DNA from: Bacteroidales bacterium | GTDB taxonomy: Bacteria > Bacteroidota > Bacteroidia > Bacteroidales > UBA7960 | Length of the DNA: 38,484 nt | Assembly: GCA_007135645.1 (NCBI GenBank) | Contig: SLIL01000158.1 | Location: 1 to 38,484 of the forward strand | Direction: 5' to 3' | Part shown: one piece after another, positions 1 to 38,484 of the stretch | How positions within the stretch are numbered: position 1 is the first letter of the stretch | Layout: each line of letters begins with the position of its first letter | The notes under the pieces: model-generated | Told to the model about the DNA's origin: nothing | What the model saw: the letters and a program-made list of their open reading frames with translations, nothing else | Databases searched by the model: none | Position numbers and translations under genes: made by a program

Positions 1-1413
1 ATCGTTATTCTGCCTGAGGATGTCACTGAACCTGGCCAGACCTTCAGTAGTCCAGTTGCGTTTTTTGTCCTCTTCCTTTCTTTTCTGATCTTCGGCCTCA
101 GCTTTTTTAAGGCTTTCCCGCATTTGGATGAGCGCATTACCTAACACATCTTCATCACTCAAAGGGGTAAATGCATAATCAAAATTCTTTTTCTCTATCT
201 CGTTGGCAAACTCTGCTGTTGCTTTCAGACCATCAATCAGTTTATTGAGTGATTGAGAGATCCCACCAATTTCATCTTTGCGTGTAGTAATAAAATGATC
301 CAATTGTTTACCCATGGCAAGCCCTTGCAGGATCTCCGATGTTTGATTGATAGGGGTAGTTATCTGCCGCATAATAAATCGTAAGGAAATCAACAGGAAA
401 ATAATACCGAAAACTATTGCACCATAAACAAGGTTACGTGCATTTCTTGTGGCCTGCTGATAAAAATCATATTCTGTAACTGTAACGGCTACAAAGGTTT
501 GATAGGGCTCAAAAAACCTGAAAAACAACCTTCTTTCGGGAGCATTTCGCTGATCCTCCGGCCAGCGATATACCAATGAACCTTCTCTTGCAGCTACCAT
601 GTGTTGAAATACATGGGAGCCGGCAATATTATTCCCCTGTTCGGTTGGGTGGATCATTACATTTCCTTCACTATCCACGAGAAAAGGGTAACCGGTGCTA
701 AAGTACCTGATGTCGGCATAGGTGTCTGCAAGAAAACCAAGATCTTTTTCGGGCACACCCACAAAGATTGCGCCTGCTAACTCACCGTCAACATACAAGG
801 GCTGGTAGGCGGTAATAAAGTATTCATCAAGGATTACTGCCCTGCCCTGAAAAACCTCGCCATTTAGTAAGCTATTGGCGACCGGGGAGTTATCAGGGAT
901 GTAGGTTCCTGTGCCCCGTTGCCCCTGCCTGTCTCTTATATTGGTTGAGATCCTCAGAAATCCACCATCAACCCGTTGAAAGATTGTGGAAGCAACGTCT
1001 GCACCATCCTGAATTCTATCAACAATCCGGGTGTTGTTCCACAATGGAGAATTATTGATCATTAAAGGGAGGATATCCATGGTTCGGGATACATTCGTTT
1101 CCTGGTTGGTAACCTGAATACTGATCAAACTGGTATCCAGGGATAATTCTCCGGCTGAGCTTACTACTTCATCAGCATAGGTTAGAGCAATAGAAACGAG
1201 ATCGGTTTTTGTGCGATAATTGAGCTCAAGCATGCGGTAAAGGTCATTGACATGGGCCGTCATACGATCACTGTTTCCTTCAATCTGCATGGACTGACGG
1301 GTTATTACCACGACTGTACCAAGGGTAACCAGAACCACAAAAACCATGAAGGAGATGATTACAGAAACTTTTGTGCCAATTGATAACTGGCTCCATCTAT
1401 CTTTTATTTTCAT
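1..1413 (-). CDS. Membrane sensor: TM-Cache_3/Cache_2-type periplasmic domain-TM-HAMP, probably followed by GAF; 3' end lies outside the window
   Basis: Hand translation from ATG at 1413 (MKIKDRWSQLSIGTKVSVIISFMVFVVLV...), open to base 1. Cache_3-like motifs STIFQRVDGGFLRISTNI, RGTGTYIP and FQGRAVILDEYFITAYQPL. Second TM LVYGAIVFGIIFLLISL, HAMP ...RKDEIGGISQSLNKL, ends RNWTTEGLARFSDILRQNND. Missing from the ORF track because there is no stop in the window. Confidence 0.85.
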   Translation of the reverse strand, partial: MKIKDRWSQLSIGTKVSVIISFMVFVVLVTLGTVVVITRQSMQIEGNSDRMTAHVNDLYRMLELNYRTKTDLVSIALTYADEVVSSAGELSLDTSLISIQVTNQETNVSRTMDILPLMINNSPLWNNTRIVDRIQDGADVASTIFQRVDGGFLRISTNIRDRQGQRGTGTYIPDNSPVANSLLNGEVFQGRAVILDEYFITAYQPLYVDGELAGAIFVGVPEKDLGFLADTYADIRYFSTGYPFLVDSEGNVMIHPTEQGNNIAGSHVFQHMVAAREGSLVYRWPEDQRNAPERRLFFRFFEPYQTFVAVTVTEYDFYQQATRNARNLVYGAIVFGIIFLLISLRFIMRQITTPINQTSEILQGLAMGKQLDHFITTRKDEIGGISQSLNKLIDGLKATAEFANEIEKKNFDYAFTPLSDEDVLGNALIQMRESLKKAEAEDQKRKEEDKKRNWTTEGLARFSDILRQNND

Positions 1414-1453
1414 AACCTATCAATTGGAGTTAAAACTGTGTAAATTATAACTA

Positions 1454-2308
1454 TCAGTTCTCGTTGAGAGATTCAAAGTATTGCCTGATCTCCATCTGGG
1501 CAAAACCATAATCCTGGGCAGAAGTACCCGTATTGTCGGTAATAAACCTGTCTGCGCCATTCTGAATAAGTATTCTGATCATCTCGAGGTTTCCTTCCAT
1601 TACTGCTTTGATAATGGGAGTGCGCCCCTGATGATCCTGGATATTTACATCTGCCCCCTGGTTAATGAGTTCCTGGTGTACAGGAATTCTCCCCTGGTAT
1701 CGATGCACCATTATTGTAGGAATACCTGCCGGGTTTCTGGCATTAACATCCGCACCATGCTCAACCAGCATTTGAACAGCCTCCGTATTGGTTCCGGATT
1801 CAAGGGACCTCATCAAAATGGTATTACCATCAAGGTCTGAGATATTGGGATTGGCCCCTGCTTCGAGCAACTGTATGGCTCCTCTGTTATTTCCGGCATT
1901 AATAGCAACCATGAGGGCAGTTGCACCATTGTTGGCCCTGATTTCCAGGTTTGCGCCATTGTAAATAAGGTAGTTCAATATCCGGTTGTTTCGTTGAATA
2001 GCTGCTTCCATTAGAGCCGTAAACCCAATATGGTTCTGAATATTAACATTGGCCTGGTGTTCCAGCAGGGTCACAAGGATCCGGTAATGGTTGGCTTCTG
2101 CAGCGCCAATCAGGGGCACGAACTGGGGATTGCCGTCACCATTTGGGTTGTCGCCCCGGGCAAGAAAACGATTGACCCTGGATTGGTTGTTATCCATGAC
2201 CGCGTTGTAAAGCCGTGACTGGGCTGAAAGTTCAGCACTTAAAAGAACCAATACAAATGTAATTACCGGGAAAAGGGTACTAAAATTTGAATAACGCCTG
2301 TTGATCAT
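1454..2308 (-). CDS. Secreted ankyrin-repeat protein
   Basis: Repeated ankyrin motifs (GFTALMEAA, GATALMVAI, GRTPIIKAV, GADVN/GANPN); signal peptide ending LSA-Q. Confidence 0.9.
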   Translation of the reverse strand: MINRRYSNFSTLFPVITFVLVLLSAELSAQSRLYNAVMDNNQSRVNRFLARGDNPNGDGNPQFVPLIGAAEANHYRILVTLLEHQANVNIQNHIGFTALMEAAIQRNNRILNYLIYNGANLEIRANNGATALMVAINAGNNRGAIQLLEAGANPNISDLDGNTILMRSLESGTNTEAVQMLVEHGADVNARNPAGIPTIMVHRYQGRIPVHQELINQGADVNIQDHQGRTPIIKAVMEGNLEMIRILIQNGADRFITDNTGTSAQDYGFAQMEIRQYFESLNEN

Positions 2309-2441
2309 AAAATGAGAGGTTAAGTTGTAAAGAATGTTTTTTTGTTCTTTTATTACAACCTGAAAACATCAAACTTTATCAGGAGAATAAAATTACACAA
2401 TTTTAAAATTAAATGCTTAACAAGCAACTATTATTCCAAAA

Positions 2442-2891
2442 TTAAGACAAAAGTCTTTTCACAACTTCAGACACCAGCTTATTATCAGCTTTCCCTGCCA
2501 TTTCCTTTGAAGCTCGTCCCATTACTTTGCCCATGTCTTTCATATCAGATGCACCGGTTTCCAGGATCACTTTTTTCACCTGTTTTTCAATCTCCTTCTC
2601 ACTCAGTTGCTCAGGCAAATACTCTTCAATAACACCCGCCTGATTGATTTCTACATCTGCCAGATCCTTTCTACCCTGGTCAACATACATTTCGGCTGCT
2701 TCTTTTCTTTGCTTCACCAAACGCTTCAGAAGCATTATTTCCACTTCCGGTTTAATTTCAGCAGTACCCCCTTTATCTGTTCGTTGTACCAGCAGCGCAT
2801 TTTTTACTGCTCTCAAAGCTTCCAATCTTTCTTTCTCCTTGGCAAGCATAGCTTTTTTAATGTCCTGGTCAATTTTTTCAAGTAGCCTCAT
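2442..2891 (-). CDS. yqeY: GatB/YqeY domain protein
   Basis: DIKKAMLAKEKERLEALR, YLPEQLS and DMGKVMG motifs; usual position downstream of ftsZ in Bacteroidota. Confidence 0.93.
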   Translation of the reverse strand: MRLLEKIDQDIKKAMLAKEKERLEALRAVKNALLVQRTDKGGTAEIKPEVEIMLLKRLVKQRKEAAEMYVDQGRKDLADVEINQAGVIEEYLPEQLSEKEIEKQVKKVILETGASDMKDMGKVMGRASKEMAGKADNKLVSEVVKRLLS

Positions 2892-2917
2892 GGTTTTTTA
2901 ATTGGTTTAGGTTTATG

Positions 2918-2925
2918 CAAATTTA
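2918..2925 (-). promoter_or_regulatory. Bacteroidota -7 promoter element (TAAATTTG) for yqeY
   Basis: Matches TAnnTTTG, ~27 nt upstream of the yqeY ATG and just past the ftsZ terminator. Confidence 0.6.
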
Positions 2926-2941
2926 GCAAAACAGTTGCAAT

Positions 2942-2968
2942 AAAAAAGCCCTGCTTTTCAACAGGGCC
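2942..2968 (-). terminator. Intrinsic terminator after ftsZ
   Basis: Minus strand reads GCCCTG-ttgaaaag-CAGGGC-TTTTTT, about 25 nt after the ftsZ stop. Confidence 0.8.
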
Positions 2969-2993
2969 ATTTGAAGGGGATGCGTATCCGTTC

Positions 2994-4541
2994 TTAATCA
3001 ACGTTATCGTGTAAAAATGAATTGTTGGATTTGATCTGGGTTTTCCCGTCACCATCAAAGAGGGTGTATCTCGACACTTGCGATTCGTGGCTTGCAGGAA
3101 CTTTATTCAGCGCAACATTTCTTCTCAGGTATGCAGGTTCTTTTTCAAGATCACTCAGCCCTTCGGGGGTTTTGATTTTAAGGCTGAGTTCGCGCAGACG
3201 CGATTCTCTTTCGCGGGCTTTATCCTTAAGTCCAAAAGGATCTTCGGTTTTTGGTTCAGCGGGTTCCTGCTCCTTTCTTTTTATATCAGTAAGTGGATTT
3301 CTTTCCCGGGTATCCTGATCTTTGTTATCGGTGCTGAACAGCGATGCCTGATCCCTGGAGCTATCTACGTCAATTTGTACCTGACGATGATCCTTGTCTG
3401 CTTTATGCTTGTCCGGGTCAGAACCTTCCTGCTGTGATGCTTTTCGTGATATTACAGTAAAGCCATGCTCATTTTCCTGGCGGGGCTCTTCATTCTTCTG
3501 CACATTGCCTTCAAGGGGAATCACTTTTTTCTTAGGCACTGCCGCTTCCATATTGTATCCGAGATCGGAATTTTCGCCAAATCCGGTGGCAACAATAATA
3601 ACATTGATCTTATTGCCCAGGCTTTCATCTTTGCCATAGCCCCAGATGATATCGGCCGTAGAGCCAGCCTCCATTTGGATATAATCAGTTATCTCGGTGA
3701 TTTCGTCCATAAGGATCTCTTCCTTTCCGCTGATGATATTGAGCAACACATTGCTGGCACCCTTGATATTGTTGTCATTGAGCAAGGGTGATGCCAGAGC
3801 TGTTTCTACTGCTTTTATTGCACGGTTGTCGCCTTCGGCACTTCCACTTCCCATAATGGCTACTCCACTATTGGACATAACAGTTTTTACATCTGCAAAA
3901 TCCACATTCACACCTCCGGTAAGGGTGATGATCTCAGCAATACCTTTGGCAGCTGTGGTGAGGACATTATCTGCCTTGGAAAAAGCATCTGTAACAGACA
4001 AGTTTCCGTAAAGCTCCCTTAATTTATCGTTGCAGATCACAATGAGAGCATCCACATTTTCTTTCATCTCTTTAAGGCCTTCTTCAGCCTGCATTCTTCT
4101 TTTGCGGCCTTCAAAAGCAAAAGGAATGGTAACAATTCCTACAGTGAGGATGTCCATCTCTTTTGAAGCCTTGGCAATCACCGGAGCTGCGCCGGTACCT
4201 GTTCCTCCGCCCATACCGGCGGTAATGAACAGCATCTTGGTGTTTTTTTCAAGGATCTCTTTGATCCGGTCCATGTCTTCTATGGCGGCGTTTTTCCCAA
4301 CTGCGGGGATGCTTCCGGCACCTCTGCCATCGGTAAGGCTTACTCCCAGCTGGATTTTATTGGGTACAGGGCTACAGTCAAGGGCTTGCGAATCGGTATT
4401 GCAAACCACAAAATCTACTCCTTCAATTCCCTGCTTAAACATGTAGTTTACTGCATTACTACCTCCGCCCCCAACACCCAGGACTTTAATATCGGACGAT
4501 TGGTTTTTTGGTAAGTCGAAATTTATCATGTCTGTGTTCAT
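2994..4541 (-). CDS. ftsZ: Cell division protein FtsZ
   Basis: GVGGGGSNAV, tubulin signature GMGGGTGTG, NVDFADV; long linker and Bacteroidota C-terminus EPAYLRR...FLHDNVD. Confidence 0.99.
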   Translation of the reverse strand: MNTDMINFDLPKNQSSDIKVLGVGGGGSNAVNYMFKQGIEGVDFVVCNTDSQALDCSPVPNKIQLGVSLTDGRGAGSIPAVGKNAAIEDMDRIKEILEKNTKMLFITAGMGGGTGTGAAPVIAKASKEMDILTVGIVTIPFAFEGRKRRMQAEEGLKEMKENVDALIVICNDKLRELYGNLSVTDAFSKADNVLTTAAKGIAEIITLTGGVNVDFADVKTVMSNSGVAIMGSGSAEGDNRAIKAVETALASPLLNDNNIKGASNVLLNIISGKEEILMDEITEITDYIQMEAGSTADIIWGYGKDESLGNKINVIIVATGFGENSDLGYNMEAAVPKKKVIPLEGNVQKNEEPRQENEHGFTVISRKASQQEGSDPDKHKADKDHRQVQIDVDSSRDQASLFSTDNKDQDTRERNPLTDIKRKEQEPAEPKTEDPFGLKDKARERESRLRELSLKIKTPEGLSDLEKEPAYLRRNVALNKVPASHESQVSRYTLFDGDGKTQIKSNNSFLHDNVD

Positions 4542-4594
4542 ATTTTCCGGGTCTAAAGTAGTTATTATAAAATTTATTTATTTCTTAACACACA

Positions 4595-4637
4595 GGTTTT
4601 TATCAACAGATTTCCCAATGAAATTGTTAATAAAACC
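4595..4637. promoter_or_regulatory. Inverted repeat/stem-loop in the ftsA-ftsZ spacer, with arms resembling DnaA boxes
   Basis: GGTTTTTATCAACA-g-ATTTC-ccaat-GAAAT-TGTTAATAAAACC. Confidence 0.5.
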
Positions 4638-4639
4638 GA

Positions 4640-5914
4640 TCAATCTGGGGTATCATTCTCAAAAAATTGCCTTCCTTTTTTGAGGATGACATCAAAAAAG
4701 TTTCCTCTATTCTTTTTGGAGTGGGTAGATACCCTTGGCTCCTTCTTTTTTCTCTGCTTCTCCGAATTGTTAAACCCCTGGATTACAAGGCCAACACCGG
4801 TGGCATGCATGGGTTTGGATACTTCATCGGAAGGGGCTTTGGCAAGGTGCTCACTGGGATAGCCGATCCGGGTATCCATGCCGGTAATAAATGATGTGAG
4901 CTGTGCGATATGCTTCAGCTGGCTGCCTCCACCAGTAAGTACGATCCCTGCAATAAGCTTGTTTTCAAAACCGGAGTTGCGGATCTCATAATACACATGC
5001 TCAATGATCTCTTCAGAGCGTGCCTGGATAATATTAGCCAGGTTTTTCAGAGAGATCTCCTTGGGATCACGCCCTTTTAATCCGGGAATGGAAACGATCT
5101 CTTCGTCGCGGTTTTCACTGGCCAGCGCCGAACCAAAGTTTACCTTCAATGCTTCGGCCTGTATCTTTATGATGGAACACCCTTCCTTGATATCTTCGGT
5201 GATCACGTTGCCACCCAGAGGAATTACCGCGGTATGCCGGATGATGTTGTCCTGAAAGATCGCAATATCGGTAGTGCCGCCACCAATATCCACCAGAACC
5301 ACCCCGGCCTCTTTTTCTTCTGCACTCAGCACTGCCTCGGAAGATGCCAATGGCTCCAGGATAAGGTCGTCGATCTCAAGCCCTGCCTTGGTAACACATT
5401 TCTCAATATTCCGTGCTGCTGCCAGTTGCCCGGTAATAATGTGAAAGTTTGCCTCCAGGCATCTGCCCGACATTCCGATGGGGGCTCTTATTCCCTGCTC
5501 ATTGTCAATAATGTAGTCTTGCGGGATTACATGAATAATATCCTCTCCCGGAGGAAGCACCAGCTTATACATATTTTCGATCAGATCGTCCACATCCTGC
5601 TGATCCACTTCCTCGTCAATGGAGTTTCGCATAATGCTACCACGATGCTGCAAACTGCGGATATGCTGGCCGGCAATTCCCACATTCACCACCCTGATCT
5701 CAACCCCCGATCGTTGCTCAGCTTCGGTTACAGCCGAACGGATAGAATCAACCGTGTGTTGTATATTGGCAACAACACCTCGGCTTACTCCCAGCGAGGG
5801 GCTTTTTCCCAGCCCGAGTATTTCTATTTTGCCATATTCATTTTTACGTCCAACGATACAAGCAATTTTTGTTGAACCAATATCTAAACCTACAATAATT
5901 TCAGATGGTACCAT
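4640..5914 (-). CDS. ftsA: Cell division protein FtsA (ATG at 5914 preferred over the track start at 5935)
   Basis: IIVGLDIGSTKI, VDIGGGTTDIA and VLTGGGSQL actin-fold motifs; dcw position. Confidence 0.98.
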   Translation of the reverse strand: MVPSEIIVGLDIGSTKIACIVGRKNEYGKIEILGLGKSPSLGVSRGVVANIQHTVDSIRSAVTEAEQRSGVEIRVVNVGIAGQHIRSLQHRGSIMRNSIDEEVDQQDVDDLIENMYKLVLPPGEDIIHVIPQDYIIDNEQGIRAPIGMSGRCLEANFHIITGQLAAARNIEKCVTKAGLEIDDLILEPLASSEAVLSAEEKEAGVVLVDIGGGTTDIAIFQDNIIRHTAVIPLGGNVITEDIKEGCSIIKIQAEALKVNFGSALASENRDEEIVSIPGLKGRDPKEISLKNLANIIQARSEEIIEHVYYEIRNSGFENKLIAGIVLTGGGSQLKHIAQLTSFITGMDTRIGYPSEHLAKAPSDEVSKPMHATGVGLVIQGFNNSEKQRKKKEPRVSTHSKKNRGNFFDVILKKGRQFFENDTPD

Positions 5915-5922
5915 AGCAGCAT

Positions 5923-6711
5923 TTATTTTGAACAAACAACCTGATTTTTATACTTTAAATTTATTGTTGAATAGCTTGCCCAACCAACGTGGGTAAGCCC
6001 GTTTCTGTAAAACTTTAATAATTTCTCAAATTTTTCTTCCATATCCTCTACTCCTCCCAGCTTCACCACATGCACCCCGTTGCGCGGGATCAACTCAAAC
6101 TCTCCATGGCTGGTTACATATACCTGATCGATCCATGCACTCCAGAAAGGATCGTTCCCCATGTATCGGATCAACTCATTCAAATCCTTCATTACCCTTT
6201 CTGAGCGACTCAACTTATTTTCATCTGCTAGCTCATTAAGGGAAAAATCATGGGCATACCTGGTATGGATAAACCCCGTTGCAACAGGAACCCTGGCAGT
6301 AAACTTATCGCTGGTCCTCATCAAACGGCCCGATTCATCCAGGTAATAGGTCTCGTTCAGTGTATTCACGATCCTTACAATGGGTATCCTCTGTTTAATA
6401 TCTGCCATAACATGGCCGTCAATACTCCTGTAAACCCGGCTATCCTGCACATAATACATGGCATTGATCCTTTCTGAAATGCGGTTGAGCGATATATCCT
6501 TCATAACCCGCCCTTCCAGGGTGTCCATCAATGCATATACTTTTTTAACCACTTCCGCCGAATCAACAAACCTCATCCCATGAGGCTGATCAATGTTTAC
6601 ACTGAAGCTGCGGCAGGGCATAGTCTTATTGCTTTCAACGGCAAAGCTCAGCAACAGAAAAACTCCTGCAGGTATCAGAATATACAGTATGATGACCAGA
6701 ACCTTTTTCAT
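5923..6711 (-). CDS. ftsQ: Cell division protein FtsQ/DivIB (Bacteroidota type)
   Basis: N-terminal TM, QRIPIVRI, YYLDESG, C-terminal YSTINLKYKNQVVC; lies between murC and ftsA. Confidence 0.9.
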   Translation of the reverse strand: MKKVLVIILYILIPAGVFLLLSFAVESNKTMPCRSFSVNIDQPHGMRFVDSAEVVKKVYALMDTLEGRVMKDISLNRISERINAMYYVQDSRVYRSIDGHVMADIKQRIPIVRIVNTLNETYYLDESGRLMRTSDKFTARVPVATGFIHTRYAHDFSLNELADENKLSRSERVMKDLNELIRYMGNDPFWSAWIDQVYVTSHGEFELIPRNGVHVVKLGGVEDMEEKFEKLLKFYRNGLTHVGWASYSTINLKYKNQVVCSK

Positions 6712-8060
6712 GATTTATCCAGCAATGCTTTAATGGGTTTAACAAACTTGTCTATATTTCCGGCCCCCATGGTAATCAATACTTCAAACCGGTTGGCGTT
6801 CACAAACTCCAGCAGGTCCTTGTCAGGGACAAAGTATTTCTCGGGCAGATCGATCTTATCAAGAATGGAATGGGCACTTACCCCTTCAATGGGCAATTCC
6901 CTGGCCGGATAAATATCCATTACAACAACCTGGTCGAGCATGCCCAGTGCCTCACCAAAACCATCAGCCAGATCGCGGGTGCGCGAATACAGGTGCGGCT
7001 GAAAAATGCCGGTGATCTTTTTCTTCGGAAACAGTGCCCTGGCTGATCTTACACAGGCTGCAATCTCCTCAGGATGATGTGCATAATCATCAATAAACAC
7101 CGATTTTCCTCCCGCACAAATTATTTCAAAACGCCTTTTCACTCCTTTAAAAGTCCCCAACGCCTGTTGAATATTCTCCCATGAAATGCCTGCCATGCGT
7201 GATGCAGCAGCTGCAGCAAGGGCATTTTCGAGATTATGCAACCCGGCTCCACCAAATTTTACCGGGTATTCCTGGTTACCTTCAGTAAATGCACAATGGT
7301 ATTTCCCTTCTTCAATTACCGGGTTCAGCATCCTGAATCGGGCCTGGTTAGCGGTACCATATTTTTCAATCATCACATTTTCCGGGGCAGTCATTCCCAG
7401 TTTATCTTTCATGATAAGATGTCCGCCGGGTTCAACCTTTTGGGTAAACAACGTGAAGGACTCTTTTAACTGATCCATGGTTCCATACACATCAAGGTGG
7501 TCGGCATCCATAGAAGTGATCACTGCCACCCGTGGTTTAAGCTGCAGGAATGACCGGTCAAACTCATCTGCCTCAACGATAGCCCAACGGGGTTTGCCCG
7601 ACACAATAAAATTCGTATCATAATTGGCGCTGATCCCTCCTACGAAACTCACAAAGTCCATTTTTGCAGTTTTGAAAATATGGGCAATAATGCTTGCTAC
7701 AGTAGTTTTTCCATGGGTTCCGGCAACAGCTATCGTGGGAATGCCGGCAGCAATTTGTCCCAGCATTTCAGATCGCTTCATCATTTTAACCGGGCTGTTT
7801 TTGAAGAAAACAAACTGCCTGTTTTCTTTGGGTATGGCCGGTGTATAAATTACCAGGTCCGTTTCTGCAGGCAGCACCTCTTCAGTATCGGTGTAATTAA
7901 TCACAGCTCCTTCCTTTTCAAGCTGCATGGTAAGATCGGTTGATGTACGGTCATACCCGTAAACCTGCTTGCCAAGCCACAGGAAATACCGGGCAAGGGC
8001 ACTCATGCCAATGCCGCCGATTCCAAGAAAGTAAATCCTATGTGCCTGATTAATATCCAT
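6708..8060 (-). CDS. murC: UDP-N-acetylmuramate--L-alanine ligase
   Basis: GIGGIGMSALA, AGTHGKTT, EADEFDRSFL, DDYAHHP, FQPHLYSRT. Confidence 0.98.
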   Translation of the reverse strand: MDINQAHRIYFLGIGGIGMSALARYFLWLGKQVYGYDRTSTDLTMQLEKEGAVINYTDTEEVLPAETDLVIYTPAIPKENRQFVFFKNSPVKMMKRSEMLGQIAAGIPTIAVAGTHGKTTVASIIAHIFKTAKMDFVSFVGGISANYDTNFIVSGKPRWAIVEADEFDRSFLQLKPRVAVITSMDADHLDVYGTMDQLKESFTLFTQKVEPGGHLIMKDKLGMTAPENVMIEKYGTANQARFRMLNPVIEEGKYHCAFTEGNQEYPVKFGGAGLHNLENALAAAAASRMAGISWENIQQALGTFKGVKRRFEIICAGGKSVFIDDYAHHPEEIAACVRSARALFPKKKITGIFQPHLYSRTRDLADGFGEALGMLDQVVVMDIYPARELPIEGVSAHSILDKIDLPEKYFVPDKDLLEFVNANRFEVLITMGAGNIDKFVKPIKALLDKS

Positions 8061-8066
8061 ATTTTT

Positions 8067-9170
8067 TTATTTCACTAGTCCAAGGGCCACTCCTGCAATA
8101 TTTTTTGCCGAGTCGCGGTAAAAGAATCCAGCTATGTTTTGTTTTAGTTTGTGTAGTTTATCTTCATCATGAATCAGATCAGAAACGGCACTTCCCAGTT
8201 TTTCACGCACCTCATTGTCGCGCACCAGCACGGCAGCATGCATGTTTACCAGGGCCATGGCATTCTTGGTTTGATGATCTTCGGCCACATTGGGCGAAGG
8301 CACCAGCACCGAAGGGCGTTGCAGGGCGCATATCTCGCTGATGGCAATGGCACCAGCCCTTGAAACCACCACATCACTCACTGCAAAGGCCAGGTCCATT
8401 CTGTTAATGAATGCATTTACCCACAAAGACTTTGTCTTCAATCTGCCGGCCAGCAGCATGGCATTGTCAATGTAGTGCTTCCCTGTTTGCCAGATTACCT
8501 GCAACCCTTCTGACAACATCCCTTCCACATGCCTGTTCATGGCTTCGTTGATGCTTAAGGCACCCAGGCTACCTCCCACAATAAGTACTACTTTTTTATC
8601 AGGGCTGAATCCAAAATACTCAAGGCCTTCTTCCTTTCTGCTGTTGGCATCCAGGATATCATTCCTGACCGGATTTCCGGTCAGGAATATTTTCTCTTTG
8701 GGGAAAAAGCGTTCCATTCCTTCATAAGCCACACAGATCTTATCTGCCTTGCGCGCAAGGATTTTATTAGTGATACCCGGATAAGAATTCTGCTCCTGTA
8801 TGAGAGTGGGAATTCCGTATTTGGCAGCCGCCCTTACCACCGGGCCACTGGCATACCCTCCCACACCAATAACAATCTGAGGCCTGAATCTTTTTACTAT
8901 GTTTTTAGACCGCACCATGCTGTCGCACAACTTAAAGGGCACCAGGAAGTTTTTCCATGTGAGTCGCCTTTGCAGTCCGGAAATATTGAGACCGATAATG
9001 TGATAGCCGGCAGCCGGTACCTTTTCCATTTCCATGCGCCCTTTTGCTCCCACAAACAGGATACGTGCATTGAACACCTTCTCCTTTATGGCATTGGCAA
9101 TGGCTATGGCAGGGAAAACATGGCCTCCGGTGCCACCTCCGGCAATGATTACTTTGATCTGGTCAGGCAT
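8067..9170 (-). CDS. murG: Undecaprenyl-PP-MurNAc-pentapeptide GlcNAc transferase (ATG at 9170, overlapping the ftsW stop)
   Basis: GGGTGGHVFPA, GGYASGP, EQNSYPG, GGSLGA, SRAGA, HQTKNA. Confidence 0.98.
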   Translation of the reverse strand: MPDQIKVIIAGGGTGGHVFPAIAIANAIKEKVFNARILFVGAKGRMEMEKVPAAGYHIIGLNISGLQRRLTWKNFLVPFKLCDSMVRSKNIVKRFRPQIVIGVGGYASGPVVRAAAKYGIPTLIQEQNSYPGITNKILARKADKICVAYEGMERFFPKEKIFLTGNPVRNDILDANSRKEEGLEYFGFSPDKKVVLIVGGSLGALSINEAMNRHVEGMLSEGLQVIWQTGKHYIDNAMLLAGRLKTKSLWVNAFINRMDLAFAVSDVVVSRAGAIAISEICALQRPSVLVPSPNVAEDHQTKNAMALVNMHAAVLVRDNEVREKLGSAVSDLIHDEDKLHKLKQNIAGFFYRDSAKNIAGVALGLVK

Positions 9171-10314
9171 AGGCACCTCCTTCCTGTTGTTCGGCTTCTT
9201 CTACTTTCCGGCTAACGCTCAGTATTATTCCAATGGCCAGGCTGGTAAACCACAATGAGGTACCACCCATACTCAACAGGGGTAATGGCTGACCGGTAAC
9301 CGGCAGCAGATCTACAGTAACGGCCATGTTGATCATGGCCTGAAAAACAAGGCTAAAAGTAAGCCCTGCGGCCAGAAATGCCCCAAAAGTACCGGGGCTT
9401 CGATGGGCAATGCGCACCCCTCTGAACAGCAGTATCAGGTAAAGCATCAGCACTACAAAACCACCGATCAATCCGTATTCCTCTATAATGATGGCATAAA
9501 TAAAATCAGAAAAGGCCTGTGGCAGAAAGTTCCTCTGGGATGAATTGCCGGGCATTTTTCCGGTAATGCCTCCAGTTGCAATGGCAATCTTTGCCTGGTC
9601 AGACTGATAGGTATCAGAATTTTCCTTGTCCATGAACCGGTCGATACGGGCTTTCCAGGTATACAACCGTCCTGTTTCGGGTGAATTGAAAAGGATCAGC
9701 AGGAAAATACTGAGAAAGAATACCCCGATGCCACTCATGGCTAGAATATACTTAAGGCTGATACGCCCGATAAACATCAGTACCATGGAGGTGGCGAACA
9801 GAATAACCGCGGTTGAAAGGTTGGCCGGTAAAATTAGTCCACAAACAATGATCACCGGAAGGATGACCGGCAGAAATGCCGATTTGAAATCTTTTATCTG
9901 ATCCTGCTTCTTGGTAAGGACCCTTGCAATATACATTATCAAAGCCAGCTTGGCAAAGTCAGAACTCTGGAAGGTAATATTGATTACAGGCAGGGTAAGC
10001 CAGCGATTGGCCTCGTTGATACTGGTTCCCATAACCAGAGTAAACACAAGCAAAGGGATAGCCAGGAACAACGCCAGTTGCGAAAGCCGCGAGTAATAAG
10101 TATATTTTATTTTGTGGGCCACATACATCAGCAGCAACCCAGACACAAGGATAATAAAATGCTTGATAAGATAATACTCCGTATTTCCGGCCTGGAAACG
10201 ATAGGCAAGGGTGCCGGTTGAGCTGTACACCGCCAGGATGGAGAACAGTGACAAGAATGCCACCACAAACCATATCACCTTGTCTCCCTGTAAACGTGCG
10301 AGTATTGCCTTCAT
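9163..10314 (-). CDS. ftsW: SEDS peptidoglycan polymerase FtsW
   Basis: Multi-TM; RWL...FQSSDFAK, SDFIYAII, LLPVTGQPLPLLSMGGTS; lies between murD and murG. Confidence 0.95.
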   Translation of the reverse strand: MKAILARLQGDKVIWFVVAFLSLFSILAVYSSTGTLAYRFQAGNTEYYLIKHFIILVSGLLLMYVAHKIKYTYYSRLSQLALFLAIPLLVFTLVMGTSINEANRWLTLPVINITFQSSDFAKLALIMYIARVLTKKQDQIKDFKSAFLPVILPVIIVCGLILPANLSTAVILFATSMVLMFIGRISLKYILAMSGIGVFFLSIFLLILFNSPETGRLYTWKARIDRFMDKENSDTYQSDQAKIAIATGGITGKMPGNSSQRNFLPQAFSDFIYAIIIEEYGLIGGFVVLMLYLILLFRGVRIAHRSPGTFGAFLAAGLTFSLVFQAMINMAVTVDLLPVTGQPLPLLSMGGTSLWFTSLAIGIILSVSRKVEEAEQQEGGAYA

Positions 10315-10352
10315 TAATTTCTGCTTAACTGTATGATAGAATCCTTTAAATG

Positions 10353-11699
10353 TTACAAATCATAAACCTGCTGTTTGAACTGCCTGCCGCGGTCTTCATA
10401 GTTTTCAAAAAGATCAAAACTGGCACAGGCCGGCGACAGCAGCACTGCATCTCCCGGCTTTCCTATAAAATATGCTGCTTTTACGGCATCTTCTGCACTT
10501 TCAGCCTCCAGGATTACCGGCACCAGAAGCTCAAACGTATTCATGATACGGCTGTTGTCCTTACCAAGGCACACAATGGCTTTTACTTTTTCTTTTACCA
10601 GTGGGATCAATGGCTCGTAGTCATTGCCCTTGTCAATACCCCCTGCAATCCAGATCAGCGGCTTTTTGATGCTTTCAAGGGCATACCAGGTAGAGTTGAC
10701 ATTGGTAGCCTTTGAATCATTGATAAACTCAATTCCTCTCACCATGGCAACATGCTCGAGCCGGTGCTCAATATTCTCAAATTCCGAAAGGCTCTGCTTG
10801 ATCACCTCTTTTCTGATATCCACAAGCCTGGCTGCAATCCCTGAAGCCATGGAATTATAAACATTGTGCTTACCTGTTAAAGACAAATCTTTGATTTCCA
10901 TTTCTATTGTGTCCGCGTTAATATTGATAATAAAAGTTGAATCATTTTTTATGTATGCTCCGCAATGGGAGTCATTTTTACCTGTAAAAGGGATCAGTCG
11001 TGCTCCGATCTTGTTTTTTTCAAGATAACTGCTGATCACCGGATCATCCCTGAAATAAACAAAGGCATCCCGGGGCGTCTGGTTTCGGGCAATGCGAAAC
11101 TTGGATTCTACATAATCCTCAAACCGGTTATTGTAGCGATCCAGGTGATCCGGGGTGATGTTTAACAAAACAGCCACATCGGCTTTGAAGTCAAACATCC
11201 CGTCCAGTTGAAAGCTTGAGATCTCCAGCACATAGTAATCAAAGTCGTTTTCGGCCACCTGCCATGCAAAACTTTTTCCCACGTTTCCTGCCAACCCCAC
11301 ATTGAATCCTGCACTCTTCAGGATATGATAGGTAAGCAGGGTGGTAGTGGTTTTGCCGTTGCTTCCCGTGATGCAAATCTTCCTTGCATTGGTATAGCGG
11401 GCTGCAAATTCAATCTCCGAGACAACGGCAATTCTTCTGCCCAGAGCTTTCTGCACAATGGCTACCCTTTCGGGGATGCCAGGGCTTTTGATGATCTGGC
11501 CTGCATTGAGAATAAGCTCTTCGCTGTGCTTTCCCTCTTCCCAGGTTATTTCATGATCTGAAAGAACGTTTTTGTATTTCTGGTTGATCTGTCCGGCATC
11601 AGAAACAAAAGCCTTCAACCCTTTTTTCTTTGCCAGCATTGCTGCACCCACCCCACTTTCGCCTGCACCCAGTATAGCAATATCATATCTGACAGACAT
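10353..11699 (-). CDS. murD: UDP-MurNAc-L-Ala--D-glutamate ligase
   Basis: GAGESG, ITGSNGKTTT, ISSFQL, NDSKATN, LLSPACASFDLF. Confidence 0.98.
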   Translation of the reverse strand: MSVRYDIAILGAGESGVGAAMLAKKKGLKAFVSDAGQINQKYKNVLSDHEITWEEGKHSEELILNAGQIIKSPGIPERVAIVQKALGRRIAVVSEIEFAARYTNARKICITGSNGKTTTTLLTYHILKSAGFNVGLAGNVGKSFAWQVAENDFDYYVLEISSFQLDGMFDFKADVAVLLNITPDHLDRYNNRFEDYVESKFRIARNQTPRDAFVYFRDDPVISSYLEKNKIGARLIPFTGKNDSHCGAYIKNDSTFIININADTIEMEIKDLSLTGKHNVYNSMASGIAARLVDIRKEVIKQSLSEFENIEHRLEHVAMVRGIEFINDSKATNVNSTWYALESIKKPLIWIAGGIDKGNDYEPLIPLVKEKVKAIVCLGKDNSRIMNTFELLVPVILEAESAEDAVKAAYFIGKPGDAVLLSPACASFDLFENYEDRGRQFKQQVYDL

Positions 11700-11705
11700 C
11701 TCTTT

Positions 11706-12962
11706 TTATCTTACTTTCAGGGTAATGATAGAAATTACCGCAAGCAGGATCCCCACGATGAGGAACCGCTGTACAATCTTCGCTTCATGGTATCCAAGCA
11801 TCTGGTAGTGATGATGCAGGGGAGCCATTTTAAAGATCCTCCTTCCTTCGCCAAACCTCATCCGTGTAAACTTGAACCATCCTACCTGCAACATTACCGA
11901 AACACTCTCAACCAGGAATATCCCGCACATTATGGGAATAAGAAGCTCTTTACGAATACTTATGGCAAAAACGGCAATAATCCCTCCCAGTGCCAGACTG
12001 CCGGTATCGCCCATAAACACCTGTGCCGGGTAGGAATTGTACCACATAAAGCCAATACATGCCCCCACGAAAGCCGCGATAAACACTACCATTTCTCCAG
12101 TGTTGGGGATATACATAATGTTGAGATAGTCAGAAAAGATCACGTTGCCCGATACATAGGCCAGCACACCCAGCGCCACACCAATGATTGCCGAGGTGCC
12201 TGTTGCCAGGCCATCCAGGCCATCGGTCATGTTGGCCCCGTTGGATACCGCCGTAATGATCAGGATTACGATAGGGATAAATATCAGGTAGGTCCACCGT
12301 TCGTATCCATTGCCCATCCAGCTGATCAGAACAGAATAGTCAAATTCATTATCTTTAAAAAATGGAATTGTTGTTTTGGTAGATTTTACTGTCTCTTTTA
12401 TGGATGCATCCCTTTCGCGCATCATGCCATCAAGCTCAAGCAACTCCGTGCTGGTTACAAACTGAAAATCGGGTACCACTGTTTCCCTGATCACTACTGA
12501 ATCATTGAAATACAAAATACTCCCTACGATGATCCCAAGACCGATCTGCCCAAGGATCTTAAACTTTCCATGCAATCCCTTCTTATCTTTCCGGAACACT
12601 TTGATGTAATCATCAAGAAAACCGATGGCGCCAAGCCACAAGGTTGAAAACAGGAGTAACAGCACATATACATTTTTCAGGTTGGCAAACAGAACACCGG
12701 GAATAACGATGGATGCAATAATAATGATCCCTCCCATGGTTGGGGTTCCCTGTTTCTGCATCTGACCTTCGAGGCCAAGGTTGCGAATGGTTTCTCCCAC
12801 CTGCTTTTTCTGAAGATACCCGATGATCCTCTTGCCAAAGATCATGGAGATAAAAAGCGATAAGATCATGGCCATACCGGCCCTGAAAGAGATGTACTGA
12901 AACAACCCTGTTCCGGGAATATCAAACGCTTGATCGAGATATGCAAAAATATGATACAGCAT
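11706..12962 (-). CDS. mraY: Phospho-MurNAc-pentapeptide transferase
   Basis: [45 protein letters not shown]. Confidence 0.98.
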
Positions 12963-12977
12963 GTTTTTATATTTTTA

Positions 12978-14429
12978 TCAGGCCAGGGCCTCTTTAAGTT
13001 CAAGTTTATCATCAAAGGAATATCTTACCCCTTTTATCTCCTGGTACTTCTCGTGGCCTTTACCGGCCACAAGTATCAGGTCTCCTTCTCCTGCAAGGGC
13101 TGCTGCTGTTTTAATGGCCTCTTTCCTGTTTTCAATCACCAGGGTTTTTTTTGCAGCGGTAAACTCAATCCCCTTTTTCATATCCTCGATAATTGCGCCA
13201 GGCTCCTCAAACCGCGGGTTGTCGCTGGTAAGGATCACTGTATCGCTGTAATTGGCCGCAATGGCTGCCATGGCAGGACGTTTTTCTGCATCGCGGTTAC
13301 CGCCACACCCCACCACCGTGATCACCTTCTCCTTGCCTGTTCGCAGGCCCGAAATGGTTTTCAGTACATTTTCCAGGGCATCGGGCGTGTGGGCATAATC
13401 CACAATTCCCGTTACATTATGATCATTGATAAAATAGTCAAAACGCCCTTCAACCGGTGCCAGATGGCTTACGGCTGTAAGTGCCTCATCGGCTTCCAGA
13501 CCCAGCAAACGGCTGCATGCGTAAATAGCCATCAGATTGCTTGCATTGAACTCGCCCACCAGTCTGCAAAAAACTTCCCGCCCCTCAATCTGCATCACCA
13601 GGCCGCTAAGCAGGTTCTCTGTAACCTTTCCTTTGTAATCAGCCATGTTTTTTAATCCGTAGGAATATTTTCTGGCTACCGTATTCTGAAGCATTACAGC
13701 ACCATTCTTATCATCGCTGTTGGTAAGGGCAAATGCCTTTTTACCAAGGGTATCAAAAAATGCTTTTTTTGTATTGAGATACTCCCTGAACGTTTTGTGA
13801 TAGTCAAGATGATCGTGGGTAAGGTTGGTGAAGATCCCTCCGTAAAAACGAACACCCTCCACTCTTTTCTGGTGGATGGCATGCGAACTCACCTCCATGA
13901 AACAGTACTCACATCCTTTTTCAAGCATGGAGGCAAAAAGCCGGTTGAGCTCAATAGAATCAGGCGTAGTATAGGCTGCCGGAATCACCTCATCATCTGT
14001 TTTATTCAAAATGGTAGATATGAGACCACATTTATACCCTGCATTCATAAACAACTGATAGAGTAATGTCGCAATGGTTGTTTTGCCATTGGTACCTGTA
14101 ACACCTATTACTTTTAACCGCTCAGAAGGATTATCGTAAAAATTGGCCGCAATTTGTGCCATGGCAATAGCCGTATCGGCAACTTTTACATAGGTTACCC
14201 CATCCTGCTTCTGATCAGGGATATTGTTGCAGACAACTGCCACAGCTCCTGCTTCTGCTGCAACAGGGATGAAGGTATGACCATCGCTGGTGAGTCCTTT
14301 CAAAGCAACAAACAAGGATCCCTTGCTCACTTTTCGTGAGTCGTGAATAATGTCTTTTACCTCAATAACAGTTGAACCGCTTATCTCCTGCAGTTCACAC
14401 TTATATAATATGTCGGTTAACAGTTTCAA
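12978..14429 (-). CDS. murE: UDP-MurNAc-dipeptide--meso-diaminopimelate ligase (TTG start)
   Basis: VTGTNGKTT, MEVSSH, DYAHTPDAL, DNPR (mDAP-specific motif), AGKGHE. Confidence 0.97.
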   Translation of the reverse strand: MKLLTDILYKCELQEISGSTVIEVKDIIHDSRKVSKGSLFVALKGLTSDGHTFIPVAAEAGAVAVVCNNIPDQKQDGVTYVKVADTAIAMAQIAANFYDNPSERLKVIGVTGTNGKTTIATLLYQLFMNAGYKCGLISTILNKTDDEVIPAAYTTPDSIELNRLFASMLEKGCEYCFMEVSSHAIHQKRVEGVRFYGGIFTNLTHDHLDYHKTFREYLNTKKAFFDTLGKKAFALTNSDDKNGAVMLQNTVARKYSYGLKNMADYKGKVTENLLSGLVMQIEGREVFCRLVGEFNASNLMAIYACSRLLGLEADEALTAVSHLAPVEGRFDYFINDHNVTGIVDYAHTPDALENVLKTISGLRTGKEKVITVVGCGGNRDAEKRPAMAAIAANYSDTVILTSDNPRFEEPGAIIEDMKKGIEFTAAKKTLVIENRKEAIKTAAALAGEGDLILVAGKGHEKYQEIKGVRYSFDDKLELKEALA

Positions 14430-14445
14430 GATTCTGTTGTAGATT

Positions 14446-16557
14446 TTAAGATAACTGAATTACAATAACATTGCCCGGCACTATACGTGTACCCGGCCTT
14501 ATACTCTGTGATCTTACCATGCCTCTGCCAGTAAATCTGACCCTCAACCCTGAATTCTCAAGAAGGTACAAGGCGTCTCTCAGCCCCATTCCCACCACGT
14601 CAGGAACCAGGTTGGGAATCATTTCACGGTCGGCAATCCTGATGGTATCACCAGTTAGAGCCCTTGCATTCACCCAGTCTGTCTGTTGCTCACCTTCCCA
14701 ATGGATACGGCGGTTAAACACGGAGTAAATATTTTTTAATTCGCTCATCTGGCCGGCCATTCTGTCGGGCAGTGAAGCCATAACCGGAGCTTCCAGGTAA
14801 TTATCATTGACATTGAGTTGAGTGGCGTAGATCTTATCGGCTATCTCCCTGAAAACGGGTGCCGCCACCTGGCTTCCGGTAAATACCCACCCTTTAGGGT
14901 CGTGCACCACTACAATCATGGAATACACGGGATTATCGGCCGGGAAATACCCTGCAAAAGAAGCCCTGTACCTTACCCGGTCTCCAGAACGGTATCCTCC
15001 GGTAGGGTTGGCTACCAGGGCGGTACCGGTTTTTCCTGCGATTTTGTATACCGGAGTATGGATGCGTGATGCCGTGCCGGTATCCACCACCATTTCGAGC
15101 ATTTTTTTCACCTGCTCCAGGGTAGACTGCGAGCAAATGGAGCGTTTCAGCACCTTCGGTTCAAATCGCTCAATAGTGCGCCCTGTTTGCCTGATCTCCT
15201 CCACAAACATGGGTTTCATCATCCGGCCATTGTTGGCAACGGCGTTGTACAATGTAAGTAACTGCAGAGGAGTAACCGAAACATTGTATCCAATAGACAT
15301 GGATGGTAGCGTTACCCCTGACCAGGCCGATGATTCGGGCTCGGGGATAAATGGTCTGCCTTCGCCCCTGATCTCAATACCCAGCGTCTGGTCCAGCCTC
15401 ATATTTTTAAGATGCTGCACAAAGCGTTGCGGGTTGCGGCGATAGGTATCATGCACCAGCATCGCGGTACCCACATTGGAAGAAAGGGCAAATACCTCTG
15501 CAACGCTAATGGTTCCGAACCCCCCTTCGCGGGCATCGCGCATAACCCTGTCAGCAAAGGTTACCCTGCCATCTCCAGTATGCACAAGCTCATCGGGGGT
15601 CACTGCTCCGTCTTCCAGCAGGGCAATCATGCTGGCAAGTTTAAAGGTTGAACCAGGCTCGGCACTCTCGCCAATGGCATAATTGAAGGTTTCTTCATAC
15701 CTGCCATGCTGATTACGGGTAAGATTGCTGATGGCTTTCACCTTGCCGGTGGCAACCTCCATAACCACTGCTGTACCATGCTGTGCCTGTGATCGTTCCA
15801 GTTGCTTCTTCAGGGCACTTTCCACGATATCCTGCATATGGATATTCAGGGTGGTGATAACATCCTTTCCGTTTTGGGTCCTGATCTCATTTTCATCATT
15901 TACGGGCATCCAGTTGCCACCACTGATTCGCTGCATGAGCCGCTTGCCCTGTACTCCTTCAAGGTACTCCCTGTAGGCTCCTTCAAGTCCCACGTACACC
16001 CCTTCGCGCTCATAGCCAATGGTGCGTGCAGCAAGGCTCTGGAAAGGTGTTTCGCGCCGGTTGCGCTCCACCACCACCAAACCGCCCCTGAACCGGCCCA
16101 GCCGGAATATGGGGAACTCCCTCAGTTCAACCAGCTGATGATACGATACATTTCGTTTTACCAGAAAGTACCTCTCCTGATTGCGCCGGGCCTGCGTAAG
16201 CATGCGACGATAGTCGGCCTGCGACCGATCGCGGAATAAACGCGAGAGCATGAGTGAGAGAGAGTCGATGCCCTGGTTGAATACCTGATCCGAGACCACA
16301 CTTCTGTGCATATCCATCCTGACCTCATAAACCGGCACACTGGTGGCCAGCAAGCGCCCATCATCAGCCAGGATATCACCCCTTACCGCATCAATGCTTA
16401 CATATCGCATAGTACTGCTGCGGGCGAGCTCTTTCCATTGCTCCCCCTCAACAAACTGAATGTAGGCCACACGCACGAGGATAATAATCCCAAAGGTTAC
16501 TGTAAGAAAGTAAACCAGGTAAATTCTCCACAATATGTCGCTTTTCTTATTGGTCAT
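14446..16557 (-). CDS. ftsI: Class B penicillin-binding protein FtsI with C-terminal PASTA domain
   Basis: EPGSTFK (SxxK), SSNVG (SxN), GKTGT (KTG); VPDVVGMGLRDA PASTA. Confidence 0.96.
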   Translation of the reverse strand: MTNKKSDILWRIYLVYFLTVTFGIIILVRVAYIQFVEGEQWKELARSSTMRYVSIDAVRGDILADDGRLLATSVPVYEVRMDMHRSVVSDQVFNQGIDSLSLMLSRLFRDRSQADYRRMLTQARRNQERYFLVKRNVSYHQLVELREFPIFRLGRFRGGLVVVERNRRETPFQSLAARTIGYEREGVYVGLEGAYREYLEGVQGKRLMQRISGGNWMPVNDENEIRTQNGKDVITTLNIHMQDIVESALKKQLERSQAQHGTAVVMEVATGKVKAISNLTRNQHGRYEETFNYAIGESAEPGSTFKLASMIALLEDGAVTPDELVHTGDGRVTFADRVMRDAREGGFGTISVAEVFALSSNVGTAMLVHDTYRRNPQRFVQHLKNMRLDQTLGIEIRGEGRPFIPEPESSAWSGVTLPSMSIGYNVSVTPLQLLTLYNAVANNGRMMKPMFVEEIRQTGRTIERFEPKVLKRSICSQSTLEQVKKMLEMVVDTGTASRIHTPVYKIAGKTGTALVANPTGGYRSGDRVRYRASFAGYFPADNPVYSMIVVVHDPKGWVFTGSQVAAPVFREIADKIYATQLNVNDNYLEAPVMASLPDRMAGQMSELKNIYSVFNRRIHWEGEQQTDWVNARALTGDTIRIADREMIPNLVPDVVGMGLRDALYLLENSGLRVRFTGRGMVRSQSIRPGTRIVPGNVIVIQLS

Positions 16558-16594
16558 TGAAGGTTATTATCCTTAAGCTTGTTTCATCAATTAA

Positions 16595-17008
16595 TTAATG
16601 TCGTCCTCTGAATATCCTGAGCAGAAAGCTTCTTTGCCTTTTTTCTTCCTGCACGATACGCGGAGGCACAGTTGATTCAATATATCCTTTGCTGGCCAGC
16701 CTGCGGGCTATCTCCGACTGATTGCTTAAATGCATCAGCTCAGCCTTGTTGGAAATATAAATAATACGCAGCTCCGTTACTTCATTTCGCATCGCTTCAA
16801 TCTGCCTTACCTTTTTCTCTGCATAATAGGTGTTGGCAATGAGCAATACCGAAAGAAAGGTCAGGAAAATAACAAAGGGAAACAGTCCGGGCGATTTCTC
16901 AAAGGTGAGATAACTTCCGTTGAGCATGGACTGGAAAACACTGTTTCCTTTGCTCTCCTTATTGGAAGAAGGCTCCTTAACAGGTTCTTTATATGTGTTT
17001 TCGGCCAT
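16595..17008 (-). CDS. ftsL: FtsL-like cell division protein
   Basis: Single TM followed by a coiled coil; lies between rsmH and ftsI. Confidence 0.85.
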   Translation of the reverse strand: MAENTYKEPVKEPSSNKESKGNSVFQSMLNGSYLTFEKSPGLFPFVIFLTFLSVLLIANTYYAEKKVRQIEAMRNEVTELRIIYISNKAELMHLSNQSEIARRLASKGYIESTVPPRIVQEEKRQRSFLLRIFRGRH

Positions 17009-17010
17009 AA

Positions 17011-17907
17011 TCAGTTTATTTTTTCTGCAATTCTTAGTTTCGCACTCCTGGATCTTGGATTCCGTTCCTGCTCTTCTTCATCCGGTACAATCAGTTTCCC
17101 AACTGGTTTTACCGGAGATAATACATTCCCGAAAAAGTCTTTTTCCACTTCACCAAGAAAATTACCTGATCTCATAAAGTTTTTCACCAACCGGTCCTCA
17201 AGGGAATGGTAAGAGATCACTACCAGTCTCCCTCCGGGCTTCAATACCTCGAGGCTATTTTCCAGAAGCTCTTTGAGCGATTCCAGCTCATTGTTTACCT
17301 CAATCCTGAGGGCCTGAAAAACCTGCGCAAAGAACTTATTTTCCTTACCCCTCGCGGCAAACTTTTGCAGCACATTTTTTAATTCGCCGGTTGTGGTCAG
17401 AGGTACGTTTTTTCTCTGAAAAACAATCTCTGATGCAATCCGCCGTGCACTTTTCAACTCGCCATACAACCGGAAGACTTCGGTAAGCTTTTCCTGGTCA
17501 TACTCATTGAGTACCCTCTCTGCCGTGAGGTCATTCTTTTTATCCATCCGCATATCCAGCGGACCATCAAAGCGTGTGGAAAAACCTCTTTCGGCCTGAT
17601 CGATCTGCCAGGATGAGATCCCCAGATCAGCAAGGATCCCGTCAACAGGTATTACCTTGTACAACTTCAGGAAGTTTTTGATGTACCTGAAGTTTTCATT
17701 GATAAAGATCAGGCTATCAGATTTGGGCAGATTCTTCCGTACATCAGGATCCTGATCAAATGCTATCAACTGGCCGGATCCTAACTTTTCGAGAATTTTT
17801 GCAGAATGACCCCCTCCACCATAAGTTACGTCAACATATACACCATCGGGGTTTATTTCCAGACCATCAATGCATTCATTCAGCAATACCGGTACATGAT
17901 AAGTCAT
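17011..17907 (-). CDS. rsmH: 16S rRNA m4C1402 methyltransferase
   Basis: HVPVLL, DVTYGGGGHS, DGPLDMRM, SYHSLEDRLVK, NPRSRSAKLR. Confidence 0.99.
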   Translation of the reverse strand: MTYHVPVLLNECIDGLEINPDGVYVDVTYGGGGHSAKILEKLGSGQLIAFDQDPDVRKNLPKSDSLIFINENFRYIKNFLKLYKVIPVDGILADLGISSWQIDQAERGFSTRFDGPLDMRMDKKNDLTAERVLNEYDQEKLTEVFRLYGELKSARRIASEIVFQRKNVPLTTTGELKNVLQKFAARGKENKFFAQVFQALRIEVNNELESLKELLENSLEVLKPGGRLVVISYHSLEDRLVKNFMRSGNFLGEVEKDFFGNVLSPVKPVGKLIVPDEEEQERNPRSRSAKLRIAEKIN

Positions 17908-18377
17908 GGTGTTTCCGGTTTTTCATTGATCCGCCCCATCACTTCCTCTGCAAGATCAGAAAATGCTTCTGGTTCTGCATCGGCGTCAAGGGCACTTTCA
18001 TACAATTCTTTCGACCAGATCTCTATCCGGTTGGCAAAGGCAAACAGTACCAGCTCTTTGTCAATAGCTGCGTAGTCAAGGAGCGTTTTGGGCAATAGCA
18101 AACGGTTGGCCGAGTCGCAAACAAGCTCCGAGGCCCCCCGGTAAAAATATCTTACAAATTCACGGTTTTTCTTGCTGTACAGGTTCAGTGAATTGATCTC
18201 CCGTGTGATTTTTTGCCATTCACTATCGGGATAAAGGGTAAGATTTTTTTCAAACCCACGATTGATGACAAACCGGTCCCTGTCAGCTTCCTGAAGCTGC
18301 TTCTTGAGCCCGGCCGGTAACATAAACCGGCCTTTAGCGTCAATCTTGCATATATATTCGCCAAAGAGGTTTGCCAT
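17904..18377 (-). CDS. mraZ: Transcriptional repressor MraZ
   Basis: GEYICKIDAKGRFMLP and second repeat DSANRLLLP; first gene of dcw. Confidence 0.97.
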   Translation of the reverse strand: MANLFGEYICKIDAKGRFMLPAGLKKQLQEADRDRFVINRGFEKNLTLYPDSEWQKITREINSLNLYSKKNREFVRYFYRGASELVCDSANRLLLPKTLLDYAAIDKELVLFAFANRIEIWSKELYESALDADAEPEAFSDLAEEVMGRINEKPETP

Positions 18378-18420
18378 TTCGACTTACACTGTACAGTTTG
18401 AAAGTGTAAATATAAAGCAT

Positions 18421-18451
18421 TTTTTCCCACTTTTTACCACTTTTTACCACA
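18421..18451 (-). promoter_or_regulatory. MraZ operator: three GTGG repeats with 10-bp periodicity
   Basis: Minus strand reads GTGGTAAAAA-GTGGTAAAAA-GTGGGAAAAA, 44-74 nt upstream of mraZ; matches the established GTGG-N6 MraZ box spacing. Confidence 0.88.
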
Positions 18452-18809
18452 TTGTTAATAACTTTTCCGCAATTGAAGGGTATTGCAGGCAGCGCCAATT
18501 ATTTACTACATTGTTTTTCAGAGCTTTAGCTACAGTGGAGAAAAAATAGCTTCATCGAATTTTCTACATAACCCATTTCCCATTGCGCTGCTAATGCCCT
18601 TTATATCCGGAAAAAAACATTTTGCGGGCGCTATGGAGCTGTATTTTAACACTTTGCTAATGAATTTTAAAAACAGGAATCAGAAAGGATTTGCCAAACA
18701 ATAATACCTTCCGGTAATTAGTTCGAATTAAAGAAATATGCCATATGGATTGAAATAGCCTCTTTGGGCTATTATTGATCAAAAACAAACTATGGTAAAA
18801 AAAAATGGT

Positions 18810-18817
18810 TAATTTTG
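18810..18817 (+). promoter_or_regulatory. Putative -7 element (TAATTTTG) for the acyltransferase-yihA unit
   Basis: TAnnTTTG ending 28 nt before the ATG at 18846. Confidence 0.55.
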
Positions 18818-18845
18818 TTTCCTTAGGCAGAAATGAATTAAACAT

Positions 18846-19712
18846 ATGGATGATACCCCAATGGTGGCAACAGAAACGCCGGCAAAAAAGAACTTTATTG
18901 ATCTTGACGAGGTTTTCAGAAAAAAAGGCAGAAAACTCTACCCCATTATCCCTAAATTTTTAATCAATTATCTGAAAAGGGTTATTCATGAGGATGAATT
19001 GAATGAAGCATTGAATAAATATGAAAGCAAGATGGGGCTCGATTTCATTGAATCCATTCTAACGGAACGCTTTACAGTAGATATTGAAGTCAAAAATCTT
19101 GAAAACCTTCCGGCCACGGGGCGCTATATCATCGCGTCCAACCACCCCCTTGGCGGACTGGATGGTATGGCCCTGATGCATGTTGTTGGCAAGAAAAGAA
19201 AAGACATTAAGTTTATTGTAAATGACATCCTTCTTGAATTAAAAAACCTGAATGAGTTGTTTGTGCCGGTAAACAAGCATGGACGCAACAGCATTGAAAG
19301 CGTAAAAATTATTGAGAGTTTATATGAATCAGACGACCTGGTACTGATCTTTCCGGCAGGGCTTGTTTCCAGGAAACAAAAAGGGGGCATCATTAAAGAT
19401 CTGCACTGGAAGAAAAGCTTTATCAGCAAGGCCATAAAGCATAAGAGAGACATCATTCCGGTATATATTGAAGGGAAAAACTCAGCCTTTTTTTACAACC
19501 TGGCCCGCATTCGCAAAATGATCGGGATAAAAGGGAACATTGAAATGCTTTATCTTCCTGACGAGATGTTTAAACAGGCTGATAAAAGCATGACCATTAC
19601 TTTTGGCAAGCCTCTGCCTTACAACATATTTACCAAAAGCCAGACCCACGATCAATGGGCACAGTGGGTAAAAGAAAAGGTTTATGAACTTGCCCATGAG
19701 CCAACCATCTGA
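18846..19712 (+). CDS. PlsC-superfamily acyltransferase (GlsA/OlsA-like O-acyltransferase candidate)
   Basis: NHPLGGLDG (HxxxxD-type) and FPAGLVSR; paired with the downstream GNAT. Confidence 0.85.
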   Translation: MDDTPMVATETPAKKNFIDLDEVFRKKGRKLYPIIPKFLINYLKRVIHEDELNEALNKYESKMGLDFIESILTERFTVDIEVKNLENLPATGRYIIASNHPLGGLDGMALMHVVGKKRKDIKFIVNDILLELKNLNELFVPVNKHGRNSIESVKIIESLYESDDLVLIFPAGLVSRKQKGGIIKDLHWKKSFISKAIKHKRDIIPVYIEGKNSAFFYNLARIRKMIGIKGNIEMLYLPDEMFKQADKSMTITFGKPLPYNIFTKSQTHDQWAQWVKEKVYELAHEPTI

Positions 19713-19774
19713 ATCCATTAACAATCCGTATAACAGAAAAAACAAAACAACCCATAAAACTTAAAACTACTATT

Positions 19775-20710
19775 ATGCAAAAAGAGATCATCGACCCCAT
19801 AAGACGTGAGATATTAAAGAAGGAGCTTAGCAGAGATAAATTTTTGCGCACCACCAATTATGGAAACAATGAGATCTATGTAATAACGCACCACGATTCG
19901 CCCAACACTATGCTTGAGGTGGGTCGCCTGCGGGAGATCTCATTCAGGGCGGCCGGTGGCGGTACCGGTAAAGAAACCGATGTGGATGAATTTGATACCG
20001 GCAAGGTACCTTACAAGCAATTGATTGTTTGGGATCCGGCAGAAAATGAAATCGTAGGAGGATACCGTTTTATCCTCGGGTATGAAGTGGAAAAATCTGC
20101 CGATGGCAAACCCATGCTGGCAACCTCCGGGTTGCTGGAATATTCGGATAAGTTCGTCAACGAGTATTTACCTTATACCATTGAGCTGGGCAGATCTTTT
20201 GTTCAGCCCAAATACCAGCCCTCCAAAGAGAGCCGTAGGGGGCTTTTCTCCCTGGACAACCTATGGGACGGGCTTGGTGCACTGGTGGTTGATCATCCTG
20301 AAATCAAATACTTCTTTGGCAAAGTAACCATGTATGATCATTTTAATCCAATAGCCAGGGATATGATCCTGTATTTCCTGCACAAATTTTTCCCGGACAC
20401 CGAGGATCTTACAAGCCCGAAAGAACCTCTCACTTACAAGACGGATGTTTCAGGATTTGATGCCCTTTTCAATGGCAACACCTTTGAGGAAAATCATAAA
20501 ATCCTTTTCCAGGAAGTGCGCAAGCATGGCGAGAATATCCCCCCGCTGGTGAACTCCTACATGGTACTCAGCCCCACGATGAAAACCTTCGGTACCGCAT
20601 GGAACGAAGAGTTTGGCGGGGTAGAAGAGACTGCTATTCTGATCCGGATTGAAGATATTTATGAAAACAAGAAAGACAGGCACATCAGCACATACACCAA
20701 AGGTCAATAA
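19775..20710 (+). CDS. GNAT (Acetyltransf_5) N-acyltransferase, GlsB/OlsB-like
   Basis: EVGRLREISFRAAGGG, VWD...IVGGYR, ELGRSFV, LWDGLGAL, IPPLVNSYM. Confidence 0.85.
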   Translation: MQKEIIDPIRREILKKELSRDKFLRTTNYGNNEIYVITHHDSPNTMLEVGRLREISFRAAGGGTGKETDVDEFDTGKVPYKQLIVWDPAENEIVGGYRFILGYEVEKSADGKPMLATSGLLEYSDKFVNEYLPYTIELGRSFVQPKYQPSKESRRGLFSLDNLWDGLGALVVDHPEIKYFFGKVTMYDHFNPIARDMILYFLHKFFPDTEDLTSPKEPLTYKTDVSGFDALFNGNTFEENHKILFQEVRKHGENIPPLVNSYMVLSPTMKTFGTAWNEEFGGVEETAILIRIEDIYENKKDRHISTYTKGQ

Positions 20711-20719
20711 ACAAAAGCA

Positions 20720-21337
20720 ATGGATATAAAAAGTGCCGAATTTATCATCAGTTCGGTCAGTCATAAAGGATGCCCTCCACCAGCATTTCCCGAATATGCA
20801 TTTATAGGGAGATCCAACGTGGGGAAGTCCTCCCTGATCAATATGCTTACAGGTTTTGGCAAGCTTGCCAAAACCTCAGCTACCCCGGGAAAAACCCAGT
20901 TGATCAATCATTTTCTCATCAACAATCAATGGTACCTGGCCGATCTGCCGGGATTTGGTTTCGCCAAAGTATCCAAAGTTCAGCGCAGAAAATGGGAAGG
21001 GATGATCCGTGAATATCTTCTTAACAGAGAAAACCTCCTTTGCACCTTTCTGCTTGTCGACAGCCGGCATGAGCCCCAGAAAAATGACCTGGAAAACATG
21101 GAATGGTTCGGATCGAAAGGACTCCCTTTTGTAATCGTGTTTACAAAAACCGACAAGCTCAGTTCCACAGCCCTGCAAGCTTCCGTGGCTCGTTATCAGA
21201 AAAAGCTTCAGGAATCGTGGGATCCGCTGCCAGATATGTTTTTGACCTCGGCAGAAAAAAAAGATGGCAGGGATGAACTCCTATCCTTTATCAACCATTA
21301 CAACCAGGAATACAAAAAGACCCAGCATCAGCGTTGA
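20720..21337 (+). CDS. yihA: Ribosome biogenesis GTPase YihA/YsxC/EngB
   Basis: GRSNVGKSSLIN, TPGKTQLIN, DLPGFG, TKTDK. Confidence 0.97.
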   Translation: MDIKSAEFIISSVSHKGCPPPAFPEYAFIGRSNVGKSSLINMLTGFGKLAKTSATPGKTQLINHFLINNQWYLADLPGFGFAKVSKVQRRKWEGMIREYLLNRENLLCTFLLVDSRHEPQKNDLENMEWFGSKGLPFVIVFTKTDKLSSTALQASVARYQKKLQESWDPLPDMFLTSAEKKDGRDELLSFINHYNQEYKKTQHQR

Positions 21338-21412
21338 TTCTAAACCACTACTGATTGCACTCATTATCGACCTTATGTGAATTACAGGGAATAATCAACC
21401 TTTTGAACTCCT

Positions 21413-22447
21413 TTATGGCCTGTACCGGGCCCCTTGCAGAATGGCACGGGAATCGTTTCTCTGAAAAATAAGTTCATTGAGAGAAACATTATCATTGCGC
21501 CGCATATACTCCCTCACAATCTGCCAGCCGATGTAAACACCCATTCGAGGAGCTGATTGATTGGAAAAAGGAGCTGTGAATGGAGCATCGCCGGTAAATT
21601 TCTGGATCATTTGCCGATCGGTTTGATACAGCATCTCGTTGTTTACCAGGAAACTCCAGCTATGCCCTTCATTGTTTCGGGCCCAGTTGATATGATCTGT
21701 AGAGTAAAAAATCTTTAGTGAATCGGCAAAGGCCGGGAACATGGAATCCAGGAAATACAGCAGTTTCCCCTCAAAGATCATAAAGTCGAGAAGTGTTTCG
21801 GGCCTGAAAGGGCTACGTGCCAGTATATATTGCCCGATCTCACGCATTACCTCAACGGGGGCTGCTTCCGGGGAGAACCTTACCCGCTTGAATGCCGGCA
21901 CACCTACTTTGTCATAGTTGTCATAATGCCTTCCAAGAAACATATCCAGAGCGATGACCACTACATCATCCTGATAAAAAACAGGGTATTCAAAGTCCAG
22001 CCCTGACACATAGGTGTAGATTTCAGGAATGTTGTGATCGGGGAAATGATAGTGAAAATAGCGAAAGGCCAGATTGAGTTGTTCCTGTAGGCCTTCCGTG
22101 GTGGGCCATATTTCTGCAACATCTTCGTAAATCTCCCTTATAAATGCATCTGTAATATAATCGAAGAGTTGCTGCTGCCCCATGGGAGTATTGATCTCCT
22201 CGCCAAGAAACAGGTAAAAGTCGTTGATATAAGGCTCTATTTCTTCCCTGAGGTTGTGGGGGTCAATAGTAAAAAGGGCTTTCTCGTAGCGTTTAATCTC
22301 AACAGGATCTATATCAATGTGCGAAATATTGGCCTCGTAATGAGGTTTTCGTTTACAGGCTGAAAGATTAAACAGCAGAAACACAGCAAAACATAAAACA
22401 AAAAGAGATCCTGAAACATTTTTGAAAGCAAAAGCACGATAAGGCAT
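21413..22447 (-). CDS. gldB: Gliding motility lipoprotein GldB-like
   Basis: Lipobox LSA-C31; IALDMFLG, TLLDFMIFEGKLLY, PFT...APRMGVYIGWQIVREYM, terminal YRP. Confidence 0.85.
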   Translation of the reverse strand: MPYRAFAFKNVSGSLFVLCFAVFLLFNLSACKRKPHYEANISHIDIDPVEIKRYEKALFTIDPHNLREEIEPYINDFYLFLGEEINTPMGQQQLFDYITDAFIREIYEDVAEIWPTTEGLQEQLNLAFRYFHYHFPDHNIPEIYTYVSGLDFEYPVFYQDDVVVIALDMFLGRHYDNYDKVGVPAFKRVRFSPEAAPVEVMREIGQYILARSPFRPETLLDFMIFEGKLLYFLDSMFPAFADSLKIFYSTDHINWARNNEGHSWSFLVNNEMLYQTDRQMIQKFTGDAPFTAPFSNQSAPRMGVYIGWQIVREYMRRNDNVSLNELIFQRNDSRAILQGARYRP

Positions 22448-22540
22448 GGTTTATGCGTTTTGTGAAAACAACTTAGTTATTTGGTTGTTAAAAATCAATA
22501 TTTATAGCTAATATTGCAGCATATTTTAAAACTCAAAAGT

Positions 22541-23233
22541 ATGAAAAAAATTGCATTAATCCTTTCCGTAGTTTTGTCATCATTACTAATCAACCAGGTA
22601 AATGCACAGGGTTTCAGACTTGGTCTGGCGGCCTCTCCCTCCATGGCCTGGTTTAAAAGTGAAACAGAAAATTATGAGTCAGAAGGATTGCGGTTTGGTT
22701 TTTCCTACGGCCTGATATCAGAATTTATCCTCGCCGAACAATATACTTTTGCAACAGGTGTAAACATCAGCTATTTTGGGGGTAAGCTGAGCTTTCCTTA
22801 TGGAACTGACCAGGCTAACGGCCCTGCTGTAGCATCCAAAGAACGAACATACCGGTTGCAAAACCTTGAAGTTCCCTTTACCCTGAAAATGAAAACCCGT
22901 GAAATAGGATACAACACCTACTTTGCCCGGTTTGGATTTGGAGGATCAGTAAACCTTAGGGCAAAGGGCGATGACAAGTTTCTGGATGCCGGTGGTAATC
23001 AAACCCACTCCCTTACTGATATTGACATTAAGAATGATATCCCCTTATTCCGTATTTCCATGATTGTGGGAATTGGGTTTGAGCATTCCCTTGGAGGTAC
23101 CACGGCAATTGTTACCGGGGTAAACTTCAACAATGGCTTTACTAATATTCTTAAGGGTAAAGACTGGCTGGAAGAAAGAAACCAGCAGGCCAGAGCCAAT
23201 TTTATTGAGCTGTCCGTGGGAATTATTTTCTAA
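22541..23233 (+). CDS. Outer-membrane beta-barrel, PorT-like/porin family (ATG at 22541 preferred)
   Basis: Signal peptide MKKIALIL...VNA-Q; amphipathic strands, LEVPFTLKMKT, terminal Phe. Confidence 0.85.
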   Translation: MKKIALILSVVLSSLLINQVNAQGFRLGLAASPSMAWFKSETENYESEGLRFGFSYGLISEFILAEQYTFATGVNISYFGGKLSFPYGTDQANGPAVASKERTYRLQNLEVPFTLKMKTREIGYNTYFARFGFGGSVNLRAKGDDKFLDAGGNQTHSLTDIDIKNDIPLFRISMIVGIGFEHSLGGTTAIVTGVNFNNGFTNILKGKDWLEERNQQARANFIELSVGIIF

Positions 23234-23245
23234 ACAGATGTACCA

Positions 23246-23557
23246 TTGAATCCCTATTCAGTATATATTGATTGCATCAATTGTGGAAATGAGCTAAGCA
23301 ACATCAGTGAGCTTACATTTCGCACTCCCGATTTAATAGAATGCGATTTTTGCGGACAGCGGTACTCCGGACTTGCCCAAAAGATCAAAAGACGCAAAAG
23401 GACTGCAGGGTTGATCTTCCTGCTGATTGCCATCCTTATTTTCTGGCAGGGTTTGTTGCTGGCTGGGTTTACTACAGCATTGTTTTCGTTGTTCCCGGTT
23501 CTGATCATCTATTATTTTACCCTTGGACACCTGGTAAAGCAGATTGTAAAATTCTGA
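23246..23557 (+). CDS. Small zinc-ribbon membrane protein (CxxC-x19-CxxC plus two TM), TTG start
   Basis: CINC...CDFC, basic KIKRRKR, then two hydrophobic segments; starts 12 nt after the barrel gene. Confidence 0.6.
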   Translation: MNPYSVYIDCINCGNELSNISELTFRTPDLIECDFCGQRYSGLAQKIKRRKRTAGLIFLLIAILIFWQGLLLAGFTTALFSLFPVLIIYYFTLGHLVKQIVKF

Positions 23558-23582
23558 CAATTTACAAACCATTATAAAAGTT

Positions 23583-23615
23583 AAAGCCCGCTAAACGATT
23601 TGTTCCGCGGGCTTT
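23583..23615. terminator. Probable bidirectional terminator between convergent genes
   Basis: AAAGCCCGC-N15-GCGGGCTTT inverted repeat. Confidence 0.7.
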
Positions 23616-23665
23616 GTTACCGAATTCCAATTATCTGGAATTATAATCATGGATTCTCTACTGAT

Positions 23666-24958
23666 TTACCATGTAGTAGAATACCTCTGGTTAAACATCC
23701 TGAAGGTTTTCATCTCCCCGGTCCGGTCTGACTTGTAGTGAATATGACCCGAGAGCATGCTTACCGCGCTGCGGGAAGACGAAAGATTCTCAATATTCAG
23801 GGGCTGATCAACTTCCAGGGTAAAGGTGTGATTGCCCTTGCCCGAGAAACTTTTACCAATGTTGCGTACCACAACCGGAGAGTGTCCCTGCCACTCCAGT
23901 GATACCTGGTCTATGGTAAAGGGAGCCTCATACCTGGATACTACCGTAATGGTTATGGTTGATTTGTCAATATGATCTCCGGATCTTGATACCTCTGCAA
24001 ACTGCAAGGGCTCATTGACAAATATGGATGCCTTGTCGGCGGTAATGTCAAAATAGAAACGATTCTGAACATTGGTGTTGCCAAACCTGTACCTTACCAT
24101 CAAATGGTTTTCGGGATCTTCATAGCAGTTGTAGTAATCGTAGGTAACGGTGACCACATGTCCCTCTGTGGAAGTTCCTGTTACCCTGGCGCAGTCAGAG
24201 GTGATCTGGGGTCTTTGGGCTGTGGTGGCAAAATCATTCCTGAACCGCAAGGCATATTTCAGTTCTCCGGGTTTGCTGTCAATCTCCACCAGTTCAATGG
24301 TATTATACAGATTTCGGAGCCTTGTCATTCCCATTCTTGCCTGTTCTCTGCGACCATCCACAAAATAATCCTGCAGGATACGCAATTCAGCAATGCCTTT
24401 TTCAATGTCTTCAATCGTATGCACCCTGTCGATACTGGCCAGGATCTCCTCCAGTTGTCCGGTAAGTTCACGATCCCTCATCCTGAATTCCATAACCAGT
24501 TTCTGAAGTTCAAAATTGGAAAATGGATATTTGATGTGGTAGTTATACGTGGCAACCCTGGTTCTGCGGTCCTCAATCTTTTCCCAGTAATATTCATCCA
24601 CATTTGACAGGGAAACACCCTGCAAATAAGGCACCGGCCCTGAAGTAGTGGTTATGGTTGTGGCGTGCTTCTCCAGAAAAACAGATACATTGTTGTTGAA
24701 ATTTGCCTCTTCAATGGTCATTTCTGAGGTAGCCTGCACATTCTGGGCAACAGCATTTACAATGTTCTCCCTGACCATATTAAGGGCATTTCTCTGGGCA
24801 TCCTGTATGGAAGAACCAGTGCCTACCACGATGATATAATCTGCTTCCAGACCATTAACCCATGATGGCTTTCTTCCGCTCCGGTCTGCGACCCTTGTTT
24901 GAGCAAAAAGGGATGCGCCAAATGAGAAAAGAAAAAAGACTACCAGCAATTTCTTCAT
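23666..24958 (-). CDS. Secreted hypothetical protein: LPP20-like N-terminus, helical middle, beta-rich C-terminal domains
   Basis: Signal LFA-Q; KPSWV...YIIVVGTG...AQRNAL...IVNAV resembles LPP20-type patterns. Confidence 0.75.
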   Translation of the reverse strand: MKKLLVVFFLFSFGASLFAQTRVADRSGRKPSWVNGLEADYIIVVGTGSSIQDAQRNALNMVRENIVNAVAQNVQATSEMTIEEANFNNNVSVFLEKHATTITTTSGPVPYLQGVSLSNVDEYYWEKIEDRRTRVATYNYHIKYPFSNFELQKLVMEFRMRDRELTGQLEEILASIDRVHTIEDIEKGIAELRILQDYFVDGRREQARMGMTRLRNLYNTIELVEIDSKPGELKYALRFRNDFATTAQRPQITSDCARVTGTSTEGHVVTVTYDYYNCYEDPENHLMVRYRFGNTNVQNRFYFDITADKASIFVNEPLQFAEVSRSGDHIDKSTITITVVSRYEAPFTIDQVSLEWQGHSPVVVRNIGKSFSGKGNHTFTLEVDQPLNIENLSSSRSAVSMLSGHIHYKSDRTGEMKTFRMFNQRYSTTW

Positions 24959-24990
24959 AAGACAATAGTTTTGTTTAATATAAGGTAAAG

Positions 24991-25016
24991 TACGGCCGGT
25001 TTTAAAACCGGCCGTA
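24991..25016. terminator. Perfect 26-bp palindrome inside the operon (partial terminator or mRNA stabiliser)
   Basis: TACGGCCGGTTTT|AAAACCGGCCGTA, 30 nt after the lipoprotein stop. Confidence 0.7.
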
Positions 25017-25046
25017 AACCAAAAAATTAACAGTAGTGTTTAAAGA

Positions 25047-25634
25047 TCAGGGGCGCTCTTGTTCAAGACGCTCCATTTCTTCGTTGAATATCCGCTCAAA
25101 CTGCATGCGGTCATAGTCCAGGCGCAACCTGTCATCGCGGCTGATGCGGGAAGAGATATTGTTCAACAGCTCATCCTTATCCACTTCCACTGCCATATAT
25201 ACCGAATACTGGCCACCTCTTTCAAACACCTGGTTACAGGTAATACTTACGTTGTTAAGCACCTGGTTTACAACCTGACGTGTCATATCCTCAAAACGCT
25301 CAGCAAATTCATTGGCATCACCCACGGTTATATCCTGGGTATAACGGTCTGTAACCGCTCTGATGGTACTGTTGATACTTGCAGCCAGGCTTGAATTGGC
25401 ATCAAGGTTGGCCCTGCGCCTGGTGGAAGCCAGATTGGTTCCTTCTGCCATTCCTGTTCCCCTGAAATGCGTAGCATCGGTAAAATAGTCGTTATCGCTG
25501 CATGGGATCGCAACTTCAGTACCATGAGCACTGTAATCCGGGGCCTGTTGTTTGCTTCTGCAACCGGTTATAGCGCCTGCCACAAAAATCAATGACAACA
25601 GAAGGATCATTTTGTTAAATAGTTGTTTTTTCAT
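25047..25634 (-). CDS. LPP20-family-like lipoprotein
   Basis: Lipobox ITG-C25; FRGTGMAEG...TRRRANLDA...LAASI and YSVYMAVEV; one further Cys pair. Confidence 0.8.
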   Translation of the reverse strand: MKKQLFNKMILLLSLIFVAGAITGCRSKQQAPDYSAHGTEVAIPCSDNDYFTDATHFRGTGMAEGTNLASTRRRANLDANSSLAASINSTIRAVTDRYTQDITVGDANEFAERFEDMTRQVVNQVLNNVSITCNQVFERGGQYSVYMAVEVDKDELLNNISSRISRDDRLRLDYDRMQFERIFNEEMERLEQERP

Positions 25635-25736
25635 AGTTGATTGTTTTAATGATTAAACATAAATGTGCCATTCTAAACATCCACGTCTCACGCAGGCTAC
25701 AGTATGGCTTCTAAAGTAATTAAACTGATTTTCAAC

Positions 25737-25873
25737 AAAAGTACCACTTCGAACAACGCAATACCCCCCCGACCCCCTAAAAGGGGGAGCTCGCAATGAA
25801 TTGCATTCAGGGCTGTTGAAAAATATGATTGTGTTCTCAATAACATAAAAAACGCTTTTCGAAGTAAACTTTT
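25737..25873. repeat. ~130-bp element with imperfect terminal inverted repeats and an internal C/G-rich hairpin, copy 1
   Basis: Ends AAAAGTACCACTTCGAACAACG / CGCTTTTCGAAGTAAACTTTT; internal CCCCCTAAAAGGGGG; homologous to 28487-28612. Confidence 0.75.
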
Positions 25874-25911
25874 AACAATATCCAAAGGTAAATCAAAAAC
25901 AGCACCAAAAA

Positions 25912-26871
25912 TCAATTGCGGTACAACCAGCTCCAGTCGAAGTATCTGTGCGCGCCGTAGTAAGCCCATCTTTTGGCAACATCCCTTCCTGCTTCCACCT
26001 TAAGTCTTTGCATATCCACATCATCCTCGTAGCGGGTCATTCTGAACTGCCATGAACTGGCTCCTTCGGCCTCAACAGCCTGTGTAACGGTTTGCACCAG
26101 TTGTTGTGCCTCTTCATAACAATCCATATCAGGGGTGATCTGTCCAAGGTTTTCTTCAACCTTTATCAGATCTTTCCCTGCCCATGCAGCCCTTGCAGCA
26201 GCAAGATGCTGATTGCATTTGTCGTTGGCATAAAGCTGGTAAATATCAGCAGTAAGATTCATGGCCATATGGAAGCACTCCCTGCTCACATCAGGAACCG
26301 ACATCAGTAAAAAGAGCGCTTCACCAAACTGCTTCTGGTTGGCAAGGGCCTGCGAGCCTGTAATGATCACATCGCACTGGGAATTGTAATATTCCACAAT
26401 ACGCTCTTTGCCCCGCTCCACAAAACCCCTGAACTGGCCATGCCGTGGGTTTACATTTCGCAGTGCCTGGGAATAGGCCCGCTCCTCGGTATTGCCCACC
26501 CCTCTCAGTTCTATGCTGGTCTGGCTGAAAATATTCTGACTGACAACATCCACAATATAAAGACTAAGCTCAACGGTGAGCGCAACCTGCGGAGGTGCAG
26601 TGGGTGTAACATCGTGTGTAATGATCGATACCATGGGCACCATGGCAAACTGTGCCTGCCCTTCGATAGCTCCCAGTCCATTCTGGGTTGCAATCTGCAT
26701 CATTCTGTTTTGAAGCATATTTTGTGTCCCGGCAGGCAAGCCCGCTTCATCAGGAACAATAGCTGCAATACCGATACGACCAAGGTCATCGGTGCGGCCC
26801 AGGTTGCTCTGTGCAACCAGGCTTGTAGCTGCAAACAGGATGATTACAATGATTCCGGTTATTTTCTTCAT
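25912..26871 (-). CDS. Secreted hypothetical protein: alpha/beta N-terminal domain plus TPR-like helical C-terminus
   Basis: Signal LVA-Q; IFSQTSIELRGVG...RAYSQAL; four Cys in the helical half. Confidence 0.8.
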   Translation of the reverse strand: MKKITGIIVIILFAATSLVAQSNLGRTDDLGRIGIAAIVPDEAGLPAGTQNMLQNRMMQIATQNGLGAIEGQAQFAMVPMVSIITHDVTPTAPPQVALTVELSLYIVDVVSQNIFSQTSIELRGVGNTEERAYSQALRNVNPRHGQFRGFVERGKERIVEYYNSQCDVIITGSQALANQKQFGEALFLLMSVPDVSRECFHMAMNLTADIYQLYANDKCNQHLAAARAAWAGKDLIKVEENLGQITPDMDCYEEAQQLVQTVTQAVEAEGASSWQFRMTRYEDDVDMQRLKVEAGRDVAKRWAYYGAHRYFDWSWLYRN

Positions 26872-26895
26872 AAAATATGGTTTTGTAAAATTAGG

Positions 26896-27867
26896 TTATC
26901 TTTCTCCTACAATCAGCCAGGCTTCTCCCAGGCCTCTCATATAGATCTGCGAATCAATTCCCAGGTTTTGCCTCAGGTGTCTTCTGAGGTCACTCACAAA
27001 GCCCCTGGTATCCACTGCCCTTTCCCTGCCGCGGTTGTCTACCCTCATCATGGGAATACGCACCTGCTCAAGCCTCATCAGTGTATGGGAAGCATCAGCC
27101 AGGCTGAATCTTCCTTGCACAGTATTGTCAAAGAACCAATCTTCAATATGCTCAAGCAATTCTTTTTCTTCTCCATCAAAGTCAAAATAAGTTTCCAGGT
27201 CACCGTCATACCAGTTGTCCCAAACCCTTACCATTACATTCACTTCACGGCCATTCTCAAACATATCTTCAAAATGTCTCATGAGTCCGGCATTGAAACC
27301 GTCCATGTGGCTAAGCACTGCTTCTTCAAGCAGAAGCTCGGGAGTAGCAGATGAAGAAGGTGCTCCGGAGCCGGCTGCACCGGCCACTTGTTTTGAGGTA
27401 TAAGCGTCCAGACCGCGAAGGTTAAAGGTTATATACCTGTGTGGCCCCTGCCTTCTGATATCAAAACTAAGATCGAGAATTATATCAGCACCTGCAGTTC
27501 TTTTTAGAACATCAATGGGGGTTTCGGCAACCTGTGAGCCGGAGGAGGAAGAGGCCAGCATAGCTATTTCTGCTGCTTCACGCTGCATATTACGCAGTTC
27601 CATTTCCAGGTCTTTCAAAGGAAAGCCCCTGTTAGCCATAATTTCTCCCATTTTGGTGATGACCATACGAAGATCCGGGTCGTTTTGCATTGCTGCGGTA
27701 TAGTCAGGAAGGGTCTGGGTGCGTCCCATAGATTCAAATTCCATGCTGTACCCGTTGCTGATACAATACTGATCACTGGGTACTACCATGATGGTGGGAC
27801 GGCGTGCCTGAGAAAATACACTGAAACAGATTAAACTGATTAAAAGGATAATAAAAACTTTTTTCAT
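26896..27867 (-). CDS. DUF6175-family-like secreted protein
   Basis: Signal VFS-Q; RRPTIMVVPSD, RGFPLKDLE, ADII, LRGLDAYTSKQVAG, EQVRIP (recognised from memory, not searched). Confidence 0.75.
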   Translation of the reverse strand: MKKVFIILLISLICFSVFSQARRPTIMVVPSDQYCISNGYSMEFESMGRTQTLPDYTAAMQNDPDLRMVITKMGEIMANRGFPLKDLEMELRNMQREAAEIAMLASSSSGSQVAETPIDVLKRTAGADIILDLSFDIRRQGPHRYITFNLRGLDAYTSKQVAGAAGSGAPSSSATPELLLEEAVLSHMDGFNAGLMRHFEDMFENGREVNVMVRVWDNWYDGDLETYFDFDGEEKELLEHIEDWFFDNTVQGRFSLADASHTLMRLEQVRIPMMRVDNRGRERAVDTRGFVSDLRRHLRQNLGIDSQIYMRGLGEAWLIVGER

Positions 27868-27922
27868 AGACCATTGATCTTTTTAGGTTTATAAATAAAT
27901 GATGGATGCTGCCTGGTAGAGG

Positions 27923-28465
27923 TTAAAACCCATGATCCAGGCGTCGTGCAATTCCGTCGGCCTCAAGCTGTCTGCGAAGGTTATCATACATTACCTGGGC
28001 ATAAATAGCTACCTTGTACCCCCTGGGCCGGCTCATCCTCAGCCTGTCCTGCCCGCTGGGCATGCCGTCGGTTGTAAGGTTGATAAAATTAATGTATTTG
28101 CCGCTGGCAGAAAAGAATTCATCAAAATAGTCAGCATGTTTTTCGCCTGCATTGGGATCGCGCAAAATGGCTGGAGTGGCCGCTGCACCATGACCGGCGG
28201 GTATTCCCCTGAAGATCACCGATGCCACGGCATTCATTTTTGCCTGAATGATGGCATCCTCCACGCGGCGACCATAACCCCATACTTTCATAGTTTTGGT
28301 ACCGTCACTTCCTACGCCGGTTATTTCAACTTCATAGTTATAGCTACTACTGTAATGAGCTCTCCTGTCGCTTCTTGAGTGCCTTGCCTGTGAGCAGGCA
28401 ATTTCTGAAAAAGCAAACATTATTAGCATGAACAATAAAATTCGAGGTGAGACTTTCATAAACAT
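27923..28465 (-). CDS. Exported hypothetical protein (possible lipoprotein); alternative start at 28459
   Basis: Hydrophobic leader ending EIACSQ; VWGYG...AIIQAKMNAVASVIFRGIP and C-terminal LRRQLEADGI. Confidence 0.8.
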   Translation of the reverse strand: MFMKVSPRILLFMLIMFAFSEIACSQARHSRSDRRAHYSSSYNYEVEITGVGSDGTKTMKVWGYGRRVEDAIIQAKMNAVASVIFRGIPAGHGAAATPAILRDPNAGEKHADYFDEFFSASGKYINFINLTTDGMPSGQDRLRMSRPRGYKVAIYAQVMYDNLRRQLEADGIARRLDHGF

Positions 28466-28486
28466 TGGTTTTTTTAGTTAATATTT

Positions 28487-28612
28487 GAATCGCTTCAGAA
28501 AAGTATAATACCCTCATTCCCCCAGAAAGGGGAGCTCGCAAAATAATTGAATTTGCACGAGCTGGTAAAAGGTGTTTTTTATTAACATAAAAAATACTTT
28601 TCGGAGTGACTT
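28487..28612. repeat. ~130-bp element with imperfect terminal inverted repeats, copy 2
   Basis: Ends TCGCTTCAGAAAAGTAT / ATACTTTTCGGAGTGA; shares AATACC, CCCCC, GGGGAGCTCGCAA, TAACATAAAAAA and CTTTTCG with copy 1, in the same order and orientation. Confidence 0.75.
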
Positions 28613-28651
28613 ATTTTTTCTTTCTGTATAGTTTAGAATTAAATGGTTTTT

Positions 28652-30292
28652 TCAAAACATAAATTTGGTGCCCACCATTATTGAACTTCCGGTACGGCCT
28701 GTAAAGATGTCGTCCCATGGGCGCGGAGCGAAATTAGCTCCTTCGCTTTCGGCATCTGTAACAAAAACATAATTCCCAATACCCATGATCAACTGGAAGT
28801 TATGGGTCAGATTCATTGCCAGATTAACTCCTGGTTTCACATAGTAAGCTCTTATGGCATTATCTTCGGAAAAGTCATCGTTGGAAGCACTTTCCAGGCC
28901 AAACCCCGCATAGGGCCGCAACTCCATATTACGGGTAAGCTGCATCCCTTTGGCAAGCCCACCGGAAACACTGAGTAAAGTAAAGTTTTTATCGGAAACA
29001 AACCTGTTATATCCACTGCCAACGCCCAGATCAACATACACAAACAACGCCCTGATGCCGGTAAGCCTTCCTGTGCGGTAATCAAGCCTTGAGTAGAAGC
29101 CTTCCAGCCCGCCAACTTCACCTCCCAGGGTAATCTCAAACCCCATGTCGTTGCGTTGCACAATGGTATATCCCTGCTCCAGCCTTCGCCCTGCAACCTG
29201 GTAGAACTGCGAAGTACCCATATCGCCGTATGCTTCATGGCGGTTATCGTGAATCCTGGAGCTACGTCCTGCCCTTATCACACCTCTTCTCACTGGCTCA
29301 ACAGTATTGGTCCGCCGGTTGTAAACATGCTCATAAACAAAGAAGCGATAGTCCGTTCTTAATCCTTCCTTTAGTCCAATTTTAGCCCTGGGCGGTCTGC
29401 GTTCATAGAGTGGAGTTACCACTTTAAATGCTTCTACCCTTCTCTCCAGCTCAAAGATCACATCCTCATAAGCTTTCTGAACCAGCTCCTGCAAAAGCTG
29501 ATCTTCTGATTTGGTGCCTAAGCGGCGTGTCTGGGTGCTGTTTACTGTAGAGGGCAGCACCAGGGATACATTAGCCACGTGCTCCAGGGGAAACTCCATA
29601 GAATCAAAGGCTTCCCGTTTCTGCCGTTTCACTTCCGGGCTGTCGTCTTCATAGATCCAAGTTTCATACAAGGCATAGCGCACCTCATCATTAAAATCTA
29701 CCCGGTACAGGTGGGCTGACATTTGGGCTGTCCATCCGCGTAGGGTGCTTGCGTTCTCGGTTTCACTCATGTTTCTGATATTGCGCAGATCAATAATCAG
29801 CACAAAACTTTTATTTACCAGTTCATTGCCCATATCCTGCAGAGCCGCATCACCCCTGCTGGTGGAAGAGGCAGCAAAATAATCGGCATCTGTGGCTGCA
29901 AACCGCCCTCTCTGGTGCACAAGCTCCATGTCCATGGTCCCGTCAGCCTGGCGGTTGTACCATTTTGCAATCACCTTTCTGCCAACATCCAGTTTCTTCA
30001 GATCATTCAGGAAAGCATCCTCCACATCGGCGGGCATCCTGAGGTTATCCCTGGAGAAACCCGGCCGTAAAAAGAGGGTCTCCAGGTTATGATTGTCAAA
30101 TTTATCAGAGAATTCAATTTGGGAGATCTTTTCCCGGGTTCGCGACCAGTGATTCGCACCGGGATAGTCCACAAAGAAAACAGTTACCGAATTACGGGTA
30201 TAAGATTCAGGCAGTACCGATGAAAAAAGCTTTTGGGAGAAGGTCGGATAACATAACAATACAATAATGATGAAAAGTTTAAAATTCTTCAT
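28652..30292 (-). CDS. Secreted multidomain protein with a C-terminal outer-membrane beta-barrel
   Basis: Signal peptide; last ~165 aa are amphipathic strands ending GTKFMF; middle motif AKIGLKEGLRTDYRFFVYE. Confidence 0.8.
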   Translation of the reverse strand: MKNFKLFIIIVLLCYPTFSQKLFSSVLPESYTRNSVTVFFVDYPGANHWSRTREKISQIEFSDKFDNHNLETLFLRPGFSRDNLRMPADVEDAFLNDLKKLDVGRKVIAKWYNRQADGTMDMELVHQRGRFAATDADYFAASSTSRGDAALQDMGNELVNKSFVLIIDLRNIRNMSETENASTLRGWTAQMSAHLYRVDFNDEVRYALYETWIYEDDSPEVKRQKREAFDSMEFPLEHVANVSLVLPSTVNSTQTRRLGTKSEDQLLQELVQKAYEDVIFELERRVEAFKVVTPLYERRPPRAKIGLKEGLRTDYRFFVYEHVYNRRTNTVEPVRRGVIRAGRSSRIHDNRHEAYGDMGTSQFYQVAGRRLEQGYTIVQRNDMGFEITLGGEVGGLEGFYSRLDYRTGRLTGIRALFVYVDLGVGSGYNRFVSDKNFTLLSVSGGLAKGMQLTRNMELRPYAGFGLESASNDDFSEDNAIRAYYVKPGVNLAMNLTHNFQLIMGIGNYVFVTDAESEGANFAPRPWDDIFTGRTGSSIMVGTKFMF

Positions 30293-30396
30293 AATTAGTC
30301 CTTTTGTTTTGGTAGTTGAAGCAGTAAAATTAACAAACTCATCATATATAAGCTGGATGTTTATCTAAATAAACACTCCATTTACAGATGACCGAA

Positions 30397-30404
30397 CAAA
30401 TATA
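30397..30404 (-). promoter_or_regulatory. Putative -7 element (TATATTTG) for the six-gene cluster
   Basis: TAnnTTTG about 105 nt upstream of the ATG at 30292. Confidence 0.5.
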
Positions 30405-30665
30405 TAAAAAAACGTTAACGAAACAGCCCCAAATCTGATTTTTTTTGTCATTTTTCAATAATTTTTTTTCAAAATTAACCAGACGTGACCGATAAATTTG
30501 CTGGGATTTAGCATAATTGCTTCTTTAGGGTCTGTTTTGAAAATCTGTGATATTTCAAAACACTGGCAGGAAAATTGTAAAGTAAGGCATGAGAATAAAA
30601 TGAGCTATTTCAGAACAATAACTCTGACCTGCAGCAACAAACCAACAATAAGAATAAAAAAAACG

Positions 30666-30673
30666 TAATTTTG
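30666..30673 (+). promoter_or_regulatory. Putative -7 element (TAATTTTG) for the 30796-nadE unit
   Basis: TAnnTTTG about 120 nt upstream of the ATG at 30796. Confidence 0.45.
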
Positions 30674-30681
30674 TTTTTCTT

Positions 30682-30713
30682 TAAAAGTAAGCATCCATAA
30701 AAGTAAGCATCCA
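30682..30713 (+). repeat. Perfect 16-bp tandem duplication
   Basis: TAAAAGTAAGCATCCA x2. Confidence 0.9.
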
Positions 30714-30795
30714 AAAGACAAAGAATACTTTCATAGGATAACCGAATAATATACAGACAACCATTTAAAATGCGCAAATCTTAAAAAAACAAGAC

Positions 30796-31275
30796 ATGAA
30801 GAAAAAATCTTTTTTATCAGTATTGATGATGCTATTGATAGTGTCAGCCGGAATAGCCCAGGATTCAAGAGCTTTGCGTGCCGCAAGAATGAGCTTTAAC
30901 TCCGCTGAAAGGAACTACAGCAGAGGCAATTACCAGGAAGCAGCCCGTGAGTATGAGATCGTTATTAATACCATACCAGCCAATACAGACTCCAGAAGGC
31001 ACCTGGAAATGCGTCTTGAAAGCCTGATAGCCATGGTGGACATCCATTTTTACCGTTTTATCAATATTTCTAATGCCTGCCAGTACATGCATATGTATTT
31101 TGAGAACATGAACACAATCCGCAACAGTGGTACCTTACGCGCCTCTTCCCTCAGAGATTTCCAGAGAAAAGAACAGGAGTTCAGATCGGAACATGCTACC
31201 AAGTGCGACAGTTATCAAAACATCCATAGAGACATGGAGGAGTTCAGAAAGCGGTTTGAAGAGGAATTTGAATAA
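30796..31275 (+). CDS. Secreted helical, TPR-like hypothetical protein
   Basis: Signal GIA-Q; FNSAERNYSRGNYQEAAREYEIVI is TPR-like; two Cys. Confidence 0.75.
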   Translation: MKKKSFLSVLMMLLIVSAGIAQDSRALRAARMSFNSAERNYSRGNYQEAAREYEIVINTIPANTDSRRHLEMRLESLIAMVDIHFYRFINISNACQYMHMYFENMNTIRNSGTLRASSLRDFQRKEQEFRSEHATKCDSYQNIHRDMEEFRKRFEEEFE

Positions 31276-31325
31276 GCAAAATCGAGGTAACCAGCCAAAT
31301 ACATTTTTTAAAATACCCTGCGAAT

Positions 31326-32972
31326 ATGAAGATAGCACTGGCACAAAACAACTATCATATTGGAAATTTTGAATACAATACAGAAAAAATAATCAACAGA
31401 ATACAACGTGCAAAGGAGCAGGGTGCAGACCTGGTGGTCTTTTCAGAACTCAGTGTATGTGGCTATCCTTCGGGCGACTTTCTGGAGTTTACAGACTATA
31501 TCAACCAGTGTTATGCCTCACTGGACAAAATCAAAGCGCACTGCAGTGGCATTGCTGCCATTGTTGGTGCACCCGACCGTAATGTATCCCCAAAGGGGAA
31601 GCCCCTTTACAATGCAGCCTTCTTTCTTGAAAACCAGGAAATAAAGCAGGTATACCGAAAAGGGCTTTTACCCAATTACGACATCTTTGATGAGTACCGT
31701 TATTTTGAACCTGCTACGGAGTTCAGTATCCTGGAGTTTAAGGGAAAGAAGATTGCCCTTACCATTTGCGAAGACCTGTGGAACCTCAACGATAATCCGC
31801 TTTATACCGGTAACCCCATGGAAACTCTTGCCCGCCAGGGGGCCAGCCTGATGATCAACATTGCCGCATCGCCCTTTGCCTGGAATCATGGCAATGAACG
31901 GAAAAAGATGCTCAGCGAAAATTCAAGGACCTATCATCTGCCCATGATCTATGTAAACCAGGTAGGGGCGCAAACCGAGCTGGTCTTCGACGGGGGTTCA
32001 ATGGTTTTTAACCAAAACGGGCAAATTGTTGAGGAGATGAACTACTTCGAAGAAGATTTCCTGATCACCGATCTGGAGCTAATTGGAAGAAAAAGCGGAT
32101 ATACCCCTGCATACCAGGAAGAAAACCCTGACAAGATCCATGATATCTATGAAGCAGTAAAGCTGGGCATAAAAGACTATTTCAGCAAAATGGGATTCAG
32201 CAAAGCCATTCTTGGTTTGTCGGGGGGAATTGATTCAGCTGTAACCATGGCCATTGCAGCAGATGCACTGGGAGCTGAAAATGTACTGGGTGTTTTGATG
32301 CCATCTGCATTCAGCTCTGATCATTCGGTGAATGATGCCCGCGAACTTGCGGAAAACCTTAACTGCCCGTACAAGATCATTCCCATAAAAGAAACCACTG
32401 AACTATTTGAAAAGAGTCTCGCACCCTGGTTTAAGGGGCTGGAATTTGATGTGACAGAAGAAAACATACAGGCCCGTGCCCGCGCTGTTTATCTGATGGC
32501 GCTCTCCAATAAATTCGGTTATGTGTTGATGAATACTTCCAACAAAAGTGAGGCTGCCGTTGGATATGGAACCCTTTACGGAGACATGTGTGGCGGCCTT
32601 TCGGTACTGGGAGATGTGTATAAAACAGATGTGTTTGCGCTGGCCAGGTACATCAACAGAAATAAGGAAATAATCCCCGTAAATTCTATCCTTAAGCCGC
32701 CATCGGCAGAATTGAGACCCAACCAGAAAGACTCAGACTCATTACCCGAATATGATATCCTTGACAAAATTCTTTATCAATACATTGAGTTGAGAAAAGG
32801 AGCGAAAGAAATCATTGCCATGGGTTTTGACAGCGCACTCACCCAGCGAACCCTCAAGCTGGTGAATACCAGCGAATATAAACGACACCAGACGGCGCCG
32901 GTGATCCGGGTCAGCAGTAAAGCTTTTGGTATGGGCCGAAAAATGCCCATTGTTGCAAAGTATCCGGGTTGA
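31326..32972 (+). CDS. nadE: Glutamine-dependent NAD+ synthetase
   Basis: Nitrilase domain (FSEL, KGLLPNY, ICEDLW) plus synthetase motifs GLSGGIDS, ENIQARAR, NKSE, PPSAEL. Confidence 0.98.
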   Translation: MKIALAQNNYHIGNFEYNTEKIINRIQRAKEQGADLVVFSELSVCGYPSGDFLEFTDYINQCYASLDKIKAHCSGIAAIVGAPDRNVSPKGKPLYNAAFFLENQEIKQVYRKGLLPNYDIFDEYRYFEPATEFSILEFKGKKIALTICEDLWNLNDNPLYTGNPMETLARQGASLMINIAASPFAWNHGNERKKMLSENSRTYHLPMIYVNQVGAQTELVFDGGSMVFNQNGQIVEEMNYFEEDFLITDLELIGRKSGYTPAYQEENPDKIHDIYEAVKLGIKDYFSKMGFSKAILGLSGGIDSAVTMAIAADALGAENVLGVLMPSAFSSDHSVNDARELAENLNCPYKIIPIKETTELFEKSLAPWFKGLEFDVTEENIQARARAVYLMALSNKFGYVLMNTSNKSEAAVGYGTLYGDMCGGLSVLGDVYKTDVFALARYINRNKEIIPVNSILKPPSAELRPNQKDSDSLPEYDILDKILYQYIELRKGAKEIIAMGFDSALTQRTLKLVNTSEYKRHQTAPVIRVSSKAFGMGRKMPIVAKYPG

Positions 32973-33033
32973 AGCCGGAAGTCGAAGGTCGGGAGCCGAA
33001 AGCCTGAAGTTGAAACCCGGAAACTGGAAGTAA
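32971..33033 (+). repeat. Degenerate heptamer tandem array, 9 units (consensus ~GAAGYYG)
   Basis: gaagccg gaagtcg aaggtcg ggagccg aaagcct gaagttg aaacccg gaaactg gaagtaa, starting within the nadE stop codon. Confidence 0.85.
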
Positions 33034-33127
33034 TTCCACACTGGATTCAAGTCACTGGCATACCTTTTAGTTCTCAGAATCCAAAAACACCCATACAAAT
33101 GAATTAATTGTCGACTAATACATAAAT

Positions 33128-33159
33128 TTTGCAAGCCAATTTATTTTTTGTTATTTTTG
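33128..33159 (+). promoter_or_regulatory. Bacteroidota sigma-A promoter (-33 TTTG, 20-nt spacer, -7 TATTTTTG)
   Basis: TTTG at 33128-33131 and TATTTTTG at 33152-33159, upstream of the ATG at 33234. Confidence 0.65.
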
Positions 33160-33233
33160 CAAAATATTTTGAATACCGACCCCGGTTCAGGGTCAATATC
33201 TTAACTATTTTTTTTTAACCAAAACGTAATAAC

Positions 33234-34640
33234 ATGACTAAAAAAACAAAAGGGGGATTTTTAGGCATAATGATGCCTTTAATCCTTGCAATGGCAGTTT
33301 TCGTTTCCTGCGACGATGACAGCTCCAAACCCAAAGAAGTGGATATCAAAGGGGTAGCTTTTGATGCCATTAGTTTTTCTAACCTTACAGGTGCACTGGT
33401 AACCCTGGAACCTGCAGAGGGTACCAAAGCAGATGCATCGGTTACCGGAGGCATTCAAACAACTGTAGATGACAACGGGGAGTACATCTTCAAAGATGTT
33501 AAAATTGGAACCTACAACCTCTACATTGAAATGGACGGGTATAAATCAATGTTTTCCAACAATGTAGATCTTGGTTACGGAGAAGCTTATGTTGCTTTTT
33601 TGCCGGTAACCAATGACATCACAACCCCTGTGGGAGGCATTACCGGGGTGGTACTGGATAAGGACGGGAAAGTTGTACCCAATGCCAACATTGCTATCAG
33701 TGCCCAGAACGAAGCCATCACCAATGGTTATTTCTCATCTGCAACCACCAACCAGTATGGTCAGTTTTTCATTGGTGCTGTTCCTCTCCAGAGCACGCAG
33801 GAATTTAAAGTAAGATGCATGGCCAGTGGTTTTGACACACAGGTTATCCAGAATATCAATATGCTCCAGAACGAAATGGTTGTGGTTTATTTCCAGCTAA
33901 ACAAGGCTACCCCTGCAACTGTGATCTTCAGTGAAGGGTTTGAAAGCAGTACTTCTGACTGGGAAATGACCGGTTTCTGGCATGTGCAGCAGAATGCCGA
34001 CATTTACAACCAGGCCTATCCTGACTATGTAAACCTTGCCCCCAATGATGCTTCTGAGGGACGGATACCCAATGCTTTTGAAGGAAGCAGAATGGCATGG
34101 TATGGTGAAGCTGAAACGGGCAATTTTATGGGAACACAAAGCCCTGGCGACAGCCCCGGATCGGGAGGTACCAGCACGACCTTTAATTACGGAAGTATGA
34201 TCTCACCAGAGATAAACCTTTCAGGCCAGAATGTGGCAAGCGTCAATTTCTGGTCGTGGTTTGAGATTGAAAGTGTCAATCCCAACCAGTATGGTTATGA
34301 CCTGATGGAGATATACGTGCTGGACAACGATGGCGATGATCATCTTCTGGGCAAACTTAACCCCTACACTGACCCCTTACTGCCTGATAGAAAGGCAATT
34401 CCATTCACATCAGGAGGATTTAACCAGGCCCCGGTATGGAAGTATGAAGAATTTGACCTTTCAGCGTTTGTGGGAACGACCATACGGCTGGAGTTCAGGT
34501 TTGACACACGTGATCATCTTTACAATGGGTTCAGGGGATGGTTTGTGGACGAGATCAATGTAGTGGATAAAGCCGCATCGGAAGAAACCAAGTCATCATT
34601 TGATGCCACAAGACCTTTGATGCAAAGGGGACAAAACTAA
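33234..34640 (+). CDS. Surface lipoprotein: two carboxypeptidase-regulatory-like domains plus a jelly-roll (MAM/cleaved-adhesin-like) domain
   Basis: Lipobox FVS-C26 then DDDSSK; TTVDDNGEY and TTNQYGQF; IFSEGFE, MISPEINLSG, FDLSAFVGTTIRLEFRF, GWFVDEI. Confidence 0.85.
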   Translation: MTKKTKGGFLGIMMPLILAMAVFVSCDDDSSKPKEVDIKGVAFDAISFSNLTGALVTLEPAEGTKADASVTGGIQTTVDDNGEYIFKDVKIGTYNLYIEMDGYKSMFSNNVDLGYGEAYVAFLPVTNDITTPVGGITGVVLDKDGKVVPNANIAISAQNEAITNGYFSSATTNQYGQFFIGAVPLQSTQEFKVRCMASGFDTQVIQNINMLQNEMVVVYFQLNKATPATVIFSEGFESSTSDWEMTGFWHVQQNADIYNQAYPDYVNLAPNDASEGRIPNAFEGSRMAWYGEAETGNFMGTQSPGDSPGSGGTSTTFNYGSMISPEINLSGQNVASVNFWSWFEIESVNPNQYGYDLMEIYVLDNDGDDHLLGKLNPYTDPLLPDRKAIPFTSGGFNQAPVWKYEEFDLSAFVGTTIRLEFRFDTRDHLYNGFRGWFVDEINVVDKAASEETKSSFDATRPLMQRGQN

Positions 34641-34666
34641 AAGATCCGGTTAAAGTATAAATTACA

Positions 34667-34706
34667 AGAGGCTGTCTCAGGCATTCATGAGACAGCCTCT
34701 GTTTTT
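34667..34706 (+). terminator. Intrinsic terminator (13-bp perfect stem), probably bidirectional
   Basis: AGAGGCTGTCTCA-ggcattca-TGAGACAGCCTCT-gTTTTT between convergent genes. Confidence 0.85.
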
Positions 34707-34775
34707 AAATTATCTATTCCTGCCTGTTTGTAACTAAGGCCTACAAGGCTATAAGGCTGGAATAGCAGCCAGGTG

Positions 34776-35036
34776 TTATTGCATATTCATATTGATGGCC
34801 TCCACTGATTTTACCTCAGGGATAGCTTTTTTCATGGCTTGTTCAACACCAGCCTTAAGGGTCATAGTACTCATGGGGCATGATCCACAGGCACCCAGTA
34901 GTTCTACATTAACAACATTCTCTTCAGTGATATCCACAAAGCGAATGTTTCCGCCGTCAGCCTGAAGGTAGGGGCGAATCTGATCGATAACACCTTCAAC
35001 TCTGCGAATTAAATCAGCATTTTGATCATTGGTCAT
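34776..35036 (-). CDS. NifU/NfuA-type Fe-S carrier (single Nfu domain)
   Basis: IRPYLQADGG, GACGSCPMSTMTLKAGVE. Confidence 0.95.
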   Translation of the reverse strand: MTNDQNADLIRRVEGVIDQIRPYLQADGGNIRFVDITEENVVNVELLGACGSCPMSTMTLKAGVEQAMKKAIPEVKSVEAINMNMQ

Positions 35037-35079
35037 AGGAAATCGGATTTAAGAATTCATATAAAAGGTTAACTGTTCT

Positions 35080-36174
35080 CTAATTGTTTAACAAGGCTTT
35101 CTTTTTATCTTTTTTGATCCATTCAATTTCATGGATAAGGTTCTCAGCAATTCCCTCAAAGAACTTTCCAGCAGGGTTATTGCTGTTCAATACAGCAGGA
35201 TGTCCTTTGTCTCCTGATTCACGAACTCCCTGTATAAGTGGAATTTCTCCAAGGAAAGGAACATCCATTTCTTCAGCCAGTTTCCGGCATCCTCCCTGCC
35301 CGAAAATATAGTAACGATTCTCTGGTAGCTCAGCCGGGGTAAACCACGCCATATTTTCAATCATTCCCAGAATCTTCACCCCTACTTTGGGGTTGTCGAA
35401 CATGGAAACCGCTTTTCTTGCATCAGCAAGAGCCACTTCCTGGGGAGTACTTACTACTACAATCCCCGACAATTTAAGGGTTTGCACAATAGACAGGTGA
35501 ATATCACCGGTGCCTGGCGGGAGGTCAATTATAAGATAGTCAAGCGCACCCCATTTCACATCTGTAAACAGCTGCTTCAATGCCCCGGATGCCATGGGTC
35601 CGCGCCATATCAATGCCCGTGAAGCATCTACAAAAAAGCCAATAGACATAATAGAAATGCCATATTGCTTAAGGGGCAACACTGTTACTTTGCCATTCTC
35701 TTCTACAGATGTTAATTCTTTATCAGCTGCATCAAACATCAGGGGTATGGATGGGCCGTAAATATCGGCATCAACGAGCCCTACGCTGGCTCCTTTTGCA
35801 GCAAGGGATAGAGCCAGATTGGATGCAACGGTGGATTTTCCCACCCCACCCTTGCCGCTGGCAACAGCAATCACATGCTGCACGTCAGGCAACAAATCAT
35901 TCTTTACGCCAACTTCTACCTTACGGCTGGGCGACTGGAAAACTATTTCTGATTCTGTCTGATCCCCGAAATGCTCCTTTATGGCCTTTATACATGCCCT
36001 GCGCAGTCCTTCCTTATATGGACAATTGGGAGAGGGTAGCACCAGTGTAAAAGAGACCTTGTTTGCTTCCACCTGCAGTTCTTTGATCATTTCAAGGGTA
36101 ACCAGATCCTTCTTTTTTTCCGGCTCAATTACCTTTGAAAGCGCAACAAGCACATTATCAATACTTAAGGTCAT
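35080..36174 (-). CDS. apbC: Mrp/ApbC (NBP35-family) Fe-S carrier ATPase with N-terminal DUF59-like domain
   Basis: ASGKGGVGKST, DADIYGPS, WRGPM, DLPPGTGD, ENM. Confidence 0.93.
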   Translation of the reverse strand: MTLSIDNVLVALSKVIEPEKKKDLVTLEMIKELQVEANKVSFTLVLPSPNCPYKEGLRRACIKAIKEHFGDQTESEIVFQSPSRKVEVGVKNDLLPDVQHVIAVASGKGGVGKSTVASNLALSLAAKGASVGLVDADIYGPSIPLMFDAADKELTSVEENGKVTVLPLKQYGISIMSIGFFVDASRALIWRGPMASGALKQLFTDVKWGALDYLIIDLPPGTGDIHLSIVQTLKLSGIVVVSTPQEVALADARKAVSMFDNPKVGVKILGMIENMAWFTPAELPENRYYIFGQGGCRKLAEEMDVPFLGEIPLIQGVRESGDKGHPAVLNSNNPAGKFFEGIAENLIHEIEWIKKDKKKALLNN

Positions 36175-36331
36175 TATCTTTATTTAGATTAAATACAGGT
36201 AAAGGTACAACTTTTTTAAGTTGTAACAAAATAAACAATATGGTTTAACGATTCATGGGGATTTTGCACATAGCAATCAACCTCTGGAAATCAGAAGGAG
36301 GAAAAGTAAGAAACTGCTGCTGGTCTGATGA

Positions 36332-36664
36332 TCAGATGCGCAATTCAACGGAAGGGTCCCAGAATATTCCGGAGAAGTTTTTTACACAATCATCCACCAC
36401 TTCTATCCCCTCATTCTCCAGCAGCTGCTGCATAATATCGGGGGATCCGAAATGATGTTTCCCGGTTAACATCCCTTTGCGGTTTACTACCCTGTGGGCA
36501 GGAATGGAAGGATCGTAGGAGTGTGAATTGTTCATTGCCCAGCCTACCATGCGTGATGAGCCGGCAGCACCAAGGTACCGTGCAACAGCACCATAGGAGG
36601 TTACCCTGCCATAGGGTATTTTCTTTACCACTTCGTATACACGCACAAAAAAAGACTCTTCCAT
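36332..36664 (-). CDS. Alkyltransferase-like (ATL/MGMT family) DNA-binding protein
   Basis: IPYGRVTSYG, RMVGWAM, and PAHRVV in place of catalytic PCHRV. Confidence 0.9.
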   Translation of the reverse strand: MEESFFVRVYEVVKKIPYGRVTSYGAVARYLGAAGSSRMVGWAMNNSHSYDPSIPAHRVVNRKGMLTGKHHFGSPDIMQQLLENEGIEVVDDCVKNFSGIFWDPSVELRI

Positions 36665-36680
36665 AAGATCGGGCTACTTA

Positions 36681-37361
36681 TTAATCTATTGGCTTAAGAG
36701 AAAACTGCACAAAGCAGATCTTGTCGCCCTGCTCCAGAAATATCTTTTCATAATAGGTTTGAATACTGAGTATAGTGGGATCAATCTGCGAAGGATTGCC
36801 ATACAGATCATCGGTAGCAAAGATAAGCTGGTATCCTTCCTGCTCTATGATGCTGAGTGTGTAATCGTATAAAAGCCTGTTGTCTGTTTTCAGATAAACG
36901 GGAGCACCTGACTTGAGGAATGTTCTGTACATATTGAGAAAGCGAGGAGATGTTAATCGCTTTCGTTCTCTTCGCTTGCTTGGATGAGGATCAGGGAAGG
37001 TGATCCAGATGCCGTTTACCTCATCTTTGCCAAAGAAGCAATCCAGCTGCTCTGCCTGAATCCTGAGAAACCCTGCATTATTGAGAGCATTTTCCAATGC
37101 ATACTTTGCACCTGTCCAGATGCGGTTGCCTTTGATGTCAATTCCGATAAAGTTTTTGTCGGGCCAGGCAGTGGCCATTCCGGTGGTGTACTCTCCCTTG
37201 CCGCATCCTATTTCGAGAATAACAGGACAGGCATTATAAAAAAACTTTTGCCGCCATTGTCCCTTGATCGGATGATCCGTTGCCGGATAGCGATACCCGG
37301 GTTGAACAACGTTGGCAAAAGAATTTATCTCAGAAAACTTTCGTTGTTTGTTTTTTGGCAC
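36681..37361 (-). CDS. trmB: tRNA (guanine-N7)-methyltransferase (GTG start)
   Basis: LEIGCGKGEY, GIDIKG, ITFPDP, LKTD, QTYYE. Confidence 0.96.
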   Translation of the reverse strand: MPKNKQRKFSEINSFANVVQPGYRYPATDHPIKGQWRQKFFYNACPVILEIGCGKGEYTTGMATAWPDKNFIGIDIKGNRIWTGAKYALENALNNAGFLRIQAEQLDCFFGKDEVNGIWITFPDPHPSKRRERKRLTSPRFLNMYRTFLKSGAPVYLKTDNRLLYDYTLSIIEQEGYQLIFATDDLYGNPSQIDPTILSIQTYYEKIFLEQGDKICFVQFSLKPID

Positions 37362-37397
37362 CTGTAAAACCTCAGATTAGCAATAAACATTTAACAA

Positions 37398-38483
37398 TTA
37401 CCGGTGCAGGATCCAGGCATCAGGGTTAACCTGTTTAGCTTGCTCGAGATCGCGTTCGGCTTGCTGCAGATCATAATAGTAGCCGTAAGATACCCTGTAG
37501 AATCCCAGGCGGTTGATGGGGAAAACACTGGCTGTACGGGCTCCTTTCATACGAAGCTCTTCGGCAAGGATCTCGGCGCTGTGCTCCTCTTCAAAACTAC
37601 CTACGATAATGTAAAATACGGGTCTGCCTCTTTCGGGAGCAGGAGGTGCAACCGTGGGATCAAACACTTCTTCGGGTTCATCCTGGACTACCTCTTCCAC
37701 CTCAGGCTCAGTAACTACAGGTGCTGGTGTATGGGTTACCACTGGTTCTTTAGATCTGAATACTGACTTCTCCCCAAAAATATATTCAAAATTAAAAGCA
37801 AGAATAATAATGATAATGAGTAATGGAACCACGGTAAATGCGACCCACTTCAGCGCAGGGGGTAAACCGGCTGGTTTTTTATCCGTGTGCCTGTCATCAA
37901 AATGATCATCATCATGCTCCTGATCAGATGTGGAAGGAGTAAATTCTTTCTTTGCAAACGGATGAACGGGCCTGGGTACTTCCTTTTTCTCTTCCTCAGG
38001 AGCTTTATCTTTTGGTGGTTCCGGTACCGGTGGTGAAACAGGAGGAATTTCTTTCTTTTCCGGTTCCTGAACAGGAGGAGGTGTTTCTTTTTTTACATCT
38101 TCAAGCACTTTGTCCAGTTCGGTTTTGGCATCCTCTTCACGCTTCTTGGAAGGCTCCTTTACACTGGTCATTCCAATGGAGTCGTTCAGGTAATTGATGG
38201 ATGTGTCGGGCTCAAAAGCAATTATACCACTCTGATCAAGGGAAAATACACCGATACTTTCCAGCTCAACCTTTTTGCCAGACTTGAGTGAATTCTGCAT
38301 CTCGGCAACAAAATCAGTTACAAAATCTTTGGCTTGCTGGCTGCCGATACCTTCCTTCTTGGCAATATATTCAATCAGCAAACCGCCGCCGGTTTTGTTT
38401 TTCTCATTGAATGTAACCACTTTGGATGGTGATTCTACCTTTTTTAATTCCGGGATAAATTTTGCCGGAATGTATTTTGTAGA
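37398..38483 (-). CDS. HU-like (CCDC81-type) N-terminus, Pro/charged linker, TM and periplasmic SPOR domain; 5' end lies outside the window
   Basis: Frame stays open beyond the track start at 38420 (STKYIPAKFIPELKKVESPSKVVTFNE); VELESIGVF; TM; FYIIVGSF...YRVSYG...AWIL SPOR motifs. Confidence 0.85.
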   Translation of the reverse strand, partial: STKYIPAKFIPELKKVESPSKVVTFNEKNKTGGGLLIEYIAKKEGIGSQQAKDFVTDFVAEMQNSLKSGKKVELESIGVFSLDQSGIIAFEPDTSINYLNDSIGMTSVKEPSKKREEDAKTELDKVLEDVKKETPPPVQEPEKKEIPPVSPPVPEPPKDKAPEEEKKEVPRPVHPFAKKEFTPSTSDQEHDDDHFDDRHTDKKPAGLPPALKWVAFTVVPLLIIIIILAFNFEYIFGEKSVFRSKEPVVTHTPAPVVTEPEVEEVVQDEPEEVFDPTVAPPAPERGRPVFYIIVGSFEEEHSAEILAEELRMKGARTASVFPINRLGFYRVSYGYYYDLQQAERDLEQAKQVNPDAWILHR

Positions 38484-38484
38484 A

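Follow-up and report, generated by a model that had tools for sequence, protein, structure and literature searches.

What might be built by six neighbouring genes whose products are all exported and among which no enzyme can be recognised? The question is raised by a stretch of Bacteroidales DNA of 38,484 nucleotides (the window), where six co-oriented ORFs of the minus strand, labelled here A to F, lie between positions 23666 and 30292. The first-pass annotation had described six exported genes of these lengths, running in one direction and without any enzymatic motif that it recognised; the ORF list agrees, and so do Pfam and NCBIfam, in which none of A–F matches an enzyme family at E <= 1. 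Defence families gave no credible match either, the sole one being CARF/HEPN at 17.3 bits. The locus reads as follows, in the order of transcription:

30397-30404, minus strand: possible Bacteroidota-type -7 promoter box, TATATTTG, about 105 nt upstream of the start of A (pattern match)
28652-30292, minus strand: gene A, 546 aa; signal peptide, predicted FlgT-like periplasmic region and C-terminal outer-membrane barrel (ORF list, AF2 model, fold searches)
27923-28465, minus strand: gene B, 180 aa; small exported alpha/beta protein outside any named family; some lineages have it joined to C (ORF list)
26896-27867, minus strand: gene C, 323 aa; DUF6175 (PF19672, E 1.5e-105), the marker gene of the cluster
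25912-26871, minus strand: gene D, 319 aa; core component, N-terminal alpha/beta region and Cys-containing TPR-like helical part (ORF list)
25047-25634, minus strand: gene E, 195 aa; LPP20-type lipoprotein (lipobox ITGC, Cys25), optional member
24991-25016, minus strand: hairpin with an 11-bp stem between E and F, possible terminator or attenuator with no clear T-run
23666-24958, minus strand: gene F, 430 aa; LPP20-like N-terminal domain, then some 300 residues, mainly beta, that include conserved cysteines; optional member

The -7 motif, a promoter element described in Bacteroidota, occurs 33 times in the window for 34 expected by chance, so that only the position of this box is suggestive; likewise, the region has just as many terminator-like sites as expected from shuffled sequence. 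Hairpins and possible promoter boxes precede both E and F. In an RNA-library assembly contigs span all six genes, one of them (3827 nt) extending from within D, across C and B, as far as 20 nt upstream of A, and contig depths are 141.7 for F, 63.9 for E and 27.2 for A–C; this library may contain DNA, and the flanking genes are found at similar depth.

All six proteins begin with a hydrophobic signal sequence, which in A, B, C, D and F closes on a small residue, with Gln as the next one. A rough pattern count made by script finds this signature in 55/59 homologues of A, 63/69 of B, 82/90 of C, 78/79 of D and 50/56 of F, and a lipobox-like pattern in none of A, none of the 90 of C, none of D and 28/39 of E. 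The lipobox Cys is nearly invariant across the alignment of the E family, and the basic residues read after Cys25 (RSK) suggest that the lipoprotein would face the periplasm. The proteins B, C, D and F are without a lipid anchor, in which they differ from CsgG, PelC, FlgP and FlgO.

At least 583 genome stretches encode a relative of C, and the best 80 of these loci keep the gene order, a conservation far beyond chance. Among 52 loci of other Bacteroidota genomes with enough flanking sequence, A-B-C-D is present in 50, F in 35, E in 30 and the complete set in 28. The order A-B-C-D is kept down to 20–30% identity, with median intergenic gaps of 31–43 nt, whereas E and F are optional and vary in order among loci. 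The six-gene operon first described is thus borne out as to the conserved co-occurrence of its genes, the conserved unit being however one of four. The same order even appears in a distant operon (L050) from another lineage of the phylum, where DUF6175 (E 2.5e-21) is accompanied by A-like, B-like and D-like genes (hhalign 94.5%, 98.6% and 96.1%); and LPP20 genes directly adjoin a distant DUF6175 gene in G129, G134 and G149. The cluster was detected in 9 of the 21 other species of its genus, and sampling of the phylum gave 26 carriers among 401 genomes; four related species examined at the same chromosomal site do not have it, and two related species keep E alone at the locus, without A–D and F. 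The cluster is therefore dispensable and accessory.

Asparaginase, ExbB/ExbD, alkaline phosphatase, SiaC, peptidase U32 and TPR genes recur beside the cluster, each in at most 17 of the best 80 loci; no synthase, glycosyltransferase or transporter gene was found to recur in these 80, and no pel, curli or other substrate gene was found nearby. In about 15 of them ExbB-ExbD-ExbD lies upstream on the same strand, with an alkaline phosphatase gene in between; this arrangement is absent from the window. The proximity of gldB had led to the proposal of a role in type IX secretion or gliding. The gene beside the cluster does encode a genuine GldB (TIGR03514, 239.8 bits), but GldB is present within 8 kb at no more than 2 of the best 80 loci and stays put in the 4 of 4 related species examined that are devoid of the cluster: being rare near related loci and retained where the cluster is absent, it is a coincidental neighbour, and the proposal is not supported. 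By contrast, the non-flagellar context assumed at the outset is upheld: FlgI was not found in this 92%-complete genome, and the phylum Bacteroidota is generally non-flagellated.

The model of A (AF2, mean pLDDT 84.6, pTM 0.79) is divided into three parts:

29429-30214, minus strand: A residues 27–288, predicted alpha/beta domain with helical insertions, of FlgT-M/LptE/CT253 type (fold searches)
29150-29422, minus strand: A residues 291–381, predicted small beta domain at the position of FlgT-C (model strands, inside the FlgT alignment range)
28655-29149, minus strand: A residues 382–546, predicted 8-stranded outer-membrane beta-barrel of OmpA/NspA/OmpX type (model and fold search)

FlgT is the only non-barrel family matched by A at Z above 8: residues 31–381 align with 8z5n (chain residues 119–377) at Z 8.2 over 216 positions, rmsd 11.7, and residues 27–381 with 3w1e at Z 8.1 over 220 positions, rmsd 10.9; Foldseek gives E 9.3e-4 and a probability of 0.97 for 3w1e (0.96–0.97 for FlgT). 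Residues 32–288 match 6uxc_B at Z 6.9 and residues 35–284 match 2r76_B at Z 6.8, the Z values for this alpha/beta domain being middling. Conservation in the family is highest in the small beta domain, which bears the motif RAKIGxKEGL...RRGVVRA; P300, G306, E309 and N350 are invariant in the family. The barrel fusion announced by the first-pass annotation, and the anchoring role given to it, are well supported by the model, whose DSSP string shows eight long strands, and by the matches of this part to NspA 1p4t (Z 15.3, rmsd 3.0, 144 of 155 aligned), to the N-domain of OprF (Z 15.1) and to the transmembrane domain of OmpA (Z 14.8); Pfam OMP_b-brl matches weakly in 5 of 29 family members. Barrels of eight strands are too small for a conduit, and the predicted barrel of A is taken as a membrane anchor and not as a secretion pore. 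This anchor is not universal, since six complete homologues stop right after the small beta domain.

B alone resembles nothing named: 29 members of its family gave no Pfam match apart from scattered chance ones. However B and C form a single polypeptide of 471–503 aa in at least 44 protein clusters, all with PF19672, and at 5 loci; the end of B is joined there to the mature start of C, whose signal peptide is lost. A further form, divergent and 424 aa long, has an LPP20 protein (32.5 bits) next in order. The existence of one polypeptide in some lineages suggests that B and C may act as one unit. With the model of the fusion the top Foldseek matches are FlgT (E 2.4e-5 and 1.9e-4), then come GNA1162 (E 1.6e-3), CsgG (E 1.8e-3), PelC and LpoB (E 4.7e-2); as modelled, B and C together thus resemble the N-M part of FlgT. 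Mapped from the fusion model onto C through sequence alignment, two domains appear:

27268-27807, minus strand: C residues about 21–200, predicted alpha/beta domain of the CsgG/PelC/FlgT-M/TolB-N fold (fusion-model residues 164–351)
26899-27252, minus strand: C residues about 206–322, predicted second alpha/beta domain (fusion-model residues 357–473, pLDDT mostly above 85)

The first matches CsgG 4q79_A (Z 9.8, rmsd 3.9, 136 aligned), PelC 5t10_C (Z 9.3, rmsd 2.8, 116 of 138 aligned), FlgT 3w1e (chain residues 91–270, Z 8.5), the N-domain of TolB (Z 7.0–7.4), LptE-type lipoproteins (Z about 7) and the C-domain of LpoB (Z 6.6); the second matches only generic small alpha/beta proteins (Z 6–7). 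The model of C has only a short disordered loop, and a cursory inspection brought out no clear long amphipathic hairpins like those of CsgG.

E and the N-terminus of F (residues about 31–119) are, judging from profile comparisons, remote relatives of LPP20, a Pfam family into which FlgP also falls. The E of the window, aligned to the model over residues 52–149, scores 19.2 bits, below the cut-off of 25.9, but LPP20 is detected at E <= 0.1 in 18 of 29 members of the E family (best 1.9e-6) and in 12 of 29 of the F family; hhalign relates the LPP20 alignment to E (96.8%, E 2.4e-10) and to F (97.0%, E 1.2e-10), and E to F (93%, E 2.8e-7). The 'G-x-G ... A' pattern first thought to be shared by three of the proteins thus reflects a real homology for E and F; the comparisons of B with E (27%) and with the LPP20 domain profile (2.3%) are not significant. 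As leads only, a profile search of PDB sequences lists 5ok8 for E (E 0.82), and the structural neighbours of F in the Atlas include clusters of Ig-like domains.

D, whose listed homologues are all hypothetical proteins, displays two invariant cysteines, C166 and C199. The TPR-like ARM_TT21 is detected at E <= 0.1 in 13 of 29 family members (best E 1.2e-6), the D of the window reaching 16.2 bits for a cut-off of 27. Long variants carry an F5/8 type C domain (30.5 and 34.4 bits, cut-off 28.2) or Laminin_B (62.5 bits); discoidin and laminin-B domains are typical ligand- or glycan-binding modules. D is thus predicted to be a TPR-like protein, equipped in some lineages with such a module.

Alltogether, the fold classes proposed at first sight are recovered for E and F (LPP20), for the periplasmic part of A and for B-C (FlgT-like) and for the N-domain of C (CsgG/PelC/TolB-N-like), but not for D or for B alone. 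None of A–F belongs by sequence to CsgG or FlgT, and the Pfam models FlgT, CsgG and LpoB match none of the six families at E <= 0.1. The Z of 8–10 of the FlgT/CsgG/PelC-like domains is little above the 7–8 which the tool gives as typical of unrelated best matches, and the whole-chain rmsd to FlgT is 10.9–11.7. Moreover the N-domain of TolB, LpoB and LptE are monomeric proteins of the same fold, so that the fold does not imply a ring.

A close comparison is the H-ring of Vibrio (FlgT/FlgP/FlgO; 3W1E, 8Z5N), which like A–F is made of exported proteins without enzymatic domains lying under the outer membrane, a placement that is predicted for A–F; Foldseek ranks FlgT first for the B-C unit, and E and F share with FlgP the LPP20 superfamily. 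Its structure is named as 9YDS (10.64898/2025.12.02.691832); the symmetry is C26 for FlgT and C58 for FlgP and FlgO, which are attached to the outer membrane by lipid anchors (same reference; PMC13626733), as is predicted for E. The differences are equally clear: no flagellum and no sequence-level Pfam FlgT match here, a putative FlgT-like protein A fused to a barrel, an N-M part split into the genes B and C in most lineages, a D without counterpart, and mostly non-lipidated parts. PelC (a lipoprotein ring in Pel polysaccharide export; a dodecamer according to PDB entry titles) and CsgG (curli channel) share the alpha/beta core of the C N-domain and a periplasmic location close to the outer membrane; C differs by the absence of lipobox (0/90 homologues) and of Pfam CsgG match and by its extra C-terminal domain. 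The LPP20 family (PF02169; H. pylori LPP20, PDB 5OK8) resembles E as a mature lipoprotein of about 170 residues, but the E of the window stays below the Pfam threshold, F adds about 300 residues of beta domains, and both are embedded in an operon with DUF6175.

We give about an even chance to the reading of a conserved, accessory and non-flagellar module of the Bacteroidota envelope, in which A–F would assemble, analogously to the construction of the H-ring from FlgT, FlgP and FlgO, as a scaffold of several subunits, perhaps shaped as a ring or disk, on the side of the outer membrane that faces the periplasm. Such an assembly, which we infer, would be held there by the lipid of E and by A, a FlgT-like periplasmic protein fixed by its 8-stranded barrel in most lineages; D would be the ligand-binding part, E and F would be frequent add-ons of LPP20/FlgP type, F bringing extra beta domains, and the whole would serve envelope architecture or anchoring and not catalysis. 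Rather unlikely in our opinion is an accessory of export or surface assembly, where C, with B, would form a funnel or plug like PelC, CsgG or LptE and D would bind glycans, a polysaccharide, lipid or protein being guided to a partner in the outer membrane. PelC and the TPR region of PelB indeed serve Pel export, and LptE serves LptD; the matches of the C N-domain to PelC, CsgG, LptE-type proteins and GNA1162, the TPR-like helices of D and its discoidin or laminin-B variants fit this idea, but the only barrel has eight strands, C has neither lipid anchor nor evident hairpins, and no synthase, glycosyltransferase or transporter is a recurrent neighbour, those that do recur being limited to 17 of the best 80 loci.

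Unlikely too is a regulator or tether of the cell wall: its TolB-N/LpoB-like domains would bridge the gap between the outer membrane and either peptidoglycan or a synthase or hydrolase, and would tune the spacing of the envelope, division or the synthesis of the wall in certain conditions. The TolB and LpoB matches of C, the predicted anchoring of A and the upstream ExbB-ExbD-ExbD, from the Pfam families of TolQ/TolR, are in its favor; these matches are however weaker than those to CsgG, PelC and FlgT, Pfam reports no peptidoglycan-binding domain (OmpA_C, LysM, SPOR) in A–F, and ExbBD, separated from the cluster by the alkaline phosphatase gene, is absent from the window. Many close relatives do not have the cluster, an absence more in keeping with an optional structure than with a core function in the wall. 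Finally the six could act separately, as co-located exported proteins—for example periplasmic binding or stress proteins—forming no single structure, which we consider very unlikely: the strict A-B-C-D order with its short gaps opposes it, and the natural B-C fusion argues for a physical cooperation of at least the core genes, even if E can be kept alone, E and F are optional and change order, RNA-library depths differ along the cluster and E and F are preceded by hairpins and possible promoter boxes.

The literature search found no paper mentioning DUF6175, nor any joining at least three of LPP20, Bacteroidetes, CsgG and FlgP, so that the function appears, as first supposed, not to be characterised already. 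A cluster conserved in Bacteroidota, with no characterised function found in the literature, displays predicted folds known from outer rings in some flagellar motors and from the rings of curli and Pel export, without sign of a flagellum; its probable product is therefore an undescribed structure beneath the outer membrane.

The six open reading frames at 23666-30292 have the coordinates and lengths given in the first-pass annotation, and all lie in the same orientation.

The six genes of the cluster
28652-30292, minus strand: gene A, ORF of 546 aa
27923-28465, minus strand: gene B, ORF of 180 aa
26896-27867, minus strand: gene C, ORF of 323 aa, DUF6175
25912-26871, minus strand: gene D, ORF of 319 aa
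25047-25634, minus strand: gene E, ORF of 195 aa
23666-24958, minus strand: gene F, ORF of 430 aa

A hydrophobic signal sequence is found at the start of all six proteins, in agreement with their earlier description as exported. E has a lipobox, ITGC, whose Cys25 is nearly invariant in the alignment of its family (A7). In A, B, C, D and F the signal closes on a small residue and then Gln, a signature that a crude pattern count brings out in most homologues, and F of the window has an ordinary signal peptide. Only C passes a Pfam threshold: it matches DUF6175 (PF19672), scoring 352.9 bits where 23 are required (E 1.5e-105, model positions 2-292 of 293). Below threshold, Pfam hints at LPP20 for E and at barrel families for the C-terminal end of A, and NCBIfam gave no credible match for A-F. 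No enzyme domain was found among the six in Pfam or NCBIfam, so that the first reading of these genes as devoid of enzymatic motifs holds. Profile searches of the six family alignments against PDB sequences returned nothing significant (best E-values 0.03-0.8). Compared with each other by hhalign, C and D, or A and C, show no relation beyond their signal peptides, the match of B with F is limited to the signal peptide, and A and D reach only 58%, over an N-terminal strand.

Relatives of C are encoded in at least 583 genome stretches (scan of one genome per species with a narrow alignment of C), the best 80 of which all belong to Bacteroidales- or Marinilabiliales-type assemblies. A tblastn search of these 80 loci with the six window proteins found the order A-B-C-D nearly everywhere. 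Of the 52 loci that extend at least 3 kb before C and at least 5 kb beyond it, 50 have A-B-C-D, 35 have F, 30 have E and 28 have the complete set; the genes were thus rightly expected to occur together in other genomes. The order or the strand of E and F varies between loci, A-D alone were detected in 23/80, and in many of the listed loci without F the next ORF past D lies on the opposite strand. Since A-D are present in 50/52 and E and F are variable, the conserved unit is a four-gene core, A-D, with E and F as LPP20-type add-ons. The same order recurs in a very distant operon from another lineage of the phylum (L050), with A-like (hhalign 94.5%), B-like (98.6%), DUF6175 (E 2.5e-21) and D-like (96.1%) members. 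The distribution of DUF6175 is patchy: among the other species of the genus 9 of 21 have it (among relatives, with the window's genome counted, 14 of 41), and so do 26/401 sampled genomes of the phylum. None of the plasmid records encodes a relative of C.

The C-terminus of A (residues 382-546) is predicted to form an outer-membrane barrel of the OmpA/OmpX type. In the model (mean pLDDT 84.6, pTM 0.79) this region has eight long strands forming an 8-stranded barrel, which superposes on NspA (Z 15.3, rmsd 3.0, 144 aligned), on the N-domain of OprF (Z 15.1) and on OmpA (Z 14.8); the last residue, Phe546, is aromatic and invariant in the alignment of the A family (A3). Six complete homologues of A have no barrel and end after a small beta domain. 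For the periplasmic part, FlgT is the sole non-barrel family with Z above 8: residues 31-381 match residues 119-377 of FlgT 8z5n with Z 8.2 over 216 positions, and 3w1e with Z 8.1, the whole-chain superpositions having a large rmsd (10.9-11.7); Foldseek also brings out FlgT (E 4.8e-4 and 9.3e-4). Lower similarities concern CT253 (A 32-288, Z 6.9) and an LptE-type lipoprotein (A 35-284, Z 6.8). On a separate matter, PADLOC was consulted for a defence-system origin of the cluster; the only match, of A to CARF/HEPN, reached 17.3 bits and this origin was rejected.

B and C are a single ORF of 473-475 aa in five loci, and a database search returned 44 protein clusters of such fusions, 471-503 aa long and all with PF19672. 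At the junction the C-terminus of B is joined directly to the N-terminus of mature C, the signal peptide of C being gone. In more distant lineages a 424-aa protein begins with a B-like part (hhalign 73%) and continues with DUF6175, and an LPP20 protein (32.5 bits) comes after it; LPP20 genes also adjoin the distant DUF6175 gene in the genomes G129, G134 and G149. Fusions and adjoining LPP20 genes point independently to cooperation between B, C and LPP20 proteins. The LPP20 protein beside the distant DUF6175 gene of locus L053 was considered as an orthologue of F; hhalign with the F family gave 10.5% only, so it is LPP20-type and its orthology to F is unsupported.

Aligned to the natural fusion with 29 fusion proteins (the last 3-4 residues of B being misplaced), B and C gave a model with pLDDT 78.1 and pTM 0.63. 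Its best Foldseek matches are with FlgT (E 2.4e-5 and 1.9e-4), then with GNA1162, CsgG, PelC and LpoB, and residues 50-351 superpose on FlgT 47-289 with Z 8.1 (rmsd 3.8, 140 aligned), a middling value. The N-domain of C alone was matched to CsgG 4q79_A (Z 9.8, rmsd 3.9, 136 aligned; for CsgG 4uv2, Foldseek E 1.8e-3, probability 0.97), to PelC 5t10_C (Z 9.3, rmsd 2.8, 116 of 138 aligned), to the M domain of FlgT (chain residues 91-270, Z 8.5), to HpaA-type proteins (Z about 8) and to the N-domain of TolB (Z about 7.3). The Z values of these FlgT/CsgG/PelC-like domains are only moderately above the background of 7-8 stated for the tool; despite this, Foldseek and the structural aligner return the same set of families.

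With CsgG, the predicted model of C has in common the alpha/beta core. However, CsgG has a lipidated N-terminus, while a lipobox-like pattern occurs in none of 90 C homologues; and where CsgG has its channel hairpins, the model shows at the insertion site just a short loop of low confidence (fusion residues 250-264), as far as inspection of its secondary-structure string by eye can tell. With PelC the likeness lies in the monomer fold; PelC is nevertheless a lipoprotein forming a dodecameric ring beside the PelB barrel and encoded in the pel operon, whereas C has no lipobox, and no pel-type genes are among the recurrent neighbours of the cluster. Pfam gave no FlgT match at E <= 1 for the six window proteins, nor at E <= 0.1 for 29 homologues each of A, B and D, and no match to CsgG (PF03783) at E <= 1 for any of A-F. 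The FlgT/CsgG-like parts proposed initially are retained as predicted folds, in the models of A, of B-C and of the N-domain of C, and find no Pfam counterpart by sequence.

D probably has a TPR-like helical part: ARM_TT21 is matched at E <= 0.1 by 13 of 29 members of the family (best E 1.2e-6), and by D of the window with 16.2 bits for a cut-off of 27. The D relatives listed are all annotated as hypothetical, and the protein atlas returned only D's own hypothetical-protein clusters. Long variants end with an F5/8 type C (discoidin) domain (scoring 30.5 and 34.4 bits for a cut-off of 28.2) or with Laminin_B (62.5 bits), which suggests that D is a ligand-binding part. Homologues of 400-518 aa carrying these domains are found at L059:8997-10511, L060:8997-10499 and L090:7283-8491, and each of these three loci has two tandem D paralogues.

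The LPP20 family (PF02169) includes FlgP. In Pfam, E of the window reaches 19.2 bits, below the gathering score of 25.9, and F has no LPP20 match at E <= 1; at E <= 0.1, LPP20 is matched by 18 of 29 E homologues (best 1.9e-6) and 12 of 29 F homologues (best 1.2e-4). Compared by hhalign with 17 aligned bona fide LPP20 domains of the phylum (A12), the E family gives 96.8% (E 2.4e-10) and the F family 97.0% (E 1.2e-10); the same profile detects neither B (2.3%) nor D (0.3%). By profile comparison, E and F are thus remote LPP20 relatives. The LPP20 structure 5ok8 came out for the E family in the PDB-sequence search with a non-significant E of 0.82, and the protein atlas returned for F its own-family clusters, besides leads to LPP20 and Ig-like domains that stay under the bar set by the tool. 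The LPP20-like character first attributed to E is upheld by profile homology and by the lipobox, the window copy itself falling short of the Pfam gathering score. The window's genome has three more LPP20-domain genes outside the window (contigs C369:7781-8083, C77:8643-8831 and C356:2581-2823), in large open frames of 483-649 aa.

In four related species without DUF6175 the neighbourhood, nadE then p103/omp/gldB/ysxC, is intact: nadE abuts p103 in G003 and G005, and E alone lies between them in G014 and G015. It follows that the cluster is dispensable, being inserted or deleted as a unit at one fixed position, which lies between nadE and gldB. The E orthologue of G014 and G015 (loci L144 and L146, 63-69% identity) is located between nadE and omp239, A-D and F being missing, and in G014 the neighbouring gene of 159 aa is reduced to its C-terminal third; the remnant and the truncated neighbour suggest a stepwise deletion of the cluster. 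In the window, the divergent gene adjoining A (30796-31275, plus strand) encodes an exported protein of 159 aa conserved only in the closest relatives and having no NCBIfam match. The gene at 21413-22447 is a true gldB (239.8 bits), from which a role in gliding or T9SS support had been proposed; gldB is near the cluster in only 2/80 related loci and stays where the cluster is missing, so that the adjacency is coincidental and this link was discarded. A few genes from the cluster, 19775-20710 (plus strand) encodes GlsB, a glycine N-acyltransferase of glycine-lipid synthesis (491.9 bits), whose neighbourhood is also kept in relatives without the cluster.

In about 15-17 of the 80 loci, genes for an asparaginase, ExbB, a 143-aa ORF, two ExbD and an alkaline phosphatase lie upstream of A on the same strand (loci L059-L080 and others, e.g. 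L066:1395-2204, L060:2765-3340, L080:3402-3872 and L067:4077-5513). This set is worth mentioning in view of Vibrio, where rings of the FlgT type act as a scaffold for stators of the MotA family, and ExbB belongs to the MotA/TolQ/ExbB family; the set is absent from the window, and it may reflect lineage synteny only.

Of the words sampled from the locus, 86% occur in a public RNA library from alkali sediment, whose contigs cover all six genes, one of 3827 nt spanning 26486-30312. These data are only compatible with expression of the cluster: transcription is unproven by them because flanking genes have a similar depth and DNA was possibly present. The D-E gap (25635-25911, 277 nt) contains a hairpin, CCCCC-TTTTA-GGGGG, followed by a G-run, and the contigs break there, showing loose ends and, at 25764, a deletion of 1 nt; it is possibly a transcript boundary or a variable element. 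Scans for sigma-70 promoters and terminators, and the count of TAnnTTTG, were all at chance level.

We consider as established that the cluster encodes an exported, enzyme-free and tightly linked set, with an OmpA-type anchor, domains of the FlgT/CsgG/PelC/TolB-N type, LPP20 domains and a B-C fusion. Whether these parts would assemble into a scaffold, perhaps ring-shaped, on the periplasmic side of the outer membrane appears to us evenly balanced, the argument being by analogy with the H-ring of Vibrio. In the H-ring, FlgT is described as a ring of C26 symmetry, and C58 rings on the outer membrane are formed by two lipoproteins, FlgP and FlgO (10.64898/2025.12.02.691832; PMC13626733). Prediction of a complex of B, C and D with D scored (score 0.00, mark 0.32), made without controls, speaks neither for nor against binding.

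Rather than such a scaffold, the module could be an accessory of export or assembly, which we find unlikely; that it is a regulator or a tether of the cell wall is more unlikely still, and least probable of all is that A-F are proteins working independently. Carrying the scaffold further, non-flagellated Bacteroidota might build under the outer membrane a free-standing ring or disk resembling the H-ring or the basal disk, a tentative reading that we would sooner doubt than accept. It would consist of a barrel-anchored FlgT-like A, a split FlgT-like pair B+C, LPP20/FlgP-like proteins and, with D, a ligand-binding TPR protein. FlgT is a part of the flagellar basal body, with the LP-ring proteins FlgH and FlgI, whereas a search of the window's genome (92.1% complete) for FlgI (PF02119) was negative, the control genomes giving the expected matches.

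No paper on DUF6175 was found in a literature search outside of which lie about 1.7 million PubMed Central articles, in keeping with the initial view of the system as undescribed; within the same limits, none was found joining at least three of the terms LPP20, Bacteroidetes, CsgG and FlgP. The building blocks are of a known kind, and what marks the Bacteroidota version is DUF6175, the barrel-anchored FlgT-like A, and D. To our knowledge, FlgT, FlgP, FlgO, CsgG and PelC are known only from flagellar motors or specific export systems, and Bacteroidota are, as far as we know, a phylum without flagella. The same folds recur here in a self-contained, widely conserved operon without attached enzyme or substrate genes. 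As the cluster is dispensable and its site, flanked by nadE and gldB, is defined, a direct comparison of natural carriers with non-carriers is possible within one genus.

Bacteroidota are important members of the communities of the gut, of sediments and of digesters. If A-F assemble, they would form an undescribed structure associated with the outer membrane of these bacteria, and would provide a first context for DUF6175. The finding also bears on the evolution of the flagellar outer rings: either an envelope module that existed before was recruited to the flagellum, or the recruitment went the other way. Should the ring or disk exist, the “flagellar” outer rings would be a specialised case within a much wider and older family of ring machines of the envelope, present in many phyla, and such machines might offer a platform to other motors of the envelope or to surface structures.
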